From positions 3,390 through 53,252 of the forward strand of contig CAZMFT010000001.1 of the NCBI GenBank assembly GCA_964565655.1: a stretch of 49,863 bases of DNA, written 5' to 3'. The notes beneath the pieces were generated by a model, which did no database searches, was not told the DNA's origin, and saw only the letters and a program-made list of their open reading frames with translations. The translations under genes and the position numbers were made by a program. Origin of the DNA: an uncultured Candidatus Saccharibacteria bacterium. Its GTDB lineage: Bacteria; Patescibacteriota; Minisyncoccia; Phycocordibacterales; Phycocordibacteraceae. Positions 1-49,863 of the stretch are shown here, piece after piece. The stretch's first letter is position 1; each line of letters opens with the position of its first letter.

Positions 1-2
1 AC

Positions 3-41
3 CTCGAGAACTTCAAGACGGGCGGCCTGGTGATGAACTAG
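3..41 (+). CDS. 3' end of an upstream gene (partial, product unknown)
   Basis: Frame 3 reads LENFKTGGLVMN-stop with the GC-ending codons typical of this window. A hairpin plus T-run follows at 65-91. Confidence 0.35.
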   Translation, partial: LENFKTGGLVMN

Positions 42-64
42 GGAGCACGCTGAAGCAAAACGCG

Positions 65-91
65 AAAAACCCGGTTTCGGCCGGGTTTTTT
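65..91 (+). terminator. Rho-independent terminator
   Basis: aaaaacccgg-tttcgg-ccgggtttttt: GC stem followed by a T-run, directly after the partial upstream CDS. Confidence 0.7.
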
Positions 92-169
92 GCGTTTTGC
101 ACCACAAAGGGCACTTCTTATTTCCTAAGTCGCTTCGCTCCTAACGAAATAAAGTCGTATACTTCAGGC

Positions 170-814
170 ATGTCACGGCTCAAGAAAACCCTTATCGGCC
201 TCGGCGTCCTGGTCATCCTGTCTGCGCTCGCGTGGGTGCTCTTCCTCGGGAAAGCGGTCTTTCCGCCGGCCTCGTACGACGGCCGCATGGTCTCTTTCAT
301 GTACCCGGGCGACCAGGTCGTGAAGGAGTACGGGCTCCGCTCGGTGCTTGTCGGGAATGAGAGCGAGGAGACCGGGTTCATGCCGTTCGTCGAGATTGTC
401 GAATATCGCCAGGACCCAAATTCGCCCGCGCCGCTCGACTACGACCTGTTCCTCGGCGCGCAACTCTTCGCGCTCTGCGGCACGGACGCGCAGGGTATTA
501 CGGTCGCGTGCGGCAACACGGATAAGGAGCCGTATACCACCAAGGATGGTACGGAAGGGGAGAAGTACTGGCTCGAGCTGACGCGCACCACTATCGAAAC
601 GGGAGAGAAGGAGGTGATGAAGTATGGCCCTATCTACGCGTTCAATCACACCCGGGCGGCGACGGATAATAATCCGCTCGAATACAAGGCCCTCATCGTC
701 TACCCGTCCCTGGGCTCGTTCCTCGCGGGCGAGGACGCAGCGGACGTCGTCGAGTACGTGATGAGGACCTTGGTCGTCAAAGAGGAGCCGAGCGACGTCG
801 TCGAGGAATTATAG
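170..814 (+). CDS. Hypothetical membrane-anchored/secreted protein (214 aa)
   Basis: ATG start and an N-terminal hydrophobic helix (LIGLGVLVILSALAWVLFL). Codons are GC3-rich. No family recognised. Confidence 0.6.
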   Translation: MSRLKKTLIGLGVLVILSALAWVLFLGKAVFPPASYDGRMVSFMYPGDQVVKEYGLRSVLVGNESEETGFMPFVEIVEYRQDPNSPAPLDYDLFLGAQLFALCGTDAQGITVACGNTDKEPYTTKDGTEGEKYWLELTRTTIETGEKEVMKYGPIYAFNHTRAATDNNPLEYKALIVYPSLGSFLAGEDAADVVEYVMRTLVVKEEPSDVVEEL

Positions 815-817
815 AGA

Positions 818-843
818 AAGGGCCGGCACAAGAGCCGGCCCTT
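818..843. terminator. Bidirectional terminator hairpin between convergent genes
   Basis: aagggccgg / ccggccctt, a 9-bp perfect stem with an 8-nt loop, lying between the stops at 814 and 850. Confidence 0.65.
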
Positions 844-849
844 CGGGCG

Positions 850-1149
850 CTAGAACTTGGTCTTGCCGGCCACGACGTCGTTCGCATACCGGTATTTGTG
901 GTACGAGATGAAGATTATCGGGATGGCGGCCAGGCACGAGAGCGAGACGATGATGACGATCGTGAGATAGTCGCCAGGGCGCGTGCTGACGCTCATCCAG
1001 ATCAGTATGGTCATGGCGACGATCAAGAGAACGAGGACGAACACCCCGGCATCCGCGCCGCGGCGTTCCGACGTAGCGATCTGCCTCCGGTGGACCATCT
1101 GGAAGATCGAGTCCGGCGCGCGAAGCGCCTCCTCGCTGGTTCTGTGCAT
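850..1149 (-). CDS. Small integral membrane protein (99 aa), unknown function
   Basis: Two strongly hydrophobic segments (GVFVLVLLIVAMTILIWM, IVIIVSLSCLAAIPIIFI). An AAGGGAG RBS lies 7 nt upstream of the ATG. Confidence 0.55.
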   Translation of the reverse strand: MHRTSEEALRAPDSIFQMVHRRQIATSERRGADAGVFVLVLLIVAMTILIWMSVSTRPGDYLTIVIIVSLSCLAAIPIIFISYHKYRYANDVVAGKTKF

Positions 1150-1175
1150 GACAAACTCCCTTCGTTTCTAGGGCG

Positions 1176-1203
1176 ACTCTAGCACGGCGCAGCATTGCCG
1201 CAA
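1176..1203 (-). promoter_or_regulatory. Candidate sigma70-type promoter for 850..1149
   Basis: Minus strand reads TTGCGG-16 nt-TAGAGT, about 25 nt upstream of the start codon. Confidence 0.35.
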
Positions 1204-1215
1204 TTCAGGGTGGAG

Positions 1216-1243
1216 AAATCTCTATCATATATGATAGAGATTT
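1216..1243. repeat. 28-nt perfect AT-rich palindrome (aaatctctatcata|tatgatagagattt)
   Basis: Read directly from the sequence. It sits just upstream of the candidate -35 of 850..1149 and shares a TATCATATATGATA core with 12213..12252. Confidence 0.9.
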
Positions 1244-1274
1244 TTAGAACGGGATTCAGGTACATGGATAGGAA

Positions 1275-1304
1275 AAACGGGCCGACCTGGTTGTCGGCCC
1301 GTTT
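1275..1304 (-). terminator. Rho-independent terminator of 1324..1707
   Basis: 12-bp perfect stem aaacgggccgac/gtcggcccgttt. On the minus strand it is followed by TTTTT. Confidence 0.75.
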
Positions 1305-1323
1305 GGGTGTGGGTCGTAAGTAG

Positions 1324-1707
1324 TCAAAGCGCGTGTGCCAGGTCGCCGCGCGCTTCGCGCACGGGCTCCGCGGCCTCCTGCGCCGGCTCGTAGGAAGGGA
1401 AGATGCCTTTGGTGGCGTTGGGAAGGTATTTCTCCGCCGCCCTACGCGAGAGCGAGAAATGGAAGCCTCTACGCTTCAGGTTCTCGACGTAGTAGAGCTT
1501 CGCGCCACGCTTCTCGCAGCTGCCGCCGAAGATATTGACGCCGGCGTCGCCCCGGGCGCGCGCTACGCGTATCTCTTTGCGCGGGATCTTGTCTATCGTG
1601 AGATGCGACAAGGTCCCGATCTGTTCGCCGTTTCCGGTAATCAGAATGTGTATCCGCGTTCCAGGCTCGATTCGACGGCCCGACTCGCGGCACATGAGCT
1701 GGCTCAT
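1324..1707 (-). CDS. Hypothetical protein (127 aa)
   Basis: ATG with an AAGGGGA RBS, GC3-rich codons, and a terminator downstream. No motif recognised. Confidence 0.55.
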   Translation of the reverse strand: MSQLMCRESGRRIEPGTRIHILITGNGEQIGTLSHLTIDKIPRKEIRVARARGDAGVNIFGGSCEKRGAKLYYVENLKRRGFHFSLSRRAAEKYLPNATKGIFPSYEPAQEAAEPVREARGDLAHAL

Positions 1708-1839
1708 GAACGTCCCCTTGTGAGTGATCGTCTGTCCTGACTATGGCACCAAGTCCCGCGGGCGCAAGCGGGGATACCGGAGGAGGGGATTTAGTGGCAT
1801 AACAATCATCAGAAACTGGATCAGCTAGGGGTGATTGGC

Positions 1840-2325
1840 ATGGGTGACGAAGACAAGGTCGTGCCGCTCTTCGGCCGCGGCAAGCCGGGGGAGAAGAGTG
1901 CGCCGAAACCGCGGCTCGCGGTCGACAACCCGCCCGCAACGCGGACGGAAGCATTCTTCGACGAGTCGCTCGAGGACGAGATGCTGACCGACGAGGAGAT
2001 GGATACGCCGGAATTCGAGCGAGACGCGTATTTCTGTCTCATCGCGGGTTCCGACAAGATGATCGAGTTCAATCAGAAGGGCGCCGAGCTCGTCGAGTTC
2101 GTCGAAAGCGTTTTCCGGTATCGCGGCTTCAAGCAGGAGTCCCTCGTGCTCCGGGAGGCCACGTTCGCGGACTATTCGCTCGAGAAGCTTTGCGACATCC
2201 TGCTCTCCTCCGATGAGATTAAGTGGCGGAGCAACCCTCCCTGGTACGGCGCCGTCCTCCAAGAGGGCCGTATAAGGCAGAAGAAGATCACGGCGAGCCT
2301 GCGCAAGAGGGGGATGGGCGAGTGA
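1840..2325 (+). CDS. Hypothetical acidic protein (161 aa)
   Basis: ATG at 1840 is preceded by GGGGTG. The ORF track begins at GTG 1831, which is an alternative start. A terminator follows. No family recognised. Confidence 0.55.
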   Translation: MGDEDKVVPLFGRGKPGEKSAPKPRLAVDNPPATRTEAFFDESLEDEMLTDEEMDTPEFERDAYFCLIAGSDKMIEFNQKGAELVEFVESVFRYRGFKQESLVLREATFADYSLEKLCDILLSSDEIKWRSNPPWYGAVLQEGRIRQKKITASLRKRGMGE

Positions 2326-2333
2326 AGGAAGGA

Positions 2334-2361
2334 CCCCGCGGCTTGGCTGCGGGGTTTTTGT
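2334..2361 (+). terminator. Rho-independent terminator
   Basis: accccgc-loop-gcggggt followed by ttttt. Confidence 0.75.
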
Positions 2362-2446
2362 TGGCAGGCAGGGGTGCTACGGCCACCCCCTCGACACGGT
2401 CGTGCTAAGAGATAGAGTGATATAGTCCACTGAAAATTGGGTCTAT

Positions 2447-3385
2447 ATGTACAAATACGTCCACCCAAAACCGATCGAAATAAGTCTTTCTGGAAAGGAT
2501 GGATTCAAATTGCGCGAAACTGCCGCAACATATATAGCAAAGAACCCAAATATAACTGGCGCGCAACGAGGTAGCATTGCGGAGCAAAGTTATGGCGCGC
2601 TAGCGGAAATTGTTATTCGCCATCACCTTGGAATGCCGGAAATCAATCCGGAAGATCATCCGCTTGGGTACGATATTGGCCTTCCTTCTGGTGTAAAAGT
2701 TGATGTTAAATGTCGCGGCGGCGAGAAGCCATTTCTGGAAAATTACATGGGAGGGGACTCTCTGCCTAGAGAGTCGAAACACAATTTTTTTACCCGTCAG
2801 CTTCATGCAGAGAATCTAGACGCAGATGTTTACGTGCTAACGCACCTGCGGCGTCCAAAGGTAGTAGCGAATCAACCGTTGCTCCCAGGATCTGCACGTC
2901 AGCGTATCTGGACCCTTTACGTTTGTGGATGGGTGTCAAAATCCAGGGTTCTTCGAGAGGGAGTGTATTTGCCTCCTGGCGCTATATCCGAGCGTGGAAG
3001 AGAGTGGTTCGCTTATAGAGCGAACGAGACAGAATTCTATAACAAGAACTTAAACGGCCTCTCACAAATAGGAGATCTACTTAAAATTGACGCTGCAGAT
3101 GTAATTGAGGATCAAGAAAAGATGGGGGACTTGAACCTTACGCGCGTTGATACTTTGCGCATCGGCTACGATCTTCTCGGACGGGGAATTTTACTTAAGA
3201 AACACCTCGACTATATTCGCGAAACGACGAATCTTGGAGCCGAGGCTGGATCATTCTTGCATGCAAACCAATCTCACCATGTTCTCAAATGGCTCTTAGA
3301 AAACAAGGTTGTTTCTAAAAGTGAGTACACTGAGATGGCGCAAAAATTACCTCCCGAAATCAATTTCACAGGTTTAGGAGAATAG
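2447..3385 (+). CDS. Putative type II restriction endonuclease, PD-(D/E)xK-like (312 aa)
   Basis: YDIGLPSGVKVDVKCRGG gives a D...D-x-K catalytic-like motif. The gene is convergent with, and overlaps, the adjacent methyltransferase and shares its AT-rich composition. Confidence 0.55.
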   Translation: MYKYVHPKPIEISLSGKDGFKLRETAATYIAKNPNITGAQRGSIAEQSYGALAEIVIRHHLGMPEINPEDHPLGYDIGLPSGVKVDVKCRGGEKPFLENYMGGDSLPRESKHNFFTRQLHAENLDADVYVLTHLRRPKVVANQPLLPGSARQRIWTLYVCGWVSKSRVLREGVYLPPGAISERGREWFAYRANETEFYNKNLNGLSQIGDLLKIDAADVIEDQEKMGDLNLTRVDTLRIGYDLLGRGILLKKHLDYIRETTNLGAEAGSFLHANQSHHVLKWLLENKVVSKSEYTEMAQKLPPEINFTGLGE

Positions 3386-4429
3386 GCTTTTAGCCGCGTT
3401 ACGAATTCTATCCCTTGAAACTTTTATCAAATCCACCTCATCTTTCTTAAATTGAATTGTCTCTTCGTTCTTTTCTATCCCAATAAATTGTCTGTTCTCT
3501 AAAACTGCGGCAACTAAGAAGCTGCCACTTCCAGACGCATTATCAAGCACGATATCTCCAGGTTGCGTAAACGTGCGGATCAAATACCTACCTAACTCGA
3601 CGGGTTTCTGTGTCGGATGATAGACGCGACCTTCAGACTCTGCAGTCTTGAAGTAGATAACGTCAGACGGATATCTTTGCCCATCACTTTTCACCTCTAC
3701 GGCCCTAAACTCACCGTAGCTGCCTGTAAGTTGGTCCTTTCGAAAGCCTTTATTATAAGGCACGCCTTCAGACATCTGAGGGAAATATCGCGGTTGTGAT
3801 TTGTAAAAAACACAAATATCTTCGTGTTTGCGCAAAGGTTGCTTCTTCGCATTCAAAAAATTCGTCGGTTTAGACTTTACCCAGGTAATTTTGTATTTGA
3901 AGTATCTTTGATTGGAAAGCATCAATTGGGCCGTAAATAGACCTTGGCCAGTAAGAACGATAACTCCATCATCCTTAATAATATTCATATAATTATCCCA
4001 AAGCTCTTCCAGAGGGATTACGCTATCCCAGGAATTTTGCGTCGTGCCGTAAGGCAAGTCGCATAAAATCATATCGATCGACTTTGCTGGAAAATTAGGC
4101 ATGACGCTAAGGCAGTCGCCCTCAATTACGCGGTTTACGTATTTCGAGATATCTTGTGTCTTTTTTGAACGAGCCACTTTTAATCTTGTTTCAAGATTTT
4201 TTCGCAGTAGCCAGCGGCAATAAGTGTTCAGGGCAAGTCCTTCTTGTTCAGATTTATTTTTTAACTCTGACAATGAATGGACTCCAATAAAATCTCTAAA
4301 TTCAGAACTGGAAAAAGTTTTGATCTGGTCGAAAATATCGCTATCCTTAGGACCAAAAGCAAGGGTTAAATTATGCTGCCTCGCACCATCTGGTATGTAA
4401 ATTGATTTGAATTTCTGAGCTACAGGCAT
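3374..4429 (-). CDS. DNA methyltransferase, beta-class amino-MTase (N6-adenine or N4-cytosine)
   Basis: Motif IV-like ILCDLPYG lies N-terminal to the AdoMet motif I-like IVLDNASGSGS. This is the beta-class order. The first ~100 aa or so are an extra N-terminal region. Confidence 0.85.
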   Translation of the reverse strand: MPVAQKFKSIYIPDGARQHNLTLAFGPKDSDIFDQIKTFSSSEFRDFIGVHSLSELKNKSEQEGLALNTYCRWLLRKNLETRLKVARSKKTQDISKYVNRVIEGDCLSVMPNFPAKSIDMILCDLPYGTTQNSWDSVIPLEELWDNYMNIIKDDGVIVLTGQGLFTAQLMLSNQRYFKYKITWVKSKPTNFLNAKKQPLRKHEDICVFYKSQPRYFPQMSEGVPYNKGFRKDQLTGSYGEFRAVEVKSDGQRYPSDVIYFKTAESEGRVYHPTQKPVELGRYLIRTFTQPGDIVLDNASGSGSFLVAAVLENRQFIGIEKNEETIQFKKDEVDLIKVSRDRIRNAAKSLFS

Positions 4430-4619
4430 GGAATATATTATAATATGTTATGTCTGAAGTAATTTCACATATCCACAAGCGAAAAACTTTCATAAGTTAA
4501 GCAAGATCATTTTTTATTAGGTAAGTACGGGGTATTTTGAGCTATTTACATGAAAAATGGGTGTGAGACAATTATGAACAAGGCAACTGGCGTAAGAAAT
4601 CGCCCCTCACATCGTCTTC

Positions 4620-5999
4620 ATGTACGTGTCTGTTATTTTCCGCGTTTTTGCTGCTTTTGTAGCGATATTCGCTATATTCTCGGCACCGTTTACCGCGTAC
4701 GCCTCTCTTAATGGCGACGCCGGCGTATATGCCGACGCAAGCGACCGCCGCGGCCTCTCTGCCGCCGCTTCTTCTAATATCGACGGACTCGGGGACGAGG
4801 TCGCGTCTTCTGTGCCTATTCCTGTCTTGTTCGGCGTCGCGAAGTCGAATATCAAATCTGATTTCGGGGACCCGCGCGGTGGGGGAACGCGCGCGCATGA
4901 GGGGCAGGACATCATCGCACCGTCGGGTACGCCTATCGTCTCTCCGACTGATGCTGTCGTGCTGCGGACCGGCACGGGCGCTTCCTCCGGTAAGTACGTC
5001 TACACCGCAAACCCGGGCGGAGAGACCTTCGTGTATATGCACCTCTCGCGTATCGCGACTATCGCCGCCGGGCAGAAGCTTGCGGCGGGCGACGTCATCG
5101 GGTATGTGGGGAACACTGGGAACGCAGCCGGTACTGGTGCGCACCTCCATTTCGAGATTCGGAAGAATCGCGTACCCCTGGACCCGTACGCGCGACTTAG
5201 CGATGGATTCAGCCTGAAAGAGAAGATCAGCTTCCTCGACGGCATATTCGAGGATTCCGACAACGACGACCAGCTCGCAGAGCTCCTTGTCGCTGCGAGC
5301 CTTGGCGAATTCGCGCTTGCCAAGAAGGAGGGGATGGATCTTCCGAGTTCTATAGAGGTTGCGCTCGGCGGTACTCCAACCAAGAAGGTCGCCAAGGAAG
5401 ACGAGCCGCTTACTGACGCCGCGACGGTGACGCTAGCTACCGGCTCTGTAGATCTTGAGCTCGAGGACGAGGGACCGGATGTCGTTGCGATGCAGAAGCT
5501 GCTTATTTCTGTCGCCTCCGGTCCCGCTGCTGTAGCGCTCGCAAAGACTGGTGCGACCGGGTACTTCGGTCCCGCAACCGAGAAGGCGCTCATCGAATAC
5601 CAGAAGGCAGCCGGCATAAGCCCCGCAGCCGGATACTACGGAGCAAGGACCCGCGCGAAGCTCGCGTCCGCGGCGCCAGTAAAATCTGCGACTGTCGCTG
5701 CCGCTCCTGCTACGCCGACCGCGCCAGCGCCTGTCGCGAGCGCGAAGGCGACGAGCGCGTCCGTACCAAACGTGGATCTCGAGCTCGGGGACTCCGGGAA
5801 GGCCGTCACCGACCTCCAAAACCTCCTTATCGCAAAAGCGACGGGCCCTAAAGCTGCTGCGCTTAAGGACGCGGGCGTGACCGGCTACTTCGGTCCTGCA
5901 ACCAAAGCTGCGCTCGTCGAATTCCAGAGCGCGAAGGGCATCGCGCCCGCCGCCGGATACTTTGGCGCGAAGACGCGCCAGCAGATAGCGTCTCTCTAA
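4620..5999 (+). CDS. M23/LytM-family peptidoglycan endopeptidase with two PG_binding_1 domains
   Basis: The signal peptide ends AYA. HEGQDI and GAHLHFE zinc motifs are present. Two C-terminal repeats carry the GYFGPAT..A...FQ signature. Confidence 0.9.
   Translation: MYVSVIFRVFAAFVAIFAIFSAPFTAYASLNGDAGVYADASDRRGLSAAASSNIDGLGDEVASSVPIPVLFGVAKSNIKSDFGDPRGGGTRAHEGQDIIAPSGTPIVSPTDAVVLRTGTGASSGKYVYTANPGGETFVYMHLSRIATIAAGQKLAAGDVIGYVGNTGNAAGTGAHLHFEIRKNRVPLDPYARLSDGFSLKEKISFLDGIFEDSDNDDQLAELLVAASLGEFALAKKEGMDLPSSIEVALGGTPTKKVAKEDEPLTDAATVTLATGSVDLELEDEGPDVVAMQKLLISVASGPAAVALAKTGATGYFGPATEKALIEYQKAAGISPAAGYYGARTRAKLASAAPVKSATVAAAPATPTAPAPVASAKATSASVPNVDLELGDSGKAVTDLQNLLIAKATGPKAAALKDAGVTGYFGPATKAALVEFQSAKGIAPAAGYFGAKTRQQIASL
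5448..5996 (+). repeat. Intragenic duplication encoding two PG-binding domains (5448-5667 and 5772-5996)
   Basis: The two segments align at protein level (VDLELxDxG...TGYFGPATxxALxEFQxAxGIxPAAGYxGAxTR). An Ala/Pro-rich linker separates them. Confidence 0.8.
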
Positions 6000-6014
6000 A
6001 GTTTTCATACATGA

Positions 6015-6044
6015 AAGGGACCCTCCAGCGGAGGGTCCCTTGGT
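6015..6044. terminator. Bidirectional terminator hairpin
   Basis: agggaccctc / gagggtccct, a 10-bp stem between convergent stops at 5999 and 6045. Confidence 0.7.
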
Positions 6045-6353
6045 TTACGTAGCGGCCATGTATTCCGCGAGCGCACTCGCCATGAGCTTCTGCGTCACGC
6101 TCTTCGGCATGATGCCCTCGATGAGCCATCGCTCGATGGTCGAGGGCGAGGCCCCGATGATGCTCTGCATCGTGTCGTGATCAACGCCGGCTCCGAGTGA
6201 CATCCGTATGATCTGCGGCCAAATCTTCTTCCGTGTCTCGAGATCGAGCTCCTGAAAATCGAATCCCGACTCAAGAGCGCCGGCGAGTTCGTGCGCCCAT
6301 TTGCGCTGCAGCTCGGCGAGCACCTTCTGTATATCGATTTTCTCTCCAGCCAT
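6045..6353 (-). CDS. Small helix-turn-helix DNA-binding protein (102 aa)
   Basis: The internal ATG at 6353 has an AAGGAG RBS. The track ORF up to 6530 is an upstream extension. An HTH-like segment TMQSIIGASPSTIERWLIEG is present. Confidence 0.55.
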   Translation of the reverse strand: MAGEKIDIQKVLAELQRKWAHELAGALESGFDFQELDLETRKKIWPQIIRMSLGAGVDHDTMQSIIGASPSTIERWLIEGIMPKSVTQKLMASALAEYMAAT

Positions 6354-6456
6354 CGTCCGCTCCTTCAGATTGTCTTGCGGCACGCTACCACGGCGCGCCT
6401 TGCCGCGAAAGCGCAGCGAGGGTAGTGTCGGGGCAGATCCTCTTGAGGAGATTCGC

Positions 6457-6732
6457 ATGCTAGACATGATGCTCGTCGCCTCAGCGAATGAGGCAATAAG
6501 TGCAGGAGTACCGTTTCCTCTCATTGCCATTCCGTTCGGGGCGGGGGACGGCGAACGCTGCTACTGCTTCCGGGATGCGGGTGAGATGACGGATGCGGCA
6601 GTCGAGGACCTTCTTGCTCGTTCGGCGGTATACAAGAAGCGTGGGATACGGGCCTTCCATATCCGGCATATAGCGTCATCCAAGGAGAACCCGCTTCCGT
6701 TCGGACTCACCTTCGAATACTTCGCTACCTGA
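6457..6732 (+). CDS. Hypothetical protein (91 aa), divergent from the HTH gene
   Basis: ATG at 6457 has a GAGGAG RBS 6 nt upstream and a candidate TTGCCG-17-TAGTGT promoter. A terminator follows. Confidence 0.45.
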   Translation: MLDMMLVASANEAISAGVPFPLIAIPFGAGDGERCYCFRDAGEMTDAAVEDLLARSAVYKKRGIRAFHIRHIASSKENPLPFGLTFEYFAT

Positions 6733-6735
6733 CTC

Positions 6736-6765
6736 AAGCGGCAGCCCAAGGGCTGCCGCTTTCTA
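6736..6765 (+). terminator. Rho-independent terminator
   Basis: aagcggcagcc / ggctgccgctt, an 11-bp stem followed by tctatt. Confidence 0.7.
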
Positions 6766-6858
6766 TTGTGAAATACTGCTCGTTCGAGCGGTGTATCAAG
6801 GGATGTGACGCCCATAGTGGCCGGGCTACACTATTACTGTAATCATTCATCACGGCAT

Positions 6859-7269
6859 ATGAGCATAGATAAAAATGTCGCTATCGCAGCCCTTGTCGGG
6901 CTTATCGTCGGGGGAGGCGGAGTCGCGCTCGCTGCGCCCGAGCGCGCTGATATCGGAGAGGGTATGCATCGGATGCGGGGTGGCGAGATGATGGATGACG
7001 ATGATATGCGCGGTATGCACGGCGCGATGGGCGACATGATGCAGGGTCTCTCGGGGAAGACCGGGGACGCTTTCGATCAGGCGTTCCTTTCGGAGATGAT
7101 CGTCCATCACCAGGGTGCGGTCGATATGGCGAACGCGGCCCTCAAGAGCGCGAAGCACGAGGAGATAAAGACCATGGCGAATGCGATCATCACGGCACAG
7201 ACCGCCGAGATCAAACAGATGCAGGATTGGCAGAAGGCGTGGTACGCGGGTACGCCGACGCCGCAATAG
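6859..7269 (+). CDS. DUF305-family (four-helix, metal-associated) protein with a Met/His-rich N-terminal stretch
   Basis: FDQAFLSEMIVHHQGAVDMA is the DUF305 signature. A TM/signal helix is followed by GMHRMRGGEMMDDDDMRGMHGAMGDMMQG. Confidence 0.7.
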   Translation: MSIDKNVAIAALVGLIVGGGGVALAAPERADIGEGMHRMRGGEMMDDDDMRGMHGAMGDMMQGLSGKTGDAFDQAFLSEMIVHHQGAVDMANAALKSAKHEEIKTMANAIITAQTAEIKQMQDWQKAWYAGTPTPQ

Positions 7270-7447
7270 CAGCGCTGTAACATTCCGACAGGTCCCGGTG
7301 TAGTAGTAATCGGAGCGAGGGCACGACCCGCTCAACCCGCCTTATCAGCGCACCCTAACCATCCACTCCCATGCCAGAAGCGAGCGCCGCCGCACGAGTG
7401 CGGTCGGCTCTCGCGCTCGATCGGGCGATGGAGGATAGAATCATCCC

Positions 7448-8011
7448 ATGATGCCTAGCGAGCGTACTGATGAGGATATCGCCCGACTCGTCCAGTCGGG
7501 CGATAGGGATGCGTATGGCGAGCTGATGCGTCGGTATGAAGGGAAGCTTGCGCGCTACGGGCGACAGTTCCTGCAGAGCCATGACCAGATAGAGGATGGC
7601 GTCCAGGAAGCGTTCATCCGCGCGTATCAGAACATGCACGGGTTCGATGCGACGCTCCGCTTCTCTCCATGGCTCTACCGCATCGCGCACAACGTATTCG
7701 CCAACATGCTGCGCATGCGTTCCCGGTCGCGCGTATTCGCCATGGATCTCGACGCATTGGTACCGCACGCAGCCTACGAGGATCCGGCAGAACGCGAGCG
7801 TGACGTGGCTGATATGCGGCGCGCGATCGAAGCGGGGATGGAGCATCTCCGGCCCGACTATCGCGAGATACTCGTCCTGTACTATACGGAAGACCTCTCG
7901 TACCAGGAGATCGCGGACGTGCTCCGTATCCCGGTAGGCACGGTCGGCGTCCGGCTCTCTCGCGCCCGGGCGGCGCTCAAGAAGCATCTCGAGCCCTCAC
8001 ATCTCGTATGA
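7448..8011 (+). CDS. ECF-type RNA polymerase sigma factor (sigma-70 family, group 4)
   Basis: Region 2 (FSPWLYRIAHNVFANMLR) and region 4 HTH (LSYQEIADVLRIPVGTVGVRLSRAR) are both present. Confidence 0.85.
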   Translation: MMPSERTDEDIARLVQSGDRDAYGELMRRYEGKLARYGRQFLQSHDQIEDGVQEAFIRAYQNMHGFDATLRFSPWLYRIAHNVFANMLRMRSRSRVFAMDLDALVPHAAYEDPAERERDVADMRRAIEAGMEHLRPDYREILVLYYTEDLSYQEIADVLRIPVGTVGVRLSRARAALKKHLEPSHLV

Positions 8012-8772
8012 CAACCAACGAACAGGAAACCCAGCTCCGCGAGCGCATCCTCGCGCGTATCGAGACCGGGACGCTCCGCATGCGTCCGAGGGTATACTTC
8101 ACCGGCATGGCGGCGCTTACCGTCGCGCTCGCCGGAGCGGTCTTCCTCTTCTCCGCATTCATCCTGAGCTACATCCTTTTCATGCTTACGGAGCGCGGCG
8201 AGCACTTCTTGCTCTCATTCGGTCCGCGGGGCTTCCTCGCGTTCCTCGCACTCTTCCCGTGGACGTACCTCGCGCTCGACCTTATCGCGATATTCGCGCT
8301 CCGCGCCCTGTTGAAGCGCTTCCGCGCCGTATATCGCGTGTCGTATGTCCCGGTCATCATCGCGCTTACGCTGCTTTCAACGCTCGCCGCAGTGGGCATC
8401 ACCTTTACTCCCGTACACCGCTCGCTTCGTGAGCGAGCCGACGCGGACGATCTGCCGCTTATCGGTCCGTGGTACGCGGATCTCGAGACTCCTCGCGAGG
8501 AGTATGGCGAATTTCGAGGCACCGTCACCCATATCGAGGATCGGATGCTCACGATCTTCCATGATGACCGAGACCGGGATCAGGACGATGGGGAGCGGCG
8601 CGTGCATGTCCCTGAACCTACGGACATCACGGTATTCCGTATCGGGGACGAGGTATACGTCTTCGGCGAGTGGACGGATGGCGTCATCGAAGCCTACGGC
8701 GTGCGCAAGATGCCGGCGCGACACGATGAGGAAGATGAGGAAGAAGATGACAGCTCGGACGAGCTGGAATAG
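8008..8772 (+). CDS. Multi-pass membrane protein, putative cognate anti-sigma factor (254 aa)
   Basis: It has an ATGA overlap with the sigma gene. A short N-terminal cytoplasmic helix (LRERILARIE) is followed by about 4 TM segments, a soluble domain and an acidic tail. There is no zinc anti-sigma motif. Confidence 0.5.
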   Translation: MTTNEQETQLRERILARIETGTLRMRPRVYFTGMAALTVALAGAVFLFSAFILSYILFMLTERGEHFLLSFGPRGFLAFLALFPWTYLALDLIAIFALRALLKRFRAVYRVSYVPVIIALTLLSTLAAVGITFTPVHRSLRERADADDLPLIGPWYADLETPREEYGEFRGTVTHIEDRMLTIFHDDRDRDQDDGERRVHVPEPTDITVFRIGDEVYVFGEWTDGVIEAYGVRKMPARHDEEDEEEDDSSDELE

Positions 8773-8834
8773 AGAGGAAATATATCGTCTGCGTGCGGTG
8801 TATGAGAGGTATGGCCCTATAGGCCGTACCTCAT

Positions 8835-9014
8835 ATGACGTACTTCCAATACATCTGTCTCGAGTGCGGCTGGATATACGACGAATCGCTCGGCATGCCG
8901 GAGCGGTCGATACCGCCTGGTACCCGGTGGGAAGACCTGCCGGATGATTTCAAGTGCGGAGAATGCGAGGTGACGAAGGCAGAGACCCATATGTGGCAGA
9001 AGATCGCGATATGA
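8835..9014 (+). CDS. Rubredoxin (59 aa, below the ORF-track length cut-off)
   Basis: Translation is MTYFQYICLECGWIYDESLGMPERSIPPGTRWEDLPDDFKCGECEV... It has CxxCG...PGT.WEDLPDD..CxxC, the classic rubredoxin pattern. Confidence 0.75.
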   Translation: MTYFQYICLECGWIYDESLGMPERSIPPGTRWEDLPDDFKCGECEVTKAETHMWQKIAI

Positions 9015-9385
9015 GGAAGGACACCCGTACGTTTCTTGCGACCGTGCTCGGCATCCCGTTCGCGCTCCTCTTGGCGAGCGGACTCCATGCCGCGAACGAT
9101 TGGAATACCGTCTCGTTCGGACAGGACGCGACTCTCACCACAGGGTGGGTCGAGGAGGAAGATATCGACGAGTCCCTCGATGTGGCTGACGAAGTGATCG
9201 AGACAGCACCGGTCGCACCTGCGGAGCCTCCACCCAAGAAACCGACTCCAGACGCGATAGTGCCTGTGACGCCTGCTTCGCCGCCCGCGCCGACTCCACC
9301 CGCACCGACACCTGCGCCTGTCGTAAAGGAACCGACCGTAAAGAAGCCCGTGAAGAAACCGGCGCGCCGTACGCGCGCGAGCTAG
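9011..9385 (+). CDS. Secreted Pro/Ala/Lys-rich protein (124 aa)
   Basis: The ATG overlaps the rubredoxin stop (ATGA). A signal peptide MRKDTRTFLATVLGIPFALLLASGLHA is followed by an acidic segment and a PAPTP-type low-complexity tail. Confidence 0.55.
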   Translation: MRKDTRTFLATVLGIPFALLLASGLHAANDWNTVSFGQDATLTTGWVEEEDIDESLDVADEVIETAPVAPAEPPPKKPTPDAIVPVTPASPPAPTPPAPTPAPVVKEPTVKKPVKKPARRTRAS

Positions 9386-9387
9386 GT

Positions 9388-10314
9388 ATGCGCGAGTACG
9401 ACTACGAATTCAGGACGATGGGCTGCGAGGCGAGCATCAGCCTCGTCGCACCGGACCAGGCAAGCGCCGACGCCGCATGTGCGCGCATGCGTGCGCACGC
9501 GCATGCGTATGACGCGCGTTTCTCACGTTTCTCTGCGGAGAGCGAGCTTTCGCGGCTGAACCGCCTCGGCACGCTCGCCGTCTCGCAGGAATTCATGGAT
9601 GTCTTCCTCGTATCGCGGGAGCTGTCGAGACGAACAGGGGGAAGATTCAATCCGCTCATGGATATCTCTCGTTTCGGTTATGACGCGGATATCAGCGATG
9701 TGCGCGAACGAGAGCGCGCGACGATGAGCCCGTCCGAGCCGTATGACCTCTCAGTCGAGGCTATCGAGATCGATCCTCGAACCCGGACGATCACGCTTCG
9801 CGCAGGGCAACGGCTCGATTTCGGAGGGATCGTGAAGGGATATGCGGCAGAGCGGATAGCGCTATCCGAGCCTGACATGGCCGGAGTCATCGTGAACCTC
9901 GGAGGCGATATCTTCACCACAGGCTCGGACCCCTCTGGTGCGCCGTTTACGTTCTCGGTCGACGACCCGACCGACAGCGAGCGTGATATCGATTTCTTCG
10001 GTGCGGACGAAGCGGTCGCTACGAGCGGGACCTACGCACGGTCATGGCTCATTTCCGGCGTACCGACCTCGCACATCCTCGGCGCGTCAGGTACGCCGCT
10101 TTCGGGCTCTGATGTCATCTCGTCAACCGTGCGAGCGAAAACCGGCGCAGAAGCTGATGCGCTCGCGAAAATCCCACTCGTAGCAGGCGCTGCGGAAGGG
10201 GCTCGTATCCTCGCATCCATGCATGTGCCGTACTGTCTCATACGCGCTGACGGCACGCTTCGGATGTCGGATGGATTCATCGCGGTACCGCAGCACACGC
10301 ACGATTATGCCTAA
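9388..10314 (+). CDS. apbE: FAD:protein FMN transferase (ApbE family), no signal peptide
   Basis: ApbE hallmarks are present: FSRFSAESELSRLN, GRFNP, LDFGGIVKGYAAE, VNLGGDI, ATSGTYAR, HILGASGTP. The N-terminus runs straight into the domain with no hydrophobic leader or lipobox. Confidence 0.85.
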   Translation: MREYDYEFRTMGCEASISLVAPDQASADAACARMRAHAHAYDARFSRFSAESELSRLNRLGTLAVSQEFMDVFLVSRELSRRTGGRFNPLMDISRFGYDADISDVRERERATMSPSEPYDLSVEAIEIDPRTRTITLRAGQRLDFGGIVKGYAAERIALSEPDMAGVIVNLGGDIFTTGSDPSGAPFTFSVDDPTDSERDIDFFGADEAVATSGTYARSWLISGVPTSHILGASGTPLSGSDVISSTVRAKTGAEADALAKIPLVAGAAEGARILASMHVPYCLIRADGTLRMSDGFIAVPQHTHDYA

Positions 10315-10927
10315 AGCCTATTTCGAATTCATACGCATCCTCCAAGAAGCGCTGCTTTCTATAAGCATCGTGGTGCTCGTCGCGCTCCCGCCCCTGCTCG
10401 CGTATGGCAGCGAATTTCTTCCGACGAACCTATACTCCATCCTATTCACGGTATCTCTTTCGGCGGTAACCCTTGTCATGGCTGTGCGACCGCTCGCCGA
10501 TCTGTTTCCGCGCACCCTTTGGCCCCGCCCCCTCGTGATCCTGCGTAAAGGCGTCGGTGTTCTTTCCGCATCCATCATCGTCGCGATCATGCTCTCCCAT
10601 GTCATGGTGGACGGCATAGGATACTTTTCTCGATTTGCTGATCCTGTCACGTGGTCTATAGCGGGGGGTGCGATACTCGCGCCCCTCGGGGACCTTTCGG
10701 CACTCGTCCTTCTTATAACCTCGAACCAGTTCTCAAAGCGCGTTCTCGGGAAGCATTGGAAGCGTATCCAACGTCTCTCATACGTCTATTTCTATGCCGG
10801 AGCGCTCTACGAAGTTATCCTGTATGGAAGCGCATTCGCTCTCGTTTCTATGATTATCGTCACCATACTGGTAGCGGCGGCCTGGCTTCAGAAGCGCCTT
10901 TCGCCTGCCCGGCTCGCCCCGTTATGA
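10307..10927 (+). CDS. MsrQ/YedZ-like ferric-reductase-type 6-TM membrane protein
   Basis: There are six hydrophobic helices. SNQFSKRVLGKHWKRIQRLSYVY resembles the MsrQ segment [13 protein letters not shown] (recalled from memory). The start overlaps the ApbE stop. Confidence 0.55.
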   Translation: MPKAYFEFIRILQEALLSISIVVLVALPPLLAYGSEFLPTNLYSILFTVSLSAVTLVMAVRPLADLFPRTLWPRPLVILRKGVGVLSASIIVAIMLSHVMVDGIGYFSRFADPVTWSIAGGAILAPLGDLSALVLLITSNQFSKRVLGKHWKRIQRLSYVYFYAGALYEVILYGSAFALVSMIIVTILVAAAWLQKRLSPARLAPL

Positions 10928-11622
10928 CCATCGTACGCATGAAGGCGCGTATCGAGCGCGTCACTGAACTCTCTCCATCCGCGCGCGAAGTGGTTGTCGT
11001 GCCGGAGCGACCGCTTCCGTTTATCGAGGGTGCGTTCGTGAACGTATTCATGATTCATAACGGGCGCCACGTCCGCCGTGCGTACTCGATATCATCTTCG
11101 CACGAGACGACTGATCGGTTCACGCTCTCTATCAGGAAGGGTTCGCCGGAAGGCATGAGCATACGGTTCTGGGACCCGGATATCGTGGGGAGGGAGATCG
11201 AGATCATGGGGCCGTTGGGACTCAATACCGCGGATAAGATCACCAGACGACGGATATTTCTTTTCGGGTTCGGTATCGGCGTCTCAGTGATTAAGAGCAT
11301 CCTATCTGCCGTACTTGTCAGAAGCGAGGTGGAACGCATTACGGTTGTAACTGGAAATCGTAATGAAGAGGAGACGCTCTATAAGACGTATCTTGAGGAT
11401 ATTAGAGCCCGTGACCCGCGCGTGAACCTGCGCTTCGTGCTGTCGCGCCCAAAGGACGATTCATATGCGTATCGCGGGTACATACAGGACCATATGGGGG
11501 AGTATGATTTCACGGACGCATCCGTATATATCTGCGGCCCGAATGGTGCCTGCTACGACCTTAAGAAAGAGATACTCGCTCGCGCACCAGACGCCGAGTT
11601 CTTTATCGAAGCGTTCGACTAG
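10924..11622 (+). CDS. FNR/Fre-like FAD- and NAD(P)H-binding oxidoreductase
   Basis: It has the RAYSISS (RxYS FAD motif), GPLG, LFGFGIGVS and YICGP motifs. It overlaps the upstream gene by ATGA. Confidence 0.8.
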   Translation: MTIVRMKARIERVTELSPSAREVVVVPERPLPFIEGAFVNVFMIHNGRHVRRAYSISSSHETTDRFTLSIRKGSPEGMSIRFWDPDIVGREIEIMGPLGLNTADKITRRRIFLFGFGIGVSVIKSILSAVLVRSEVERITVVTGNRNEEETLYKTYLEDIRARDPRVNLRFVLSRPKDDSYAYRGYIQDHMGEYDFTDASVYICGPNGACYDLKKEILARAPDAEFFIEAFD

Positions 11623-11695
11623 GATTTCCCTACGGTGGTACCATGGCGTCATGAAAATAGAGGAACACATGGTGGACCTCCTTGCATCGCTTTAG

Positions 11696-12202
11696 ATGGA
11701 CGTCGTACCAGGAAAATCCAAGATACAGGGTGGCGGACTCTTTGCCGCGCGCGCCTATGCGCGCGGCGAGCGCATCATAAAGATGGGCGGGAAGAAGATG
11801 TCGGGGCGTCAGGTCGACCGCCTCATCGAGCGCGGGAAGCTTCGTATCGATGATCCGTTCGAGATAGGAAACGGGCGTTACATCGTGCTTGATCCGCTGC
11901 CTTTGCTTGCAAATCACTCCTGCAAGCCGAACGCAGGAGTCAGGGGTGTCGATGACCTTATTGCCCTCCGCGCCATACGAAAGGGGGAGGAGATAACGTA
12001 TGACTACTCGACCATGGTGGGAGACACCGCTGAGGACGAATCGCCGTGGACGATGCGCTGCCGGTGCGGCGCAAAGGGGTGCCGCATTAAGGTGGGGAAT
12101 TGGCGGACGCTCCCTACGCCGCGACTCGCGCTCTATCGCCGGAACGACGTGCTGCCCACTTTCATCAAGGAACTCGACCGCGCAGCGAACGTCCGTGAAT
12201 AG
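11696..12202 (+). CDS. SET-domain protein (putative protein lysine methyltransferase)
   Basis: It has NHSCKPNA, GEEITYDY and a post-SET-like CRCGAKGCR cysteine cluster. Confidence 0.8.
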   Translation: MDVVPGKSKIQGGGLFAARAYARGERIIKMGGKKMSGRQVDRLIERGKLRIDDPFEIGNGRYIVLDPLPLLANHSCKPNAGVRGVDDLIALRAIRKGEEITYDYSTMVGDTAEDESPWTMRCRCGAKGCRIKVGNWRTLPTPRLALYRRNDVLPTFIKELDRAANVRE

Positions 12203-12212
12203 TCTTTACCCG

Positions 12213-12252
12213 GAAAGGAAATATGTATCATATATGATACATATTTCCTTTC
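12213..12252. repeat. 40-nt perfect AT-rich palindrome (gaaaggaaatatgtatcata|tatgatacatatttcctttc)
   Basis: Read directly from the sequence. It lies between the SET stop (12202) and the next start (12288) and shares its TATCATATATGATA core with 1216..1243. Confidence 0.9.
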
Positions 12253-12287
12253 ATCCAGGAGTCATGGAAACGTGGTAGCGTAAGGGC

Positions 12288-12869
12288 ATGATGATAGATA
12301 GAAATTCGCGCCGGAACATGTTCCTCTGGCCCATCGCGCTCGCGGCGCTCCTTATCGGCATCTTTTTCCTCTACTCGCACCTCACGCGCGATGCCACGCC
12401 GCCTATAACCGCAGACCCGGACACCTCGGTACCGGACACGCATCCGGATTGGGAGACGTATATGAGCGCATCGAGCACGTTCAAGTATCCGAAGGATCTC
12501 GGCCTCACGTACGTCCATGCGACCGATTGGCCGCCTGCCGTAGTAATGTCGAGCGAGGAATTTTCCTGCACGGAAGCAGGAGTTGAGAATGAGTCGGGCG
12601 GCATAACCGTAGGCACCTGGCTTACGCCCGACCAGCCCGCCTGCGTAACCGTCCGAAGCGAGGGCGCGGCAGGGAGCACGTATCGGCTCTATGCGTACGC
12701 GATACCGCAGGCAGAAGGGCAGATCATATTCACGTGGGGCGCGAGGTTCCCGCAGTGCATGAATTACGACGATCCGCAGCAGTCCGCATGCAAGGCAGAG
12801 CAGGAATCATTCGACCCTGACGCCCTCATCTACGCCATATATAAAACGTACAAGCAGGTAGGCGACTAA
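12288..12869 (+). CDS. Hypothetical membrane-anchored exported protein (193 aa)
   Basis: It has an N-terminal TM helix (MFLWPIALAALLIGIFFLY), a Cys-containing soluble domain and GC3-rich codons. Confidence 0.55.
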   Translation: MMIDRNSRRNMFLWPIALAALLIGIFFLYSHLTRDATPPITADPDTSVPDTHPDWETYMSASSTFKYPKDLGLTYVHATDWPPAVVMSSEEFSCTEAGVENESGGITVGTWLTPDQPACVTVRSEGAAGSTYRLYAYAIPQAEGQIIFTWGARFPQCMNYDDPQQSACKAEQESFDPDALIYAIYKTYKQVGD

Positions 12870-13405
12870 GGCCATCTCTCAAGTACGTAGCGCTTTGCGA
12901 TATATCGGTACGAAAGGAATCCCATCAGGGAGCCGATGAGGATGCCGGCCACGATGTCGGACGGATAGTGGACGGATGCGGCGATGCGCGAGAGGACGAT
13001 CAAGACGGAGCCCGCGAACATAAGCGCCCCGAGGCGCTTATCGTAGAAATAGATCACAGTCGAGAACGCGAACATAAAGGTCGCGTGACCCGAAGGGAAC
13101 GATGGCGCGTCGACGAAGAGGAGCTGATTCACGTCATGGGATAGAAAGGGACGCGGACGTTCGAAAAGCCGCCATATCACCCCGGTTATCGCGAAGCGCG
13201 CGAACGTCGCAGTCGCGAGCGCGAGTAGGAAGACATATATGCGCTCTCGAAGCGGCCCGTGGCGGCGTACGATGAGCAGATGTCCGACAAGAAGGACAAG
13301 GAGGTACGGCAGCGTCTCCGCGAAAAAGACGATGAGCCAATCCACGCGCCCACCCCCGCCTGCGAAGCCGTTGAGGAAACCGAGCACGAGAAGATCAAAG
13401 GACAT
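12866..13405 (-). CDS. PAP2-family phosphatase (undecaprenyl-diphosphatase-like)
   Basis: All three PAP2 motifs are present: FERPRP, PSGH, SRIAASVHYPSD. The protein is multi-TM. Confidence 0.85.
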   Translation of the reverse strand: MSFDLLVLGFLNGFAGGGGRVDWLIVFFAETLPYLLVLLVGHLLIVRRHGPLRERIYVFLLALATATFARFAITGVIWRLFERPRPFLSHDVNQLLFVDAPSFPSGHATFMFAFSTVIYFYDKRLGALMFAGSVLIVLSRIAASVHYPSDIVAGILIGSLMGFLSYRYIAKRYVLERWP

Positions 13406-13435
13406 ACTCCTTATTCTACAAAATCGGAATCGTAT

Positions 13436-13464
13436 TTGACAGAATCGTACATTCTACGTATTCT
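13436..13464 (+). promoter_or_regulatory. Near-consensus sigma70 promoter for 13487..13768
   Basis: TTGACA-17 nt-TATTCT, followed by an AGGAGGG RBS at 13476-13482. Confidence 0.5.
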
Positions 13465-13486
13465 ATAAACAGATTAGGAGGGAATA

Positions 13487-13768
13487 ATGCCACGTACGCG
13501 TCTCGCGGTCTTGAATAATAGTCCGCTACTCCAGACGGTTCTCGCCGTCCTCGATGATGCCTCTTTGGCCAAGATCGACATCACGCAGGAAGCGAAGCAG
13601 AGAGGATTCAACATCCCCGACGGCAATCGCGTCGTGAAGTCGGCGGCGCTCATCGAGGTCTGCAATAATGGCGGGCACACCGAAGCCGCTCAGGCCGTCG
13701 CGGACCTCAAGTCGACCCACGTCGCCTTCGACGCCAAAGGCCTTCACGCAGCCGCACCTGCCTCGTGA
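13487..13768 (+). CDS. Hypothetical protein (93 aa)
   Basis: It has a strong promoter and RBS upstream and a hairpin downstream. No family recognised. Confidence 0.5.
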   Translation: MPRTRLAVLNNSPLLQTVLAVLDDASLAKIDITQEAKQRGFNIPDGNRVVKSAALIEVCNNGGHTEAAQAVADLKSTHVAFDAKGLHAAAPAS

Positions 13769-13779
13769 GACCCGCTTCA

Positions 13780-13810
13780 CCCGTCGCACCATTGCGGCGG
13801 GTTCCTTTTA
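13780..13810 (+). terminator. Probable terminator hairpin
   Basis: cccgtcgc-accatt-gcggcggg (one G-U pair) followed by ttcctttta. Confidence 0.45.
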
Positions 13811-13820
13811 TACTCTGTAT

Positions 13821-14066
13821 ATGGCCGCCTACTACGTCTATATCCTCGAGTGTCGGGACGGGAGCCTCTATACCGGCATTGCGACCGACGTCGCGCGTCG
13901 CGTCAAAGAGCATAACGAGTCGCCGAGGGCGGCGAAATATACCCGGTCGCGCCGTCCGGTGAAGCTCCGCTATAAAGCACGGTTCATGTCGCGCAGTAAC
14001 GCGCAGAAGCGCGAAGCTGCCATAAAACGCCTCACCCGAGCGGAGAAACTCGACCTGGTATCATGA
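13821..14066 (+). CDS. GIY-YIG nuclease superfamily protein (UPF0213-like, 81 aa)
   Basis: YYVYILECRDGSLYTGIATDVARRVKEHN is the GIY-YIG core. The track ORF from 13668 is an upstream extension. Confidence 0.8.
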   Translation: MAAYYVYILECRDGSLYTGIATDVARRVKEHNESPRAAKYTRSRRPVKLRYKARFMSRSNAQKREAAIKRLTRAEKLDLVS

Positions 14067-14359
14067 GCGGAATGAATGAATCTGAAGCCGAGCCCATCGT
14101 CGTGCCTGCAGTCGAGGAAGGGAAGGAGGAATTAGAGAAGCTCACCGAGATATCGAACGAGCTCGAGGAGATAAAGCATAAGGTCGCGCCTTCGCGCTGG
14201 CGCGTCTTGCGGAACGGCCTCTACCAGGGCGCGGGTGTCGTCCTTGGGGGTGCCTTGGCGGTCGTCCTCATCGGTTGGCTTCTCTCCTTCCTCGGCGTCA
14301 TTCCTGGCTTCCACGACACCGCGGAGTATCTCCAGGACATCGTGAACAGTCGCCGCTAG
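14063..14359 (+). CDS. Hypothetical protein with acidic coiled N-terminus and a C-terminal TM helix (98 aa)
   Basis: It overlaps the GIY-YIG gene by ATGA. A hydrophobic segment GVVLGGALAVVLIGWLLSFLGVI is present. Confidence 0.5.
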   Translation: MSGMNESEAEPIVVPAVEEGKEELEKLTEISNELEEIKHKVAPSRWRVLRNGLYQGAGVVLGGALAVVLIGWLLSFLGVIPGFHDTAEYLQDIVNSRR

Positions 14360-14364
14360 AGCGC

Positions 14365-15084
14365 ATGCAGATCCTGCACCGCCTCGCGCTCGCCGCAGTA
14401 GTCCTTCTTGCGGCGTACCTCATCGTCGCCAGCATAGTGTTCTATCGAAAGGTGCAGGTCTCAAAGACGCTCATAGAGAAAGCAGAACCGTTCGCGCTCT
14501 CTTCAAGCGATATGCGCGTGACGCTCCTCGTCCTCGGTGATAGCACCGCCGTTGGAGTGGGTGCAGATGCTCCCCAAGACACAGTACCGGGCCTGCTGGC
14601 TCAAAAAATTGGCGCGACATATGTCGAGAATCGTGCCGTTTCGGGCGCACGCCTCAAGGATATTCCCGGACAGATAGCGGCATCATCCGTGTCGTCCTTC
14701 GACACGGCGCTCCTTATGGTCGGCGGAAACGACATCATCCGATTCGCGGGGAGCGATAGGACGGCGGACGAACTGTCGCATGCGCTCGATGCGCTCCAAG
14801 AGAAGGGCGGTCGCGTGTATGTGATGTCCGCCGGGAACGTCGGAAGCGCAACCCTCTTCCCCTGGTTCATCCGGCCATTCCATACGAGCCTCAATCTGCG
14901 GTATCACGACGTGTTCGCGCGGGTTGCTGCAGCCCATGGCGCCACCTACGTGAATCTCTATTCGCCGCCTGAAGAAGATCCATTCGTGAAGCAGCCCGAG
15001 ACGTATCTCGCGAAAGACGGCCTGCACCCCTCATCAGAAGGCTACGCGCTCTGGTTCTCGCGACTCTTGGAAGTGGTACAGTAA
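14365..15084 (+). CDS. SGNH/GDSL-family hydrolase, membrane-anchored
   Basis: It has the GDS block (LVLGDSTAVG), GGNDI and DGLHPS blocks, plus an N-terminal TM helix. Confidence 0.8.
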   Translation: MQILHRLALAAVVLLAAYLIVASIVFYRKVQVSKTLIEKAEPFALSSSDMRVTLLVLGDSTAVGVGADAPQDTVPGLLAQKIGATYVENRAVSGARLKDIPGQIAASSVSSFDTALLMVGGNDIIRFAGSDRTADELSHALDALQEKGGRVYVMSAGNVGSATLFPWFIRPFHTSLNLRYHDVFARVAAAHGATYVNLYSPPEEDPFVKQPETYLAKDGLHPSSEGYALWFSRLLEVVQ

Positions 15085-15089
15085 GCAGT

Positions 15090-15512
15090 ATGTGGATGAT
15101 CTATGCGGGCGGGTCAGCCGTTGCGGCAGCGCTTGTCGCCATATTCGGGAAGATAGGTCTTAAGGGTGTTGATCCGACCCAGGCCACCGTGGTACGCGGC
15201 GTCATCATGGCCGTCATCCTCGTCCTTGCGGCTCTCGTCTTCCGGAAATTCGACGGCTTCACCTTGGCGACGTTCGAGACGCGCGCCTGGGTCTTCATCG
15301 TGCTTTCTGCAGCTGCTGGCGCATTGTCATGGGTGCTCTACTTCATCGCCCTCCGGGACGGGCCTGCGGGCGCGGTCGCCGTGCTCGACAAGATGAGCGT
15401 CGTATTTGTTATTATCCTTGCGGCCCTGTTCCTCGGGGAAGCGCTCACCTGGAAGAGTGTCCTCGGACTCATCCTCACGGTAGCAGGCACCTTACTCATC
15501 CTTTTCAAATAA
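15090..15512 (+). CDS. EamA-like (DMT superfamily) small transporter, 140 aa
   Basis: It is a half-size protein with 4-5 TM helices and an EamA-type sequence pattern (VFVIILAALFLGEALTW). Confidence 0.7.
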   Translation: MWMIYAGGSAVAAALVAIFGKIGLKGVDPTQATVVRGVIMAVILVLAALVFRKFDGFTLATFETRAWVFIVLSAAAGALSWVLYFIALRDGPAGAVAVLDKMSVVFVIILAALFLGEALTWKSVLGLILTVAGTLLILFK

Positions 15513-15514
15513 CT

Positions 15515-15910
15515 ATGGCGGGATACACCACAAACATAGAACGCGACACGCTTGAGAACGAAGATTTTCGCAAAGTCCTTTACACGGGCTCGTACTTGCA
15601 GCTAGTCCTCATGAGCGTCGCTGCGGGTGATGAGATTGGAGAAGAGGTTCATGGGCAGGACCAGTTCATCCGCGTGGAAGAGGGGGAAGGTAAGGCGATA
15701 CTCGATGGGGAGGAGCACGCGCTTTCCGATGGATTCGTGGTCGTCATACCAGCTGGAACGAAGCACAATATCGTGAATACTTCGACTTCCGACGCGCTGA
15801 AGCTCTACACGATATACGCGCCACCGCACCATGCGGACGGGACGATACACAAGACGAAGGCGGAAGCAGAAGCCGCAGAAGAGGAATTTCACGGCGATAC
15901 CTCGGAATAG
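15515..15910 (+). CDS. Cupin-domain protein
   Basis: It has a cupin motif spacing of GEEVHGQDQFIRVEEGEG ... IPAGTKHNI. The start lies 2 nt after the upstream stop. Confidence 0.7.
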   Translation: MAGYTTNIERDTLENEDFRKVLYTGSYLQLVLMSVAAGDEIGEEVHGQDQFIRVEEGEGKAILDGEEHALSDGFVVVIPAGTKHNIVNTSTSDALKLYTIYAPPHHADGTIHKTKAEAEAAEEEFHGDTSE

Positions 15911-16019
15911 CTTCATCCGCCCTTGTAGGGTGGAGCGCATGTTCACACCCCATCATTGCTAAATATAGATTTTGTTGTATTCTATTTCCTAGAAGGAACC
16001 TTTTTACGGGGAGTACGCC

Positions 16020-16517
16020 ATGCAGTTCATGGATGTGCCGTGCCAGATAGACGTGACAGCCGTCATGCCCATCGGCGATGCCGAGATACGTCCGGCGCTG
16101 CGGTTCTCCGATTTCAAGGACCGTCGCATCGAGATCGCCATCGATTCCTACGCCTCGAATCCACAGCGGATGCTCGTCACCGGCGGAGGCTTGTCGGGAA
16201 GCACTATCGCAGAGCGCGAGATCCTCTACAAGGACGTGACCTCATGGCTCAAGAGAGCGATCCTCGATCGGATCAGGGAGTGTCTCGGGAAGGAAGATCC
16301 CGATGCGCCCCAGTATTCCGTCCCGGAAAGCGACTACGTCATGTGGGGTCTTGCGGATGGTTCGTTCCGCGCGGCTACGAGAAGCGAGCTGCCTGCTTTC
16401 GAGCGGCATCTGCCCCCGATCAAGCATTTCGGGATCAAGCTCACGCGATACCTCTACGAGAAGGAGGGCGACAAGCAGGTCGCGACGCCCTGCCTCTTCT
16501 ACTCGAACGAGTTCTGA
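16020..16517 (+). CDS. Hypothetical protein (165 aa)
   Basis: ATG with a GGGGAG RBS, an AT-rich promoter region upstream and a terminator downstream. Confidence 0.5.
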   Translation: MQFMDVPCQIDVTAVMPIGDAEIRPALRFSDFKDRRIEIAIDSYASNPQRMLVTGGGLSGSTIAEREILYKDVTSWLKRAILDRIRECLGKEDPDAPQYSVPESDYVMWGLADGSFRAATRSELPAFERHLPPIKHFGIKLTRYLYEKEGDKQVATPCLFYSNEF

Positions 16518-16520
16518 CCC

Positions 16521-16554
16521 AAAGCCCTGGCGCAACGCGCCGGGGCTTTTCTGC
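16521..16554 (+). terminator. Rho-independent terminator
   Basis: aaagccctggcgc-aac-gcgccggggcttt (13 bp, one G-U pair) followed by a T-run. Confidence 0.65.
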
Positions 16555-16586
16555 AGCAGGACTGGATTTTTTATGAATTATGTGGC

Positions 16587-17552
16587 ATGGTGATGGTACT
16601 AATCGCCATGAAGAACCGACCCCAGATCTCCGCGGTCGTGCCTGTCTATAACGAGGAAGGGGCGCTTGCTGCGCTCCATACGGAGCTTGTCGCTGCGCTC
16701 TCGGCGCTTGGCGGCACGTACGAGGTCATCTATGTGGACGATGGGAGTACGGATAATTCTCTCGCGGTCGCGAAGTCTTTGCCTGGCGCCTCTATCATCG
16801 CGCTTCGCCGCAATTACGGACAAGCGGTCGCGATGGATGCGGGCCTCAAGGCAGCAGAAGGCGACTACATCGTGACCTTAGACGCCGATGGGCAGAACGA
16901 TCCTGCGGACATCGAGAAACTTCTCACGAAGCTTACCGATGAGGATCTCGACGTCGTCGCAGGCTGGCGCAGGAATCGCCGCGATAATGCGGACATCCGC
17001 ATCATCACCAAGGCCGCACGCTGGCTCCGTCGCGCGTTCATCTCGGATGTCGTCCATGATTCGGGCTGCACGCTCCGCGTCTATACGCGCGAGGCAGCGA
17101 AGTCCTTGGATATCGGCGGTGAGATGCATCGCTACATCCTCGCGCTTCTCCAGTGGAAAGGGTTCCGCATCGGGGAGGCAGAGGTGAATCACCGTCCTCG
17201 TACGACCGGAAAGAGCAAGTACGGGCCGACGAAGGCGATTCGCGGCCTCATCGACCTCGTCTACATCTGGTTCTTGTACAAGTACTCGCAGCGCCCGCTA
17301 CACCTTTTCGGCTACATGAGCTTCGCTTCAGGGGCGCTCGGTGCCGCCGCATTCTGCTGGTCCGTATACGGAAAAATCGCGCTCGGCCTTTCGGTAAACC
17401 GAAACGGATGGTTCCTCTTGGCGTTCTTCTTCCTCCTCGCCTCCATCATCTTCTTCAGCTTCGGCATCGTGCTCGACCTTCTCATCCGCTCGCGCTACGA
17501 CACCTCCCCTCACGAGAAACGCTACTATGTCCGTTCTACGCATAAGGCATGA
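16587..17552 (+). CDS. GT2 polyprenyl-phosphate sugar synthase (GtrB/ArnC/DPM1-like) with two C-terminal TM helices
   Basis: It has VVPVYNEEG, VDDGSTDNS, RNYGQ and LDADGQNDP motifs plus a C-terminal membrane hairpin. An alternative start is ATG 16608. Confidence 0.85.
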   Translation: MVMVLIAMKNRPQISAVVPVYNEEGALAALHTELVAALSALGGTYEVIYVDDGSTDNSLAVAKSLPGASIIALRRNYGQAVAMDAGLKAAEGDYIVTLDADGQNDPADIEKLLTKLTDEDLDVVAGWRRNRRDNADIRIITKAARWLRRAFISDVVHDSGCTLRVYTREAAKSLDIGGEMHRYILALLQWKGFRIGEAEVNHRPRTTGKSKYGPTKAIRGLIDLVYIWFLYKYSQRPLHLFGYMSFASGALGAAAFCWSVYGKIALGLSVNRNGWFLLAFFFLLASIIFFSFGIVLDLLIRSRYDTSPHEKRYYVRSTHKA

Positions 17553-18676
17553 AGCGCATCCTTCTCCTTAACTACGAATTCCCGCCGGTGGGAGGCGGGG
17601 GAGGCGTCGCGTCCCACGTAATCGCAAAAGGCTACGTCGCTGCGGGATACGAAGTGGACGTCGTGACTACCTGGATGCCCGGGCTCCCGAAGCGCGAGAC
17701 GGTAGACGGAATCACGGTCTACCGCGTCTTCGTCCCAGGACGCATGAAGAAGGCGACCGGGAACCTTATCTCGCTCCTCCTCTATCCCGTGGCCGCATTC
17801 CTGCGTGGCGTCCTCCTTTGCTGGAACCATGAGTACGCGTTCATCCATACGTTCTTCGTCGTGCCGACGGGGCCTCTTGGCTACGCGCTCTCTCGTCTCT
17901 TCTCCATACCCGACATCCTTTCCGCGCAGGGCGGCGATATCTATGACCCCACGAAGAAGCTCTCGCCGCATCGGCAGTGGTACTTGCGCGCTGCGGTACG
18001 CTTCCTCTTGAATCGTGCGCACGCCATCACGACCGAATCGGAAGACCTCGTGCATAACACCTCTTTGCGCTACGCGACGACGCGCGTGCCGCACCTGATC
18101 GCGCATCCTTATGAGCCGCATGAGTATCCGGCAGCGTCTCGCAGAGAGCTCGGCCTCAAGGAAGGCGTCTTCTATACGGCGAGCGTCGGGCGCCTCGTTA
18201 AGCGGAAGGGATTTGATTGGCTCATCCGTGCGATCGCCGCGGACACCACAGGAAAGGAAGCACTCATCATGGGCGACGGGCCGGAGCGCGAAGCGCTCCG
18301 GACGCTCGCCGAGGAGCTCGGCGTCGCGTTGCGCGTACACCTCCTCGGGTTTGTTCCTGCCGAGAAGAAACACCAGTACCTCGCTGCGTCCGATGCGTTC
18401 GTCCTCACCTCGCTCCATGAAGGACTCGGACTCGTCTTGCTTGAGGCCATGCACGCAGGGCTTCCGGTCGTCGCGACCGATGTGGGCGGACAGACAGACG
18501 TCGTTGCGGACGGTGAGAATGGCCGGCTCGTTCGGTTCGGTGACACCGGCGCGCTCCTTGCGGCGCTCGATGAGATGACACCCGAGTTTTCGGCGCGCGC
18601 GAAGAAGAAGAGTCGGGAGATCCTCGCACGCCATGAGGTAGGGAAGATCATCCGCGAATACCTCGCCCTCGTATGA
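17549..18676 (+). CDS. GT4 (GT-B fold) glycosyltransferase
   Basis: It has the EGLGLVLLEAMHAGLPVVATDVGG signature and overlaps the upstream gene by ATGA. Confidence 0.85.
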   Translation: MKRILLLNYEFPPVGGGGGVASHVIAKGYVAAGYEVDVVTTWMPGLPKRETVDGITVYRVFVPGRMKKATGNLISLLLYPVAAFLRGVLLCWNHEYAFIHTFFVVPTGPLGYALSRLFSIPDILSAQGGDIYDPTKKLSPHRQWYLRAAVRFLLNRAHAITTESEDLVHNTSLRYATTRVPHLIAHPYEPHEYPAASRRELGLKEGVFYTASVGRLVKRKGFDWLIRAIAADTTGKEALIMGDGPEREALRTLAEELGVALRVHLLGFVPAEKKHQYLAASDAFVLTSLHEGLGLVLLEAMHAGLPVVATDVGGQTDVVADGENGRLVRFGDTGALLAALDEMTPEFSARAKKKSREILARHEVGKIIREYLALV

Positions 18677-19581
18677 CCGACACGCCGCTCATATCCGTCA
18701 TCATCGCGACCCATAATCGGGCGACACTCCTTCCGCGCGCGGTACGGAGCATCTACGCCCAGACCTACCAGCATATTGAGGTCATCGTCATAGACGATGC
18801 ATCGACGGACGAGACGCAGGCAGTCATCGCTTCCTTGCGTACGGAATTCCCATCCCTGGTTACGCTCAAGAATGACACCAACCTCGGGAATGTCGGTACG
18901 AAGAACCTCGGTATCCGTACTGCGCGCGGCGAATACATCGCATTTCTCGATGACGATGACGAGTACGAGCCGGGGAAGCTCGAGAAACAGCTCGCGCTCC
19001 TCCTTGAGACCAGCGAGAAATGCGCGAGCTGCGCGATGCGCTGGGTCGAGGACGGTCGTACCGTAAAGACGACCTTGGCGCGCAGTCCCGGCATTTCGTT
19101 CGAGAACGGCGGCGCGATATCCACGTGGCTCATTCATCGCTCGGTATTTGACGAGGTAGGGCTCCTCGACCCTGCTATCTATATGAACGACGACGGGGAT
19201 TTCCTCGTGCGTGCAAACCGGAAATTCCGCTTCGTCTTCGTCGAGAGCGTCGAATACACCCACTATTATTCCGCGTCGCAGATATCGAGCTCTCGGGAGA
19301 ACAAGATACTCGCGTGGTCGCGCCTCCTCGACCGCTACGAGGCGACGTTCACGAAGCGAGAGCGCGCTCGCGCGTACTTGAAGCTCGCCACCTTCAGCCT
19401 CATCGCCGGAAAGAAAGATATACGTGCCGCGCTCCGCTCCCTTGCTGCGCACCCATCCGCATCCGCGCTCGTCATACTCTTCATACTGCTTGTCCCGAGC
19501 GTCGTCGCCTCGAAAGTGATCCTCAATAAGGCGCTCGACCTTATGCACTACCCGATGAGCTTTGCGAGCCGTTACGCATGA
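18673..19581 (+). CDS. GT2 glycosyltransferase
   Basis: It has ISVIIATHNR, IDDASTDET and LDDDDEY (DxD) motifs, and an ATGA overlap. Confidence 0.8.
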   Translation: MTDTPLISVIIATHNRATLLPRAVRSIYAQTYQHIEVIVIDDASTDETQAVIASLRTEFPSLVTLKNDTNLGNVGTKNLGIRTARGEYIAFLDDDDEYEPGKLEKQLALLLETSEKCASCAMRWVEDGRTVKTTLARSPGISFENGGAISTWLIHRSVFDEVGLLDPAIYMNDDGDFLVRANRKFRFVFVESVEYTHYYSASQISSSRENKILAWSRLLDRYEATFTKRERARAYLKLATFSLIAGKKDIRAALRSLAAHPSASALVILFILLVPSVVASKVILNKALDLMHYPMSFASRYA

Positions 19582-21011
19582 ACGATCTCTATCGCAAGTC
19601 GAAGATAGGGTTCTTGTGGACATTCACCGGGAACGTAGGGAAGGCTGCGTTTGGTCTCGCGACCTTGATTGTCCTCACCTACATGCTCCCGCCGGCGGAG
19701 CTCGGATTAGTCAGCATCATCATGGTCGTCTACGGGCTTTCGGAGACGATCGCCCAGTTCGGACTCTCGCAGTCCATTATCGGACGGAAGGGAGTTACCG
19801 CCAACGAGCTCTCGAGCATCTTCTGGGTTAATGTGCTCATCGGCTTCGCTGTCTTCGGGCTTACCTGGCTCCTTGCGCCCTGGCTCGCCGGATTCTATGC
19901 GCATGAGGAGCTTGTCGGCCTCATCAGGCTCATGGGCGCGATATTCCTCATCGAGCCGTGGAGCCTCGTCTTCAAAGCGGTACTCGAGAAGGAGTTGCGG
20001 TTCCCGATAGGGGAGAAGGTGTTCATCACGCGCCATGCCGTTCAGGCTATCGCCGTGATCGCGTTCCTCTTCGCCGGTTACGGAGTCACAGGCTACGTGT
20101 ACGGTACTCTCATCGCTTCAGCGTCCGTCGTCCCGCTCTTCTTCCTCGTATTCGCTCGGCACGGATGGTGGTTGCCGGGCTTCCATCTGCGCCTCGCGGA
20201 GGTGCGTGCCCACTATGCGTTCGGCGTGTACGTGACCGGGAAGGAGTTCGTGAATTTTCTCGGCCGTAACCTCGACGAGCTTCTCGTCGGGCGGGTCTTC
20301 GGGCTCGAGACCTTAGGCATCTATTTCTTCGCGAAGAAGATCATCGAACGGCCGACCCAGGCGTTCTCGAGTCCGTTCTCGCGCGTCACGTTCCCGTTCT
20401 TCGCCGCGTTGCGCGATGACGCCGAGCGTCTCGCCAAGGCATACTTCGGTCTCACGCGTATCGTCGCCTCCCTCGGCTTCATGGCAGCAGGATTCGCGCT
20501 CATTCTCGCGCCCGCCGTGATCGGTCTCGTCTTCGGTCCGACCTATGCGGCGGCTGACAGCCTGATCCGCATATTCATACTCGCGAGCTTCTTCCAGATA
20601 CTCTTGGTCGGATTCGGTACTCCGATACTCTATGCGCTCCAGCGTCCTGGCGTCGTGTTCATGATAGACCTCGCCGTCACGAGCGCGAAGTGTGTCGCAG
20701 TATTCGTCGCGGCGCTCTATTCCATCGAAGCGGTCGCGCTCACCGTCCTCATCGCGACCGCGCTTAAGCTCGTCGTCATACAGGTTTTCGCGAACCGGTA
20801 CCTCGGCACCGCGTGGCGTGAGTATCTCGCGCATGTCATGCGCCCCTTGGCCCATTCCCTTATCGCGCTCGCGATTTCGCTCATTCCGTTCATCGTGACC
20901 GGAGCCGCGCATCCATACATGTCCGCGCTCATCTTCCTTATCGCCGGAAGCGCAGTGATACTTGTGTACGACCCTGATACCGTGAGCCGCATACGGAGCT
21001 TGACGCCATGA
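19578..21011 (+). CDS. Wzx-like oligosaccharide flippase (MOP superfamily polysaccharide biosynthesis protein)
   Basis: It is 477 aa with about 12-14 TM helices and an N-terminal pattern typical of Wzx/RfbX. It has an ATGA overlap. Confidence 0.8.
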   Translation: MNDLYRKSKIGFLWTFTGNVGKAAFGLATLIVLTYMLPPAELGLVSIIMVVYGLSETIAQFGLSQSIIGRKGVTANELSSIFWVNVLIGFAVFGLTWLLAPWLAGFYAHEELVGLIRLMGAIFLIEPWSLVFKAVLEKELRFPIGEKVFITRHAVQAIAVIAFLFAGYGVTGYVYGTLIASASVVPLFFLVFARHGWWLPGFHLRLAEVRAHYAFGVYVTGKEFVNFLGRNLDELLVGRVFGLETLGIYFFAKKIIERPTQAFSSPFSRVTFPFFAALRDDAERLAKAYFGLTRIVASLGFMAAGFALILAPAVIGLVFGPTYAAADSLIRIFILASFFQILLVGFGTPILYALQRPGVVFMIDLAVTSAKCVAVFVAALYSIEAVALTVLIATALKLVVIQVFANRYLGTAWREYLAHVMRPLAHSLIALAISLIPFIVTGAAHPYMSALIFLIAGSAVILVYDPDTVSRIRSLTP

Positions 21012-22000
21012 TCACGGACCCCCGCATCTCTATCGTCATCGAGACCGAGAACCTCGGCATGGCCGGGCTTGATGACCTCATGACGAGCCTCGCTTCGCTC
21101 CATGCGCAGACGCTTCCGAAAGAGGCGATCAAGGAGATACTCGTCATAGGCGGTTCTCATATATCCACTGACAGCCTCGCCCGTATCACGGATGCGTATC
21201 CCAAGGTCCGCGTTGTCGTGTCCGAGAAGCCGCTTGAGTACACGGAATCGAAGATGCTCGGCGCGAAAGTCGCGACAGGCGACATCCTGGTGTTCGCGGA
21301 CTCTGATACCGATTACGAGCCCACGTGCGTAAAGAACATGACCGACATCCTCCTCTCTGACGAGAGCGTATGGGTCGCAGGAGGCGACACTCGCGTCAGG
21401 ATCGAGTCAGGTTATGGCCTCGCTATGAACCTTATCTGGATGTTTCCGGTCCTGTCGCGGCTCTCGGCGCCTGCGAAGCGGCCGTATTTCCCTTTGAATA
21501 ATTTCGCAATACGACGCGAGGTGATGCTCACATACCCAATACCGACCGAATTGCCCCTATATCGAGGGAAGATAGGGCACTGGCAGGATATCCTCACGAA
21601 CGCGGGGTGCGTCACGTATCGCGCGCCCGGAAGCCGCGGCGCGCATGCGGCGCCCGCGACACTCATCGATTGGTGGTACCGCATGCTCATACACGGGGCG
21701 GACGCGGTCGCGAAGGCGGACTTCCGGCTCGTCGAGGGAGGTCGCGTCGTCGAAAAGCGGTCCCTGTCTCGACGGCTGTATGCATTCCTCATGCTCGCGC
21801 CGAAGAAGATACTCGGATTCTTCCTCCGCGGCGCGAAGCTCCTCCGGGAGGACTGGACCCTCCTCCGCTATGCGCTTACCGGCATACCGATAGCGCTCGC
21901 GAGCCTCATGCTCATCCAGGTGGGTGCCATGACCGCGCTCTTTGATCGCGCCTTCATCCTTCGCCGCATCGCTGCCCATGAAGCCGCTCATGTCGTCTAA
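21008..22000 (+). CDS. GT2-like glycosyltransferase with C-terminal membrane segments
   Basis: It has ISIVIETENL, FADSDTDY (DxD) and hydrophobic C-terminal helices, plus an ATGA overlap. Confidence 0.6.
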   Translation: MITDPRISIVIETENLGMAGLDDLMTSLASLHAQTLPKEAIKEILVIGGSHISTDSLARITDAYPKVRVVVSEKPLEYTESKMLGAKVATGDILVFADSDTDYEPTCVKNMTDILLSDESVWVAGGDTRVRIESGYGLAMNLIWMFPVLSRLSAPAKRPYFPLNNFAIRREVMLTYPIPTELPLYRGKIGHWQDILTNAGCVTYRAPGSRGAHAAPATLIDWWYRMLIHGADAVAKADFRLVEGGRVVEKRSLSRRLYAFLMLAPKKILGFFLRGAKLLREDWTLLRYALTGIPIALASLMLIQVGAMTALFDRAFILRRIAAHEAAHVV

Positions 22001-22889
22001 CATCTTCAAGAAGGGTGCGCGCGAAGGGTCCGTGAGCGTCGTCATCCCGGTCTATCGGGATGAGAAAGGGCTCCGCGATACGCTCGAGTCCTTAGGCACC
22101 CAGAGTCTAAGAAGAGATCGTTTCGAGATCATTGTCGGGAATGACGGAGGCGACGCTGCTATCTCGGCCGCATGCGCTGCATACGGCGTTCGTCACATAG
22201 CCGTCCTTCCGCGGCAAGGCTCCTATGGCGCGCGAAACGCCGCGCTCGCGGAATCGGAAGGGGAGTTCATCGCGTTCGTCGATGCGGATATCACGGTGCC
22301 CTCCGATTGGCTCGAAAAAGGCATCGCGCTCCTTGCGAACCACGACTACGTGGGCGGCGCAGTGCGTTTCGATCCGCGCGCGCTCATCCATGCGTCCCAT
22401 TACTACGAAGCCGGCGTTGCATTCAATAATGCGAGCCGGTTCGCACGCCATCATTACGCACCGACCGCTAACCTGTTCGTCAGACGCTCATTGCTCGAAG
22501 AGATCGGCGCGTTCGATCCTCGGTTCGAGTCAGGCGGCGATGCGGAGTTCGGCAATCGCGTCTACCTCGCCGGCTGCTATCGTATGACCTTCTCGGATGA
22601 GCTTTACATACACCACCCGCCGCGCGGCTACCGTGCGCTCGTACGGAAGGTCAAGCGCACGACGCTCGGCATGCGCGACAAGCTCCGCTACTATCCGGAG
22701 CGATTCGGATACCTCCGCATGTCGCCGCTGCGCTCCTTCCTTATCCCGTTTATGCCTGCGTGGAAGCTCGTGAAGGAAGGACGGCTCGGCACGCTGCGCA
22801 CCGTAGCTACGCTCCCGATAGCACTCTGGTTCGGGCTCGTCGAGTATTACTACTTCGTCCGCGTCTTCTATACGGGCATCAAGGTGTGA
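21990..22889 (+). CDS. GT2 glycosyltransferase
   Basis: It has VSVVIPVYRDE, a GNDGG segment and FVDADITV (DxD). Its start overlaps the upstream gene. An alternative ATG is at 21978. Confidence 0.8.
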   Translation: MSSNIFKKGAREGSVSVVIPVYRDEKGLRDTLESLGTQSLRRDRFEIIVGNDGGDAAISAACAAYGVRHIAVLPRQGSYGARNAALAESEGEFIAFVDADITVPSDWLEKGIALLANHDYVGGAVRFDPRALIHASHYYEAGVAFNNASRFARHHYAPTANLFVRRSLLEEIGAFDPRFESGGDAEFGNRVYLAGCYRMTFSDELYIHHPPRGYRALVRKVKRTTLGMRDKLRYYPERFGYLRMSPLRSFLIPFMPAWKLVKEGRLGTLRTVATLPIALWFGLVEYYYFVRVFYTGIKV

Positions 22890-24795
22890 AGGTTTTCACG
22901 AACACGTCGAACTTCGGCTGTTCGGGGCCATAGGGCTCATAGGTCGCGAATATATGCTCGCGGATGGCAGGCGAGACGAAGCGCCATCTATCGCGCTCCA
23001 TCATCACGAATACGCTCCGTTCGTTCTCGAGCGCGAGGAGTTCTGGAAGCGTCTCAAGTATCGCCGAGCGCGTGTAGTGGTATCTGCCGTCGCGGCCGTA
23101 GAGCGCGATCTCGCCTGCATGCGATATGAGCCAGTATTCGGGCTGCTTCGCGTAGATCATGACGAGTTCCGGTGAGCTTCCGACTACCGCGTAGTCCCCT
23201 GACGCGAGCAGGTCGGCAATGTCGCTCCGGAACGCCTCGCGTTCGAGGGCTGTCACTTCGCGCGCCGGAGGCACGAGCGCGAACGCAGGGGTCGTGGCGA
23301 TAAGCGCGATGAGGAACGCGACGCCCGCGCCCCTAAGGCGCGCAAGGGTATCGGCCGCGACAGCTGCTACCGCGGCAAGCATGAGGAAGAGCGGCATGAT
23401 GAGGAATACGTAGCGGTCGCGGTATCCCGTACCGAAGGCCTGGGAGTATATGGCTATATCGACTGCGAGCGCTATGCCGACGAAGGCATACACGAGAAGG
23501 AGGAGTACGCCGTCTCGCCCCGCGCGGCGCAGGTGCCCTGCGACGAATAGGGCGCCCATCGGGACGAGCGCTGCGGCGAGGCCGAGCGCGTCCGCGATGA
23601 GCTGGTACGAGCGCCCGATTTCAGAGAACATGGCACCGAAGCGATAGGGCGTCTGGTTCTGATAGACGCGCGCGAGAAACGCCTCATGAAGGAGCGGGAA
23701 TAGAGCGATGCCGATCAGGACGAGAAGGGCGAGTACCGCAACAATGAGCGAGAGGCGCGTCCGCGCGATACGCCCGTACTCCGCGCGCCACGCGTACATC
23801 GCCATGAGGAGCGGGATAGGGAGCGCGATGAATCCGATGCGGTGCGAGAGGAAGCAGAGGACCGCGGAGAGGGCCGTAAGCGAAAGCCAGAGGAGCGAGC
23901 GCTGATCGAAGAAGCGTACCGCGCAATACATAGTCAGCGTGAAGAAGAACGCGAGGAATACATACATGCGCGCGAAGGTGGAGTACTCGATCATCACGAA
24001 GGAGAGCGCCATAAGCGCAGCGAAGACGAGGCCGACGCGCCGGTCTGCGACCGCGCGCCCGAGGAAGAAGGCAAGGAGGACGGTAAGCATCCCGAACGTG
24101 ACGCCGGCGATGCGCGCGCCGAACTCGTCGAAACCGAAGACCGAGATACCGCTTGCGATGAGCGCAGTCGAGAGGATCTCGCGGCCGTATATCTTTCCAG
24201 ACGGCATCGTCGGAGAACCTGTTTCCGCAAACGCTTCAGCTGCGATGCCGGAGATGCCCTCGTCCACGTTCAGGAATCCGTCAGAGAGATGCGCGGCGCG
24301 CAACCAGTATCCGCCTGCGAGGATGAGGATCAAGAGGAGGGGCGCGAGCCACGCCCGCCCGCCCGCCTCCGGCGCGAGCATCTCATGCGCGCCGCCATAG
24401 TGCATCCACGCGAGCGCGATGCCGAGGACGACGACTATAGGGAACATGATCCGAAGCCCGTCGAGCGCTGCGGCATACGGGAGCGCAGTCGAGGCATACG
24501 CAGCCACGGCGAACGCGACGAAGAACGCGGGCGTAAGGATCCGCGCCGCGTACCGCGGGAACGCGCGGATGACCGCGCCTGATCCGTGCAGGTGCGCTTC
24601 GAGCCATGCGCGTTCGAAACGGATGACATGAGCGAGTGCCAGCAGGATGGTCGCGAGCGCGCCGGACTTCACGAACACCGAAGGCGAGAATACGAATACC
24701 CACACCGAGCCGAGGGCTATGAGGACGGCGAGGTAGGCGGACATATGTTTAGAAAGAATAGACCCAGATCTCCGAATACGGCGCGCGTCGGTCAT
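22879..24795 (-). CDS. GT-C fold membrane glycosyltransferase (PMT_2/ArnT-like), long form
   Basis: It has many TM helices and an FLNVDEGISG loop motif (a DE-type catalytic loop as in PMT/ArnT), followed by a C-terminal soluble domain. An alternative start is ATG 24744. Confidence 0.7.
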   Translation of the reverse strand: MTDARRIRRSGSILSKHMSAYLAVLIALGSVWVFVFSPSVFVKSGALATILLALAHVIRFERAWLEAHLHGSGAVIRAFPRYAARILTPAFFVAFAVAAYASTALPYAAALDGLRIMFPIVVVLGIALAWMHYGGAHEMLAPEAGGRAWLAPLLLILILAGGYWLRAAHLSDGFLNVDEGISGIAAEAFAETGSPTMPSGKIYGREILSTALIASGISVFGFDEFGARIAGVTFGMLTVLLAFFLGRAVADRRVGLVFAALMALSFVMIEYSTFARMYVFLAFFFTLTMYCAVRFFDQRSLLWLSLTALSAVLCFLSHRIGFIALPIPLLMAMYAWRAEYGRIARTRLSLIVAVLALLVLIGIALFPLLHEAFLARVYQNQTPYRFGAMFSEIGRSYQLIADALGLAAALVPMGALFVAGHLRRAGRDGVLLLLVYAFVGIALAVDIAIYSQAFGTGYRDRYVFLIMPLFLMLAAVAAVAADTLARLRGAGVAFLIALIATTPAFALVPPAREVTALEREAFRSDIADLLASGDYAVVGSSPELVMIYAKQPEYWLISHAGEIALYGRDGRYHYTRSAILETLPELLALENERSVFVMMERDRWRFVSPAIREHIFATYEPYGPEQPKFDVFVKTFTP

Positions 24796-26272
24796 GGAAG
24801 ACGAGCGTCGTATGTGTGTCTATGTAGGAGAGCAGCGCTTCATCCACGCGCTTCGCGGAGGCCATCCGGTCGAAGACGACGAATCCGTGCTTGGTCTCGA
24901 TGAGCGACACGAGCTCCTCGACCGACTCGATGGCGCGAGCTCCTACATAGGATTCCTTCCCGTCCTTGATCTCGTCCGCGGGAGACGGAACTCCGAGGTA
25001 GGAGTACGGCAGCCAGTAGCCGGATTCGCCGAGATATACCTTCGTCATGACCGGCAAGGAAGAGATGATGATGCTGCCTTCCGTGCGATGTTCACGTATA
25101 TAGCCATAGGCGTTGCTCCAATCGGGCTCCGGAGTCGCTGCGGAATACGTACGACCTGGAAGCCAGATACCTTCATCGGTCTCAAGCGGATAGAACACCT
25201 GAGAACTAAGCACGCCCGCGGAAGACCATATGAATACGACGAGAACCGCAACGAGAGTCGCTCCGCGTGAGATACGATCTTTGATCCGCTCGAACAGGAC
25301 GACGAGGCCGAACGCCGCGCCGATGAATATGACCGGCACAAGGTGGAAGAGGTAGCGGTAATGGATGATCGGGTTGAAAAGCGCGAGCGGAACGAGGTAG
25401 GCCAGGAACACGAGGATGAGGAACCAGACCGGTCGCTTATCGCGTCCTGTCGTGAGCATGATGCCGGGAAGCGCAGCGATGAGGAGTATTGCGTACGTGC
25501 CTACGAGGTACGTCGCGTAGAAGACGAGCGTGTTATAGAAGGCGAACCGCTCGAGGTAGAGGGGGAGGGAGGTGGAGAATAGGGCGAGTGCGCCTAGGCC
25601 TACGAGTACGACGACCCCGAGCATGATCAAAGCCTCCCTTTTCGTGCCGCGTTTCGCGATGAGGGAGCGATCAAGCGCGAACCAGGCAACGAATATGAGC
25701 GGCAAGAGCCAACCCAGAGCGTGGGTAAGGATGGCGAGCGCGGTCGCGACCACCGTCACCGCGCCCCACAGGAACGTCTGACGCTTCCAGGTTCCTTTCG
25801 CCCGCATCCATTCCCAGAACGACCATAGGCCGAGCCAGAAGAAGAGTTCGAAAAGGGTGTACCAGCGCGCGTCCCGAGACCACGCGATATGAATGGAGGA
25901 GAACGCGAGGAATGAGGTCGCGCCGAGCGCTACCCACGTCGAGAACATCCGTCGCGCGATAAGGAAAAAGAGCGGAATGAGTAGCACGCCCGCGACAGCC
26001 GCCACTAGGCGATAGGAAGCAGGGCTATCGCCGAGCGTGTCCGCGACCCAGGCCGAGGGGTAGCAGTAGAGCGGGCACCGATACATCTCTCCGGAGGCGA
26101 GCCGCGCTTCGCCGGTCCTCTGTATCTCCTGTATGGCGTTCACGGAGAATCCCTCATCCATCCAGTACGACTCCCGCGAGAGGTCCTCGAGCCTCAGATA
26201 CCCTCCCCAGAGGGTCAGGATGACGACGGCAGCGGTTATCCACACCCTTGACGGGGAAGATGAAGTAGCCAT
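24749..26272 (-). CDS. GT-C fold membrane glycosyltransferase (PMT_2/ArnT-like)
   Basis: SYWMDEGFSVNAI follows TM1, then there are more than 10 TM helices and a C-terminal soluble domain. ATG at 26272 is preferred over the TTG at 26308 used by the ORF track. Confidence 0.7.
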   Translation of the reverse strand: MATSSSPSRVWITAAVVILTLWGGYLRLEDLSRESYWMDEGFSVNAIQEIQRTGEARLASGEMYRCPLYCYPSAWVADTLGDSPASYRLVAAVAGVLLIPLFFLIARRMFSTWVALGATSFLAFSSIHIAWSRDARWYTLFELFFWLGLWSFWEWMRAKGTWKRQTFLWGAVTVVATALAILTHALGWLLPLIFVAWFALDRSLIAKRGTKREALIMLGVVVLVGLGALALFSTSLPLYLERFAFYNTLVFYATYLVGTYAILLIAALPGIMLTTGRDKRPVWFLILVFLAYLVPLALFNPIIHYRYLFHLVPVIFIGAAFGLVVLFERIKDRISRGATLVAVLVVFIWSSAGVLSSQVFYPLETDEGIWLPGRTYSAATPEPDWSNAYGYIREHRTEGSIIISSLPVMTKVYLGESGYWLPYSYLGVPSPADEIKDGKESYVGARAIESVEELVSLIETKHGFVVFDRMASAKRVDEALLSYIDTHTTLVFHDRRAPYSEIWVYSF

Positions 26273-26358
26273 TGACCTTACCCTAGCGCGTGGTAGGGTA
26301 CATAACAAGTTAGGGGGGCCTAACTTCTTACTGAATTTTAGGGCGTAATTCCTTATCT

Positions 26359-27114
26359 ATGGACAAGAAAGCATCTCTCGGGCTCCTGATCGGCGCTGCC
26401 GCTGTCCTCGCGTTCTCAAGCGCGGCGATGGTCGGCGCAGCCGGTTACGGCTACGGATACGGCGGCTACGGATACGGCTTCACCATCACCTCGACGGTCG
26501 AGGGCGACGGTGCGGTCTCTCCGCTCGGCTCCGTCTTCGTTAATGCCGGCGGCAGCCAGAATTTCGTCTTTACCGACGGCTCGCAGCAGCTTGTCGAGGT
26601 CAAGGTGGACGGCGTAGATATCGGCAACCCAGCCAACTACTCCTTCACGGGCGTCGATGCAGACCACACCATCCACGCACGCTTCGCCTCTAACGGCGGC
26701 GGTGGCGGCTCGTCTGGCGGCGGCGGTGGAAACAAGAACAAGGATGACGATGGCGAGGTCTTGGGCGAGTCGACGGATGGGCCTAAGACCAATCCGGACG
26801 GCACCTGCATCCCGCTTCTCCACACCTACATGCGCCAGGGAAGCATGACCAACGATGTTCAGGAGGTTATCGATCTCCAGAACTTCCTCAACAAGGAGAT
26901 GAATGCGGGCCTTCCGGTCACCGGCTTCTTCGGTCCTCTTACCGACGCAGCGGTCCGCGCCTTCCAGATCAAGTACAAGAGCGAGGTTCTCGATCCTTGG
27001 GTCAAGTTCGGCCTCACGGATCAGTCGACGGGATACGTCTTCAAGACGACTCAGTGGAAGATCAATAACATCTACTGCGCACCGATATCGTTCCCAATGC
27101 CCCCTCTTCCATAA
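26359..27114 (+). CDS. Secreted protein: Gly/Tyr-rich stretch, InlB-B-repeat-like domain, Gly-rich linker, PG_binding_1 domain
   Basis: It has a signal peptide and GYGYGYGGYGYG. FTITSTVEGDGAVSP...ADHTIHARF matches the bacterial B-repeat pattern. The C-terminal LPVTGFFGPLTDAAVRAFQ is a PG-binding signature. Confidence 0.7.
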   Translation: MDKKASLGLLIGAAAVLAFSSAAMVGAAGYGYGYGGYGYGFTITSTVEGDGAVSPLGSVFVNAGGSQNFVFTDGSQQLVEVKVDGVDIGNPANYSFTGVDADHTIHARFASNGGGGGSSGGGGGNKNKDDDGEVLGESTDGPKTNPDGTCIPLLHTYMRQGSMTNDVQEVIDLQNFLNKEMNAGLPVTGFFGPLTDAAVRAFQIKYKSEVLDPWVKFGLTDQSTGYVFKTTQWKINNIYCAPISFPMPPLP

Positions 27115-27176
27115 CCCATAGGTTATGAAGCGAGCGGCCGCCTCCGGGCGGTCTTTCGCTTTAAGGGCTTGCTATC

Positions 27177-28244
27177 ATGGAGGCGATGCCGAAGAAGGTC
27201 CTTACGAGGAGAGTCCCGCCGCCGCGCGTCCGGAAGCGGCGGAAGAATGGCGTGACCTTGTGGCTCTACGACCATTTCGTCCCGCATGCGGGCAACAACC
27301 ACGAGCCCCATTATTTCCGCACGGGCTCTCTTATCGCGCTCGCGCTTGGCGTCCTCATGCTCCAGGGGCTCTACTTGGGGGCGACGAGGATAGTCTTCCT
27401 TCGTACTGATTTCCTCGCCTCCGTTCTTCCTGGTGTCCTGGTGTCTTTGGCGAACGAGGACAGAGCGGCAAACGGCGTAGGGGCACTTGAAGAGGACCCG
27501 GAGCTGTCCGCCGCTGCGCAGGTGAAGGCGAATGATATGGCAGCGCGCGGATATTTCTCCCATGCGACGCCTGAAGGGCAGCCGCCGTGGTACTGGTTTA
27601 AGCTCGCGGGTTATGAGTACGAGCATGCCGGTGAGAACCTCGCGGTGAATTTCACGGACTCGAAGAACGTAGAGGAAGCGTGGATGGCCTCGCCGACCCA
27701 TCGGGCGAACATCGTGAAGCCGGTCTACACCAAGGTCGGCATCGGAGTCGCAGAAGGCATTTACGAAGGTAAGCGGGCGACCTTCGTAGTCCAGTTCTTC
27801 GCGACGCCGAAGGCGGTCGCAGCACCCGCTCCGACCCGGTATGCGGAAGCGATACCCGAGCCCGCAGTGGAAGCAGAGGCAGTGCGGGTCGCGAGCGTAG
27901 AGCCCGATTCGGCAACCGAAGTCCTCGGAACAGAGGCTTCAACCGTACGCACGCCGCCCGCCAAGGAGGTGGCGAATTTCTGGCAGAAGTTCATGACCGA
28001 GCTTACGAGCCCGACGGCGCTCCTCGTCTCCGCTCTCACCGGCTTCCTCTCCCTTACCATCGTCGTGCTCCTCGTCATCATGCTCGTGCATTTCAGGATC
28101 CCGCACCCGCGCGTCATCGCGGGGAGCATGGTCCTCACTGTCCTCTTTTTGGCTGCGCTCTATATGAACGCCGCGAATCTCATCCCCGCGACCTTGCCGG
28201 AAGACCTTGGCACCGCGAACGCGATATCGGCAATAGGCAGATAG
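27177..28244 (+). CDS. CAP/SCP (YkwD-like) domain protein with N- and C-terminal TM helices
   Basis: It contains YFSHATPEG...GENLAVNF...AWMASPTHRANI. There is one TM helix before the domain and two after it. Confidence 0.8.
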   Translation: MEAMPKKVLTRRVPPPRVRKRRKNGVTLWLYDHFVPHAGNNHEPHYFRTGSLIALALGVLMLQGLYLGATRIVFLRTDFLASVLPGVLVSLANEDRAANGVGALEEDPELSAAAQVKANDMAARGYFSHATPEGQPPWYWFKLAGYEYEHAGENLAVNFTDSKNVEEAWMASPTHRANIVKPVYTKVGIGVAEGIYEGKRATFVVQFFATPKAVAAPAPTRYAEAIPEPAVEAEAVRVASVEPDSATEVLGTEASTVRTPPAKEVANFWQKFMTELTSPTALLVSALTGFLSLTIVVLLVIMLVHFRIPHPRVIAGSMVLTVLFLAALYMNAANLIPATLPEDLGTANAISAIGR

Positions 28245-28311
28245 TTTTGCATAAAGACCGATTGCGTGGCATAGTGCGGACAGATACTGGAGCATAGAAA
28301 GGAGACGATCC

Positions 28312-28854
28312 ATGAGTGCTGTCGCGTACGCTCGTTCCGGCCTTGTCGGCGGGAGCGAACCGGTCGTACCGGTCGAGGGCGCGAGTACATTCCGTATCGA
28401 TGGTTCGAACCGACCACTCGTCCTCGACGACGTCATCGCAGGTCGGAGGAATTTCGCAGGCGCAAAAACGCATATCGACAGGCGATTCCCGCATGCGTTT
28501 TCGGGCTTCATCGAGCTCGGCACGCCCGAGGGAGAGATCGAGTTCCTGCACGTCTACGGGGAGACGCGCCTCGCACATGTCGTGTGGCCGCAGGTCGTCG
28601 TCGCGGCACCCATGACCTTCGGCGCTCTAGAGCGTGTCGCCACCGCCCATCTGCGAGAAGACGCGCTCCTGCCGCGCTTCCATGGCTTCGTCGCCTTCGT
28701 GAAGAATCATCGCGACGAGCTGTGGGCGGTCACGGCGACCTGTCACTGGAGCCGGTTCGCGGTAATGCAGGAGTGCCTCTTGTCGGCCCTGCCGGCGAAT
28801 GACGGACTCTACCGTTCACCTGACTGCCTTCTCAAGTTCACGCCCCGTAAGTAG
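28312..28854 (+). CDS. Hypothetical protein (180 aa)
   Basis: It has a strong AAAGGAG RBS 7 nt upstream and a terminator downstream. No family recognised. Confidence 0.55.
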   Translation: MSAVAYARSGLVGGSEPVVPVEGASTFRIDGSNRPLVLDDVIAGRRNFAGAKTHIDRRFPHAFSGFIELGTPEGEIEFLHVYGETRLAHVVWPQVVVAAPMTFGALERVATAHLREDALLPRFHGFVAFVKNHRDELWAVTATCHWSRFAVMQECLLSALPANDGLYRSPDCLLKFTPRK

Positions 28855-28863
28855 GGGTCACCG

Positions 28864-28893
28864 AGCCCGGCGCCACGCGCCGGGCTTTCGCTT
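28864..28893 (+). terminator. Rho-independent terminator
   Basis: agcccggcgc-cac-gcgccgggct followed by ttcgctttcg. Confidence 0.6.
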
Positions 28894-28913
28894 TCGCGTT
28901 ATAATCGCGATAA

Positions 28914-30299
28914 ATGATCGAGAATCGTTCGCCCTGGATCCACCAACTCAACAGGAAACGCCCAGTCGTCGCCATCGACGCGCATCACGCGGCTGACCTC
29001 GCGATCGTAGGCGGCGGGATCGCCGGGGTCGCGACCGCGTATTTCACCCTGCGCGACACCACGGAGACCGTCGTCATGCTCGAGGCCGATAAGGTCGCGC
29101 ATGGGGCGACGGGGCATAACGCAGGACAGATCGCGAGCTATTTCGAGCGGCCGCTCACGTCGCTTGCGAAAGAATTCGGGGAGGAGGCGACCGCGGCGGC
29201 GCAGAAATCGGTGGAGAGTGCATGGCTCCTCATCGACGAGATACTCGCGGAGACGGGACTCACGACCCCGGTCTACCGGTTCACGGGGTACGCTGGTCTC
29301 TCGTGCCTCGACCACGTCATCACGCGCCTGAATGACAACCGCATACGCGCCAAAGGCGGGCTCGCGCCAGAAAGCCTCATGGTAGCCGAGGAGTGGGCGG
29401 ACCGCGCGAAGATACCCGCAGGATACGAGAACGAATATTCCGTCGTCCCGCACAAGGACATCCTCGCGCTCCTTGACGCGTCGAATCCGGACTATATCGC
29501 CGCCTCTTCGTACCAGAAGGGCTGCACCAACAGCGCACTCCTGTCGGAGGAGATCATCGCGTACCTCCTAGAGAAATATCCTGACCGCTTCACGCTGCGG
29601 GAGGGGAGTCCGGTCGCGAAGGTGAAGCTTTCGGCCGCGGACGTGACCCTGGTCGTCAAAGAACACGAGGTGAAGGTGAGCCGGGTCGTACTCGCGACAA
29701 ACGGCTTCGAGAATTTCCACATCTTCCATGAGTCAGGCCCGCAGATAGACACGAGTTTCCATCATGATGTCACCGGACGCATAGGGTACATGGCTGCCTA
29801 TGTGGAGCCCCTGTCGAATCCGCCCACCGCTATAAGCTACTTCCCGAGAGGCGCCACGATGACCGGCGACCCGACCGGGGAAAGCTATTTCTATCTCACG
29901 CGCCGTCCGCACGACGCCGAGGGTATGCCGACAGCGAACCTCGTCTGTGTCGGCGGACCCGACATGCCGCTCCCCAATCAGGCCTTATATGTGCGCGACG
30001 AGGTGTCGCAGGATCATGTGCCTGCGGTCATCGACGAGTTCATGAGGCAGAATTATCGCCTCTATCCGGCGGATAAGCCGGAGTATCCGTACTTCTGGAA
30101 CGGTCTCATGGGGTACACGCCAGGCGGCGTGAGGCGCGTCGGTCCCGAGCCGGTGAATCCGCGGCTCCTCTATAACCTCGGCTGCAACGGGGTGGGCATC
30201 CTGCCCTCAATCTGGGGAGGGAAGCGTATCTCACAGTTCCTTCAGGGCGGTGAGATAGAATCATCCATCTTCGACCCCAAGGACCAGCGTGCGCATTAA
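28914..30299 (+). CDS. FAD-dependent oxidoreductase (DAO-like family)
   Basis: It has an N-terminal dinucleotide fold (DLAIVGGGIAGVATAY). At 461 aa, its C-terminal pattern (LGCNGVGI) is typical of the DAO family. Confidence 0.8.
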   Translation: MIENRSPWIHQLNRKRPVVAIDAHHAADLAIVGGGIAGVATAYFTLRDTTETVVMLEADKVAHGATGHNAGQIASYFERPLTSLAKEFGEEATAAAQKSVESAWLLIDEILAETGLTTPVYRFTGYAGLSCLDHVITRLNDNRIRAKGGLAPESLMVAEEWADRAKIPAGYENEYSVVPHKDILALLDASNPDYIAASSYQKGCTNSALLSEEIIAYLLEKYPDRFTLREGSPVAKVKLSAADVTLVVKEHEVKVSRVVLATNGFENFHIFHESGPQIDTSFHHDVTGRIGYMAAYVEPLSNPPTAISYFPRGATMTGDPTGESYFYLTRRPHDAEGMPTANLVCVGGPDMPLPNQALYVRDEVSQDHVPAVIDEFMRQNYRLYPADKPEYPYFWNGLMGYTPGGVRRVGPEPVNPRLLYNLGCNGVGILPSIWGGKRISQFLQGGEIESSIFDPKDQRAH

Positions 30300-30316
30300 G
30301 AGCCTCATATCCCACC

Positions 30317-31531
30317 ATGCATAAGAAGCGCACGCTCCCAGTCCTCTTTTTGACCCTCATGCTCGATATGATAGGCACCGCGATGGTGGTACCTATCATC
30401 CCGATCATATTCACGGACCCGACCTCGCCGTCGTTCCTCCTATCGGGCTACCCGGAAGCGAGCTGGTTCTTCATCGCCGGCCTCATCACCGCCTTGTTCG
30501 GCCTCATGCAGTTCATCGCAGCTCCGATATTGGGCGAGCTTTCCGACCAGTACGGCCGCAAGCGCCTCCTCACCATAGGTGTCGCGGTCCTTGCCGTATC
30601 GCAGCTCCTATTCGGCTTCGGGATACAGATCGGCGCCTTGTGGCTCCTCTTGGTCGCGCGCACGGTCGCGGGGCTCGCGGGCGCGAACTTCTCTATAGCG
30701 CAGGCGGCGATCGCGGACGTGACGAAGCCCGAGGACCGCGCGAAGAATTTCGGGCTCATCGGCGCAGCGTTCGGCATAGGCTTCATCCTCGGTCCCGTGC
30801 TCTCGGGCTATATTGCGGGATTCGCCGGAGACCCGGCGGCACCGTTCTGGTTCGCGGGCGCGCTGGGAGTCGTGAACGTCGTCTTCATATCGCTCTTCCT
30901 GCCGGAAACGCACCACGCGCGAAAGGCAGCCGGTGCGTTCCATCTCGGCAAGGGAGTACAGAACATACGCGCGGCATTCCGCGATAAGGACGCGCGTCCC
31001 GTCTACCTCGCGAGCTTCCTCTATATGTCCGGGTTCGCGTTCTTCACGTCCTTCATCGGCGTCATGCTCGTGACGCGGTTCGGGTTCGATGAGGCAGCGA
31101 TAGGTACCTTCTTCGGTATCGTGGGGGTCTCGGTCGTCGTGACCCAGCTCTTCATCCTCCGCATCATCTCGCGCTTCTACAAGGAGCGGCAGATACTCCG
31201 GTACTCGATACCTCTGGTAGCCCTCACCTTGGCCGCCTACGCGTTCGTGCCATCGGCGCATTACGCGTATTTCCTCATCCCCCTCATGGCCGTACCGCAG
31301 GGACTCACGATGGCGAATATGAATGCGCTCGTGTCGAAGTCGGTGTCGCCGGACCGCCAGGGTGCCGCGCTCGGTATCAATGGCTCCTTGCTCGCCTTTG
31401 CGCAAGGCGTGATACCGCTTGCGGCCGGCCTCATCACGGGCCTCGCTTCGGTCCGCGCGCCGTTCCTCATCGGGAGCGCCTCGATGCTCTTAGCTGCGGT
31501 CGCCATCTGGCGGCGTCCGAAGGCGGCGTGA
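30317..31531 (+). CDS. MFS transporter (12-TM, TetA-like drug:H+ antiporter type)
   Basis: It has motif A ([13 protein letters not shown]) and 12 predicted TM helices. Confidence 0.85.
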
Positions 31532-31603
31532 GTTATGCACCGCAGGTGCCTGGCGCGCGTCAGTACAGTGCTACGCTCTAGGTATTAGCCTAAACGTAAC
31601 CCA

Positions 31604-31990
31604 ATGACCACGCTCTTTCTTTGCCAGCTCTTCGGTCTCTACTTCATACTGATCGGTCTCGTCGTCCTCCTTCGCCGCGGATCGGTGCTGCCGATCATCC
31701 GCGAGATCATCGCGAACCGCGCGCTCCTCTTTGTCGTCGCGGTCATCGAGCTCGCCGCCGGCCTCGCGATAACGCTCTCGTACCCGTCTATCATGCTCTC
31801 GGTCGAGGGTCTTTTGTCCCTTATCGGCTGGATGCTCATCGTCGAAGGTATCCTCTACATGCTCATGCCGGTACGCGACGTGAAGAAGATGATCAACTCC
31901 TTCAACAAGCCGTCGTGGTACATGACGGGGGCGGTGCTTTCAGTGGTTGCGGGGTGCTATCTGGCAGCGGTCGGGTTCGCTCTGATCTAA
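31604..31990 (+). CDS. Hypothetical 4-TM membrane protein (128 aa)
   Basis: It is strongly hydrophobic throughout. A compound hairpin with a T-rich 3' arm follows. Confidence 0.55.
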   Translation: MTTLFLCQLFGLYFILIGLVVLLRRGSVLPIIREIIANRALLFVVAVIELAAGLAITLSYPSIMLSVEGLLSLIGWMLIVEGILYMLMPVRDVKKMINSFNKPSWYMTGAVLSVVAGCYLAAVGFALI

Positions 31991-32144
31991 TTCGCAGTCC
32001 TTAGAAAGAAAGCCTTCACCGTATCTGCATACGGCGGAGACTATCTTTCTTTGCGGCTGCCCGGGGCTTCCCCCGAGGCTCCATCGCTGGTTAAATAGGG
32101 AAAGAAGACCTTACTAGAAAGGGTTATTCACTTATATTTCGAAC

Positions 32145-32696
32145 ATGCATTCACAGAAAGGATTCGCCGCAGCCGCCTGGATCGCTATCGCAGCGGTCGT
32201 ACTCCTTGGCGGCGGCGCGTACGTCTACATGAACCCGGGGGTTCTCGGTACAAGCGACGCGGAAGAGGGCAGCGATATGGACGCAGATATGTCCGTCAAT
32301 TTCGAGGGTTCGCTCACGATGGAGGAGCTTCTCTCTCGCGGACAGGACGTCACCTGCACCTTCGCGTTCGAGGGTGGTGACTCTCGCACGACCGGCACCG
32401 TATTCGTCGCCGGTGGCATGCTCCGCGGCGACTACCAGACGGTCGCGAGCGGAAAGACCGTTCTGTCGCATACGATAGTACGCGACGGGTCTGCTCACTT
32501 CTGGATGGACAGTTCCGCGACCGGGTTCAAGGGCTCTGCAACCGGCGCCGTCACGACCTCGGGTTCCGCTGGAACTCCTGACCTCAACTCGAAGCTCGAT
32601 TACACCTGCGTGCCCTGGGTTAAGAACGACAGCACGTTTACGCTTCCTGCGAACGTGACCTTCACCTCGATGGGCTCGATACCGATGCCTTCTTAA
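32145..32696 (+). CDS. Hypothetical secreted/anchored protein (183 aa)
   Basis: It has an N-terminal hydrophobic helix (AAAAWIAIAAVVLLGGGAYVY). A strong terminator lies downstream. Confidence 0.55.
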   Translation: MHSQKGFAAAAWIAIAAVVLLGGGAYVYMNPGVLGTSDAEEGSDMDADMSVNFEGSLTMEELLSRGQDVTCTFAFEGGDSRTTGTVFVAGGMLRGDYQTVASGKTVLSHTIVRDGSAHFWMDSSATGFKGSATGAVTTSGSAGTPDLNSKLDYTCVPWVKNDSTFTLPANVTFTSMGSIPMPS

Positions 32697-32724
32697 TTAG
32701 GGAAGCGAGAAGGGCCACGCACCT

Positions 32725-32760
32725 AGAGAAAACGCTCCGCGATCGCGGAGCGTTTTCTCT
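32725..32760 (+). terminator. Rho-independent terminator
   Basis: 16-bp perfect stem agagaaaacgctccgc/gcggagcgttttctct. Confidence 0.75.
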
Positions 32761-32767
32761 AACACAA

Positions 32768-32809
32768 AAAGCCGTCTCCCAAGCGGCTTTTCGCTGGTGA
32801 GACGGCTTT
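32768..32809 (-). terminator. Rho-independent terminator of 32814..33077
   Basis: aaagccgtctc/gagacggcttt, an 11-bp stem. On the minus strand it is followed by tttttgtgtt. Confidence 0.65.
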
Positions 32810-32813
32810 ACGT

Positions 32814-33077
32814 CTAGTGGTTTCCGCGTGCCCAGAAGAGTTGCATGAGCAGGTCATACGTTCGCTCCGGGTCGGTCTCGATGGCCTGCGTGAGCATGGC
32901 CAGAAAGGCCTGATCGATCACATTCGTGCTATCGAGCGCGACGAAGCGGACGACCTCCTCGATACCGTACTTCGTCGTGATGGTACGGGGCGCATCCGAG
33001 CCCTCCGCCACTTCGTGGAGCTGGACGCTGTAATGGTCCGTGCGTTCATCGAAGAGGTACATGATTCCCATACTCAT
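32814..33077 (-). CDS. Hypothetical protein (87 aa)
   Basis: It is a GC3-rich ORF with a terminator downstream. No family recognised. Confidence 0.5.
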   Translation of the reverse strand: MSMGIMYLFDERTDHYSVQLHEVAEGSDAPRTITTKYGIEEVVRFVALDSTNVIDQAFLAMLTQAIETDPERTYDLLMQLFWARGNH

Positions 33078-33148
33078 GTGTCGCTCCCTGGTGTTGTGCT
33101 ACGTTAGTTTGCTGAAACCATAATAACATATTCATACAAGTATGTCAA

Positions 33149-33197
33149 CAGAACAGCCCCGCGTACGCGGGGCTGTTCTGTGCTGCCCGTAGGGCAG
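33149..33197 (-). terminator. Tandem hairpins ending the RND operon
   Basis: ctgcccgtagggcag lies immediately after the RND stop. It is followed by a 15-bp stem, cagaacagccccgcg/cgcggggctgttctg. Confidence 0.6.
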
Positions 33198-33198
33198 A

Positions 33199-36100
33199 TT
33201 AATGCGGCTCCCAGCCCTTTCCAGGCCAGCGGTGATAGAGGACCGGGATGAGGATGAGGGTGAGGACCGCGGACCACGCGAGGCCGAACATGATGGAGAA
33301 GGCCAATGGGCCCCAGAGGCTTGAGGCGAAGGAGAGCGGGATCATGCCGACCACGGTGACGACGGTGGTGAGAATGATAGGGCGGAAGCGGATAGACGCC
33401 GCCTCAACGACGACATCGGTCGTAGAGAGGTCCGGGCGCTCCTTGTGGATGTGCGCGATGGAATCCATGAGGATGATGGCATGGTTGATGATGACGCCCG
33501 CCAAGGCGATGACGCCGAGCATCGACGGGAAGGAGAGCGGTGCGCCCGTGAGCATGAGGCCCACGAGGACGCCGATCAGTGAGAGCGGGATGATGGAGAG
33601 GAGGTAGAAGGAGTAGCGGAACGAGTTGAACTCGAGGACGAGTATCGCGAGCATGAGGGCTGCGCCCGCAAGAAGCGCGATACCCATCTCCGCGAAGGAC
33701 TGGTTGACGTCCTCGCTCTCACCGCCGGTTGAAAGGGTCACGCCCTCGGGAAGCGCGACCTCTTCCATCCGGGAGAGGAATTCGCTCGTCGCCTCGATAG
33801 CGGTGGTCTCGGCGGATACGTCTGCCGAGAGGGAGGCGATACGGTTGCCGTCCTCGTGGCGGATGACGCTTTCCGCAGGCTCGTAGGTGACGGTCGCAAT
33901 CGCCGCGAGCGGGATAGGGCCCTTGGTACCGTTTATGGAAAGCTCCTTCACGGCCTCGATGGTCGCGCGGGTCGTCTCCGAGGGGTCCGCGTAATCCGGG
34001 TTGAGGTCGAGCATGGTGCGCACCTCTATCTCGTCGGAGCCGGTCCGGACATCAAGCGCCTTCGAGCCGAAGAGTGCCGTACGAAGAGTGTCAGCTGCGA
34101 CAAGCGGAGAGACGCCACGCTCGACCGCTTTCGCCGGGTCGATGCGCACGACGAATTCCGTGCCGTCGTCCTTGGTCGAGGTCTGTATGTTCACCACGCC
34201 TGGCATCTCGGAGAGGACCAGAGCGCCCTGATTGACGGCTTCTGAAAGCTTTCCGAGGTCATCGCCCGAGAACGTCGCTGCGATGGCGGTGCCGGTAGGA
34301 GGGCCTCCTGCGGGCTCGGTGACCGTGACGCGCGCGGACTCGATGGCGCTCATACGGGCACGAAGGGAAGCGACGACCTCCGCGCTCGTGACGTCCCGAT
34401 CTTCCTCGAGGTTCACGGTGATATTCGCGCGCTTGCTTCCCTGGCCTGGCGAAGCGCCGAACGCGGAGCCGGCACCCACTTCAGATACGAACGATGCGAT
34501 GTGCTCGTCGCCGTAGAGGAGTTCCTCCGCTTCGCGCACGGAGAGATCGGTCTCCGTAAGCGTCGTCCCTTGCGGCTTCTCGATCTCGACATAGATGAAA
34601 TCCATGTCTTCAGGCGGGAAGAAGACCGACTTCACGGCGCCTATCCCTGGAAGGAAGAGCGCAAGGACGAAGAGTCCTAGCATGCCAAGGAGGAACCGAT
34701 TCTCCTTCCTGCGGTCACCGAGGATGCCGCGGAGGAATCCGGCATACCAGTGCTTCGCGCGCTCGTTCCACTCTTCCTGGCGGCGCTCCATCGAGGAGAG
34801 TTCCGAACGGATCATCGCGATGGCGATAAGCGGCACGAGGCCGAGTGCGACGAAGATAGACGCGAGAAGCACGAAGATGACGGTGAAGGGGATGGAGGCG
34901 ATGAACTTGCCGACGATGCCCGAGAGGAAGAAGAGCGGTATGAAGACGGCTATGGTCGTGAAGGTGCCGGCGACCAAAGGCCATGCGTACTCGCGTATCG
35001 CCTCGACCGCAGCGCGCCGCTTGTCCCCGTAGCGGACCAGGCGCGTATGTATCGCCTCGACGACCACGATACCCGAGTCGACCAAGATGCCGATGGCCAG
35101 GATGAGGGAGAAGAGGGATACGAAGTTTATGGTGTTTCCGGACGCCCACATGCCGATGAAAGCGATGAGGAAGGACAGAGGGATGGACACTGCGGCTGCG
35201 AGCGACTCGCGCCAGCCGAGCGTAAGGAAGAGCATGATGAGGACCAGGGCGACGGTCTCGAGTCCAGCGCGCGTAAGCTCATGGAGGTCTTTGGAGATAT
35301 CCTTGGCGGCGTCGTAGGAGATGACGGTCTCGGTACCGGCCAGGGTCGTCGCCTGAAGTTCCTCGAGTTTCTCGCGCACGTCGGTGCCGGTCGCAAGAAT
35401 GTTGCCGCCGCGGCTCTTGAATACGGAAAGGGTGAGTGCGGGAGCCGATGGCGCGCCGTCTACCGAGACGCGCGAGAAGGTCGCCGGCGCCGAAAGGCCA
35501 TCGACGACGTCAGCGACGTCGCGCACGTAGATAGGCGCGCCGCCCGGACCCGAGAGCGCGATATCACCGATGCGCTCCGGGTCGGTCGCCGCAGACTCAA
35601 GGCGTATCGCGTACTCGACGCCGGAGACCTTGATGGAACCGAGCGGAGAGGCGACGCCGGATGCGCGAATGGCGGAGGTGACATCCGCGGCCGAGAGGCC
35701 GTACTGACGGAGGCGATCCTGGCGTACGATGACCGAGACCTCGCGCTCGCGGACGCCCGAGAGGGAGACGGAGGAGACGCCGCCGACGCGTTCGAGCTCG
35801 TCGCGCACGGATTCGCCGAGAAGCGTAAGCTCGCCTTGCGCAAGATCGCCCGCGATAGAGATGATGAGGATGGGCTGGTCCGCGAAATTCACGTCCGACA
35901 CCATCGGGTCCTCGGCTTCTGCCGGAAGGTCCTGCACCTTGTCTACCTCATCCTTAAGGAGCTGTATGGACTTGTCGATATCGGCGGAGGCGACGAACTC
36001 GACCTGTATGGAAGAAACGCCGGAGCCGGAGGACGACGTAACTTTCGATACGCCCTCGAGTCCCAAGACGCGATCCTCTATCTTGTCGGTGACGAGGCGC

Positions 36101-36282
36101 TCGACGTCCTCTGCACTTCCTCCCGGGAGTATGGTCGTGACGATACCGAGCGGTATCTGGACCTCTGGCGCTGACTCCTTCGGGATGCCGAGCGCTGCGT
36201 ATACGCCGGCAAGCGTGAGCACCACCGCCAAGAGGACGGTGAAGCTCTTCTTACGAAGGAAGAAGGTCCAGAAACTCGTCAT
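33199..36282 (-). CDS. RND-family efflux transporter (AcrB/HAE-type inner-membrane subunit)
   Basis: It is 1027 aa with the characteristic N-terminus (FFLRKKSFTVLLAVVLTLAGVYA...PE) and a 12-TM architecture with two large loops. Confidence 0.9.
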   Translation of the reverse strand: MTSFWTFFLRKKSFTVLLAVVLTLAGVYAALGIPKESAPEVQIPLGIVTTILPGGSAEDVERLVTDKIEDRVLGLEGVSKVTSSSGSGVSSIQVEFVASADIDKSIQLLKDEVDKVQDLPAEAEDPMVSDVNFADQPILIISIAGDLAQGELTLLGESVRDELERVGGVSSVSLSGVREREVSVIVRQDRLRQYGLSAADVTSAIRASGVASPLGSIKVSGVEYAIRLESAATDPERIGDIALSGPGGAPIYVRDVADVVDGLSAPATFSRVSVDGAPSAPALTLSVFKSRGGNILATGTDVREKLEELQATTLAGTETVISYDAAKDISKDLHELTRAGLETVALVLIMLFLTLGWRESLAAAVSIPLSFLIAFIGMWASGNTINFVSLFSLILAIGILVDSGIVVVEAIHTRLVRYGDKRRAAVEAIREYAWPLVAGTFTTIAVFIPLFFLSGIVGKFIASIPFTVIFVLLASIFVALGLVPLIAIAMIRSELSSMERRQEEWNERAKHWYAGFLRGILGDRRKENRFLLGMLGLFVLALFLPGIGAVKSVFFPPEDMDFIYVEIEKPQGTTLTETDLSVREAEELLYGDEHIASFVSEVGAGSAFGASPGQGSKRANITVNLEEDRDVTSAEVVASLRARMSAIESARVTVTEPAGGPPTGTAIAATFSGDDLGKLSEAVNQGALVLSEMPGVVNIQTSTKDDGTEFVVRIDPAKAVERGVSPLVAADTLRTALFGSKALDVRTGSDEIEVRTMLDLNPDYADPSETTRATIEAVKELSINGTKGPIPLAAIATVTYEPAESVIRHEDGNRIASLSADVSAETTAIEATSEFLSRMEEVALPEGVTLSTGGESEDVNQSFAEMGIALLAGAALMLAILVLEFNSFRYSFYLLSIIPLSLIGVLVGLMLTGAPLSFPSMLGVIALAGVIINHAIILMDSIAHIHKERPDLSTTDVVVEAASIRFRPIILTTVVTVVGMIPLSFASSLWGPLAFSIMFGLAWSAVLTLILIPVLYHRWPGKGWEPH

Positions 36283-36287
36283 AGATA

Positions 36288-37811
36288 TTATTCAGCGCCC
36301 GCGATCCTTACCTCCTGTCCTGCGGCAAGCCCGCGCGCGTCGCGTACGATAGCGAGGGTAAGCGGAAGCTCGGAGCGGATCTCGATGCGGTCACCACGAA
36401 CCTCGCCGACCTCGACTGCGTGCGAGATGAGGCGGTTGTCCTCGCCGACCGAGAAGACGACGCGGCTACCTGCGGAAAGCTTCACCGAGGAAAGGGGAAG
36501 GAGGATAGGGCCCTGGGGCGCTTCTGCCTTCGGTGCGGTCGCAAGGCGAACGCGCACGGACTGGCCGTTCGTAAGCGTGTCGCTCTCGTCCGCTGCGATG
36601 CGCACCTCTATCTGCTTGCGGATAGGATCGAGTGCTGGCGCGATAGCGGTGATGGTGCCGCCTGCGCGCTCGTCGATGACGACCTTGTCGCCGATCTTGA
36701 GGACCTCGCGGCTCTCCGGAGAGACGTATGCAGTGATCTCAAGCGCGCCGTTCCGCGCAACGGTCGCTGCATGGGTCATTGCTGAGACGTAGTCACCGAC
36801 CTTTATAGGAAGGAAGTTCACGGTGCCGGCAATCGGCGCGCGGATGACCGTGCGCTCGTACGCGGCCTGCGCAGCGCGAAGGCCGCCCAAAGCCTGCTTT
36901 ACCGAAGCGTCTGACGCAGAGACCTGCGTCGACCCGGTACCCGACTCATACGCGACGCGCGCGGCGCGGAGGCTCGCGCGAGCAGCTGCGACGGTCGTGC
37001 GCGCAGTGTTGATGTTCGCGAGCTCCGAGGCGGTCGCGCCCGAGTCCTTACGGTTCGCGACCAAGGAGATATCGGTGATGAGACTCTCAAGGTCAGCGAC
37101 GACCTTCTCGGCCTCGCGAAGCATCGCCTCGTCAGACAAGGTGCCCGACTGCGAGTTTCGGCGCCAATCGGAAAGCGCGTCATAGATAGCATCGAAGCGC
37201 TCGCCCAAGTTGCGGCTCCCGCCGTCAGACATGCGGAACTGCGCGCGTACCGTCGGATTGATGTAAAGCGGCGCGATATAGGCGTTCACTGCGGAGTCTA
37301 TGGAGACGCGCGTCGATTCGTAGACCGTCTCTACGTCCGCGCCCGTCGAGGCATCTGCCGCGCGCTTTGCGGCCAAGGCCGCCTCGTAGGAGCCTTCAGC
37401 GGAGAGGACAGCAGCTGCCTCCGCGCGGTTCTCAAGAGACGCGATCACGAACCCAGCACCGACGTCAGCCCCGATGCGGGTATTCACGGAGGTCACCGTG
37501 CCGCTCGTCTTCGCGAGGATCTCCGCTTCAGAGACGCTCTCGACCGTGCCGAAGAGGGTCGCGGAGCCGTCGCCGCCCGAAAGGGCGCCGACCGACTCGA
37601 GGGTCACTGCAGGAGGAGTATCAGAGACCTCGTCGGCAGAGCCGCCCGTGAGCACGAAGAGCGCTATGACGAGGATGGCGACACCGACCCCGATAAGCGC
37701 CTGGTTACGCGCGGAAAGGGAACGGAAGCGGCGCCACGTAGCGCGCACGAAAGAAACGGCCCTGTATGAGAGCCGGCGGAAGACGCCTATAAGCGAGGTG
37801 ATGAATGACAT
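36288..37811 (-). CDS. Efflux adaptor / membrane-fusion protein (HlyD/RND MFP family)
   Basis: It has an N-terminal TM helix, a long coiled-coil region and the lipoyl/beta-barrel signature VIRAPIAGTVNFLPIKVGDYV. It lies 5 nt upstream of the RND gene. Confidence 0.8.
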   Translation of the reverse strand: MSFITSLIGVFRRLSYRAVSFVRATWRRFRSLSARNQALIGVGVAILVIALFVLTGGSADEVSDTPPAVTLESVGALSGGDGSATLFGTVESVSEAEILAKTSGTVTSVNTRIGADVGAGFVIASLENRAEAAAVLSAEGSYEAALAAKRAADASTGADVETVYESTRVSIDSAVNAYIAPLYINPTVRAQFRMSDGGSRNLGERFDAIYDALSDWRRNSQSGTLSDEAMLREAEKVVADLESLITDISLVANRKDSGATASELANINTARTTVAAARASLRAARVAYESGTGSTQVSASDASVKQALGGLRAAQAAYERTVIRAPIAGTVNFLPIKVGDYVSAMTHAATVARNGALEITAYVSPESREVLKIGDKVVIDERAGGTITAIAPALDPIRKQIEVRIAADESDTLTNGQSVRVRLATAPKAEAPQGPILLPLSSVKLSAGSRVVFSVGEDNRLISHAVEVGEVRGDRIEIRSELPLTLAIVRDARGLAAGQEVRIAGAE

Positions 37812-37912
37812 ATAACGGTAGGGATTTATTATACACCACAGCTAGCCACTCTGTCAAATATGGCTTCGGACCCTGACAGGGTAGCTCCGGGAGGCTGATA
37901 TACTCATGAGGC

Positions 37913-38068
37913 ATGAGACACGCGGGCGATAAGCGCACCTCGAAGCTCGCCTTCCTCGCGATCGCATTCGTCTTCATCTATCTCGCATTCTTCCGGTTCG
38001 ACCTCGCAGCCGCGTACGCCTACACGGTCACGGGCGCTCGCTCGATGCTCTCCATCTTCGGGATATAG
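37913..38068 (+). CDS. Candidate small membrane protein (51 aa, not in ORF track)
   Basis: Translation is MRHAGDKRTSKLAFLAIAFVFIYLAFFRFDLAAAYAYTVTGARSMLSIFGI. Third-codon positions are strongly GC-biased, as in real genes here. It has one TM helix. Confidence 0.4.
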   Translation: MRHAGDKRTSKLAFLAIAFVFIYLAFFRFDLAAAYAYTVTGARSMLSIFGI

Positions 38069-38121
38069 GGGTCGCACACGAACGCGCCTAAAGGCGCGCG
38101 GAGCGGTAGAATAAAGGACGC

Positions 38122-38685
38122 ATGGCGGATGAAAGGAATGACACGGCGGCACGTCTACACTCACGGAACACCGAGGAGCTCTTTGAGGACGCGTTCACGC
38201 GCTACGGCGATGAGCTATTCCGCCATGCGTACCTGCGGCTCTCTGACCGCGAGCGGGCAGTAGACCTCGTGCAGGATACGTTCCTTAGGGCGTTTGGCGC
38301 CGGCAGGAGGCCCGAGGAGATACGCGACATGCGCGCGTTCCTCTACCAGACGCTGCGGAACCTTGTCATCGACGAGTACCGTAGGAAGAAGGCGCACTCG
38401 CTCGACGCCATGCTCGAAGACGAGGATACGAACGGGGACGCACTCCTCCCTAAGGACGAGACCAACACGGTCGCGGCCGCGGAAGAGCGCCTTGACGCGA
38501 AAGCGGCCCTCGAGAAGGTGCATGAGCTGCCGCCCGCATACGCCGAAGCGGTCCTCTTGCGCTTCGTCGACGGACTCTCTCCCGGCGAGATCGCTGAACG
38601 TCTCTCGATATCCGAGAACCTGGTATCGGTGCGTATTCATCGCGCGCTCCAGGCCCTGAAGAAGCTCCTCACCCCAACGCTATGA
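38122..38685 (+). CDS. ECF-type RNA polymerase sigma factor (second copy)
   Basis: It has region 2 (VQDTFLRAF...FLYQTLRNLVIDEYRR) and a region 4 HTH (LSPGEIAERLSISENLVSVRIHRA). Confidence 0.85.
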   Translation: MADERNDTAARLHSRNTEELFEDAFTRYGDELFRHAYLRLSDRERAVDLVQDTFLRAFGAGRRPEEIRDMRAFLYQTLRNLVIDEYRRKKAHSLDAMLEDEDTNGDALLPKDETNTVAAAEERLDAKAALEKVHELPPAYAEAVLLRFVDGLSPGEIAERLSISENLVSVRIHRALQALKKLLTPTL

Positions 38686-39776
38686 CCGATTTCAACACCG
38701 ACATCAAGAACGAGGCATACCGCATCCGCCTGACGGAGGCGGAGCGTTCGCGTATCCGCGCGCGCATCCTCGCGAATGCTCCTCGTCCGATCGCGTCTCC
38801 GTACGCGAGCGTATTCGCCTATTTCACCTACTCGCGCGGGCTCGCGGTCGCGTTCTCCTTCGTGCTCGTCATCTCGGGCGCGGGCGGCACGCTCTATGCG
38901 TCGGGCTCGGCGCTCCCCGGAGACGCGCTCTACACCATAAAGACCGGCGTCGCAGAACCCCTCTCTGGCGTATTCGCCGTCTCTAAGAAAGCGGAGACCG
39001 AGTGGCACGCGAAGATAGCGACGACGCGCCTTACCGAGGCGGAGGAGCTCGCGAAGGAGGGCCGGCTCGATGAGGAGACGAGCGCTACCTTGGCGCTCGC
39101 GTTTCGCGAGCATGCGGACGCGGTAGAGACGGAGGTCGCGGATGACGAGAGTAACGCCCATGAAGACGCGGATCATGAGACGGCGCGCGAGTCGTTTGCG
39201 GCGCTCGTCGCCGCGAAAGGCGCCTCTATCCTTGAAGCGACCGATACCGATGACGCGAAGGAGGGGCGTATCGCATCCGCGAACTTCGTCCTCTCCGTCC
39301 TCGATGACGAGCGTCACGAAGAAGCGATAGCTGCGGACACGGCAGTCTCGTCGCGCATGGCGAAGAGCGCGGTTCCGGAAGATGCGGAGCCGGTAGCGCT
39401 CATGATGGCATCCGTACCTGCCGACGCGGCGCTCATGATAGAAGCGCAGTCTACGGAACGCATCGTGGACCTCGCGAAGCGCGCGAAGACGGCGTTCAGT
39501 GAGGCGCGCGAGCGCGCGGGAGACGGTGCATCACTCGATACGCGTCGGGAGCTTGCCGCCTCGTTCCGTATACTGGTGCGCGCAGAAGCGGAGCGCGCCG
39601 CTGGGAACGAGGACGCCGCACGCGCGCTCTATGACGAGCTGCTTGCGCGCGTCGCAGCTCTACGACCGGAAGGAGAGGTGAAGGGATGGATGGATTCCGG
39701 TGACTCGCGCGAAGAGGATTCCGATCTCGATGAGCGCGGATGGGATCGCGATAAGGATTCGCGTCACGACCGGTAA
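38682..39776 (+). CDS. Putative anti-sigma factor, single-pass membrane protein with a long helical Ala/Glu-rich ectodomain (DUF5667-like)
   Basis: It overlaps the sigma gene by ATGA. An N-terminal helix (ERSRIRARIL) and TM helix are followed by PGDALYTIK, a motif I associate with DUF5667. Confidence 0.55.
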   Translation: MTDFNTDIKNEAYRIRLTEAERSRIRARILANAPRPIASPYASVFAYFTYSRGLAVAFSFVLVISGAGGTLYASGSALPGDALYTIKTGVAEPLSGVFAVSKKAETEWHAKIATTRLTEAEELAKEGRLDEETSATLALAFREHADAVETEVADDESNAHEDADHETARESFAALVAAKGASILEATDTDDAKEGRIASANFVLSVLDDERHEEAIAADTAVSSRMAKSAVPEDAEPVALMMASVPADAALMIEAQSTERIVDLAKRAKTAFSEARERAGDGASLDTRRELAASFRILVRAEAERAAGNEDAARALYDELLARVAALRPEGEVKGWMDSGDSREEDSDLDERGWDRDKDSRHDR

Positions 39777-39806
39777 GAGCGTGCGCTACAATGTACCTAA
39801 CGGTAC

Positions 39807-40772
39807 ATGAGTTTCTTCCGTCGTTTCCGCTACCTTATCGCACTCGCGGCGCTCATTCTCGCGCTGTTCTCTTCCTACGGCGCCCTCTTCGGTCCTGCGG
39901 GCGGCAGCTCCTCTATCCGCACTATCGTCGTCACGCCTGACGACACGCTTGCGACCCTCGCGGGGCGTCTCAAGGACGAAGGACTCGTCAAAAGCATCTG
40001 GGCGTTCGAGCTCGCGTATGTGAGGGGGCGCGGCGGCGTCTCGGTGCGGCCCGGCGGATACGAGCTCTCGCCCGCGGAGGATGCATGGAGCATCGCTGAC
40101 ACGTTCGCGAGCTCGCCATACCTCGCGTGGGTCACGGTGCCGCGCGGCCGCCGCAAAGAGGAGATAGCCGACATACTCGCCGAGGCGCTCGCGTGGTCCG
40201 TCGACGAGAAGGCAGCGTGGCTTGCGGCGACGAGCGACAGCGACGGGTATTATTTCCCGGATCTCTACCTCATCCCGTCCGATATGCCGCCAAAGGATGT
40301 GGAGCGGGTCATGCGCGACCGCTTCGCGAAGACATGGGAGGAGTACGCGCCTAAAGCGGCTGCCATGGGGCTCACGGAAAGCGAGGTCGTGCGCGCAGCG
40401 TCCTTACTCGAGCGCGAGGCCGCAGGCGGACACGACATGCCGCTTATCGCAGGCATCATCGAGAACCGGCTTTCGCGCGGCATGAAGCTCCAGATAGATG
40501 CGACCCTGCAATATATAAAAGGAAGCGAAGAAGCAGGATGGTGGGGGAGGGTAGCGAGCGAAGACAAATACCTGGAGTCCGATTTCAATACGTACCAGCA
40601 CGCGGGGCTCCCGCCGTCAGCTATCGCGAACCCGGGCCGCATGTCCATAGAGGCGATCCTCTCGCCCGAGAAGACCTCGTGCCTCTTCTATCTGCATGAT
40701 AACGATGGCGACATCCACTGCTCGGCAAATTACGCAGGCCACGTCGCGAACATCCGGAAATACCTGCAATAG
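39807..40772 (+). CDS. mltG: Endolytic murein transglycosylase MltG (YceG-like)
   Basis: It has an N-terminal TM helix and the YceG signatures LQIDATLQYI and FNTYQHAGLPPSAIANPG. Confidence 0.9.
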   Translation: MSFFRRFRYLIALAALILALFSSYGALFGPAGGSSSIRTIVVTPDDTLATLAGRLKDEGLVKSIWAFELAYVRGRGGVSVRPGGYELSPAEDAWSIADTFASSPYLAWVTVPRGRRKEEIADILAEALAWSVDEKAAWLAATSDSDGYYFPDLYLIPSDMPPKDVERVMRDRFAKTWEEYAPKAAAMGLTESEVVRAASLLEREAAGGHDMPLIAGIIENRLSRGMKLQIDATLQYIKGSEEAGWWGRVASEDKYLESDFNTYQHAGLPPSAIANPGRMSIEAILSPEKTSCLFYLHDNDGDIHCSANYAGHVANIRKYLQ

Positions 40773-40821
40773 AGAAGGGCCCCGCATAGCGGAGCCCTTC
40801 AGCAGTCGTGTGGTCTAGAGA

Positions 40822-42072
40822 TCAGGGGCGCAGGAGCATCGACCAGCGCATGTCGGGCGAGAGCAGTTCGGCGAACGGCTCGATGTCCGACAGCTTCACG
40901 CTATTCACCCGCTCGATGAGTTCCGTGTCCGTCACGAGGCGTCCGTCCGTGGAAAGCATCGACATAGCGAGGTCAGTGAGTCCCCACCCGTTCCAGTCGC
41001 TCATGCGCGTGGCGTTCACCAGGAACTCCTTCGCATGCTGGAAGAGGTCCGGTTCGCTCGCCGCTTTCTCGATGCAGCCGGAGACGACCGTGAAGATCTC
41101 TCCGAACGCCGAAGGATCGAGACCTTTCGCACCCACGCCGAAGTCGTAGAACTCCGGGAACGGGTGGATATCCGCCTGGATACCGTAAGTCCATGCCCTC
41201 TTCTCGCGGATTTCCTCGAAGAGGACCTTGTTGAGGCAGCGTGCGTAGAGCATCGCGTGCTCACGCGGGATCTTCCGGGACAGCTTCGCCCGCGAGACGA
41301 ACTCGCCGGTCGAGACCCCAGGAAGGAGCTCGCCGCTACTCACCTCAAGCTCGGTCTCTGCAAGCGGGAGCATGATGACTCCTGCTGCGGGTTGTGTCGC
41401 GCGCGCGCCGCGTTTCTCGCGCGCGAACGAGGATGCGCTGATGAACCGCTGGAGCTCATACATCGAGAAGCCGCCGACCGCGACCACGCTCATGTTCTGG
41501 GGAACGTAGTTCACGTCGTAGTAACGCTGGAGATCGGTCTCGGTTATGGCCTCGATCGACTCCAGGGATCCGAGCGGCGAGGTGGTGCGCGAGAGCGGGC
41601 TCTCGCCGTACACCGCCTTAAGGCCGCGCAGCTCGTACTCGTAGCGGAACTCGGCCGGATAATAGTCGTGGAATTCACCCATGACGACCTGCCGCTCGCG
41701 CTCGAGGTGTCGCTCGATCCTAGCGTAGAGCAGCATGTTCCCGAAGAGCTCGAGGCTCTTCCTGAACGCAGCTTCCTCGGCCGGAGCATGGAACCGATAC
41801 GTGGTCTTCTCGTAGGATGTGCAGCCGAGCTCTGCGCGACCGCCGTGGGACTCGAAGAAATCCTCGATGGCGCGCGCCGAGCTGCCGCCGTTCTCGGAGA
41901 CCAGATGCTCCATGAAGTGGGCGGTTCCCTCGGTGCCGTCCTGGTCGTGATGGGAGCCGCTCATGACGAGCACTCCCATCATCTGCCACGGGCAGCCACG
42001 AATCTGGTGCGCATAAAGCGTCAGACCGTTCGGAAGCGTTGCAGACTCGAATGATTCGAATGGATCGCGCAT
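40822..42072 (-). CDS. M16-family (pitrilysin/insulinase) zinc peptidase
   Basis: It has the inverted zinc motif HxxEH (GTAHFMEHLV) near the N-terminus and is 416 aa. Confidence 0.8.
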   Translation of the reverse strand: MRDPFESFESATLPNGLTLYAHQIRGCPWQMMGVLVMSGSHHDQDGTEGTAHFMEHLVSENGGSSARAIEDFFESHGGRAELGCTSYEKTTYRFHAPAEEAAFRKSLELFGNMLLYARIERHLERERQVVMGEFHDYYPAEFRYEYELRGLKAVYGESPLSRTTSPLGSLESIEAITETDLQRYYDVNYVPQNMSVVAVGGFSMYELQRFISASSFAREKRGARATQPAAGVIMLPLAETELEVSSGELLPGVSTGEFVSRAKLSRKIPREHAMLYARCLNKVLFEEIREKRAWTYGIQADIHPFPEFYDFGVGAKGLDPSAFGEIFTVVSGCIEKAASEPDLFQHAKEFLVNATRMSDWNGWGLTDLAMSMLSTDGRLVTDTELIERVNSVKLSDIEPFAELLSPDMRWSMLLRP

Positions 42073-42224
42073 GGCGACCCTCCTTTCTCTAGGGGTGTAA
42101 GGAACTCAAGTTCGGAAAAATAATAGCACGAATACGGGATATTTCAATGATTCGACCCGGGAGCCCTTGCTCTAAGCCGGTTTTTTAGGTACATTCCATC
42201 TATCGGCCCTCGGGCCAATTTTTT

Positions 42225-44009
42225 ATGGAGATACGCAACATCGCGATCATCGCGCACGTGGACCACGGCAAGACCACCCTTACGGATGGCCTTTTGAAGC
42301 AGACCGGTGCCGTAAACGAGGGCGTCTCCATGGACTCCAACACCATCGAACGCGAGCGAGGCATTACCATCTACTCGAAGAACGCGTCGGTCGAGTACAA
42401 GGGTACGAAGATAAACATCGTCGACACCCCGGGGCACGCGGACTTCGGCTCCGAGGTCGAGCGCGTGCTTCGCTCCATCGACTCCGTCCTCCTCATCGTC
42501 GACGCCGCAGAGGGCCCGATGCCGCAGACGCGGTTCGTCCTCAAGAAATCCTTGGAATTGGGACTGAAGCCCATCGTCGTCATCAATAAGATAGACAAGC
42601 CAGCAGCGAACCCCGACAAGTGCGAAGAGGATGTTCTCGAGCTGTTCCTCGAGCTCGGAGCAAGCGATGAACAGTCGAATTTCACCGTCGTATACGCGAT
42701 AGGTCGCGAGGGAATCGCGAAGCGGAAGCTCGCGGATGAGTCGAAGGATCTGACACCCTTGCTCGACGTCATCCTCGAGGAGGTCACGCCTGCGAACAAG
42801 GATGCAGACGCGTCGGCGACCCTCGCTGCGCAGCCGTTCAATCTCGCGTATGACAACTTCCTCGGGCGCCTCGCGCTTACGCGCGTCTACACCGGGACTA
42901 TCTCCATGGGTCAGACGCTCTTCGTCAAGAAGCCTGATGGCACGACGCGTACCGGGAAGGTCACGAAGCTCTTCTCGTTTAAGGGGCTCGAGCGTGTCGA
43001 GACCGATAAGGCGGAGGCAGGCGACATAGTCCTCGTTGCCGGATTCCCGGACATCTTCATCGGCGAGACGTTCACCTCGGACCAGAACGCGGAACCGCTT
43101 CCTGCTATCGCGGTCGATGAGCCGACCATCACCCTCAACTTCCTCGTCAACAACTCGCCGTTCGCGGGTCGCGAAGGGAAGTACGTCACCTCGCGCCAGA
43201 TTCGCGACCGCCTCGAGAAGGAGCTCGAGGTGAACGTCGGGCTCAAGGTCGATTTCGTCTCGCCGGAGGCCTTCAAGGTCTCGGGCCGCGGCGAGCTCCA
43301 CATCGCGATATTGATGGAGAACATGCGCCGCGAGGGGTACGAGCTCCAGGTCTCGCAGCCGCAGGTCATCATCCGGGAAGAGGAGGGTCAGAAGCTCGAG
43401 CCGTTCGAGGAGACGATCATCGATACGCCGTCGGAGTTCCAGGGCGCCATCATCGAGCGCCTCGGCATGCGCGCGTTCGTCCTTCAGAACCTCATCCAGC
43501 ACGGGAACCAGGTGCGTCTCATCCTCAAGGGTCCGACCCGCGGCCTCCTTGGCTACCGCAACCAGTTCGTCATCGATACGCGCGGCGAAGGCATACTCTC
43601 TTCGCGCTTCGTCGGCTTCGAGCCGTACGCAGGCGAGATCAAGAAGCGCGTCGTCGGCTCTATGGTCTCTATGGCGACCGGAAAGGCCCTCGGCTACTCC
43701 CTCTGGAGCATGCAGGACCGTGGCCTCCTTTACATAACGCCCGCAACCGAGGTGTACGAGGGCATGGTGGTGGGGAATACGTCGAAGGGCGAGGAGATGC
43801 TCGTGAACCCTACGAAGGGGAAGGCGATGTCGAATGTCCGCTCATCAGGCACCGACGAAGCGTTGACCCTCGTTCCTGCGTTCGAGCTCACTATCGAGCG
43901 CGGTCTCGAAGTCATGATGGATGACGAATACCTCGAGGTGACGCCGCAGTCGGTACGTCTTCGCAAGCAGCATTTGACGGAGAACGATCGTACGAAGGCC
44001 CGCCGCTAG
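42225..44009 (+). CDS. typA: Translational GTPase TypA/BipA
   Basis: It has [25 protein letters not shown] and NKID motifs. At 594 aa it has a typical TypA C-terminus. Confidence 0.95.
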
Positions 44010-44011
44010 CT

Positions 44012-44040
44012 TGCAAAAGCAGCGAATACCTGCTATAGTC
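44012..44040 (+). promoter_or_regulatory. Candidate sigma70 promoter of the DEAD-box helicase gene
   Basis: TTGCAA-17 nt-TATAGT begins 2 nt after the typA stop. This implies a leader of about 155 nt. Confidence 0.5.
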
Positions 44041-44202
44041 TTTCGAACAACTCGGACCTAGGTTTTACCGTCTTGAGCAACCTCGAGACCGCCCCACAGA
44101 CAGAATCGCTCGGGGATGAAAACACTCACAGACGCGTTGTATTAATCCGGCGTTCAGGGCCACTGATTTACGGCCTCGGTTCGCACTCACCAATCCAGCC
44201 AT

Positions 44203-45540
44203 ATGGCTACGTTCTATCGAACGCCGTGGAAGAATGCTTCCGGCGGCGACTCTCAAGATTATTCATCGTTCGCGCCTCGCGGGCGGGGACCAGGTCGTGG
44301 CGCATCGCGCGGCGGTCCTTCGAGCCGTGGCGGCTCTCGCGGCGGGTATTCCGCACGCCCGTCTTATGGCGCGTCGCGCGGCGGCTCTCGCTATGGCGGG
44401 GGTGGCGGTCGCGGCGGCAGGGGCAATCAGGGTCAGTACATCGACCCGTCTAAATTCATCAACAAGGCACAGCCTCTTGCGGAGGAGGCCCCATTCGTAC
44501 CGGTCCACCAGTTCGCAGATTTCGCCATAGGCGACAGCCTCAAGGCGAATCTTGCCGCAAAGGGCTATACGCAGCCGACCCCTATCCAGGACCAGGCAGT
44601 ACCGGTCGCGCTTACCGGGAAGGACATCGTCGGGCTCGCGAACACCGGAACCGGAAAGACCGGCGCGTTCCTCATCCCGCTTATTGACCGCGCGATGCGC
44701 GACGGCGGACTCCGCGTCCTCGTCATGGCGCCTACTCGCGAGCTTGCGGTTCAGATTCGCGACGAATTCAAGGGCTTCGCGAAGGGACTCCCGCTTTCCG
44801 CCGCACTCGTGGTGGGCGGCGCGGGCATCTACCCGCAGGTCTCCGAGCTGAAGCGTAATCCCGCATTCGTCATCGGTACGCCAGGACGCTTGAAGGATAT
44901 GATCGAACGCAAAGCGCTCGATCTCTCCGAGTTCAGCGCCGTCGTCCTCGACGAGGCTGACCGCATGCTCGACATGGGATTCATCGACGATATGCGCACC
45001 ATCCTGGGGCACATGCCGCGCGAGCGCCACACGCTCTTCTTCTCGGCGACGATGTCGAAGGATATCGAGGCCCTCATCGGCGAGTTCCTCAAGGACCCGA
45101 CGCATGTCTCGGTCCGCACCCGCGAGACCGCAGCGTCTATCGATCAGGACATCGTCCGGGTCGCTCCCGGCGGCTCGAAGTTCGAGATGCTCGTCGACCT
45201 CCTCAAGGATGCGCAGGAGTTCTCGAAGGTGCTCGTCTTCGGACGCACGAAGCACGGCGTCGAACGCCTCGCGAAAGACCTTTCGCGTCGCGGCATACGC
45301 GCTGAAGCCATCCACGGCAATAAGACACACAACAATCGCTTAAAGGCCCTGGATCTCTTCAAGAAGGACCATGTACAGGTCCTCGTCGCCACCGATGTGG
45401 CGGCGCGCGGACTCGATATCTCGGGCGTCTCCCACGTCATCAACTTCGACCAGCCGTCGACCTACGAGGATTATGTCCATCGTATCGGCCGGACCGGCCG
45501 CGCGGGGAAGACGGGAAAGGCACTGACCTTCGTCAACTAA
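44203..45540 (+). CDS. DEAD-box ATP-dependent RNA helicase with an N-terminal Arg/Gly-rich extension
   Basis: It has the Q motif (GYTQPTPIQ), ANTGTGKT, DEAD, SAT, ARGLD and HRIGRTGRAG motifs. The first ~85 aa or so are RG/RGG repeats. Confidence 0.9.
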   Translation: MATFYRTPWKNASGGDSQDYSSFAPRGRGPGRGASRGGPSSRGGSRGGYSARPSYGASRGGSRYGGGGGRGGRGNQGQYIDPSKFINKAQPLAEEAPFVPVHQFADFAIGDSLKANLAAKGYTQPTPIQDQAVPVALTGKDIVGLANTGTGKTGAFLIPLIDRAMRDGGLRVLVMAPTRELAVQIRDEFKGFAKGLPLSAALVVGGAGIYPQVSELKRNPAFVIGTPGRLKDMIERKALDLSEFSAVVLDEADRMLDMGFIDDMRTILGHMPRERHTLFFSATMSKDIEALIGEFLKDPTHVSVRTRETAASIDQDIVRVAPGGSKFEMLVDLLKDAQEFSKVLVFGRTKHGVERLAKDLSRRGIRAEAIHGNKTHNNRLKALDLFKKDHVQVLVATDVAARGLDISGVSHVINFDQPSTYEDYVHRIGRTGRAGKTGKALTFVN

Positions 45541-45661
45541 AGCTCCGCTCAGGCATATTCCTCGATAGGTACGACGTATTTTCCAGCTAGAAAATCGTCT
45601 CGCTCTCGTGCCGTCGCGCTCCGAGAGCCCTCTCTCGGAACACGCCCTCGCTCTGTAAGAA

Positions 45662-45699
45662 CCACAGCCCGGCCTATGGCCGGGCTGTGGTATTGTTTG
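45662..45699 (+). terminator. Rho-independent terminator
   Basis: ccacagcccggcc-tat-ggccgggctgtgg (13 bp) followed by tattgtttg. Confidence 0.65.
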
Positions 45700-45727
45700 C
45701 GGGTATTGCCAATCAGCTCGTACTTAC

Positions 45728-46417
45728 ATGGATACCAATGCATCGCCCGTAGAACGCTACCTTACCCCCATCGCTGTCCTTATCGGCGCCGCCCTCATCG
45801 CTTTCGCGGTCGCGTACGGCCGCGGCGGTACGCCTGACGGCGGAACGGCAGTCGCCGGCGCCACCTACGCGGAGACGATCAAGTCGGCCGCAGAAGCGAA
45901 TGATATCGATGCTGAGGTCGTCGCCGCGAAGGCTACCGAGAAGCAGGCAGAGTACGAGGCGCTCATCAATGCATCGCGCGACCAGGGCGCCTCATTCGGC
46001 GTCAATGGAACCCCGACTGTGATCCTCGGCAACGAGACGATCGCGGGCCTCGACCCGGCGCTTCTTGATAAGCTCGCGGCAGCGGTCGCAAATCCCACGG
46101 CGCCTGGGCCCGATGCGCTCATCTCGAAGGTCACGACCGCAGGCGAGCCGTATGTCGGAGACCCGAATGCGCCGGTCACGATGGCGTACTACTTCGACTA
46201 CCAGTGCCATTTCTGCCATCAGTTCATGCGCGAGGTGATGCCGAAGATATTCGACCAGTATGTGAAGACGGGTAAGCTGAAGATCGTCATCAAAGACTTC
46301 CAGTTCCTGTCACCTGACTCGGTCGTGGGCGCGGTCTACGGACGCGCGCTGTGGGAAGTTGACCCGAATCGACACTTCGGCTGGTTTATGGCCCTCGGTC
46401 AAATACAAGAGCAGTAG
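45728..46417 (+). CDS. Membrane-anchored DsbA-like thiol:disulfide oxidoreductase with permuted motif order
   Basis: It has a TM anchor. FGVNGTPTVILGN (normally the C-terminal cis-Pro motif) comes first, then GDPNAPVTMAYYFDYQCHFCHQF (normally the N-terminal CxxC motif). Confidence 0.7.
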   Translation: MDTNASPVERYLTPIAVLIGAALIAFAVAYGRGGTPDGGTAVAGATYAETIKSAAEANDIDAEVVAAKATEKQAEYEALINASRDQGASFGVNGTPTVILGNETIAGLDPALLDKLAAAVANPTAPGPDALISKVTTAGEPYVGDPNAPVTMAYYFDYQCHFCHQFMREVMPKIFDQYVKTGKLKIVIKDFQFLSPDSVVGAVYGRALWEVDPNRHFGWFMALGQIQEQ

Positions 46418-46430
46418 CAGTGATGCGACA

Positions 46431-46450
46431 GGCCCCGAAAGGGGCTTTTC
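46431..46450 (+). terminator. Rho-independent terminator
   Basis: gcccc-gaaa-ggggc followed by ttttc. Confidence 0.6.
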
Positions 46451-46532
46451 GCTATCCCCGGTAAAGCGAGGTGGGGAAGGTATATGCTTAGGGGTAAGAG
46501 GCCTCGGCCCCTTTATAAGACTTACGTACGGT

Positions 46533-46946
46533 ATGAATATCCTTACCTGCAACTGCCTGTCGCGCTTCCATGGCGTCGGGCTCTTCCTTATCCGTGTCGT
46601 CGTCGGTGCAATCTTCGTCGTCCATGGCTACCAGAAGTTCTCGGGACAGATGGACGCTACCGCGATGCTCACGAACCTCCAGTTCCCGGCTCCGGAAGTG
46701 TTCGCAGTAATCCTTGTCGCTGCAGAGCTCATCGGTGGCGCATTGCTCATCATCGGCGCGCTCACGCACTGGGCAGCGAAGATGCTTACTATCGTCGCGG
46801 CGGTCGCGCTCATCGTCGTGCACCTTCCGAACGGATTCACGGGACAGGGCGGATATGAATTCATCCTCCTCATCCTCGTGTGCTGCATCGCGCTCATGAT
46901 CGCCGGCCCGGGCCGCTGGTCGGTAGACGCCGCACTCAAGAAATAA
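46533..46946 (+). CDS. DoxX-family membrane protein
   Basis: It has the LFLIRVVVGAIFVVHGYQKF signature and 4 TM helices. The track ORF from 46359 is an upstream extension. Confidence 0.8.
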   Translation: MNILTCNCLSRFHGVGLFLIRVVVGAIFVVHGYQKFSGQMDATAMLTNLQFPAPEVFAVILVAAELIGGALLIIGALTHWAAKMLTIVAAVALIVVHLPNGFTGQGGYEFILLILVCCIALMIAGPGRWSVDAALKK

Positions 46947-46951
46947 GAGAG

Positions 46952-47377
46952 ATGGACGAGCACGCGTTCCGCAATATCGCTGCTGTCGCGTGGCTCTCCG
47001 TACCGGACAGGTTCGCAGGGAGGGTCGACAATGTCGCCCTCCTTATCGAGGATGAGCCGGCGGGAGATGTATTGAAAGAAGAGGGGATAGAGCAGGGCGA
47101 AACCCTCTTAGGGCTCTACCGGGGCGTGCCGATGACCTTGCGCGGCGAGAGCTACGGCCTTGGGGAGACGCTCCCCGACACGATCACGCTCTACCGCCTG
47201 CCCCTTATGGAGGAGGCGGAGGCGCTCCGAGCGTCCGACCCGTCGCTTACCGAGTCGGATGCGGTCAAGAAAGCGGTCGAAGAGACCCTGTGGCACGAGC
47301 TCGCGCATTACTTCGGCATGGAAGAGAGTCATGTGAACAAGCGCGAGGACGAGGGGACGAACCGGTACGAGGGGTAA
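46952..47377 (+). CDS. Zincin-like metallopeptidase family protein (DUF1025/Zincin_1-like)
   Basis: It has LGLYRGVP...LPDTITLYR...HELAHYFGMEE. Confidence 0.7.
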   Translation: MDEHAFRNIAAVAWLSVPDRFAGRVDNVALLIEDEPAGDVLKEEGIEQGETLLGLYRGVPMTLRGESYGLGETLPDTITLYRLPLMEEAEALRASDPSLTESDAVKKAVEETLWHELAHYFGMEESHVNKREDEGTNRYEG

Positions 47378-47381
47378 AAGA

Positions 47382-47406
47382 GAAGCCGGAGCAGAGCTCC
47401 GGCTTC
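47382..47406. terminator. Terminator hairpin between convergent units
   Basis: gaagccggagc-aga-gctccggcttc, an 11-bp perfect stem. Confidence 0.6.
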
Positions 47407-47409
47407 AGG

Positions 47410-47592
47410 TCATTTGGACGGCGGCAAGGTGCTCGCGGCCGTCGTGATTATCGTAGTCGCGGTTTCTGCGGATACCTTCGCGCCGTGAAGGACAGCCACC
47501 AATGCGTCTTCGAATTCAGCGAGGACAGGGGCCATCATCACGGAGAGGACGAAGAGGAATACGCCTGAACCGAGGGCGGAAAGGATCGGCAT
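47410..47592 (-). CDS. Possible small membrane protein (60 aa), weak call
   Basis: The ATG-initiated portion of the 104-aa TTG ORF has one hydrophobic helix (GSGVFLFVLSVMMAPVL). There is no clear RBS. Confidence 0.3.
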   Translation of the reverse strand: MPILSALGSGVFLFVLSVMMAPVLAEFEDALVAVLHGAKVSAETATTIITTAASTLPPSK

Positions 47593-47814
47593 AGGAAGCA
47601 AGTCAAGGGGTAAGTCGCAGGGTGAGTGCGACGAGACGGCCGAGGCTGTCTCGAATACCGCTTCCCGGGGGAGCGTTCTGTCCTCTAGAACCCTCGGGAG
47701 GGCCGCGAGGTTACTTATGCACAAGGACGGGGCAGATGGCTTCAGACGGTTCTCACGCAGCTATACTTAGGGTGTGTGCTCGGCCCTCGTGCCCCCTTAT
47801 CCCTACTCACCCTT

Positions 47815-48219
47815 ATGTCCGGAAAATCACTCGCAACGCTCTTCGGTGTCGTGTTCGTCCTCGTCGGCATTCTCGGATACGTTGAGAATCCGCTCGTCGG
47901 CGCAGCAGGCTTCTTCGAGACCGATAGCATGCACAACATCGTGCATATCCTGTTCGGTGTCATCCTTCTCGTCGTCGCCTTCATGGCAGCTGGTTCTTCA
48001 GCGCTCTGGCTCAAGATCCTCGGCGTCGTTTACCTCGTACTCGCGGTCCTCGGATTCGCGATGGTACCGGAGGGAGGCGACCTCCTCGGTCTCGTCCTCA
48101 CGAACGCCGCTGACCACTGGCTCCATGTCGTTCTCGGCGTCGTTCTCATCGCAGCGGGCTTCATCGCGAAGTCCTCGCGCATGGCGTCCCCGATGCCTAT
48201 GTCAGGCCCGACGATGTAA
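47815..48219 (+). CDS. DUF4383-family membrane protein
   Basis: It contains LFGVVFVLVGILGYV...MHNIVHILFG...DHWLHVVLG, a repeated NxxH-type pattern with 4 TM helices. Confidence 0.7.
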   Translation: MSGKSLATLFGVVFVLVGILGYVENPLVGAAGFFETDSMHNIVHILFGVILLVVAFMAAGSSALWLKILGVVYLVLAVLGFAMVPEGGDLLGLVLTNAADHWLHVVLGVVLIAAGFIAKSSRMASPMPMSGPTM

Positions 48220-48240
48220 TCGCGCATCGGTCTCGACTGA

Positions 48241-48275
48241 TATCAAAAAACGGCCTTTGAGGCCGTTTTTTGATA
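48241..48275 (+). terminator. Rho-independent terminator
   Basis: tatcaaaaaacggcc-tttga-ggccgttttttgata, a 15-bp stem that includes a T-run. Confidence 0.8.
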
Positions 48276-48285
48276 GACTCATGGT

Positions 48286-48756
48286 ATGGAAAAGGCACTC
48301 TTTGCTGCGGGCTGTTTCTGGGGAGTCGAAGACGCGTTCCGGAAGACGCCGGGCGTGATTGATGCGGTCTCGGGGTATACGGGCGGACATGTAGAGAATC
48401 CGACCTACGAAGCGGTGTGTACAGACACGACCGGGCACGCAGAGGCGGTCGAGGTGACGTTTGACGCGCAGCAGGTCTCGTATGAAGCCTTGGTGCGGAA
48501 ATTCTTCACGCTCCATGATCCGACGCAGATGAACCGGCAGGGGCCGGATGTGGGGAGCCAGTACCGCTCCGCGATATTCACGGAAGGCGAGTCGCAGAAA
48601 GAAGTTGCGGAGCGCGTGAAGGCGGAGCTCGCGCCGAACGCCTATCCGAAGACTATCGCGACGGAGATAGCGCCGGCCTCCACGTTCTACCGGGCAGAGG
48701 AATACCACCAGCGGTATTTCGAGAAGCATCCGGGTCGCGCGGTCTGTCACATATGA
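48286..48756 (+). CDS. msrA: Peptide-methionine (S)-S-oxide reductase MsrA
   Basis: It has the GCFWGVE active-site motif and matches MsrA across its full length. Confidence 0.9.
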   Translation: MEKALFAAGCFWGVEDAFRKTPGVIDAVSGYTGGHVENPTYEAVCTDTTGHAEAVEVTFDAQQVSYEALVRKFFTLHDPTQMNRQGPDVGSQYRSAIFTEGESQKEVAERVKAELAPNAYPKTIATEIAPASTFYRAEEYHQRYFEKHPGRAVCHI

Positions 48757-49181
48757 AGCGCGGCACCGACTATACCGGCGTTTCGGTCGTGTACATCTGC
48801 CATGACGGGCAGGGGAATATCCTGTTCCAGAAGCGGAGCGATCGCTGTCGTGACGAGCATCACACGTGGGACACCGGCGGAGGCGGTCTCGAATTCAACG
48901 ACACGGTCGAGGACACGCTTCGCAAGGAGATCAAGGAGGAGTACGGTGCGGACGTCATCTCCTTCGAAAACCTCGGCTGGCGTGATGCGCATCGGACGCA
49001 TGACGGGAAGCCGACCCACTGGGTCGCGCTCGACTTCAAGGTCCTCGTCGATCCCGCAGAGGTAGTGAACGGAGAGCCGGAGAAATTCGACGAGATCCGC
49101 TGGTTCCCGAAAGATGCTCTTCCTACGCCGCTGCATTCGCAGCTGCCGTTCTTCCTCGAGAAACACAAGGACCGCCTGTAA
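48753..49181 (+). CDS. NUDIX hydrolase
   Basis: It has the Nudix box GGGLEFNDTVEDTLRKEIKEEYG and overlaps msrA by ATGA. Confidence 0.8.
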   Translation: MKRGTDYTGVSVVYICHDGQGNILFQKRSDRCRDEHHTWDTGGGGLEFNDTVEDTLRKEIKEEYGADVISFENLGWRDAHRTHDGKPTHWVALDFKVLVDPAEVVNGEPEKFDEIRWFPKDALPTPLHSQLPFFLEKHKDRL

Positions 49182-49586
49182 TCACTTCGTCTCCTCCTTC
49201 TCGAACCCGAGGCAGACGGAATTGATGCAGTATCTTTTCCCGCCGGCCTCCTTCGGGCCGTCATCGAATACATGGCCCAAGTGTCCGCCGCAATTCTTGC
49301 AGAATACCTCCGTGCGACGCATCCCGTGAGAGGTGTCCTCGCGCGTGCCGACATTCTCCGCGACTGCGGGGTCGGTAAAGGACGGCCATCCGGTACCTGA
49401 ATCGAATTTCGCGGAGGATGAGAAGAGAGCGGCGCCGCAGGCGCGGCACGTGTACATCCCGGCGTCGTGATTCTCGAGAAACTTGCCCGAGAACGGCGCT
49501 TCGGTACCTGCCTCCCGCAGCACGCGGTATTCCTCTGGGGAAAGCTCCTCTTTCCACTCCTCCTCGGTCTTCTTGTGGGTAGCCAT
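49182..49586 (-). CDS. msrB: Peptide-methionine (R)-S-oxide reductase MsrB (zinc type)
   Basis: It has two CxxC pairs (CRACG, CKNCG), GWPSF, HLGHVFDDGP and the catalytic RYCINS. Confidence 0.9.
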   Translation of the reverse strand: MATHKKTEEEWKEELSPEEYRVLREAGTEAPFSGKFLENHDAGMYTCRACGAALFSSSAKFDSGTGWPSFTDPAVAENVGTREDTSHGMRRTEVFCKNCGGHLGHVFDDGPKEAGGKRYCINSVCLGFEKEETK

Positions 49587-49643
49587 GCGACCAGTGTACG
49601 CCCTGATTTGCTGCGTGTCCCTTCGGGCGGTACGATACCTTTC

Positions 49644-49863
49644 ATGAAGGCTCGCGCGGCGCTCATTGCCATCCTGGTCCTCGCATTCATCGGTATCGCC
49701 GACTCCTGGTACCTCGCAGAGAGCGCCGTTACCGGCACGGACCTCGCCTGCGGCATAGAGGGGCTCGATGGCTGCAATATCGTCGCTGCAAGCCCCTATT
49801 CGAAGCTGATGGGCATCCCGCTCGGGGTCTACGGCGTCGGATTCTATGGCATCACGTTCGGCC
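49644..49863 (+). CDS. VKOR-family (vitamin K epoxide reductase-like) membrane protein, 5' partial
   Basis: TM1 is followed by C-x6-C (CGIEGLDGC), then SPYSKLMGIPLGVYG, which is typical of bacterial VKOR. The ORF runs off the window end. Confidence 0.7.
   Translation, partial: MKARAALIAILVLAFIGIADSWYLAESAVTGTDLACGIEGLDGCNIVAASPYSKLMGIPLGVYGVGFYGITFG

Follow-up and report, generated by a model that had tools for sequence, protein, structure and literature searches.

A naturally evolved circular permutation of membrane-anchored DsbA in a Paceibacteria-like bacterium

As a folding catalyst, DsbA is a textbook enzyme, and it is also a target for anti-virulence drugs; its tolerance of circular permutation was reportedly mapped in the laboratory in 1999. 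The 49,863-nucleotide stretch of DNA analyzed here (the window) is from a Paceibacteria-like (Patescibacteria) bacterium and contains a DsbA-like open reading frame (ORF) in which the two halves of the enzyme appear in reverse order. Does this ORF encode a genuine circular permutant of DsbA and, if so, what might the protein do? The ORF is present exactly as a sequence-only reading of the window had described it, and its parts are as follows.

45728..46417, + strand: circularly permuted, membrane-anchored DsbA-like oxidoreductase, whole gene (229 amino acids [aa] plus stop)
45728..45826, + strand: N-terminal hydrophobic signal-anchor, aa 1-33 (model helix 7-30)
45827..45865, + strand: flexible tether from anchor to domain, aa 34-46 (pLDDT < 50)
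45866..46090, + strand: canonical C-terminal part, aa 47-121 (profile matches, PDB matches, model)
46010..46015, + strand: T95-P96, conserved Thr-Pro of the cis-Pro loop (invariant in 4/4 group members)
46091..46150, + strand: linker from the old C terminus to the old N terminus, aa 122-141 (20 residues; conserved)
46151..46414, + strand: canonical N-terminal part, aa 142-229 (profile matches, PDB matches, model, hhalign)
46205..46216, + strand: active-site C160-H-F-C163 (both Cys invariant in the group)

The sequence-only reading had proposed that the C-terminal half of DsbA precedes the N-terminal half in this protein. HMM searches revealed partial matches in swapped rather than normal order: Pfam Thioredoxin_4 (PF13462; 77.1 bits, cutoff 23.2) matched aa 137-220 with profile positions 2-84 of 165, and Pfam DSBA (PF01323; 48.3 bits, cutoff 25.6) matched aa 48-110 with profile positions 122-182 of 191. 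The PDB matches were swapped as well, with residues 3-100 of BdbD (3EU3) matching aa 122-219 and BdbD residues 146-174 matching aa 77-105; matches to 4PWP and 7UNN also fall in both halves. BLASTP against single canonical relatives yielded three disjoint HSPs in permuted order. Against doubled canonical relatives (n = 5), we obtained one contiguous HSP covering aa 48-229 of the query (47-48% identity, E 1e-54 to 1e-61), in an alignment spanning 182-191 aa. Because the Pfam and PDB matches are swapped and the disjoint HSPs merge against a doubled relative, the permutation is genuine. Comparison with homologs showed that the two halves are not unrelated partial domains but together make up one DsbA domain.

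The assignment of secondary-structure elements is consistent with this result. The canonical C-terminal part contains helical-domain helices a4, a5, and a6 (aa 47-57, 62-71, and 73-89), the cis-Pro loop G94-T95-P96-T97, strands b4 and b5 (aa 97-100 and 103-106), and helix a7 (aa 111-121); the motif FGVNGTPTVILG, quoted earlier for this half, is aa 90-101. The G-T95-P96-T motif precedes the strand at aa 97-100 in the model, and the cis conformation of the proline is putative. The linker that follows is homologous to the segment that comes after the anchor in canonical relatives and has 12 invariant residues (N122, P123, P126, L131, I132, K134, V135, T137, A138, G139, E140, and P141). The canonical N-terminal part, for which the motif GDPNAPVTMAYYFDYQCHFC (aa 144-163) had been quoted, contains b1, b2 (aa 150-156), a1 (aa 161-179), b3 (aa 184-190), and the helical-domain helices a2 and a3 (aa 196-211 and 213-224). 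The active-site CxxC is located at the N terminus of helix a1, and the protein ends in the a3/a4 loop with ...WFMALGQIQEQ and a stop. The canonical order, b1-b2-a1-b3-[a2-a6]-b4-b5-a7, is therefore replaced here by a4-a5-a6-b4-b5-a7-linker-b1-b2-a1-b3-a2-a3, and the protein is a DsbA homolog with permuted topology, not a canonical family member.

The closest canonical counterparts are the anchored DsbAs of Patescibacteria/Paceibacteria (P0005-P0120; PF13462). Both halves of the window protein are 50-55% identical to these proteins, which have the same genomic slot, a VKOR neighbor, and the same anchor motif, (E/D)RYLTPIAV. In the window protein, in contrast, the halves are swapped, the break-loop residues 'GDQGFG' are lost, and the CxxC lacks the usual proline. 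The hydrophobic N terminus (aa 1-33) probably stays in place as an anchor and is not cleaved off as a signal peptide would be.

The sequence-only reading had also expected the two pieces to close into a single thioredoxin fold, and structure prediction with AlphaFold2 (AF2) agreed. A first run with the four permuted orthologs alone was poor (pLDDT 48). A run on a 120-row alignment, to which each canonical relative contributed its N- and C-fragments as distinct entries, gave a confident model (mean pLDDT 88.8, pTM 0.78; pLDDT 96-98 over aa 50-225) with every DsbA element present once. All five helices of the helical domain between b3 and b4 are present and are split by the chain termini, a2 and a3 after b3 and a4-a6 before b4. 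Because the canonical relatives were entered as half-fragments, the inter-half contacts in the model rest on 29 permuted sequences and on fold knowledge learned by AF2; closure of the fold was judged from pLDDT, pTM, element order, and the match to 1UN2 described below. The model predicts that both pieces pack in one chain into the ordinary DsbA fold, a thioredoxin core with an inserted helical domain.

The top Foldseek matches of the model were all DsbA-family structures. Canonical DsbAs align over about 90 columns, with half-length matches at 1.2-2 Å; BdbD of Bacillus subtilis (3EU3), for example, superposes on half of the model with an rmsd of 1.2 Å. The sole PDB entry that aligned near full length was 1UN2 (195 columns, TM 0.47/0.56, rmsd 7.1 Å). 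This structure is cpDsbA_Q100T99, obtained by random circular permutation of E. coli DsbA (Hennecke, Sebbel & Glockshuber 1999, J Mol Biol 286:1197, as cited in PMC3281007 and PMC13552848), and thioredoxin-like folds in general are stated to include circular permutations (PMC3091736). An hhalign alignment puts E. coli T99/Q100 between 'DQGF' and 'GDLATI', in the gap that corresponds to the natural break loop. The natural break thus maps to the a3/a4 loop, the same loop as in the engineered protein, and the two share the fold and the kind of rearrangement. cpDsbA_Q100T99 is man-made, soluble, and periplasmic, with a short designed linker, whereas the window protein is natural, is predicted to be anchored in the membrane by a retained helix, and has a 20-residue linker derived from the segment that followed the anchor in the ancestor. 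Its identity to 1UN2 is only about 16%, and it falls within the BdbD/Thioredoxin_4 branch.

The rearrangement is conserved in relatives. We found the same arrangement in five other assemblies, and with conserved synteny in six independent assemblies or runs. The four permuted orthologs are 59-100% identical, with the reading frame intact in every copy. In an independent wastewater run, the gene is covered end to end by contigs that match it at 100% identity, with no joints or indels. Independent assemblies share the gene order DEAD helicase, permuted DsbA, DoxX, Zincin_1, and then MsrB, VKOR, and Redoxin. Overall dN/dS values were 0.04-0.16 (0.09 for the window versus L001 and 0.044 for L004 versus L006). 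Taken separately, each half gave 0.024-0.088 in these two pairs, and values reached about 0.24 when more distant pairs were compared, with synonymous sites near saturation; the linker gave 0.03-0.34. These ratios indicate that both halves are under purifying selection. Canonical-order DsbAs (P0012 and P0009) occupy the same genomic slot in related Paceibacteria, with the helicase upstream and MsrB-VKOR downstream. A six-frame HMM scan of the 49.9-kb window revealed no second DsbA or relic half-domains.

Separately, a related-locus search with the four-sequence alignment found the permuted gene in one GTDB species representative, the Paceibacterota metagenome-assembled genome Gw_Eff_bin_28 (L011). 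Three Nitrosopumilaceae/Cenarchaeum loci in the same search matched the N-half alone.

A local misassembly or a scrambled remnant could produce a similar rearrangement, in which case the swapped order of a decaying pseudogene or an assembly chimera would have no functional meaning; the poor four-sequence AF2 run could be read in this way. We consider this explanation scarcely credible. It is effectively refuted by the recurrence of permuted order and synteny across six independent assemblies or runs and the contigs of a further run, by frames that are intact in all copies down to 59% identity, and by low dN/dS in both halves with synonymous sites saturated. Moreover, the catalytic Cys pair and the Thr-Pro loop are invariant, the linker is conserved, and the deep-alignment model is confident. 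The earlier assertion that this is not a frameshifted pseudogene is supported. Alternatively, the C-part of each chain might associate with the N-part of a second molecule, so that domain-swapped dimers or oligomers form on the membrane. Swapping can be favored in circular permutants and in tandem-repeat relatives (N-C-N-C, up to five units), and the 1UN2 superposition is just moderate at 7.1 Å. Nevertheless, such pairing is quite improbable: the monomer model has high pLDDT in both pieces and a pTM of 0.78 despite a floppy anchor, and the conserved linker far exceeds the length needed to join the old termini (the linker of the engineered protein is reportedly about five residues). In addition, the crystallized engineered permutant with the same break, 1UN2, is presumably a monomeric DsbA fold. 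The window protein is almost certainly a real, folded, and selected circular permutant of DsbA.

The genes and hairpins surrounding the ORF bear on its possible function and are as follows.

45661..45691, + strand: terminator-like hairpin with a 14-bp stem, 3' of the DEAD-box helicase gene (consensus terminator scan)
46430..46451, + strand: terminator-like hairpin AGGCCCC-GAAA-GGGGCUU followed by UUCG, 13 nt past the stop codon (folding)
46533..46946, + strand: DoxX-family membrane protein (conserved neighbor in all permuted-group loci)
46952..47377, + strand: Zincin_1 metallopeptidase-like protein (conserved neighbor)
48286..48756, + strand: MsrA (PMSR), without a signal sequence
49182..49586, - strand: MsrB (SelR) (profile match)
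49644..49863, + strand: VKOR homolog, first 73 codons, running off the window end (PF07884, 45.1 bits, cutoff 27.5)

The first hairpin stands between the helicase gene and the permuted dsbA gene. The sequence-only reading had called a clean terminator at 46431. The hairpin at 46430-46447 is strong, its extended stem (46422-46456) folding at -22.7 kcal/mol (z = -3.3), but "clean" overstates it, as just four U residues follow and the consensus scan did not call it. The VKOR gene that had been placed 3 kb downstream was confirmed as a partial ORF at a distance of 3.2 kb. Full-length VKOR is found in the same place in L001, L002, L003, and L006 (152-153 aa in L001, L002, and L006).

Mycobacteria are an established case of DsbA paired with VKOR (PMC3792642, PMC12421883, PMC11208910). 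The actinobacterial DsbA/MdbA-VKOR systems (M. tuberculosis Rv2969c; C. diphtheriae MdbA/TsdA) resemble the window locus in having an N-terminally anchored oxidase and a VKOR that replaces DsbB, in a monoderm-type arrangement (PMC3792642, PMC12421883). They differ in the canonical order of their DsbA; the pairing in the window is suggested by gene neighborhood. The N-terminal hydrophobic helix would anchor the protein in the membrane with its domain outside the cytoplasm, and the CxxC pair would oxidize cysteine pairs of exported proteins. The VKOR homolog, the presumed re-oxidant, would then re-oxidize the permuted DsbA, as happens in the actinobacterial pathway. Family and context make it reasonably likely that the permuted DsbA acts as a VKOR-coupled oxidase.

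A protein with the permuted DsbA fold could instead have given up the role of primary oxidase and work as an isomerase or reductase, perhaps in repair outside the cytoplasm. The CxxC dipeptide is a main determinant of redox potential, and the group has CHFC in the window and CGFC or CGYC in other members, compared with CPFC in about 80% of canonical relatives; CGYC is the motif of E. coli DsbC. Judging from these motifs, the redox potential, and hence the direction of activity as oxidase versus isomerase or reductase, may differ from that of the CPFC family. The neighbors DoxX, MsrA/B, and AhpC-type Redoxin are also suggestive of redox repair. However, the gene is in the canonical DsbA slot with VKOR kept nearby, the protein has no DsbC/DsbG-type dimerization domain, and no CcdA/DsbD-type reductant supplier is present among the genes scanned. 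MsrA and MsrB are not obvious clients, since they lack signal sequences and would be cytoplasmic. An isomerase or reductase role is therefore unlikely, though not to the degree of the alternatives considered above. Membership in DsbC/DsbG itself was rejected: the partial NCBIfam matches are far below cutoff (DsbG, 20.9 versus 124 bits; DsbC, 13.3 versus 215 bits), and the N terminus is a hydrophobic anchor where a dimerization domain would be. Considered together, a real, folded, selected permutant acting as a VKOR-coupled oxidase is a probable reading of the locus.

The sequence-only reading had attributed the permutation to tandem duplication followed by trimming of both ends. Duplication and trimming are supported indirectly, but the 5' trim would not have been at the gene's outer end: because the N-terminal anchor is retained, this trim would have been an internal in-frame deletion. 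The rearrangement would have begun when an anchored canonical dsbA was duplicated in tandem or fused. An in-frame deletion would then have removed the first N-part while keeping the anchor, and a premature stop in the second helical domain would have completed the process. Consistent with such a route, both linkers resemble the canonical post-anchor linker, helix a4 leftovers overlap at both ends in P0198, P0231, and the acidic trio P0168/P0203/P0232, and anchored tandem N-C-N-C DsbA-DsbA proteins exist in other lineages (P0277 and P0302). A search for a tandem intermediate close to the query group, in its own sister lineage, gave none; the tandem proteins belong to other lineages.

The permuted architecture proved to be recurrent rather than a one-off, which the sequence-only reading had not foreseen. 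At least 29 permuted DsbAs fall in four or more groups, the others being P0121, P0126, P0132, P0152, P0198, P0231, the P0168/P0203/P0232 trio, and a 16-member group (P0263...P0324). Like the window protein, these have an anchor, C-part, linker, and N-part, with the break in or beside helix a4. They are 26-47% identical to the query and each is nearer another canonical relative; they have their own anchors, genomic contexts, and slightly shifted break points, and usually CPFC. Lineage-specific indels place the permuted groups with different canonical relatives, which suggests that DsbA was permuted repeatedly and independently. Because deep nodes of a neighbor-joining tree are weakly supported, the estimate of how many origins there were draws chiefly on indels held in common, on anchors, and on genomic context. 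That three or four independent permutations of DsbA, or more, have occurred, all keeping the anchor and all breaking in or beside a4, and that this recurrence is adaptive, is a tentative proposal that may well prove wrong.

In the literature searched, we found no description of a natural permuted DsbA, only the engineered cpDsbA, and nothing on DsbA/VKOR in Patescibacteria. The gene is thus a conserved, naturally evolved permutation of DsbA of a kind previously described, within that literature, for laboratory-engineered DsbA alone. Public annotation obscures such proteins, which are labeled just "thioredoxin domain-containing protein" or "protein-disulfide isomerase" and show two partial domain matches; this is a blind spot in which sequential aligners underdetect them. 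Evolution has used the same site as the crystallized engineered permutant, apparently more than once, in anchored enzymes of ultra-small Patescibacteria and other lineages. The locus is a natural, clean, and testable case of probable permutation through duplication and trimming in which the N-terminal anchor was kept. Permuted and canonical orthologs in the same genomic slot form matched natural pairs, in which the effects of chain connectivity and tether position on folding, redox potential, and recognition of the partner VKOR can be tested. If recurrent, adaptive permutation is correct, attaching the tether to the helical domain instead of strand b1 would change how the active site and substrate groove are oriented with respect to the membrane and VKOR, and loss of the CPxC proline in the window's lineage would also retune redox properties. 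Nature would then have repeated, in these proteins, the random-permutation experiment of 1999, with chain topology selected for membrane geometry.

The sequence-only reading of the open reading frame at 45728-46417 (+) was that its 229-aa product is a DsbA-like protein with swapped motif order. The hydrophobic N-terminus is followed by the DsbA C-terminal signature FGVNGTPTVILG (aa 90-101), and the N-terminal signature GDPNAPVTMAYYFDYQCHFC comes later (aa 144-163). Profile searches, proposed then as a check, gave partial matches in swapped order: aa 48-110 correspond to positions 122-182 of 191 in the Pfam DSBA profile and aa 137-220 to positions 2-84 of 165 in Thioredoxin_4; neither Pfam nor NCBIfam has a dedicated model that matched. 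In a PDB sequence search, residues 122-219 matched residues 3-100 of BdbD, the Bacillus subtilis DsbA-type protein (3EU3), and residues 77-105 matched BdbD 146-174; C. diphtheriae DsbA and TsdA also showed two swapped stretches. Circular permutation is classically tested by BLASTP against canonical (normal-order) relatives, single and then doubled. Five single relatives each gave three disjoint HSPs (anchor, C-part, N-part) in swapped order, and the same five, doubled, gave a single contiguous HSP (query 48-229; 182-191 aa, 46-48% identity, E 1e-54 to 1e-61). The test is positive. Canonical relatives run anchor, linker, N-part, …AQDEEGDQGFG/DL.SI…, C-part; the query ends …LGQIQEQ and restarts past the anchor at ATYAETIKSAAE…, a clean cut inside a single loop.

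AF2 run on just the four orthologues gave no usable model (pLDDT 48). A 120-row alignment, comprising the 29 permuted proteins described below and canonical relatives split into separate N- and C-fragments, gave a best model with mean pLDDT 88.8 and pTM 0.78 (block means 90-98, mostly 96-98, from aa 51 to 220). Its elements are as follows.

aa 7-30, anchor helix
aa 47-57, 62-71 and 73-89, helices a4-a6
aa 97-100 and 103-106, strands b4 and b5, immediately past T95-P96
aa 111-121, helix a7, with the linker next
aa 150-156, strand b2, after the linker
aa 161-179, helix a1, beginning at CxxC
aa 184-190, strand b3
aa 196-211 and 213-224, helices a2 and a3

As modeled, no DsbA element is missing or repeated. 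Foldseek against the PDB returned DsbA-family structures only. Canonical ones align over ~90 columns (BdbD rmsd 1.2 A), and the sole near-full-length match is 1UN2 (195 columns, TM 0.47/0.56), the engineered E. coli permutant "circularly permuted CPDSBA_Q100T99," which aligns nearly end to end. With the E. coli DsbA sequence and numbering as assumed here, hhalign (profile-sequence, 93% probability) placed T99/Q100 in the gap that separates "DQGF" from "GDLATI" in canonical relatives, the loop in which the query is naturally broken.

The same arrangement was found in relatives. Three proteins resemble the query full-length in the same order: P0002 (81% identity; Paceibacterota MAGs), P0003, and P0004 (both 59%). 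Canonical-order DsbAs of Paceibacteria/Patescibacteria (more than 100 proteins, 225-240 aa) match only 40-60% of it and share its anchor motif (E/D)RYLTPIAV. The gene occurs in one NCBI MAG and five Logan assemblies from different runs. Positions 45696-46700 are also covered at 100% identity by contigs from an independent wastewater run, and none of these shows a joint or indel within the gene. With synonymous sites close to saturation, Nei-Gojobori dN/dS is 0.09 between the window and related locus L001 (C-part 0.088, N-part 0.047) and 0.044 between loci L004 and L006 (0.046 and 0.024), so both halves and the linker are under purifying selection. No second DsbA or relic half-domain lies within the window. 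The permuted gene is real and maintained; full-length relatives, conserved gene order, and low dN/dS in both halves bear out that it is no frameshifted pseudogene.

Permuted loci share the order BipA-type GTPase, DEAD helicase, permuted DsbA, DoxX, Zincin_1, (MsrA, NUDIX), MsrB, VKOR, DUF8173, AhpC/Redoxin. The window holds Zincin_1, DUF4383, MsrA, NUDIX, and MsrB, and the following neighbors, including the VKOR gene already noted downstream.

44203-45540 (+), DEAD-box helicase, upstream of the permuted dsbA
46533-46946, DoxX
from 49644, first 73 codons of VKOR (PF07884, 45.1 bits)

Further upstream, as in L004 and L009, are an ECF sigma factor, DUF5667, YceG, and an M16 peptidase. Canonical-order P0012 (L009) and P0009 (L007/L008) occupy this same neighborhood, with the DEAD helicase upstream and Zincin_1, DUF4383, MsrA, MsrB, VKOR, and Redoxin downstream; thus, the permuted gene replaces canonical dsbA in situ.

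At its N-terminus, the window helicase has ~95 extra residues of low complexity, rich in RGG/SRGG; its counterparts in related loci are called at 350-368 aa without this extension or are preceded by a separate small ORF (L002, L004, L009). A minor contig of sequencing run X1 (depth 4.8 versus ~17-25) links 45547 to 45696 via 583 other letters, and therefore the helicase-dsbA intergenic region of a co-occurring strain is different and longer. Only 36 nt (45692-45727) separate the upstream hairpin from the dsbA ATG, and no sigma-70-like promoter was called there; the dsbA mRNA may lack a leader or arise by read-through from the helicase gene. Elsewhere in the window, at 33199-37811 (-), an AcrB-type RND transporter (1027 aa, 603 bits) adjoins an HlyD-like membrane-fusion protein, a surprising pair in a cell that is Paceibacteria-like and presumably has a single membrane.

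Matches from an exhaustive profile search (1.84 billion representatives) and from a further, indexed search were sorted by domain order with N-part and C-part HMMs: 215 canonical, ~70 tandem, and 29 permuted (C-N). In NJ trees, the query and its orthologues form one group (bootstrap 1.0), 16 permuted proteins another (0.995; sister to canonical P0266 at 0.97), and an acidic trio a third (0.96), with several singletons remaining. Permuted proteins were monophyletic in 0/200 bootstraps, with deep nodes weak, and most groups, the query's included, are closer to their nearest canonical protein than to any other permuted group. Lineage-specific characters outside the tree data point the same way: the insert "ETGGVPQI.TP.AMPE" is common to permuted P0126 and canonical P0146; a "YRTG.DTG.K" hairpin insert and anchor type to permuted P0168 and canonical P0206 and P0258; anchor and a1 motifs to permuted P0152 and P0198 and canonical P0142; and a Cys pair to the 16-member group and P0266. 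The 16-member group's genomic context also differs from the query group's. From these similarities and characters we infer that permutation happened independently no fewer than three or four times, each time in or adjoining helix a4.

The 16-member group, a second and larger set of permuted DsbAs (P0263, P0282, P0306-P0324; e.g., L015 5001-5708, L016 5001-5816, L017 5001-5963), has a conserved context of acylphosphatase and Pth, with thioredoxin and thioredoxin reductase nearby. Its Cys pair (…FKSC… and …AYCAN…, in the first and second pieces, respectively), present also in canonical P0266 and tandem P0277/P0302, is probably a structural disulfide that, if formed, would staple the two pieces together. 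Nitrosopumilaceae/Cenarchaeum loci L012, L013, and L014 (5001-5219) match just the N-half (query aa 130-202), at 42% identity.

The permutation had been attributed to tandem duplication plus trimming. The route considered here would turn anchor-L-N-C + L-N-C into anchor-L-[N deleted]-C-L-N-[C truncated]. Both the segment past the query's anchor (GTPDGGTAVAG) and the linker between its halves (…NPTAPGPDALISKVTTAGEPYVGD) resemble the canonical post-anchor linker (e.g., P0009 …TAPTDTTKAPAADISKITTEGEPFIGD), and two linker-like segments are consistent with this route. Permuted P0198 and P0231 end in …AQDAEGDQGFGNAASIDQLN…, placing helix a4 last, and in the acidic trio both termini carry a4-like sequence; these remnants appear to be leftovers of the process. 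Anchored tandem DsbA-DsbA proteins (N-C-N-C; e.g., P0277, P0302) occur often among the matches, as do longer arrays with as many as five units, and they are a ready pool of duplication intermediates. Against this, no tandem intermediate adjoining the query group was found, and the route is therefore one that we infer. Tandem proteins of two to five domains and up to 1,196 aa (P0125, P0128, P0176, P0228, and ~70 others) are frequent among distant matches. P0231 (266 aa) retains a long C-terminal helical-domain leftover but not the first cysteine of the active site (…DFMSSYC…), and may be a derivative without catalytic activity.

Family membership and the VKOR neighbor point to an extracytoplasmic disulfide oxidase re-oxidized by VKOR, the same DsbA-VKOR arrangement known in mycobacteria (PMC3792642, PMC12421883, PMC11208910). 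Query-group active sites are CHFC, CGFC, or CGYC, and canonical relatives have CPFC in ~80%; the dipeptide could shift the redox potential toward isomerase or reductase behavior. The tether attaches to helix a4 instead of strand b1, and any bearing of this on geometry relative to VKOR is speculative. In public databases, the permuted proteins carry generic annotations. Full-text literature searches yielded no natural permuted DsbA, only engineered permutants (Hennecke et al. 1999, as cited in PMC3281007 and PMC13552848) and a general statement that circular permutations are found among thioredoxin-like folds (PMC3091736). We do not rate the permuted DsbA as a new kind of system; it is a solid case, of interest both to protein evolution and to Dsb biology.
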